A stretch of DNA of 8,332 nucleotides, taken from the IMG/VR virus record IMGVR_UViG_2728369183_000008. One strand, written 5' to 3'. Numbering within the stretch: position 1 is the stretch's first letter; each line of letters opens with the position of its first letter. Both the position numbers and the translations under genes were made by a program. The notes beneath the pieces are model-generated. The model was given only the letters and a program-made list of their open reading frames with translations. It did not search any database and was not told where the DNA came from. The DNA is from a virus. Taxonomy: Duplodnaviria; Heunggongvirae; Uroviricota; Caudoviricetes. Below, in pieces: positions 1 to 8,332 of the stretch.

Positions 1-279
1 TTACCTCCAGATGCGTTGCTGGAATGTGCGGGACAGACGCGGTGGGCGTTCGGAGTAAGGAAGCCTGACGGAGATTATCCAGTGACGGTAGTCGAGGCTA
101 AGGGCTTTTTTAACCTCGCATCCGCGCCTGCGGTAACACTGAATGAGCCATTCGGCCTGTTCTTCAGTGCATGGGGGATGCTGGTACCAGTCTGACTTAA
201 ATGCGTGAGAATACCGCTCGTGCGTGTGGGCAAGAACGGTCGAATTATCATGTTTGTAATATTTTGCGTTGCGTGCCAT
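1..279 (-). CDS. Hypothetical prophage protein, N-terminal 92 codons only; C-terminus lies beyond the window start
   Basis: ATG at 279..277 on the - strand, preceded by GGAG with a 7-nt spacer; open to the window edge. By position (downstream of the hok and Rem-like genes) it may correspond to the YdfU-like gene of Qin-type prophages, but I do not recognise the sequence. Confidence 0.5.
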   Translation of the reverse strand: MARNAKYYKHDNSTVLAHTHERYSHAFKSDWYQHPPCTEEQAEWLIQCYRRRGCEVKKALSLDYRHWIISVRLPYSERPPRLSRTFQQRIWR

Positions 280-345
280 CGGTTTTCTCCGGTGGCACGG
301 TGTTACTCAGCGGGAGTTCAGCCCCGCGCAAGATTGTAGATGAGT

Positions 346-597
346 TTATTCTTCTGAAAAAGCAGAAAAGCCAGCTTTTATTCCGATCTCTTTCAATACC
401 TGTAATGAAGTGACAAACTCACCGTCGCGCAAGATAAATCCGTCCGTCACTCGGGCATCCACAAAATTAATTAACGCAGCCCCATTTTTTTGCAAACACA
501 CAATGCGGTAATGACTAACAATATTTCCATTTTCAACGCACACAGCATAGAGGCCATCTTCACAAAAAATTTTACGCAGTTCTTCGATGTTCATCAT
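346..597 (-). CDS. Small prophage protein, 83 aa, possible Rem homolog
   Basis: Tandem ATG start at 597..592 with GGAAGG 6 nt upstream; stop at 346. Lies directly downstream of the hokD-like gene on the same strand, as rem does in E. coli K-12 Qin (order quuQ-ydfU-rem-hokD from memory). Length matches, sequence identity not verified. Confidence 0.55.
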   Translation of the reverse strand: MMNIEELRKIFCEDGLYAVCVENGNIVSHYRIVCLQKNGAALINFVDARVTDGFILRDGEFVTSLQVLKEIGIKAGFSAFSEE

Positions 598-728
598 CAG
601 AATCCTTCCGGATAATTAGCTCTCCCCTTTAAGGGACCATCCCTCTTATCCCTGCGCGCTACTTAAGTATTTTTGATTCTATTCCGGCACCGTCCAGAAC
701 TTCAAATGCGTTGAAAATAAAAACAAAA

Positions 729-744
729 ACCCGCCGAAGCGGGT
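729..744 (-). terminator. Rho-independent terminator at the 3' end of the hok mRNA
   Basis: + strand ACCCGC-CGAA-GCGGGT hairpin at 729..744, preceded on + by an A-rich run (709..729), which is a U-tract after the hairpin on the - strand transcript. Confidence 0.55.
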
Positions 745-813
745 TAAGTGCGGGTGCGTTGAGAATGCCTGCCACATCAGAGGTGGCGAGGGATTTCTCC
801 CTCGCCGGGTCTC

Positions 814-969
814 TTACTCCTCAGGTTCGTAAGCTGTGAAGACAGCGACCTCCGTCTGGCCGGTTCGGATTCGTACCTCGCAGAGGTCTTTCCTCGTTAC
901 CAGTGCCGTCACTATGACGGTTAAACAGATGACGATCAGGGCGATTAACATCGCCTTTTGCTGCTTCAT
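814..969 (-). CDS. hokD: Hok-family type I toxin, 51 aa, HokD/RelF-like
   Basis: Translation from the sequence: MKQQKAMLIALIVICLTVIVTALVTRKDLCEVRIRTGQTEVAVFTAYEPEE. Single TM helix followed by the conserved Hok C-terminal region (RKDLCE...EVAVF..AYE). AAGGAG sits 9 nt upstream of the ATG. Matches HokD as I recall it. Confidence 0.9.
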   Translation of the reverse strand: MKQQKAMLIALIVICLTVIVTALVTRKDLCEVRIRTGQTEVAVFTAYEPEE

Positions 970-1025
970 AGCCTGCTTCTCCTTGACCTTTCGGTCCGTA
1001 AGAGGCTAATCTCTATGTGTCGCAT
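966..1025 (-). CDS. mok-like leader ORF, 19 codons, stop overlapping the hok start (ATGA)
   Basis: ATG at 1025..1023 with GAGG 8 nt upstream; reads MRHIEISLLRTERSRRSRL and ends with TGA overlapping the hok ATG. Position matches mok of hok/sok loci. Short, so uncertain. Confidence 0.35.
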   Translation of the reverse strand: MRHIEISLLRTERSRRSRL

Positions 1026-1085
1026 AGATATGGCCTCAGATTAATGTTAAGCGTCTTGCAGGACGCGTAATGTTAACTGGGGCTT
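1019..1085 (+). ncRNA. Predicted Sok-like antisense RNA; ends approximate
   Basis: + strand -35 TTGACC (983..988) and -10 TAATCT (1007..1012), 18-nt spacer, lying opposite the hok ribosome-binding region. A transcript from here would be antisense to the hok mRNA leader and mok start, as Sok is in characterised hok/sok loci. No clear terminator found, so the 3' end is a guess. Confidence 0.25.
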
Positions 1086-1144
1086 TTCTCTATCTGCCTT
1101 TTGGTGTTCATGCCTGAGACAGATAGCCTCAAGCACCCGCAGTT

Positions 1145-1172
1145 ATTCTACTTAACTAAGATTTCCCCGCAA
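1145..1172 (-). promoter_or_regulatory. Candidate hok mRNA promoter
   Basis: On the - strand: -35 TTGCGG (+ coords 1167..1172), 16-nt spacer, -10 TAGAAT (1145..1150), a few nt upstream of the conserved hok mRNA 5' element GCGGGTGCTTGAGGC (~1140..1126). Confidence 0.4.
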
Positions 1173-1227
1173 ACCGTTTTTGTCCGGCACAGTAAATATC
1201 CAACTAAACCAATGGCGTTCGCTGTAT

Positions 1228-1407
1228 TTACCGCCAGTATTCAATGCACATGACCGCCATGAACACCCCTAAAAAAAGGGCATTTATATGTCCAAACATT
1301 AATATCAAAACATCAATTTTTTCCATATACCTTGCTGTGAAGATGATGGGCATACATGATGCGAACAACCAGAACGCAACAAACAAAAACTGCAATGCGT
1401 TTTTCAT
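1228..1407 (-). CDS. Small hydrophobic protein, about 59 aa from the internal ATG; function unknown
   Basis: ATG at 1407..1405 preceded by GGGGG 4 nt upstream; reads MKNALQFLFVAFWLFASCMPIIFTARYMEKIDVLILMFGHINALFLGVFMAVMCIEYWR, consistent with two TM helices. The longer track ORF (to 1446) starts at GTG. AT-rich region, so a chance ORF is possible. Confidence 0.3.
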   Translation of the reverse strand: MKNALQFLFVAFWLFASCMPIIFTARYMEKIDVLILMFGHINALFLGVFMAVMCIEYWR

Positions 1408-1527
1408 TATTCCCCCTACAATCAATGTGCAATAACATTTAAACACACCTCAATTTGGCCGGACATATAAATATCTAAACCAGAAAAAATCACTTACATA
1501 GCGTTACAAACTCTTTAGTCTAAATAT

Positions 1528-2043
1528 TCATCGTAAAACATCCTCCACGCTTATCAGTCCATTTCGTTTCAGGTAATCTATCGCCTTCTCCGGTAATTTG
1601 CAGTCCGGCTGAGCTTTTTTCAGTTGACTGACCAGTCGTTTAACCCACATTGTTAATTCGCTAACCTGATTGCCGGATGCTGGTGGATTGTCGGCTTTAC
1701 CCAGAATGGCAGCGCAGCAGGCCTCTCTGAGCACCCAGTCAACAGCATCCTTCCATGCTCCTGTTTCGACTGGCGGATTCTCACGCTTTACCTGTTCATA
1801 AAAGCGCACGGCTTTAACCAGTCCTTCTGATGTCACCGGGACTGGCGGGCCGATGAATAAGGCCTGAATTTCATAGTTCGGCCTGTCGTTACAATCCTCT
1901 TTTGTCGGTACATATTTCCAGTCACCAGCCCACGGCTTCCCCTGAAAGTCTGTAACGTCTTTTTTCACGTAGCGATATCGCCATGCAACTGGTTTTGCCT
2001 GCCCTGCCGTTTCATGCCCTTCCTGATAATTAATCTCGCTCAT
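1528..2043 (-). CDS. Hypothetical prophage protein, 171 aa
   Basis: ATG at 2043..2041 overlaps the stop of the upstream ORF (ATGA), indicating translational coupling. Long ORF with normal composition. No family recognised. Confidence 0.7.
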   Translation of the reverse strand: MSEINYQEGHETAGQAKPVAWRYRYVKKDVTDFQGKPWAGDWKYVPTKEDCNDRPNYEIQALFIGPPVPVTSEGLVKAVRFYEQVKRENPPVETGAWKDAVDWVLREACCAAILGKADNPPASGNQVSELTMWVKRLVSQLKKAQPDCKLPEKAIDYLKRNGLISVEDVLR

Positions 2044-2197
2044 TCATCGCCCCACTCATCACAATATGCTTCGACCGGAGTTTTTCCTGCTTCATAATCA
2101 TCACGCCATGCTTCAGCATCAGCAGCACTGCCACCACGTAACTCTGCATAGTCCATTAACAGTTCATGCCATGCTTCAAAACTGACGTTGTATTTAG
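2040..2197 (-). pseudogene. 3' fragment of a prophage gene truncated by IS5 (ends ...AEAWRDDYEAGKTPVEAYCDEWGDE)
   Basis: The reading frame is open from the IS5 left boundary (2197) to the stop at 2042..2040. It does not continue on the other side of IS5: the sequence right of the element shows an in-frame TAA and no start codon in that frame. Confidence 0.5.
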
Positions 2198-3392
<1,195 letters not shown>

Positions 3393-3578
3393 TCAGGTAA
3401 GGGACGAACAAAAAATCCTCGGTGAATGCCTCCCGTTAAAAAAAGTATCGCTGAACCTGAATAACGAAATACCGGCTGGATAACCCGCCAGCCATATTAA
3501 CGCCATACCAACGGATTAAAAATGCCAGCAATGGCAGGGATTCGTTCACCCTGAAATCTGTAATGAGGTTAAAACACA

Positions 3579-6013
3579 ATGAGTAAAATCTTTATTTGCG
3601 CTGCTATTCCTGACGAACAGGCCATAAAAGAAGATAGCGCTGTTGCGGTGGCCACTGCCATTGAAGCCGGTGATGAACGTCGCGCCCGCGCAAAATTTCA
3701 CTGGCAATTCCTGGAACATTATCCGGCTGCTCAGGACTGCGCTTATAAATTTCTTGTTTGCGAGGATAAACCCGGCATACCCCGCCCTGCCCTCGATTCC
3801 TGGGATGCTGAATATATGCAGGAAAACCGCTGGGATGAGGAATCCGCTTCCTTTATTCCGGTCGAACCAGAATCCGATCCGATGAACGTCAATTTTGACA
3901 AGCTGTCCCTTGAAGTACAGAACGCGGTCCTGGTTAAGTTCGGTACATGTGAAAACATCACCGTTGATATGGCGATTGACGCGCAGGAATTACTGCAGGA
4001 AGACGTTGCTACCTTTGACGGGCATATCGTTGAAGCACTGATGAAAACGCCTGAAATTAACGCTATGTATCCGGAACGCAAACTGTTCGCTATCGGATGG
4101 GTTAAACACAAATGTAATCCGGGTGCCAAATGGCCAGAAATTCAGGCTGAATTACGTAACTGGAAAAAACGGCAGGACGCAGAGCGCAAAGAGACTGGAA
4201 AATACACGTCTGTTGTTGATCTCGCCCGCGCCAGAGTCAATCAACAGCACACTGAAAACTCAGCAGGAAAAATCAACCCAGTCACTGCCGCCATTTGTCG
4301 CGAATACAAGCAGACATGGAAAACGCTGGATGAAGAACTGGCCTACGCTCTCTGGCCTGGCGATATTGATACCGGAAACATTGACGGCAGCATCCATCGC
4401 CGGGCAAAAAATGAAGTTATCGACAAAGATCGCGAAGACTGGAAGCGCATTTCCGCATCAATGCGCAAACAACCCGATGCCGTTCGCTACGACCGTCAGA
4501 CTATTTTTGGCCTTGTCCGTGAGCGTCCGATCGACATTCACAAAGATCCCGTAGCACTGAACAAATACATCACTGAATACCTGACTACCAAGGGCGTGTT
4601 TGAAGATGACGAAGGAACAAATCAGGGCACAGCTGGTACTCTCCCGTCACCAGTACCAGAAACTGATGCAGTGGAAACGGCAATGCCGGACAACGAAAAA
4701 ACCGAATGCGAAGTGGAAGACGAACCATCTGTAGAGCGTGAGGGACCGTTCTACTTCCTTTTCACCGATAAGGACGGCGAAAAATACGGTCGCGCAAACA
4801 AACTTTCTGGTCTGGAAAAAGCACTGGCCCTGGGAGCTACGGAAATCACAAAAGAGGAATACTTCGCACGTAAAAACGGCACGTACTCAGGTTCACAACA
4901 AAATACTGGTGCATCTGACACGATCGCACAACCAGAGCCGGTAAAAGTTACCGCTGACGAAGTAAACAAAATTATGCAGGCAGCCAATATCAGCCAGCCT
5001 GACGCCAATAAGTTGCTTGCTGTATCACGTGGTGAATTTGTTGCAGGGATTAGCGACCCGAATGATCCGAAATGGGTGAAGGGGATTGAAACCCGCGATT
5101 CAGTGAATCAGAACCAGCAAGAAACGGAACAGAACGGCCAGAAAGCGGAACAAAACAGCCCAAATGCGTTACAAAACGAGCCAGAAACGAAACATCCTGA
5201 ACCAGTGGCGCAACAGGAAGTGGAAAAAGTCTGCACCGCCTGCGGTCAGACCGGCGGCGGCAACTACCCTGATTGTGGCGCGGTGATGGGCGACGCAACA
5301 TACCAGGAAACATTCGATGAAGAGTATCAGGTTGAAGTTCAGGAAGATGATCCGGAGGAAATGGAAGGCGCTGAACATCCACACAAGGAGAACACTGGCG
5401 GCAATCAGCATCACGATAGCGATAATGAAACTGGCGAGACGGCAGATCACTCAATTAAGGTGAACGGTCATCAAGAAATCACATCCACCAGCAGGACGTG
5501 TGACCATCTAATGATCGACCTTGAAACCATGGGAAAAAATCCTGATGCCCCGATCATCTCAATAGGTGCAATATTTTTCGATCCGCAAACCGGAGATATG
5601 GGACCGGAATTTAGTAAGACTATCGATCTGGAAACTGCTGGCGGGGTCATTGATCGGGACACCATTAAATGGTGGCTTAAGCAATCACGCGAAGCGCAAT
5701 CTGCCATTATGACCGATGAAATCCCGTTAGATGATGCACTGTTACAATTGCGGGAATTTATCGACGAAAACTCCGGTGAATTTTTTGTTCAGGTCTGGGG
5801 AAATGGAGCCAACTTCGACAACACGATTTTGCGCCGTTCATACGAACGGCANNNNNNNNNNNNNNNNNNNNNNNNNNNNNNNNNNNNNNNNNNNNNNNNN
5901 NNNNNNNNNNNNNNNNNNNNNNNNNNNNNNNNNNNNNNNNNNNNNNTCGTTACCAGGCAAAATACGTTTCAGCTATCTGGCAAAAACTGATCCCGAGTCA
6001 GGCTGATTTTTAA
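3579..6013 (+). CDS. Prophage RecE-like exonuclease (often annotated exodeoxyribonuclease VIII) with a C-terminal DEDD-type 3'-5' exonuclease domain; interrupted by an assembly gap
   Basis: ATG at 3579 with GAGG upstream. Internal segment KLLAVSRGEFVAGISDPNDPKWVKGIETRD resembles a RecE segment I recall. C-terminal region has Exo I (MIDLETMG) and Exo II (GNGANFDNTIL) motifs. With the gap taken as 95 nt the in-frame stop is at 5990; if the gap length is a multiple of 3 the stop is at 6011..6013 (tail RYQAKYVSAIWQKLIPSQADF). The end coordinate is therefore uncertain. Confidence 0.75.
5852..5946. other. Assembly gap (95 N)
   Basis: Run of n characters; real length and content unknown. Confidence 1.
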
Positions 6014-6028
6014 TGTTCAACCCTAATT

Positions 6029-6054
6029 GCCGCTAACCGTATATAGTTAGCGGC
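6029..6054 (+). promoter_or_regulatory. Perfect 9-bp stem-loop between the exonuclease and xis genes
   Basis: GCCGCTAAC (6029..6037), 8-nt loop, GTTAGCGGC (6046..6054). No following T-tract, so not a classical intrinsic terminator; could be an RNA structure or a protein-binding palindrome. Confidence 0.3.
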
Positions 6055-6071
6055 GGTTATGAGATATAGCT

Positions 6072-6275
6072 ATGAGCAGCTTATTTTTAACCGAAGATGA
6101 ATTGCTAATATTAACGGGCTGCAAATATGCAAGCCACCAGCGAAAATGGTTAATGGAAAACGGGCTTCCGTTCTATACCAATCGTAGTGGCAAACCGATT
6201 GTCAGCCGGGATCTATTTACCTGCAATAAAACTTTACCACCACGCGAGGTAGAGCCGAATTTTGGTGCGATCTGA
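6072..6275 (+). CDS. Excisionase-like protein, DUF4224-type (67 aa)
   Basis: Small ORF immediately upstream of the integrase, with its stop overlapping the int start (ATGA at 6272..6275). N-terminal MSSLFLTEDELLILTGCKYASHQRKWLMENGLPFYTNRSGKPIVSRDLF resembles the DUF4224 family commonly paired with integrases. Not lambda-Xis-like. Confidence 0.65.
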   Translation: MSSLFLTEDELLILTGCKYASHQRKWLMENGLPFYTNRSGKPIVSRDLFTCNKTLPPREVEPNFGAI

Positions 6276-7299
6276 TGGGAAGACGAAGGAAAAATCCTGA
6301 ACACGAAAAATTACCTCCAAATGTATACCCAAATAAATATAGTTATGTATGGAAACCAACATCCAGAGAATCTGTCACACTAACCGCCATCAAGGATGGT
6401 TTAGCTGCTTTATGGAAAAAGTATGAGGAAACTGTAAATAATCGCGATCGTGCAATGACATTCGGTCGCTTGTGGGAAAAATTCCTCGCCAGCGCCTGTT
6501 ACAGTGACCTTAGTCCAAGAACACAAAAAGATTATCTGCAACATCAAAAAAAGTTGCTTGCCGTATTCGGTAAGGTACCAGCGGATTCCATAAAACCAGA
6601 ACACATCCGTCGATACATGGACAAAAGAGGGGAGCAGAGTAAAACGCAAGCCAACCATGAAAAAGCAGTATGTCCCGTGTTTACAGTTGGGGGTATGAGC
6701 GAGGGTACGTCAAGGCTAACCCATGTGCAGGTGTAAGTAAATTCAAGGCCAAAAACCGCGAACGATATGTAACCGACAAAGAATACCAGGCAGTATTAAG
6801 CGTTGCACCTCTTCCTGTTTTTATCGCAATGGAAATTGCCTATCTGTGTGCAGCGAGGGTTTCCGATGTGTTATCGCTGAAATGGGAACAGATTGGAAAC
6901 GACGGGATATTCATCCAGCAAGGGAAAACCGGAAAAAAACAGATAAAAGCATGGAGTCCACGATTACAGGCAGCGATCGAAAAAGCAAAACAGTTACCAA
7001 AATCTGCCTATGTGATCAGCAATCAATACGGCAACCGATATATGTACAAAGGCTTTAACGAAATGTGGGTAGAAGCAAGAAATCGTGCTGGAAAAATTTC
7101 AGGTATTTTAACCGACTTCACCTTTCATGATCTGAAGGCGAAAGGAATTTCAGACTATGAAGGAAGCAGCCGGGATAAGCAACTTTTCTCTGGTCACAAA
7201 ACCGAAGGGCAAGTGCTAATCTATGACAGGAAGGTTAAAGTTTCACCAACACTTGATGTCCCGTTACCTGAAAATATTCCAAGAAAATATTCCAAGTAA
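6275..7299 (+). pseudogene. Lambda-family tyrosine integrase, disrupted by a frameshift
   Basis: N-terminus MGRRRKNPEHEKLPPNVY resembles lambda Int (MGRRRSHERRDLPPNLY). C-terminal part has candidate catalytic residues R (AARVSD), K (QGKTG), H (TFHDL), H (GHKTEG), Y (LIYDRK). The reading frame changes between 6661 and 6733, most plausibly at the A5 run 6660..6664; the two track ORFs are 6275..6736 and 6670..7299. The HxxR box reads HDLK (AAG at the Arg position). Confidence 0.85.
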
Positions 7300-7306
7300 T
7301 TCCAAG
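7276..7306 (+). repeat. Three direct repeats of ATTCCAAG at the int 3' end, adjacent to the tRNA; candidate integrase arm-type sites
   Basis: ATTCCAAG at 7276..7283, 7289..7296 and 7299..7306, within about 50 bp of the tRNA 3' end, where P'-arm sites lie in lambda-type attL. Confidence 0.35.
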
Positions 7307-7351
7307 TGTGATTTTTGTCACTGACTTAATGATGTGTAAGTGATTGAATTT

Positions 7352-7441
7352 TGGCGGAGAGAGGGGGATTTGAACCCCCGGTGGAGTTGCCCCCACTCCG
7401 GTTTTCGAGACCGGTCCGTTCAGCCGCTCCGGCATCTCTCC
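7352..7441 (-). tRNA. serU: tRNA-Ser (anticodon CGA), type II with long variable arm
   Basis: Reverse complement reads GGAGAGATGCCGGAGCGG...CCGGTCTCGAAAACCGG...GGGGGTTCAAATCCCCCTCTCTCCGCCA. Anticodon loop CU-CGA-AA, T-arm GGGGG/CCCCC, 3' CCA encoded. 90 nt. Confidence 0.95.
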
Positions 7442-7534
7442 GTTCAGATGGTTGCCATGATGCCAGGAAATTTGGCATTTTAACAGTCCCTGTCCGTGCA
7501 ATTTTGTTCAAGTGACGAGTTTGCGAGCAAAACG

Positions 7535-8332
7535 ATGATTAAGTGGCCCTGGAAAGTACAAGAATCAGCACATCAAACTGCCCTTCCCTGGCAGGAAGCA
7601 CTATCGATCCCCCTTTTAACGTGTCTGACAGAACAGGAACAAAGCAAATTGGTCGCTCTTGCCGAACGTTTTTTACAGCAAAAACGGCTTGTTCCTTTAC
7701 AGGGCTTTGAGCTGAATTCATTAAGAAGCTGCCGGATAGCACTTCTATTTTGCCTGCCCGTTCTGGAGTTAGGACTGGAATGGCTGGATGGTTTTCATGA
7801 AGTCTTAATTTATCCTGCGCCATTTGTGGTCGATGATGAATGGGAAGACGATATCGGTCTGGTGCATAACCAACGTATTGTTCAGTCAGGTCAGAGCTGG
7901 CAGCAAGGGCCTATCGTTTTGAACTGGTTGGATATACAAGATTCTTTTGATGCTTCTGGTTTTAACCTGATTATTCATGAAGTCGCTCATAAGCTGGACA
8001 CCCGTAACGGCGATCGCGCCAGCGGAGTTCCCTTTATTTCGTTGCGTGAGGTTGCTGGCTGGGAACACGATCTTCATGCTGCAATGAACAACATTCAGGA
8101 AGAAATCGAATTAGTTGGTGAGAATGCGGCGAGCATTGATGCTTATGCTGCCAGTGATCCTGCTGAATGTTTTGCCGTACTTTCTGAATATTTCTTTAGC
8201 GCCCCAGAACTTTTTGCTCCTCGTTTCCCTTCATTGTGGCAACGTTTCTGTCAATTTTATCAACAAGATCCTTTGCAGAGACTGCATCACGCTAATGATA
8301 CAAACTCGTTTTCGGCGACGAATGTTCATTAA
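7535..8332 (+). CDS. mtfA: MtfA (Mlc titration factor A, zinc-dependent peptidase), 265 aa
   Basis: Translation [28 protein letters not shown]... with the HEVAH zinc-binding motif; recognised as E. coli MtfA (YeeI). Start chosen at ATG 7535, not the upstream in-frame ATG at 7496, to give the canonical N-terminus. Confidence 0.9.

Follow-up and report, generated by a model that had tools for sequence, protein, structure and literature searches.

IS5 at the site of a missing immunity and replication module in a lambdoid prophage at serU

Decayed lambdoid prophages and the element at serU

The cryptic prophages of E. coli K-12 (Qin, Rac and DLP12) and the pool of defective prophages in O157 Sakai (PMC2669165) owe their defects to deletions, frameshifts and inserted IS elements, yet retain hokD, rem, ydfU, Q and lysis genes, and the prophage described here resembles them in these respects. 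Its gene order hokD-rem-ydfU-Q and its dicB/DicF region are those of Qin, and K-12 prophages harbour IS5 too, DLP12 with its copy at nmpC being one example (PMC11677980). The K-12 elements differ from it in their integration site, which is serU here. Moreover, Qin keeps the dicA/dicC immunity genes and lost its replication and structural genes, whereas in the present prophage immunity and replication are gone and, judging from the closest genomes, the late genes are largely kept. Adjacent deletions mediated by insertion sequences are classically those of IS1 and IS903, and a case has been reported for IS5 at rfa (cited in PMC12844343).

The stretch of DNA analysed here (the window; 8,332 nucleotides) is very probably the int-proximal end of a Qin/CP-933P-type lambdoid prophage at serU with an IS5-associated deletion (Table 1). 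As in other tRNA-integrated lambdoid prophages, a tyrosine integrase and a DUF4224 excisionase adjoin the tRNA gene, here tRNA-Ser(CGA). A 31-bp att core (7352-7382) lies within this gene, and a second copy of it was located in two relatives at the opposite end of their prophage, a region that in the source genome falls beyond the window. A literature search for 'serU' prophages yielded nothing relevant, the term having matched 'serum'.

Table 1. Features of the window, with coordinates, strand and supporting matches
Feature	Position	Strand	Evidence or remark
92-aa phage ORF, unknown function	1-279	−	phrog_1212; RefSeq WP_001405664.1
rem, 83 aa	346-597	−	phrog_340
hokD-type Hok toxin gene, 51 aa	814-969	−	PF01848, 1.2e-23
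hok leader / sok antitoxin RNA region	967-1138	−	Rfam RF01794, 106.7 bits (gathering score 59), E 4e-24
171-aa nin-region ORF, unknown function	1528-2043	−	phrog_660; WP_001289993.1
5'-truncated remnant of 58-aa nin-region gene	2040-2197	−	whole gene at L002 11943-12119
Left flank TTAG, fixed junction	2194-2197		common to three other genomes; fits YTAR form of IS5 preference
IS5 (ISKpn26-like), 1195 bp, 16-bp terminal inverted repeats	2198-3392	−	
IS5 DDE transposase, 326 aa	2344-3324	−	Pfam DDE_Tnp_1, 4.5e-35
Right flank TCAG, variable junction	3393-3396		differs from left flank
DUF1482 (ydfD-like) gene, last 91 nt	3393-3483	+	= L002 20001-20091
824-aa phage exonuclease, C-terminal Rv2179c-like 3'-5' exonuclease domain	3579-6013	+	Pfam 5.5e-41; phrog_2082
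DUF4224 excisionase, 67 aa	6072-6275	+	phrog_1266
Tyrosine integrase, split into two ORFs	6275-7299	+	PF00589, PF14659
tRNA-Ser(CGA) (serU)	7352-7441	−	followed by host mtfA

Two gene blocks of converging origin occupy the window. The minus-strand block consists of the 92-aa ORF, rem, hokD/sok and the 171-aa ORF, and the plus-strand block runs from the exonuclease through excisionase and integrase up to the tRNA. They are parted only by IS5 and short flanks, with 186 bp (3393-3578) between the end of IS5 and the exonuclease start codon (ATG). ORF and Pfam searches found no repressor-like or replication-like ORF in the window. On both points the original prediction, made from the window alone, was borne out. 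It had also placed the minus-strand genes of unknown function, hok and rem correctly; the ORF at 1-279, which it had taken for YdfU by position, is a different gene, and in relatives the DUF968/YdfU, RusA and Q genes follow next to it just past the left edge of the window. The Hok-family ORF with its upstream leader and Sok antisense RNA region forms a hok/sok type I toxin-antitoxin locus, in agreement with the toxin locus that had been proposed.

In the plus-strand block, exonuclease, xis, int and att were found where they had been predicted, with an integrase that is frameshifted in the window by a change from A6 to A5 at 6660-6664. This indel is private to the window. A 13-bp tandem repeat (7271-7296) lies near the integrase 3' end; in the IS5-free strain E. 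coli LC-1302-2020 the integrase with this repeat has 341 aa. The exonuclease is broken by a 95-N mask at 5852-5946 that stands for 135 real bases, and its C-terminus was checked against a relative. An identity with RecE or lambda Exo was not supported, as the sole Pfam match is the DnaQ-like, Rv2179c-like 3'-5' domain; no annealing-protein partner is present. To speak of retained recombination genes, as had been done, was thus too strong. Some GenBank records label the exonuclease exodeoxyribonuclease VIII.

Comparison with an IS5-free sister prophage

As reference we used the sister prophage at serU of E. coli LC-1302-2020 (NZ_CP091756.1; L002), which is without IS5. The lambda-like order int-xis-exo, immunity, replication, nin, Q, lysis, head, tail is complete in this sister prophage (L002/L010), and the immunity and replication part of it is absent from the window. 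Positions 1-2197 of the window correspond to L002 9904-12100 with 100% identity, and positions 3393-8332 match L002 from 20001 onward with 99.9% identity. Exactly at the position of IS5, L002 has 7,900 bp (12101-20000). Genes are cut on both sides of the IS: the 58-aa nin-region gene lacks 19 nt at its 5' end, the start codon among them, and the first 98 nt of the DUF1482 gene are deleted.

The content of the missing segment was verified independently of RefSeq names. Pfam searches of the 7,900 bp of L002 detected HTH_3/Phage_CI_repr, P22_Cro, YdaT, DnaT, Phage_lambda_P, Phage_pRha, DicB and DUF1482, and Rfam detected DicF, isrK and C4 RNAs. The window lacks nin-region ORFs (Ea22-like, DUF4406, DUF977, DUF1627 and DUF7167), the P-like and DnaT-domain O-like replication genes, YdaT (which corresponds to cII), cro, the cI-like repressor together with its divergent promoters, and the leftward genes ydfA-DicF-Rha/isrK/C4-dicB-ydfD. 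In the undeleted relative the immunity region is of the Qin/CP-933P type (dicA-dicC-ydaT). This direct comparison confirmed the predicted absence of the immunity and replication module, with IS5 at the scar, and we consider it highly likely that an IS5-associated deletion removed the module. The prophage of LC-1302-2020 and the records ON470583 and ON470580 share the att site, int, xis, exo, hokD and rem with the window (99.4-100% identity over shared DNA) but, unlike it, keep the 7.9-kb or an allelic immunity and replication region and are without IS5.

A loss of antitermination, which the original prediction had included, does not hold: every relative has Q ~1.4 kb past the left edge of the window, and annotation shows no N-like gene, not even for the undeleted relative. 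Nor were relocated regulatory or replication genes seen: in the closest genomes no repressor or replication gene was found in any order in the rest of the prophage, from zinT or ompW' through tail, head, terminase, lysis, Q, RusA and DUF968. Judged by its gene content (repressor, cro, O-like and P-like genes absent, and int frameshifted in the window), the element would be a defective prophage. The word 'remnant' overstated the decay, as in relatives ~40 kb of prophage persist, with full late genes (Q, lysis, head and tail) among them.

IS5 junctions and the route of the deletion

The IS5 copy, which RefSeq assigns to the ISKpn26 family, ends in GGAAGGTGCGAATAAG and CTTGTTCGCACCTTCC, and its length, terminal inverted repeats and transposase agree with the definition of IS5 (1195 bp, 16-bp inverted repeats, DDE transposase of ~326 aa; PMC11677980). 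IS5 usually creates a 4-bp target duplication, C(A/T)A(G/A) (PMC11677980). Instead of the duplication expected of a simple insertion we found TTAG-IS5-TCAG, with a right joint that is off the IS5 target consensus. Such unequal flanks rule out a simple insertion and are the sign of a rearrangement. The junction sequences read ...TATTTAG/GGAAGGTG, CACCTTCC/TTAGTTGAACC (the ancestral form, which is hypothetical) and CACCTTCC/TCAGGTAAGG.

A base-identical IS5 is present at the identical left junction in three complete genomes (NZ_CM129861.1, NZ_CP146681.1 and NZ_AP045810.1). Their right junctions are at ~L002 20045, 20177 and 20416, which is 44-46, 176 and 415 bp deeper than that of the window, and the last of them cuts into the exonuclease. 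The left junction is thus the same in four sequences, and the match to L002 picks up again with the very first base beyond the IS. In each case the deleted DNA abuts one IS end while the IS and the other junction are unchanged, as in a one-ended deletion. Among the four variable joints, two read TTAA, in agreement with YTAR (background ~1% of local positions); the TCAG of the window and the CTGA of L004 do not fit. All four right joints fall within 416 bp although the deletion spans ~8 kb, and this clustering fits one large deletion followed by small later ones, or selection of endpoints, better than four independent large deletions. When the four loci with IS5 were compared with the IS5-free sister, SNPs offered no informative sites for a genealogy; the left flank was invariant, and the sole cluster of SNP differences was a recombination patch in L004. 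Other IS5-linked deletions were seen in the same region of related prophages, one lacking 432 bp (L005) and one lacking the replication genes (L006).

We propose that IS5 first entered the TTAG site in the nin region, within the 58-aa gene upstream of the 171-aa ORF and with its transposase gene oriented as the rightward operon. The transposase-proximal IS5 end would then have joined a site within the DUF1482 gene, at a distance of 7.9 kb, most likely by intramolecular (replicative) transposition, and all DNA between the two sites would have been lost. IS5 is reported to move mainly by copy/paste (PMC11677980), and since such transposition into an intramolecular target gives adjacent deletions, the mechanism is plausible. 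A nested series of one-ended junctions would be typical of IS-mediated adjacent deletion. As in the described cases, the IS has kept its position, the deletion begins exactly at one of its ends without target duplication, and nested isolates share one fixed joint and differ in the other. In contrast to the classical cases, the isolates are natural and do not come from a selection experiment, only two of the four variable joints lie at consensus IS5 targets, and the mechanism is a proposed one. No simple-insertion ancestor TTAG-IS5-TTAG turned up among 5,426 complete E. coli genomes, where a query with the left junction returned only the three deleted genomes, and an exact-pattern scan of metagenome contigs found none; we therefore infer the order of events. 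On balance we lean towards adjacent deletion by IS5 as the specific route.

RecA-dependent homologous recombination between two direct IS5 repeats, one at L002:12100 and one near L002:20000, would also leave a single IS5 with mismatched TTAG and TCAG flanks without any one-ended transposase event, and IS5 is multi-copy in E. coli and strikes this prophage region repeatedly. However, placing four right joints on one left joint by this route requires four second insertions within 416 bp, or later one-ended deletions; TCAG and CTGA are poor IS5 targets, and our searches turned up no genome in which two copies flank the segment. We regard this route as unlikely.

An assembly artefact, in which an intact 7.9-kb segment bordered by IS5 on both sides was lost when a short-read assembler collapsed the two copies into one, is more improbable still. 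IS5 is a classic collapse-prone repeat, the private homopolymer indel hints at imperfect sequence quality in the window, and the exact right junction of the window occurs in no other sequence searched (5,426 complete E. coli genomes, metagenome contigs and GTDB representative genomes). Against this, three independent complete genomes from different places share this left junction and have likewise lost the module, which indicates that the structure is real in the lineage. A prophage type in which exo and the nin region were never separated by an immunity or replication module finds no support beyond the window itself, and we reject it as practically impossible: synteny with other serU prophages places the module in its canonical position in the 99.9-100% identical sister and in many others, and truncated genes abut both ends of IS5. 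The reading that we retain is the IS5-associated deletion.

Consequences for the prophage

The deletion would have left no repressor, early promoters, origin or initiator, so that the element could presumably be neither induced nor replicated. The exo-xis-int genes and the genes from Q to the late region would be bereft of their natural promoters. A scan for consensus promoters and terminators near the junctions gave nothing above shuffled expectation and is silent on what currently drives exo or Q. The deletion may have been viable because the killing functions (dicB, ydfD and replication) went together with the repressor.

IS5-linked gutting of a lambdoid prophage is ordinary and already well-understood prophage decay, and our findings leave the current understanding of prophage domestication unchanged. 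Their value lies in annotation: annotators should treat the serU prophage as non-inducible and non-replicating despite near-complete late genes in the closest genomes, and a prediction tool that goes by the number of structural genes would wrongly call it intact. The nested IS5 junctions are also a tidy natural example of IS-driven prophage decay and lend modest support to replicative, adjacent-deletion-prone transposition of IS5. We tentatively suggest that the four junctions (L002 20001, ~20045, 20177 and 20416) may capture IS5 in the act of eroding a prophage in nature by repeated one-ended intramolecular transposition, the first 7.9-kb step having been selected for joint loss of the repressor and the functions under its control (replication, DicB and YdfD). 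If so, they would provide natural-population evidence for replicative IS5 transposition, and an IS lying co-directionally in the early rightward operon would predispose a prophage to domesticating deletions.

Gene layout and integrase of the window

The layout was drawn from an ORF listing, a tRNA search, Pfam, PHROGs and Rfam. All five were concordant and bore out the predicted arrangement, including the 186 bp between IS5 and the ATG of the exonuclease gene. The leftmost ORF, for which a YdfU-like position had been proposed, is not YdfU. A RecE-like identity of the exonuclease is not supported by its domain content.

Features of the window
Feature	Position	Strand	Remarks
Phage ORF, function unknown	1-279	-	92 aa; phrog_1212
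rem	346-597	-
Hok-family toxin gene	814-969	-	PF01848, 1.2e-23
sok/leader RNA region of hok	967-1138	-	RF01794, 106.7 bits
Unannotated hydrophobic ORF	1228-1446	-	72 aa; between hok locus and 171-aa gene; low-GC stretch (~40%); no match in Pfam or PHROG
171-aa ORF	1528-2043	-	phrog_660
IS5, full length	2198-3392	- (transposase)	1195 bp; ends GGAAGGTGCGAATAAG and CTTGTTCGCACCTTCC
IS5 DDE transposase	2344-3324	-	326 aa
Chimeric ORF	3121-3483	+	120 aa; starts within IS5, ends at stop codon of truncated DUF1482 gene; probably meaningless
Exonuclease	3579-6013	+	824 aa; sole Pfam domain is C-terminal Rv2179c-like 3'-5' exonuclease
DUF4224 excisionase	6072-6275	+
Tyrosine integrase	6275-7299	+
tRNA-Ser(CGA)	7352-7441	-
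Host mtfA	7535-8332	+

The exonuclease gene seems to shift frame across positions 5852-5946 because 95 N there replace 135 real bases of the relatives, a masking artefact rather than biology. In the integrase gene, a run of six A found in all seven relatives examined is reduced to A5 (6660-6664) in the window alone, so that two ORFs result, 6275-6736 and 6670-7299, with the break upstream of the catalytic domain. Either the base was truly lost by slippage or the homopolymer was misread in sequencing. In each serU relative inspected, PGAP labels the integrase 'frameshifted'. These relatives carry an uninterrupted 341-aa ORF and the PGAP feature extends 25 nt beyond its stop, so that the discrepancy is confined to the last codons, at a 13-bp tandem repeat (AAAATATTCCAAG, two copies, 7271-7296) at the 3' end of int. 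The repeat is apparently the cause of the label.

The block replaced by IS5

When the whole window was searched by megablast in 5,426 complete E. coli genomes, many serU prophages matched it from position 3393 or 3522 rightwards. The best IS5-free match was a sister prophage in strain LC-1302-2020 (NZ_CP091756.1), whose locus positions 9904-12100 correspond to window 1-2197 with zero mismatches and 20001-22459 to window 3393-5851 at 99.96%. Between them, 7,900 bp (12101-20000) occupy the place of the window's IS5. We read their content from the RefSeq annotation and an independent Pfam scan, with RNAs taken from Rfam. They comprise the remainder of a truncated 58-aa ORF, then DUF7167, a hypothetical protein, Ea22-like, DUF4406, DUF977 and DUF1627; a lambda-P-like replication protein (PF06992), a DnaT-domain protein in the O position (PF17948), YdaT, a P22-Cro-type Cro and a divergently transcribed cI-like HTH repressor (PF01381; weak match to PF07022); and DUF1391 (ydfA-like), Rha/Ash, DicB, the first 98 nt of DUF1482 (ydfD-like) and the DicF, isrK and C4 RNAs. 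YdaT is the CII equivalent in CP-933P-type phages (PMC9986795). The DicF, isrK and C4 antisense RNA genes adjoin the Rha/Ash gene within the leftward operon (18613-19092 of the sister), and this cassette is a P1/P7-like antirepressor control.

Because the sister holds these 7.9 kb where the window holds IS5, the window prophage derives by deletion from a Qin/CP-933P-type lambdoid phage. The missing DNA corresponds precisely to the immunity, early-promoter and replication region together with the dicB operon. That an immunity and replication module is missing at IS5, as the original prediction held, is confirmed by the repressor, Cro and replication genes that the sister carries there.

IS5 junctions and the route of deletion

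Normal insertion of IS5 creates a 4-bp target duplication with the consensus C(A/T)A(G/A) (PMC11677980). The window's IS5 is not a simple insertion, since its flanks differ (TTAG left, TCAG right). The IS5 target is also written YTAR, as in ISfinder. IS-mediated adjacent deletion characteristically leaves one end fixed and the other end variable, in a nested series. We compared the junctions of the window with those of the three genomes that covered >90% of it in the megablast. All three have a base-identical IS5 and an identical left junction (...TATTTAG/GGAAGG). The right joint lies at position 20001 of the sister in the window (TCAG), 44-46 nt further in in SW070919 (TTAA), at 20177 in MS 196-1 (TTAA), which is 10 nt short of the start of the exonuclease gene, and at 20416 in 23CRST038 (CTGA), where that gene has lost its first 231 nt. 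It is the transposase-proximal end of IS5 that varies.

An IS5-associated deletion of the module is very probable, and the fixed left end with its nested right ends moderately favours the adjacent-deletion route, in which one IS5 end would attack a target close by in cis, with loss of the DNA in between. A recent study found IS5 transposition to be mainly copy/paste (PMC11677980), the mode that yields adjacent deletions. Target choice by the transposase is argued for by TTAA at two of the four variable joints, given that YTAR occupies only ~1% of positions in the local DNA; TCAG and CTGA are off the IS5 consensus. As the deletion is ~8 kb but its four joints lie within 416 bp of one another, a single large deletion probably came first and small ones later, the window representing the state with the least DNA lost; alternatively, the clustering would reflect selection on the endpoint. 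Recombination between two IS5 copies is an unlikely first event. A collapse of two IS5 copies during assembly of the source genome is highly improbable, since the structure recurs in three independent complete genomes and is real in the lineage. We regard the mechanism as identified with good confidence. Transcription from PR could have run into the transposase gene before the deletion, since that gene is co-directional with the rightward early operon.

No plain-insertion ancestor was found among the 5,426 genomes or metagenome contigs, and no other copy of the window's exact right joint in complete E. coli genomes, metagenome contigs or GTDB representative genomes. SNP comparison of the IS5-bearing loci gave no genealogy. 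In 23CRST038 only, 39 clustered substitutions (window 5007-5477) lie in otherwise identical DNA. They form a recombination patch in the middle of the exonuclease, where the protein is acidic and of low complexity.

The whole element and its relatives

In SW070919 and MS 196-1, the closest two genomes, we went through the element from end to end. Each carries tail-fibre, tail, head, terminase, lysis, tRNA, Q, RusA and DUF968 genes and then those of the window; neither holds a repressor, cro or replication gene elsewhere, and the proposed loss of the module therefore stands. Antitermination should not have been counted as lost, for every relative has Q ~1.4 kb to the left of the window; even the sister without the deletion has no annotated N-like gene. 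Nor is the element a small remnant: in SW070919 it runs from zinT to serU (~40 kb) with its late genes kept. The 31-bp att core (window 7352-7382) is repeated at the far end beside zinT in two relatives.

In MS 196-1 (NZ_CP146681.1; locus L007, 14132-19018) the far prophage end abuts a truncated ompW, then yciE-yciF-yciG-trpA, not zinT. This implies a large chromosomal rearrangement via prophage or tail-fibre homology, which would deprive the prophage of its cognate attL. ISEc23 lies in the tail-fibre assembly gene of this strain. The 'phage' records ON470583.1 and ON470580.1 contain host genes (mtfA, tRNA-Asn, the yersiniabactin island) and are prophage-region predictions, not virion genomes; their product labels are unreliable (e.g. 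'exodeoxyribonuclease VIII', or 'head-DNA stabilization protein D' for ydfA).

That IS insertions, deletions and frameshifts cripple lambdoid prophages is textbook knowledge (e.g. Qin, Rac and DLP12 of K-12), and IS-mediated adjacent deletions are equally classical. [quoted passage not shown] Related prophages show other IS5-linked deletions. In TUM13770, IS5 (12408-13602) has mismatched flanks (TTAA left, CTAG right) and 432 bp are lost; in CP53, IS5 (~12400-13600) also has mismatched flanks, and DUF7167 to mid-ydaT, with the replication genes, is deleted. Both copies are oriented like the window's IS5 but sit at other sites within the nin/replication region, which looks like a recurrent IS5 target. 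The original prediction is supported, with corrections. The window is an ordinary case of a known process, mildly noteworthy only for its nested junction series.

The element has neither its repressor nor its two early promoters, and the origin/initiator pair and helicase loader are missing as well; it should therefore be incapable of induction or replication. The exo-xis-int block and the hok-rem-Q side would be without their natural promoters, and a consensus scan gave no convincing replacements. The hok/sok locus is retained, as are the Q-lysis-head-tail genes in relatives. The deletion would have been tolerable because the repressor went together with all that it silences (replication, DicB and the YdfD-like protein).

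What the first reader, a model, noticed from the sequence alone, without database searches (positions are those of the whole stretch)
729..1172. Apparently complete Hok/Sok-type type I toxin-antitoxin locus, not embedded in a relBE operon
The toxin ORF (814..969, - strand) reads as HokD/RelF. The locus also carries the regulatory parts of a functional hok mRNA: a short mok-like ORF overlapping the hok start, a candidate promoter, a perfect 9-bp stem with 4-nt loop in the 3' UTR (785..806), and a terminator (729..744). The 5' end element GCGGGTGCTTGAG (reverse complement of + 1128..1140) is complementary to the 3' element CTCAACGCACCCGC (reverse complement of + 750..763), giving 13 bp with a one-nucleotide bulge. 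This is the tac/fbi fold-back pairing that keeps full-length hok mRNA inactive. In K-12, hokD sits downstream of relB-relE and is regarded as a rearranged locus; here I find no RelB- or RelE-like ORF upstream (970..1527). This copy may be an autonomous, functional toxin locus inside a defective prophage.
Basis: partly seen in the sequence, partly recalled or inferred. Interest (0 to 1): 0.6.

Follow-up and report, generated by a model that had tools for sequence, protein, structure and literature searches.

The report
Ordinary prophage hok/sok toxin–antitoxin cassette
This is an intact copy of the well-known hok/sok RNA-controlled toxin cassette carried by lambda-like prophages of E. coli; standing free of relBE is the common arrangement, and the K-12 relBE-hokD fusion is the exception.

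Summary
The 51-aa ORF (814-969, minus strand) is identical to K-12 HokD. The leader (967-1138) matches the Rfam hok/sok model end to end. The 5'/3' (tac/fbi) pairing is in the minimum-energy fold, and it is conserved with compensatory changes in 37 hok loci from five genera.

I add the antisense Sok gene (about 1019-1087, plus strand). I also define mok: 19 codons, 1025-966, with its UGA overlapping the hok AUG.

The implied rarity is wrong. At least 80% of the 444-nt locus occurs in 3931 of 5426 complete E. coli genomes. The K-12 relE-hokD junction occurs in 1165. The locus is 90% identical to hokW/mokW/sokW of phage 933W/Sp5, annotated in the 933W GenBank record and shown in 2021 to be a working type I system.

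The only departure is the short mok frame, an allele present in about 777 records. Activity of this copy was not tested. Verdict: already known, low interest.

The parts
1145..1172 (-). Candidate hok promoter: -35 TTGCGG (1172-1167), 16-nt spacer, -10 TAGAAT (1150-1145), 4 nt before the first base of the 5' element (1140).
   Evidence: Read from the sequence. The -10 and the GTTTGCGGG block are shared with 933W, and the -10 also with BL21. -10-like hexamers lie at the same place in other hok loci. The strict sigma-70 scan did not call it.
728..1140 (-). Inferred full-length hok mRNA (413 nt): 171-nt leader, 156-nt hok ORF, 86-nt 3' UTR.
   Evidence: Minimum-energy fold -172.2 kcal/mol, z = -8.1, closed by the 5'/3' pairing. 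The 5' end is set by the start of the Rfam model (1138) and of the conserved GCGGG block. The ends are inferred, not mapped.
1127..1140 (-). tac (translational activator) element, GCGGGUGCUUGAGG.
   Evidence: It pairs with fbi in the full-length fold. It pairs with the following CUCAGGCAU in the nascent 55-nt fragment. It pairs with the anti-SD box in the 66-nt 5' domain. It is nearly invariant in 37 loci.
1079..1085 (-). ucb / anti-SD box (AAGCCCC, mRNA nt 56-62).
   Evidence: GCCCC pairs with the mok SD GAGGC in the full-length fold. This helix has compensatory changes (columns 63/103 AU:26, GC:11). In the 5' domain alone the box pairs with tac instead.
1019..1087 (+). Sok antisense RNA gene (about 69 nt). 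Its single-stranded 5' tail is complementary to the mok start region. It ends in a long hairpin followed by GGGGCUUUU.
   Evidence: The position was transferred from the annotated sokW of 933W through alignment A1. The + strand folds at -29.3 kcal/mol (z = -5.0) and the sense strand at -17.8. The antisense strand is the more stable one in 37 of 37 homologs.
983..1012 (+). Sok promoter: -35 TTGACC (983-988), 18-nt spacer, -10 TAATCT (1007-1012).
   Evidence: It is homologous to the sokW -10 (TAACCT). Takada et al. repressed sokW transcription by mutating the sequence around that -10, as the primer sequences in PMC8621323 show. Both elements are conserved in 37 loci. The strict scan did not call it.
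1034..1037 (-). mok Shine-Dalgarno, GAGG.
   Evidence: It is invariant in 37 loci (alignment columns G104 A105 G106 G107). It lies 8 nt before the mok ATG. The same motif is named the mok SD in plasmid R1 (PMC9841398).
966..1025 (-). mok ORF, short variant: 19 codons (MRHIEISLLRTERSRRSRL) plus a TGA that overlaps the hok ATG.
   Evidence: The ATG is conserved 56-58 nt upstream of the hok ATG in 36 of 37 loci. The window has 56 nt, which puts mok in the +2 frame. The exact 86-nt allele is in about 777 E. coli records.
814..969 (-). hok toxin gene (HokD/RelF allele, 51 aa); its AGGAG Shine-Dalgarno ends 9 nt before the ATG.
785..806 (-). 3' UTR hairpin (9 bp, GAAA loop). By analogy with R1 it is the 3'-terminal hairpin of the processed mRNA and shields it from 3' exonucleases.
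   Evidence: -19.7 kcal/mol, z = -5.3. It is conserved with changes on both sides in A1 columns 343-350/362-369. Its role is taken from PMC9841398.
750..763 (-). fbi (fold-back inhibitory) element, CUCAACGCACCCGC.
725..745 (-). Intrinsic terminator of the hok mRNA (AACCCGC-TTCG-GCGGGTT plus a T-run).

Best explanation
The region is an intact hok/mok/sok type I toxin-antitoxin cassette of the hokD/hokW clade. It is a self-contained 'moron' of about 440 bp sitting between the early-region genes and rem/Q of a lambda-like prophage remnant at the tRNA-Ser gene next to mtfA.

Proposed mechanism (the anatomy is shown here; the steps are inferred from the R1 and hokW systems):

1. A weak promoter makes a stable 413-nt hok mRNA.
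2. While the transcript is nascent, the 5' tac element is held in a local hairpin.
3. In the finished transcript, tac pairs with the 3' fbi element. The anti-SD box then covers the mok Shine-Dalgarno, so the RNA is neither translated nor bound by Sok.
4. Slow 3' trimming back to the 785-806 hairpin removes fbi. Tac then takes the anti-SD box and the mok SD is freed.
5. The unstable antisense Sok RNA, transcribed from the plus strand across the mok start, pairs with this processed form. That blocks mok, and hence the coupled hok translation, and marks the duplex for RNase III.
6. If Sok supply stops, ribosomes translating mok run through the hok SD and stop on the AUGA overlap. They reinitiate on hok, and the 51-aa membrane peptide depolarises the cell.
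For: Family membership of the parts:
- Toxin: Pfam HOK_GEF 82.9 bits; PHROG 251 'MokW-like host killing', E = 2.8e-33.
- Leader: Rfam RF01794 matched over its full length at 106.7 bits.

Structure:
- The full-length fold contains tac/fbi and the anti-SD/SD-mok helix.
- The tac/fbi duplex is -25.2 kcal/mol; 16 of 5000 shuffles reach it.
- In all 35 other loci with a recognisable tac, the best or next-best partner lies 45-56 nt after the stop codon.
- RNAalifold recovers the pairing, with U-A in 24 loci and C-G in 11 at one position.
- 83% of cells are paired, against 34-55% when the partner is slid by 1-3 columns.
- The nascent hairpin, tac/fbi and tac/anti-SD conformers are all energetically reachable.

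Sok:
- The position is homologous to the annotated sokW.
- The antisense strand is more stable in 37 of 37 loci.
- The promoter elements are conserved.

Relatives:
- The locus is 90.1% identical over 97% of its length to hokW/mokW/sokW of 933W and VT2-Sakai.
- For that locus, HokW toxicity, neutralisation by sokW from its own promoter, and partial RNase III and Hfq dependence were shown (PMC8621323).

Context and spread:
- The same slot (… hokD, rem, DUF968, Q) is used in other prophages.
- At least 80% of the locus is present in 3931 of 5426 genomes.
Against: - No transcript, toxicity or processing data exist for this copy.
- Both promoters fall below the strict consensus scan.
- mok is only 19 codons. 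In R1, premature mok stops abolish Hok synthesis (PMC9841398), although here the stop lies on the hok start itself.
- The minimum-energy fold of the 3'-trimmed RNA keeps the mok SD paired. The activating conformer is 4.2 kcal/mol above it.
- Native chromosomal hokA, hokB and hokC loci failed to give post-segregational killing in earlier work, as summarised in bioRxiv 10.1101/2025.08.07.668861.
Confidence: 0.9

Rival explanations
1. The locus is structurally complete but translationally silent. The 19-codon mok frame, or weak promoters, prevent Hok synthesis. The locus would then act only as a source of Sok (immunity against incoming hok-bearing phages or plasmids) or be drifting towards decay.
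For: mok is in the +2 frame and much shorter than the 49-70 codon forms in most relatives. R1 mutants with a truncated Mok do not translate Hok. Decayed copies exist elsewhere: a tac deletion in L009 and a hok ORF cut off by ISEsa1. Earlier work found native chromosomal hok loci inactive in post-segregational killing.
Against: The mok ATG and SD, the hok SD and ORF, and tac, fbi and the anti-SD box are all unmutated. The mok stop overlaps the hok start as AUGA, a geometry that suits termination-reinitiation. The same 56-nt spacing arose separately in hokC-type loci of E. ruysiae and E. whittamii. The exact allele is present in about 777 records, at varied positions and in varied strains among the rows listed.
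Confidence: 0.15
2. It is a rearranged, relBE-derived hokD remnant as in K-12, and the upstream sequence is a relE 3' remnant.
For: The Hok protein is identical to K-12 HokD.
Against: K-12 homology ends 14 nt upstream of the ATG. The sequence beyond that point matches the hok-family leader model in full. There are no RelE or RelB hits.
Confidence: 0.01
3. The 5'/3' complementarity and the hairpins are chance features of a GC-rich UTR.
For: Shuffled 3' UTRs reach the observed duplex energy in 0.3% of trials, which is not astronomically rare.
Against: The pairing lies at the same place in loci from five genera and shows compensatory changes. Homology to P1-type phage-plasmids begins and ends almost exactly at tac and fbi (window 752-1141).
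Confidence: 0.01

Closest known systems
hokW/mokW/sokW of Shiga-toxin phages 933W and Sp5 (VT2-Sakai)
   Same: It is 90.1% identical in DNA over 97% of the locus. It has the same parts in the same order: promoter -10, tac, anti-SD box, Sok gene, mok ATG and SD, 51-aa Hok, 3' hairpin and fbi. It is likewise carried by a lambda-like prophage. [quoted passage not shown]
   Different: In 933W, mok is in frame with hok (57-nt spacing, a 70-aa Mok-Hok fusion); here the spacing is 56 nt and mok has 19 codons. The Hok C-terminus differs (FVDYESEK against FTAYEPEE). The terminator differs. In 933W the locus lies near the end of the linear genome record, among different neighbouring genes. Here the prophage has lost its immunity and replication region, so an induction-linked trigger may be absent.
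hokD (relF) of E. coli K-12, Qin prophage
   Same: The Hok protein is identical. DNA from the rem side up to 14 nt before the ATG is 99.2% identical. The flank (rem, ydfU, Q) is the same.
   Different: K-12 has relB-relE in place of the whole leader, so it lacks tac, the anti-SD box, mok, sok and its own promoter. The K-12 junction is found in 1165 of 5426 genomes. The leader-bearing form is found in 3931.
hok/sok (parB) of plasmid R1
   Same: It shares the regulatory logic and named elements (tac, fbi, ucb, mok SD GAGG, 3' protective hairpin, Sok promoter inside the leader), as described in PMC9841398. The Rfam model built on this family matches in full.
   Different: The toxins are distant: HokW, the close relative of this Hok, is 44% identical to R1 Hok. 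This locus sits in a prophage rather than a plasmid. The Sok hairpin is longer.
hokC/mokC (gef) chromosomal loci
   Same: Same family. Hok is 80-82% identical. The tac block is identical and fbi lies at the same distance from the stop codon.
   Different: The Sok-target hairpin is 18-20 nt shorter. The locus is in the chromosomal backbone rather than a prophage. The K-12-type copy in L019 lacks the fbi sequence after the stop codon.

Membership tests
[quoted passage not shown] | Hok/Gef-family toxin ORF of about 50 aa with a transmembrane helix | tested here: met
   Pfam PF01848 at 82.9 bits against a cut-off of 22; PHROG 251, E = 2.8e-33. The protein is identical to RefSeq HokD, WP_000813254.1.
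[quoted passage not shown] | hok mRNA leader homologous in sequence and structure to the family | tested here: met
   Rfam RF01794, model positions 1-157 of 157, 106.7 bits against a gathering score of 59, at window 967-1138 (-).
[quoted passage not shown] | Long-range tac/fbi pairing between the 5' and 3' ends of the mRNA | tested here: met
   It is present in the minimum-energy fold and is worth 22.7 kcal/mol. It is conserved with compensatory changes in 37 loci.
[quoted passage not shown] | mok reading frame with its own SD, starting upstream of hok and overlapping it, with its SD sequestered by an anti-SD box | tested here: met
   The ATG (1025) and the GAGG SD are conserved, and the SD pairs with GCCCC. 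Departure: mok has only 19 codons and overlaps hok by 4 nt (ATGA). Whether coupling still works was not testable.
[quoted passage not shown] | cis-encoded antisense Sok RNA gene with its own promoter and terminator hairpin, covering the mok start | tested here: met
   Supported at sequence level only. The position is homologous to annotated sokW. The -35 and -10 elements are conserved. There is a strand-specific hairpin followed by a U-run. The promoter is not called by the strict scan. No transcript data.
[quoted passage not shown] | 3' hairpin that ends the processed, active mRNA | tested here: met
   Window 785-806, -19.7 kcal/mol, conserved. Processing itself was not testable.
[quoted passage not shown] | Hok kills; Sok neutralises; the duplex is cut by RNase III | not testable with these tools
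   Shown for the 90%-identical hokW-sokW (PMC8621323). Toxicity was shown for the HokD coding sequence (bioRxiv 10.1101/2025.08.07.668861).
relB-relE-hokD operon (K-12 arrangement) | relE ends directly upstream of hok, replacing the hok leader | tested here: not met
   No RelE or RelB by tblastn. K-12 homology stops at window 983. No relE or relB is annotated in identical copies.

The most novel reading that the evidence does not exclude
The 56-nt mok allele (19 codons, with its UGA overlapping the hok AUG) may be a distinct, working coupling mode: termination-reinitiation rather than read-through of a long overlapping frame. Together with the 57-nt (in-frame) and 58-nt (+1 frame) forms, it would show that only ribosome delivery matters, not the Mok peptide. 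It might also set a different threshold for Hok release in prophage remnants that can no longer be induced.
Probability: 0.3. Interest if true: 0.25.

Novelty: already known. Interest (0 to 1): 0.1.

Why it matters
It matters little beyond annotation. RefSeq labels only the hokD coding sequence in identical copies. The RNA parts (Sok, mok, tac, fbi) therefore go unmarked, and a reader who knows only K-12 may take a normal locus for an oddity. The useful correction is that the leader-bearing, free-standing form is the majority state in E. coli and the K-12 relBE-hokD fusion is the derived one. The variation in mok frame is a small lead for people who study translational coupling in type I systems.

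Tried and rejected
- The strict sigma-70 scan found neither the hok nor the Sok promoter. I rely instead on conservation and on homology to the sokW -10, which Takada et al. mutated.
- The minimum-energy fold of the 3'-trimmed mRNA did not free the mok SD. A constrained fold shows the activating tac/anti-SD conformer 4.2 kcal/mol higher, and it is the minimum-energy fold of the isolated 5' domain. Thermodynamic folding alone therefore neither proves nor disproves the switch.
- MAFFT put the Photorhabdus fbi one column out of register, because those loci lack the bulge. This lowers the pair counts for the distal half of the helix. The per-locus duplex search is the cleaner evidence.
- My first tac/fbi regular expression missed BL21 because of one fbi substitution. 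An alignment showed that the BL21 locus is intact.
- I considered a relE remnant and chance complementarity and rejected both.
- The small ORF at 1228-1446 gave no family hit, so I did not pursue it further.
- I did not use the large protein-database searches or structure prediction. They would not change the verdict.

Full report
**What is in the window.** The window is E. coli DNA. It ends with tRNA-Ser(CGA) at 7352-7441 (-) and mtfA. A lambda-like prophage is integrated there. Read on the minus strand it runs: frameshifted integrase, excisionase-like DUF4224 gene, a large exonuclease, an IS5-like ISKpn26 element (2344-3324), a 171-aa phage ORF (1528-2043), the hok locus, rem (346-597), and then DUF968, RusA and the Q antiterminator beyond the window. 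In strain 266917_2 the same hok block is 100% identical over 1 kb. There it lies in a prophage that still has the cI/cro-like, O/P-like and other early-region genes. In the window these have been replaced by the IS element. 'Defective prophage' is therefore correct.

**Check of the observation.**
- The ORF at 814-969 (-) encodes a 51-aa protein with the same RefSeq accession as K-12 HokD. It scores 82.9 bits on Pfam HOK_GEF and matches PHROG 251, 'MokW-like host killing'.
- The hairpin at 785-806 is a perfect 9-bp stem with a GAAA loop (-19.7 kcal/mol, z = -5.3).
- The terminator at 728-745 is found by the scan.
- GCGGGUGCUUGAGG at 1140-1127 pairs with CUCAACGCACCCGC at 763-750, with one bulged C (-25.2 kcal/mol). 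Only 16 of 5000 shuffled 3' UTRs do as well.
- The 413-nt RNA from 1140 to 728 folds at -172.2 kcal/mol (z = -8.1), and its minimum-energy structure is closed by this pairing. Keeping the 5' element unpaired costs 22.7 kcal/mol.
- The short upstream ORF starts at ATG 1025, has 19 codons, and ends in a TGA at 968-966 that overlaps the hok ATG.

**Is the leader a hok leader or a relE remnant?** The Rfam 'sok' family (RF01794) in fact models the hok-sense leader up to the hok AUG. It matches 967-1138 (-) over all 157 model positions at 106.7 bits, against a gathering score of 59. K-12 RelE and RelB give only chance-level tblastn hits in the window, and K-12 DNA homology stops at 983, 14 nt upstream of the ATG.

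**Comparative test of the RNA anatomy.** A scan of one genome per species returned 53 hok loci from Escherichia, Shigella, Kluyvera, Pseudocitrobacter, Citrobacter, Photorhabdus, Pantoea and others.
- In the 35 distinct loci with a recognisable 5' element, a complementary 3' element lies 45-56 nt after the stop codon.
- I aligned 37 sequences from the 5' element to the 3' element (A1). RNAalifold recovers the end-to-end pairing, and one pair shows U-A in 24 sequences and C-G in 11.
- For my 14-bp helix, 83% of cells are paired, against 34-55% when the partner is slid by 1-3 columns. No shuffle out of 500 reaches the observed covariation score.
- The same consensus fold contains the helix that pairs the mok Shine-Dalgarno (GAGG, invariant) with the upstream GCCCC box, again with compensatory changes. 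It also contains the 3' hairpin.
- Homology to P1-type phage-plasmids begins and ends almost exactly at the two elements (window 752-1141). This marks the transcribed tac-to-fbi unit as the conserved module.
- Homology to many other prophages runs from about 719-727 to 1157-1158, so the cassette is about 440 bp.

**The antisense gene.** The GenBank record of phage 933W annotates mokW, hokW and a 71-nt sokW. Transferred through the alignment, Sok lies at about 1019-1087 on the plus strand. A -35 TTGACC (983-988) and a -10 TAATCT (1007-1012) lie upstream.
- The + strand RNA folds into a long hairpin followed by GGGGCUUUU (-29.3 kcal/mol, z = -5.0). The same stretch on the hok strand reaches only -17.8, because G-U pairs on the Sok strand become C-A mismatches.
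- This asymmetry holds in 37 of 37 homologs, with a mean difference of 9.6 kcal/mol.
- The single-stranded 5' tail of Sok is complementary to the mok start codon region.
- In Sp5 the homologous -10 (TAACCT) is the site around which Takada et al. introduced mutations to repress sokW transcription (PMC8621323).

**mok.** The mok ATG is conserved, but its distance to the hok ATG is 56, 57 or 58 nt.
- With 57 nt, Mok is an N-terminal extension of Hok (933W, BL21, hokC, Photorhabdus).
- With 58 nt, it is a 49-69 codon +1 frame.
- With 56 nt, as in the window and in two hokC-type loci of E. ruysiae and E. whittamii, it is a 19-codon frame ending on the hok start.
- All three frames are in use, so the Mok peptide is probably not what is selected (inference). 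The indels lie in a hairpin loop just after the mok ATG and in the loop near the Sok -35.
- The exact 86-nt allele of the window is found in about 777 complete-genome records.
- Whether coupling works in this geometry is the one real uncertainty. In R1, premature mok stops abolish Hok synthesis (PMC9841398), but those stops lie upstream of the hok start.

**How it most likely works.** The anatomy is shown here. The dynamics are inferred from R1 (PMC9841398) and hokW-sokW (PMC8621323).
1. The nascent 5' end folds into a local hairpin (nt 5-31, -17.2 kcal/mol).
2. The finished RNA is locked by tac/fbi, with the mok SD covered.
3. 3' trimming to the 785-806 hairpin removes fbi.
4. The 5' domain can then adopt the tac/anti-SD stem-loop. 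This is the minimum-energy fold of the first 66 nt (-25.6 kcal/mol) and lies 4.2 kcal/mol above the minimum for the whole trimmed RNA. It exposes the mok SD and the Sok target.
5. Sok binding blocks mok and hok. Loss of Sok lets Hok be made.

In Sp5, sokW disappears and HokW appears after mitomycin C in a RecA-dependent way, and the locus roughly doubles phage release (PMC8621323). hok is co-oriented with rightward early transcription, so read-through from the early promoter could occlude the Sok promoter on induction; this is my inference. In the window that promoter region has been deleted, so this trigger may be lost. The cassette may then act only as a stabiliser of the remnant, or as a defence module, or not at all.

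**Comparison with what is known, and novelty.**
- At least 80% of the 444-nt locus is present in 3931 of 5426 complete E. coli genomes. The K-12 relE-hokD junction is present in 1165.
- BL21 has the leader-bearing form at the Qin-like site without relBE.
- The literature already states that the K-12 hok loci other than hokB are disrupted, by insertion elements (hokA, hokC, hokE) or by genomic rearrangements (PMC12214031). [quoted passage not shown]
- The locus is 90% identical to an annotated and experimentally characterised one.

It is therefore an already known kind, and essentially an already known sequence.

**Verdict.** Observation confirmed. Interpretation supported. Ordinary. Interest 0.1.

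Noticed in passing
window 1228-1446 (-), ATG at 1407: A hydrophobic 59-72 aa ORF lies between the 171-aa phage ORF and the hok promoter. It is not annotated in the identical RefSeq copies and has no Pfam, PHROG or NCBIfam hit. tblastn finds it at 93-95% identity in only three phage records.
   Followed up: partly
window 2344-3324 (-) and 6275-7299 (+): An IS5-like ISKpn26 element sits where the immunity, replication and other early-region genes lie in an otherwise identical prophage. The integrase is frameshifted. The prophage is a remnant.
   Followed up: yes
window about 5838-5960: A run of N (a masked stretch) lies inside the large exonuclease ORF 3579-5990.
   Followed up: no
window 825-837 (-), Tyr47 codon of hok (TAC, 831-829): The TACG motif in CTTACGAA is invariant in 37 loci and is flanked by a 3-bp stem, two of whose pairs covary (A1 columns 311-313/323-325: C-G in 22 against U-A in 14; G-C in 22 against A-U in 13). 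This fits the reported TadA A-to-I editing of hokD, which recodes Tyr to Cys (PMC12214031).
   Followed up: partly
L060 (E. coli NT1N34) 1501-2129: An orphan hok leader and Sok region whose homology to the window stops at the hok start, next to a partial ISEsa1 transposase gene. This is an example of a decayed copy. L009 is another, with a deletion in tac.
   Followed up: partly
L031 (Kluyvera sp. CHPC 1.2972) and L010: A relE-hok junction like that of K-12 also occurs in a Kluyvera genome, next to a hok only 70% identical in protein. The relBE-hok fusion is therefore not confined to E. coli.
   Followed up: no
L021, L026, L059: Near-identical E. coli-type hok sequences sit on very short contigs (275 bp to 3 kb) assigned to Acinetobacter idrijaensis, Xanthomonas pisi and a gut metagenome-assembled genome. 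These are probably assembly contamination.
   Followed up: no
alignment A1, mok region (window 966-1025): The mok-to-hok spacing takes all three values (56, 57 and 58 nt), so mok is read in all three frames relative to hok across the family. A recent survey says the Mok coding sequence has not been systematically defined.
   Followed up: partly

Follow-up and report, generated by a model that had tools for sequence, protein, structure and literature searches.

Sp14 is a prophage of the Sakai strain placed at the serU locus (PMC8190617). Its integrase was judged intact by Asadulghani et al., who considered the Sp14 homologue of the Xis-like gene probably non-functional and who found circular Sp14 DNA by attP PCR after mitomycin C, with a weak signal (PMC2669165). 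This circularisation, weak and seen only after induction, could reflect catalysis in trans by another integrase. Across the tyrosine recombinase family, few residues are conserved as strongly as Arg II, with 99.1% arginine and 0.5% lysine at this position (Gibb et al., PMC2943603). Mutants that have lysine in place of Arg II, namely Cre R292K, vaccinia TopIB R223K and the corresponding mutants of XerCD, nevertheless retain partial activity; Cre R292K shows activity in vivo as well as in vitro, accumulating the covalent intermediate and showing a defect in ligation (PMC2943603).

The window analyzed here, a stretch of 8,332 nucleotides, ends at a prophage-chromosome junction at the E. coli serU locus, where tRNA-Ser(CGA) is followed by mtfA. 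The region 6275..7299 is the integrase gene (int) of a lambdoid Sp14-type prophage inserted at the 3' end of serU, with int adjoining the 3' end of tRNA-Ser(CGA) and mtfA lying beyond (Table 1). The yodB-side end of the prophage is located beyond the window limits. Towards the tRNA, the gene order is exonuclease, DUF4224 ORF and int. The DUF4224 ORF matched the PHROG excisionase family phrog_1266 at E = 3e-21, and its TGA stop shares one base with the ATG of int. A 67-aa excisionase-like ORF beside int is the arrangement of lambda-type heterobivalent integrases.

The O157:H7 copy of the Sp14-type element occupies the same yodB / tRNA-Ser(CGA) / mtfA site, has the same order of exonuclease, DUF4224 and int genes, and carries an int whose DNA is 93.8% identical to that of the window, including the HDLK box and a KYSK tail with putative arm-type repeats. 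The window differs in that int is split at an A5 run and that there is an IS5 element immediately upstream of the exonuclease gene. In the O157 copy the run is A6 and the ORF is unbroken; it has 340 codons, one fewer than the 341 of the repaired gene, owing to an in-frame deletion of 3 bases close to the 5' end. Lambda Int (PDB 1Z1B, 1Z1G, 5J0N) is more distant, with an identity of about 22-25%, but apparently has the same three-part architecture, and it has equivalent R, K, H, H and Y residues, whereas its R311 is a lysine in the window. Both loci have a Xis-like gene adjacent to int and tandem arm-type sites, putative in the window, between int and the core; in the window these sites overlap the 3' end of int, and the element uses a tRNA gene as its target instead of attB. 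Lambda attB lies between gal and bio.

Table 1. Features of the window, ordered by position, with the strand where it was assigned.
Feature	Position	Strand	Remarks
rem, Qin-type	346-597	minus	intact
hokD, Qin-type, type I toxin, 51 aa	814-969	minus	intact
IS5-family element (ISKpn26)	about 2198-3392		transposase 2344-3324, minus strand; right end near 3392
Large exonuclease gene	3579..6013		run of N inside
DUF4224 / excisionase-like gene, 67 aa	6072..6275	+	ORF; annotated as DUF4224 protein in relatives
int 5' fragment, frame 1	6275..6736	+	from translation; stop at 6734-6736
A5 homopolymer, site of one-base deletion	6660..6664	+	from alignment; relatives have A6
int 3' fragment, frame 3 (SSMSRVYSW...KYSK*), catalytic domain	6664..7299	+	first ATG of the frame at 6670; ends 7297-7299
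Arg I codon (AGG)	6856..6858	+	equivalent to lambda R212
Catalytic Lys codon	6925..6927	+	equivalent to lambda K235
Box II H-D-L-K (CAT GAT CTG AAG)	7126..7137	+	Lys AAG 7135-7137 at the Arg II position, lambda R311
His III codon	7195..7197	+	equivalent to lambda H333
Catalytic Tyr codon	7222..7224	+	equivalent to lambda Y342
Three direct ATTCCAAG octamers, putative P' arm-type Int-binding sites of attL	7276..7307	+	7276-7283, 7289-7296, 7299-7306
tRNA-Ser(CGA), serU	7352..7441	minus	ARAGORN; attachment core in the 3' part, which faces int
mtfA, host gene flanking the prophage	7535..8332	+	annotation of relatives; coordinates transferred from alignments

We consider it very probable that int in this Sp14-type prophage was pseudogenised by the loss of one A and that the lysine in its box II is ancestral at the Arg II position and maintained by selection. 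An earlier note on this DNA had described the two halves of a lambda-Int-like protein as lying in different frames, and three-frame translation bears this out, with frame 1 continued by frame 3. The genuine Int sequence of the 5' fragment comprises residues 1-130 (MGRRR...ANHEK, 6275-6664), which correspond to the putative arm-binding and the core-binding regions; after them come 23 residues read out of frame (6665-6733) and the stop, resulting in a product of 153 aa. Since the last stop in frame 3 is the TGA at 6658-6660 and the homology switches frame between HEK and SS, the shift lies within 6660..6664. The earlier note had placed it in the same A5 run, as the loss of one A, and the close relatives agree with this: E. 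coli 3385, MS 196-1, SW070919 and O157:H7 86-24 all have A6 and an unbroken ORF, and strains 3385 and O157:H7 86-24, when aligned to the window, show a single gap, A5 versus A6. With A6, the ORF has 341 uninterrupted codons. A megablast search with 6275..7299 as query found int in 1,148 of 5,426 complete E. coli genomes, and the full-length matches, down to 94.1% identity, span 1,026 bases as opposed to the 1,025 bases of the query.

In the repaired protein, Pfam identifies the catalytic domain (Phage_integrase, PF00589) at residues 183-317, with 44.7 bits against a cut-off of 27.1, and Phage_int_M and SAM-like domains at residues 62-154. The putative arm-binding region is covered by the alignment to lambda Int, which starts at residue 1 (MGRRR...LPPN.Y); the Pfam arm-binding model is absent from the hits at E<=0.01. 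In a functional tyrosine recombinase the DNA-binding and catalytic domains lie in a single frame, whereas here a one-base deletion separates them. The change from A6 to A5 would end the reading frame after residue 130 and the 23 junk residues, and translation from the internal ATG at 6670 would give a protein devoid of the putative arm-binding region and of most of the core-binding region. As the whole catalytic domain is missing from the N-terminal product, this copy of int should be inactive and is unlikely to yield an excision-competent recombinase. In its intact form, the protein would be a heterobivalent integrase recombining a core in the 3' part of serU, and its partners would be the arm sites and the translationally coupled Xis-like gene upstream. 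The earlier note had suggested an inactive integrase on account of both the frameshift and the box II lysine; the frameshift supports this view by cutting the catalytic domain from the N-terminal product, but the lysine does not.

For the A5 allele, we used the exact 153-aa product as lookup key, since its 23 out-of-frame residues identify the A5 allele. A gene-position index lists it in 27 blocks, on at least 24 contigs from NCBI genomes, ENA human-gut metagenomes and Logan SRA assemblies, among them a 5.07-Mb chromosome (GCA_964038655.1) and two other NCBI assemblies, and the exact sequence also occurs on 12 contigs of a protein collection. Typing of the run covered 16 loci, and A5 was present in all eight of the fetched loci with the truncated product. 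Over the part that was compared (window 5947-8332), the int region of these eight loci is identical to the window, and all SNPs, of which there are 0, 2 or 13, fall within mtfA. The upstream context varies, with IS5 present or absent; one of the eight loci is without it. This is the same defective prophage allele in different host backgrounds, assembled independently many times. A 76-base query centred on the run matches 747 RefSeq complete E. coli genomes, none of which has A5, and an exact-pattern scan of a one-genome-per-species collection did not find the allele either. The occurrence of one prophage end with several host mtfA alleles could reflect recombination of mtfA or spread of the segment.

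The alternative that the gene is truly intact, with A6, and that A5 is a homopolymer error of sequencing or assembly in this record, had been left standing by the earlier note. It would be in keeping with a source assembly that is draft-like, having a gap of 95 N against 135 bp in the closest complete genome, with the fact that over 2.4 kb MS 196-1, the nearest complete genome, differs only by this indel and one SNP, and with the lack of A5 in the 747 matching RefSeq genomes. However, A5 with the exact 153-aa product recurs on contigs from unrelated projects whose hosts differ in their mtfA alleles, and contig names of the k119_ and k127_ type among the carriers suggest a short-read assembler. 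This recurrence in unrelated assemblies argues against random error, and we judge a sequencing error to be very unlikely. A deletion that is real could also be bypassed at a low level, by slippage of tRNA-Lys or during transcription, in which case some full-length Int would be made and the element would be weakly mobile. The shift does lie within a run of A, where re-pairing of tRNA-Lys in the -1 direction (AAA to AAA) is possible, and the allele persists in several host backgrounds. On the other hand, inspection of the sequence shows GAA AAA GCA in this frame, which is no canonical X XXY YYZ heptamer, and five A's are too short for efficient transcriptional slippage. Further, A6 is overwhelmingly common, so that A5 looks derived and defective, and the prophage shows further decay, including the IS5 insertion. 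We regard such a bypass as exceedingly unlikely and retain the loss of one A as a probably inactivating deletion.

The active-site residues were mapped by a phmmer search against the PDB, in which the repaired protein and lambda Int align over residues 1 to 313 (E = 6e-13), and by a MAFFT alignment including lambda Int, which confirmed all six catalytic columns. R63/K86/H153/K156/H176/Y185 of the 3' ORF are R195/K218/H285/K288/H308/Y317 of the repaired protein and correspond to R212/K235/H308/R311/H333/Y342 of lambda Int. Arg I, the catalytic Lys, His II, His III and Tyr are thus canonical, and Arg II is replaced by a lysine, with H-D-L-K falling on lambda H308-E-L-R311 in the phmmer alignment. 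The reading of box II as H-D-L-K with an AAG codon, given in the earlier note, is correct, and so is its residue mapping to lambda Int.

What does not hold is the proposal that this lysine is a lesion, since lysine is the norm of the subfamily. All 120 best homologues have the motif HD[L/I]K. Their identities lie between 99% and 55%, and they belong to many genera of Enterobacterales, among them Escherichia, Salmonella, Klebsiella, Citrobacter, Dickeya, Pectobacterium, Sodalis, Hamiltonella and Gilliamella. As a more distant set, we took the full-length hits of an exhaustive HMMER search that represent clusters at 50% identity; in these 115 representatives, the position is occupied by lysine in 84 and by arginine in 29. 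The other columns of the active site are conserved in the same set (Arg I in 114, catalytic Lys in 115, His II in 110, His III in 108 and Tyr in 113). The conservation of the lysine together with the rest of the active site points to purifying selection on a working active site and not to decay. The lysine at Arg II is no reason to exclude this protein from the tyrosine recombinases.

Occurrences of lysine at this position in other elements also bear on function. The box FHDLKAKGISD is identical in the integrases of the isolated temperate lambdoid phage mEp390 and of Salmonella phage 118970_sal3, which belong to the same Lys-type subfamily (48% and 59% identity, respectively) and have a tRNA-derived core; the attP in the genome of 118970_sal3 contains no more of tRNA-Ser than its 3' part. 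The O157:H7 copy at serU likewise reads HDLK. On these indirect grounds we infer that Lys-type integrases are probably catalytically competent. In the literature on Lys-type lambda-family integrases, we found only the general Arg II statistic and the data on the Cre mutant. The lysine would presumably contact the scissile phosphate, as arginine does elsewhere. The mutants of Cre, TopIB and XerCD share lysine at Arg II with the window but were engineered from Arg-type enzymes, whereas the lysine of the window is the natural, conserved state of a clade, which presumably has a compensating active-site context. Because of the ligation defect of Cre R292K, a Lys enzyme may be slower. As a candidate for an active phage with nearly the same integrase, we also considered Escherichia phage vB_EcoM-606R7 (ON470580.1), whose Int is 99.7% identical, and rejected it as proof: the record is a prophage prediction with host flanks and contains mtfA, tRNA-Asn and the yersiniabactin genes ybtS/X/Q.

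In favour of the view that the lysine is an inactivating point mutation from AGG to AAG, AAG is one transition away from AGG, and Arg II is 99.1% arginine in the family as a whole (PMC2943603). Against it stand the invariance of the lysine in the 120 close homologues and its presence in 84 of the 115 distant representatives, where the rest of the active site is conserved, as well as its occurrence in the isolated phage mEp390, in the attP-carrying genome of 118970_sal3 and in the O157 prophage copy at serU. Moreover, circular forms of Sakai Sp14 have been detected and Cre R292K keeps activity. Homologues routinely carry lysine, the activity of Lys-type enzymes is indicated indirectly, and the reading as a point mutation is almost certainly wrong. 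We therefore return to the lysine as the ancestral residue of this integrase and advise against calling a lesion at Arg II in its subfamily.

The region between int and the tRNA core contains three direct copies of ATTCCAAG, spaced by 13 and 10 nt and overlapping the last int codons and the stop. Octamer triplets likewise adjoin the int stop in mEp390 (ATGGCGAA) and 118970_sal3 (TTTTCTCA), with spacings of 13 and 10-11 nt. The octamers of these two phages differ from that of the window, and their loci, in which int is intact, are in the attP configuration, whereas the window represents attL. In both phages two extra copies of the octamer are found beyond the tRNA-like core, as against 0.2-0.3 matches expected by chance. 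Towards int, their attP regions have three or four copies, past the core they have two, and the remainder of the roughly 4-kb locus is free of the octamer. In 118970_sal3 the last repeat starts about 54 nt before the tRNA 3' segment, compared with 53 nt in the window. As this layout is that of lambda's P'1-P'3 plus P1 and P2, the ATTCCAAG triplet probably represents arm-type Int-binding sites between int and the tRNA core. With three candidate sites of this kind, the locus again resembles those of lambda-type heterobivalent integrases.

These repeats bear on the annotation of the gene, as PGAP flags relatives with A6 as "frameshifted" pseudogenes and extends their CDS to 25 nt beyond the TAA. 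The 3' end of int reads AAAATATTCCAAG AAAATATTCCAAG TAATTCCAAG, and a rare RefSeq protein of 345 aa (WP_332188564.1) has one 13-mer fewer and ends in ...ENIPSNSKCDFCH. Copy-number variation of the repeats gives tail variants of Int with 341, 345, 346, 349 and 360 aa. Most frequent by far is the 341-aa form, of which one exact sequence occurs on 205 contigs, and the KYSK tail is common to homologues of 60-68% identity from other genera. The evidence points to the PGAP flag on A6 alleles being an artefact of copy-number variation of the arm repeats over the int stop; a "frameshifted" flag on intact 341-aa serU alleles is thus no evidence of dead integrases. We also considered the two copies of AAAATATTCCAAG (7271-7296) as a 13-bp tandem duplication and hence a third lesion of the gene, prompted by the PGAP flag on A6 relatives. 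We rejected this reading because the KYSK tail is conserved, the 341-aa form is the commonest, the PGAP flag is explained by the rare 345-aa reference and the layout is that of arm sites.

Members of the Lys-type clade are found in Enterobacterales and in phages of other Proteobacteria. It is a tentative idea, to which we give a rather low probability, that they form a large, old and apparently functional clade with a possibly different chemistry, and that slippage of the arm repeats could tune recombination. If so, Lys-type enzymes might, by analogy to Cre R292K, be biased towards cleavage relative to ligation or depend on a compensating residue, and repeat slippage in the serU lineage would alter the number of arm sites and the C-terminal tail of Int together.

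Taken as a whole, the window contains an ordinary pseudogenised integrase in a degraded, IS5-carrying prophage. Directly upstream of the exonuclease gene lies the ISKpn26 element, and farther out follow rem, hokD and a DUF968 gene. At the position of the insertion sequence, strain 3385 has dicB, ydfC, cI/cro-like genes and a replication gene, so it seems that the prophage of the window has lost its immunity and replication modules beside the IS. In MS 196-1 a further 175 bp adjoining the IS (window 3394-3568) are absent. It is plausible that the prophage is fixed at serU, as the earlier note had proposed, owing to the frameshift and the IS5-associated loss of prophage functions, and not to the lysine. 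A pseudogenised int is in keeping with a cryptic, IS-disrupted prophage whose own integrase is probably unable to excise it. The A5 allele is already present in public assemblies, and the finding is of little importance beyond annotation; mildly interesting aspects are the biochemistry of a natural Lys-type clade and the putative overlap of arm sites with the tail of int.

The run of 95 N at 5852..5946 breaks the frame of the exonuclease gene. The closest complete genome has 135 bp at this place, which suggests that the run marks a scaffold gap of a draft assembly. The true stop of the exonuclease gene is the TAA at 6011-6013, and not the listed ORF end at 5990.
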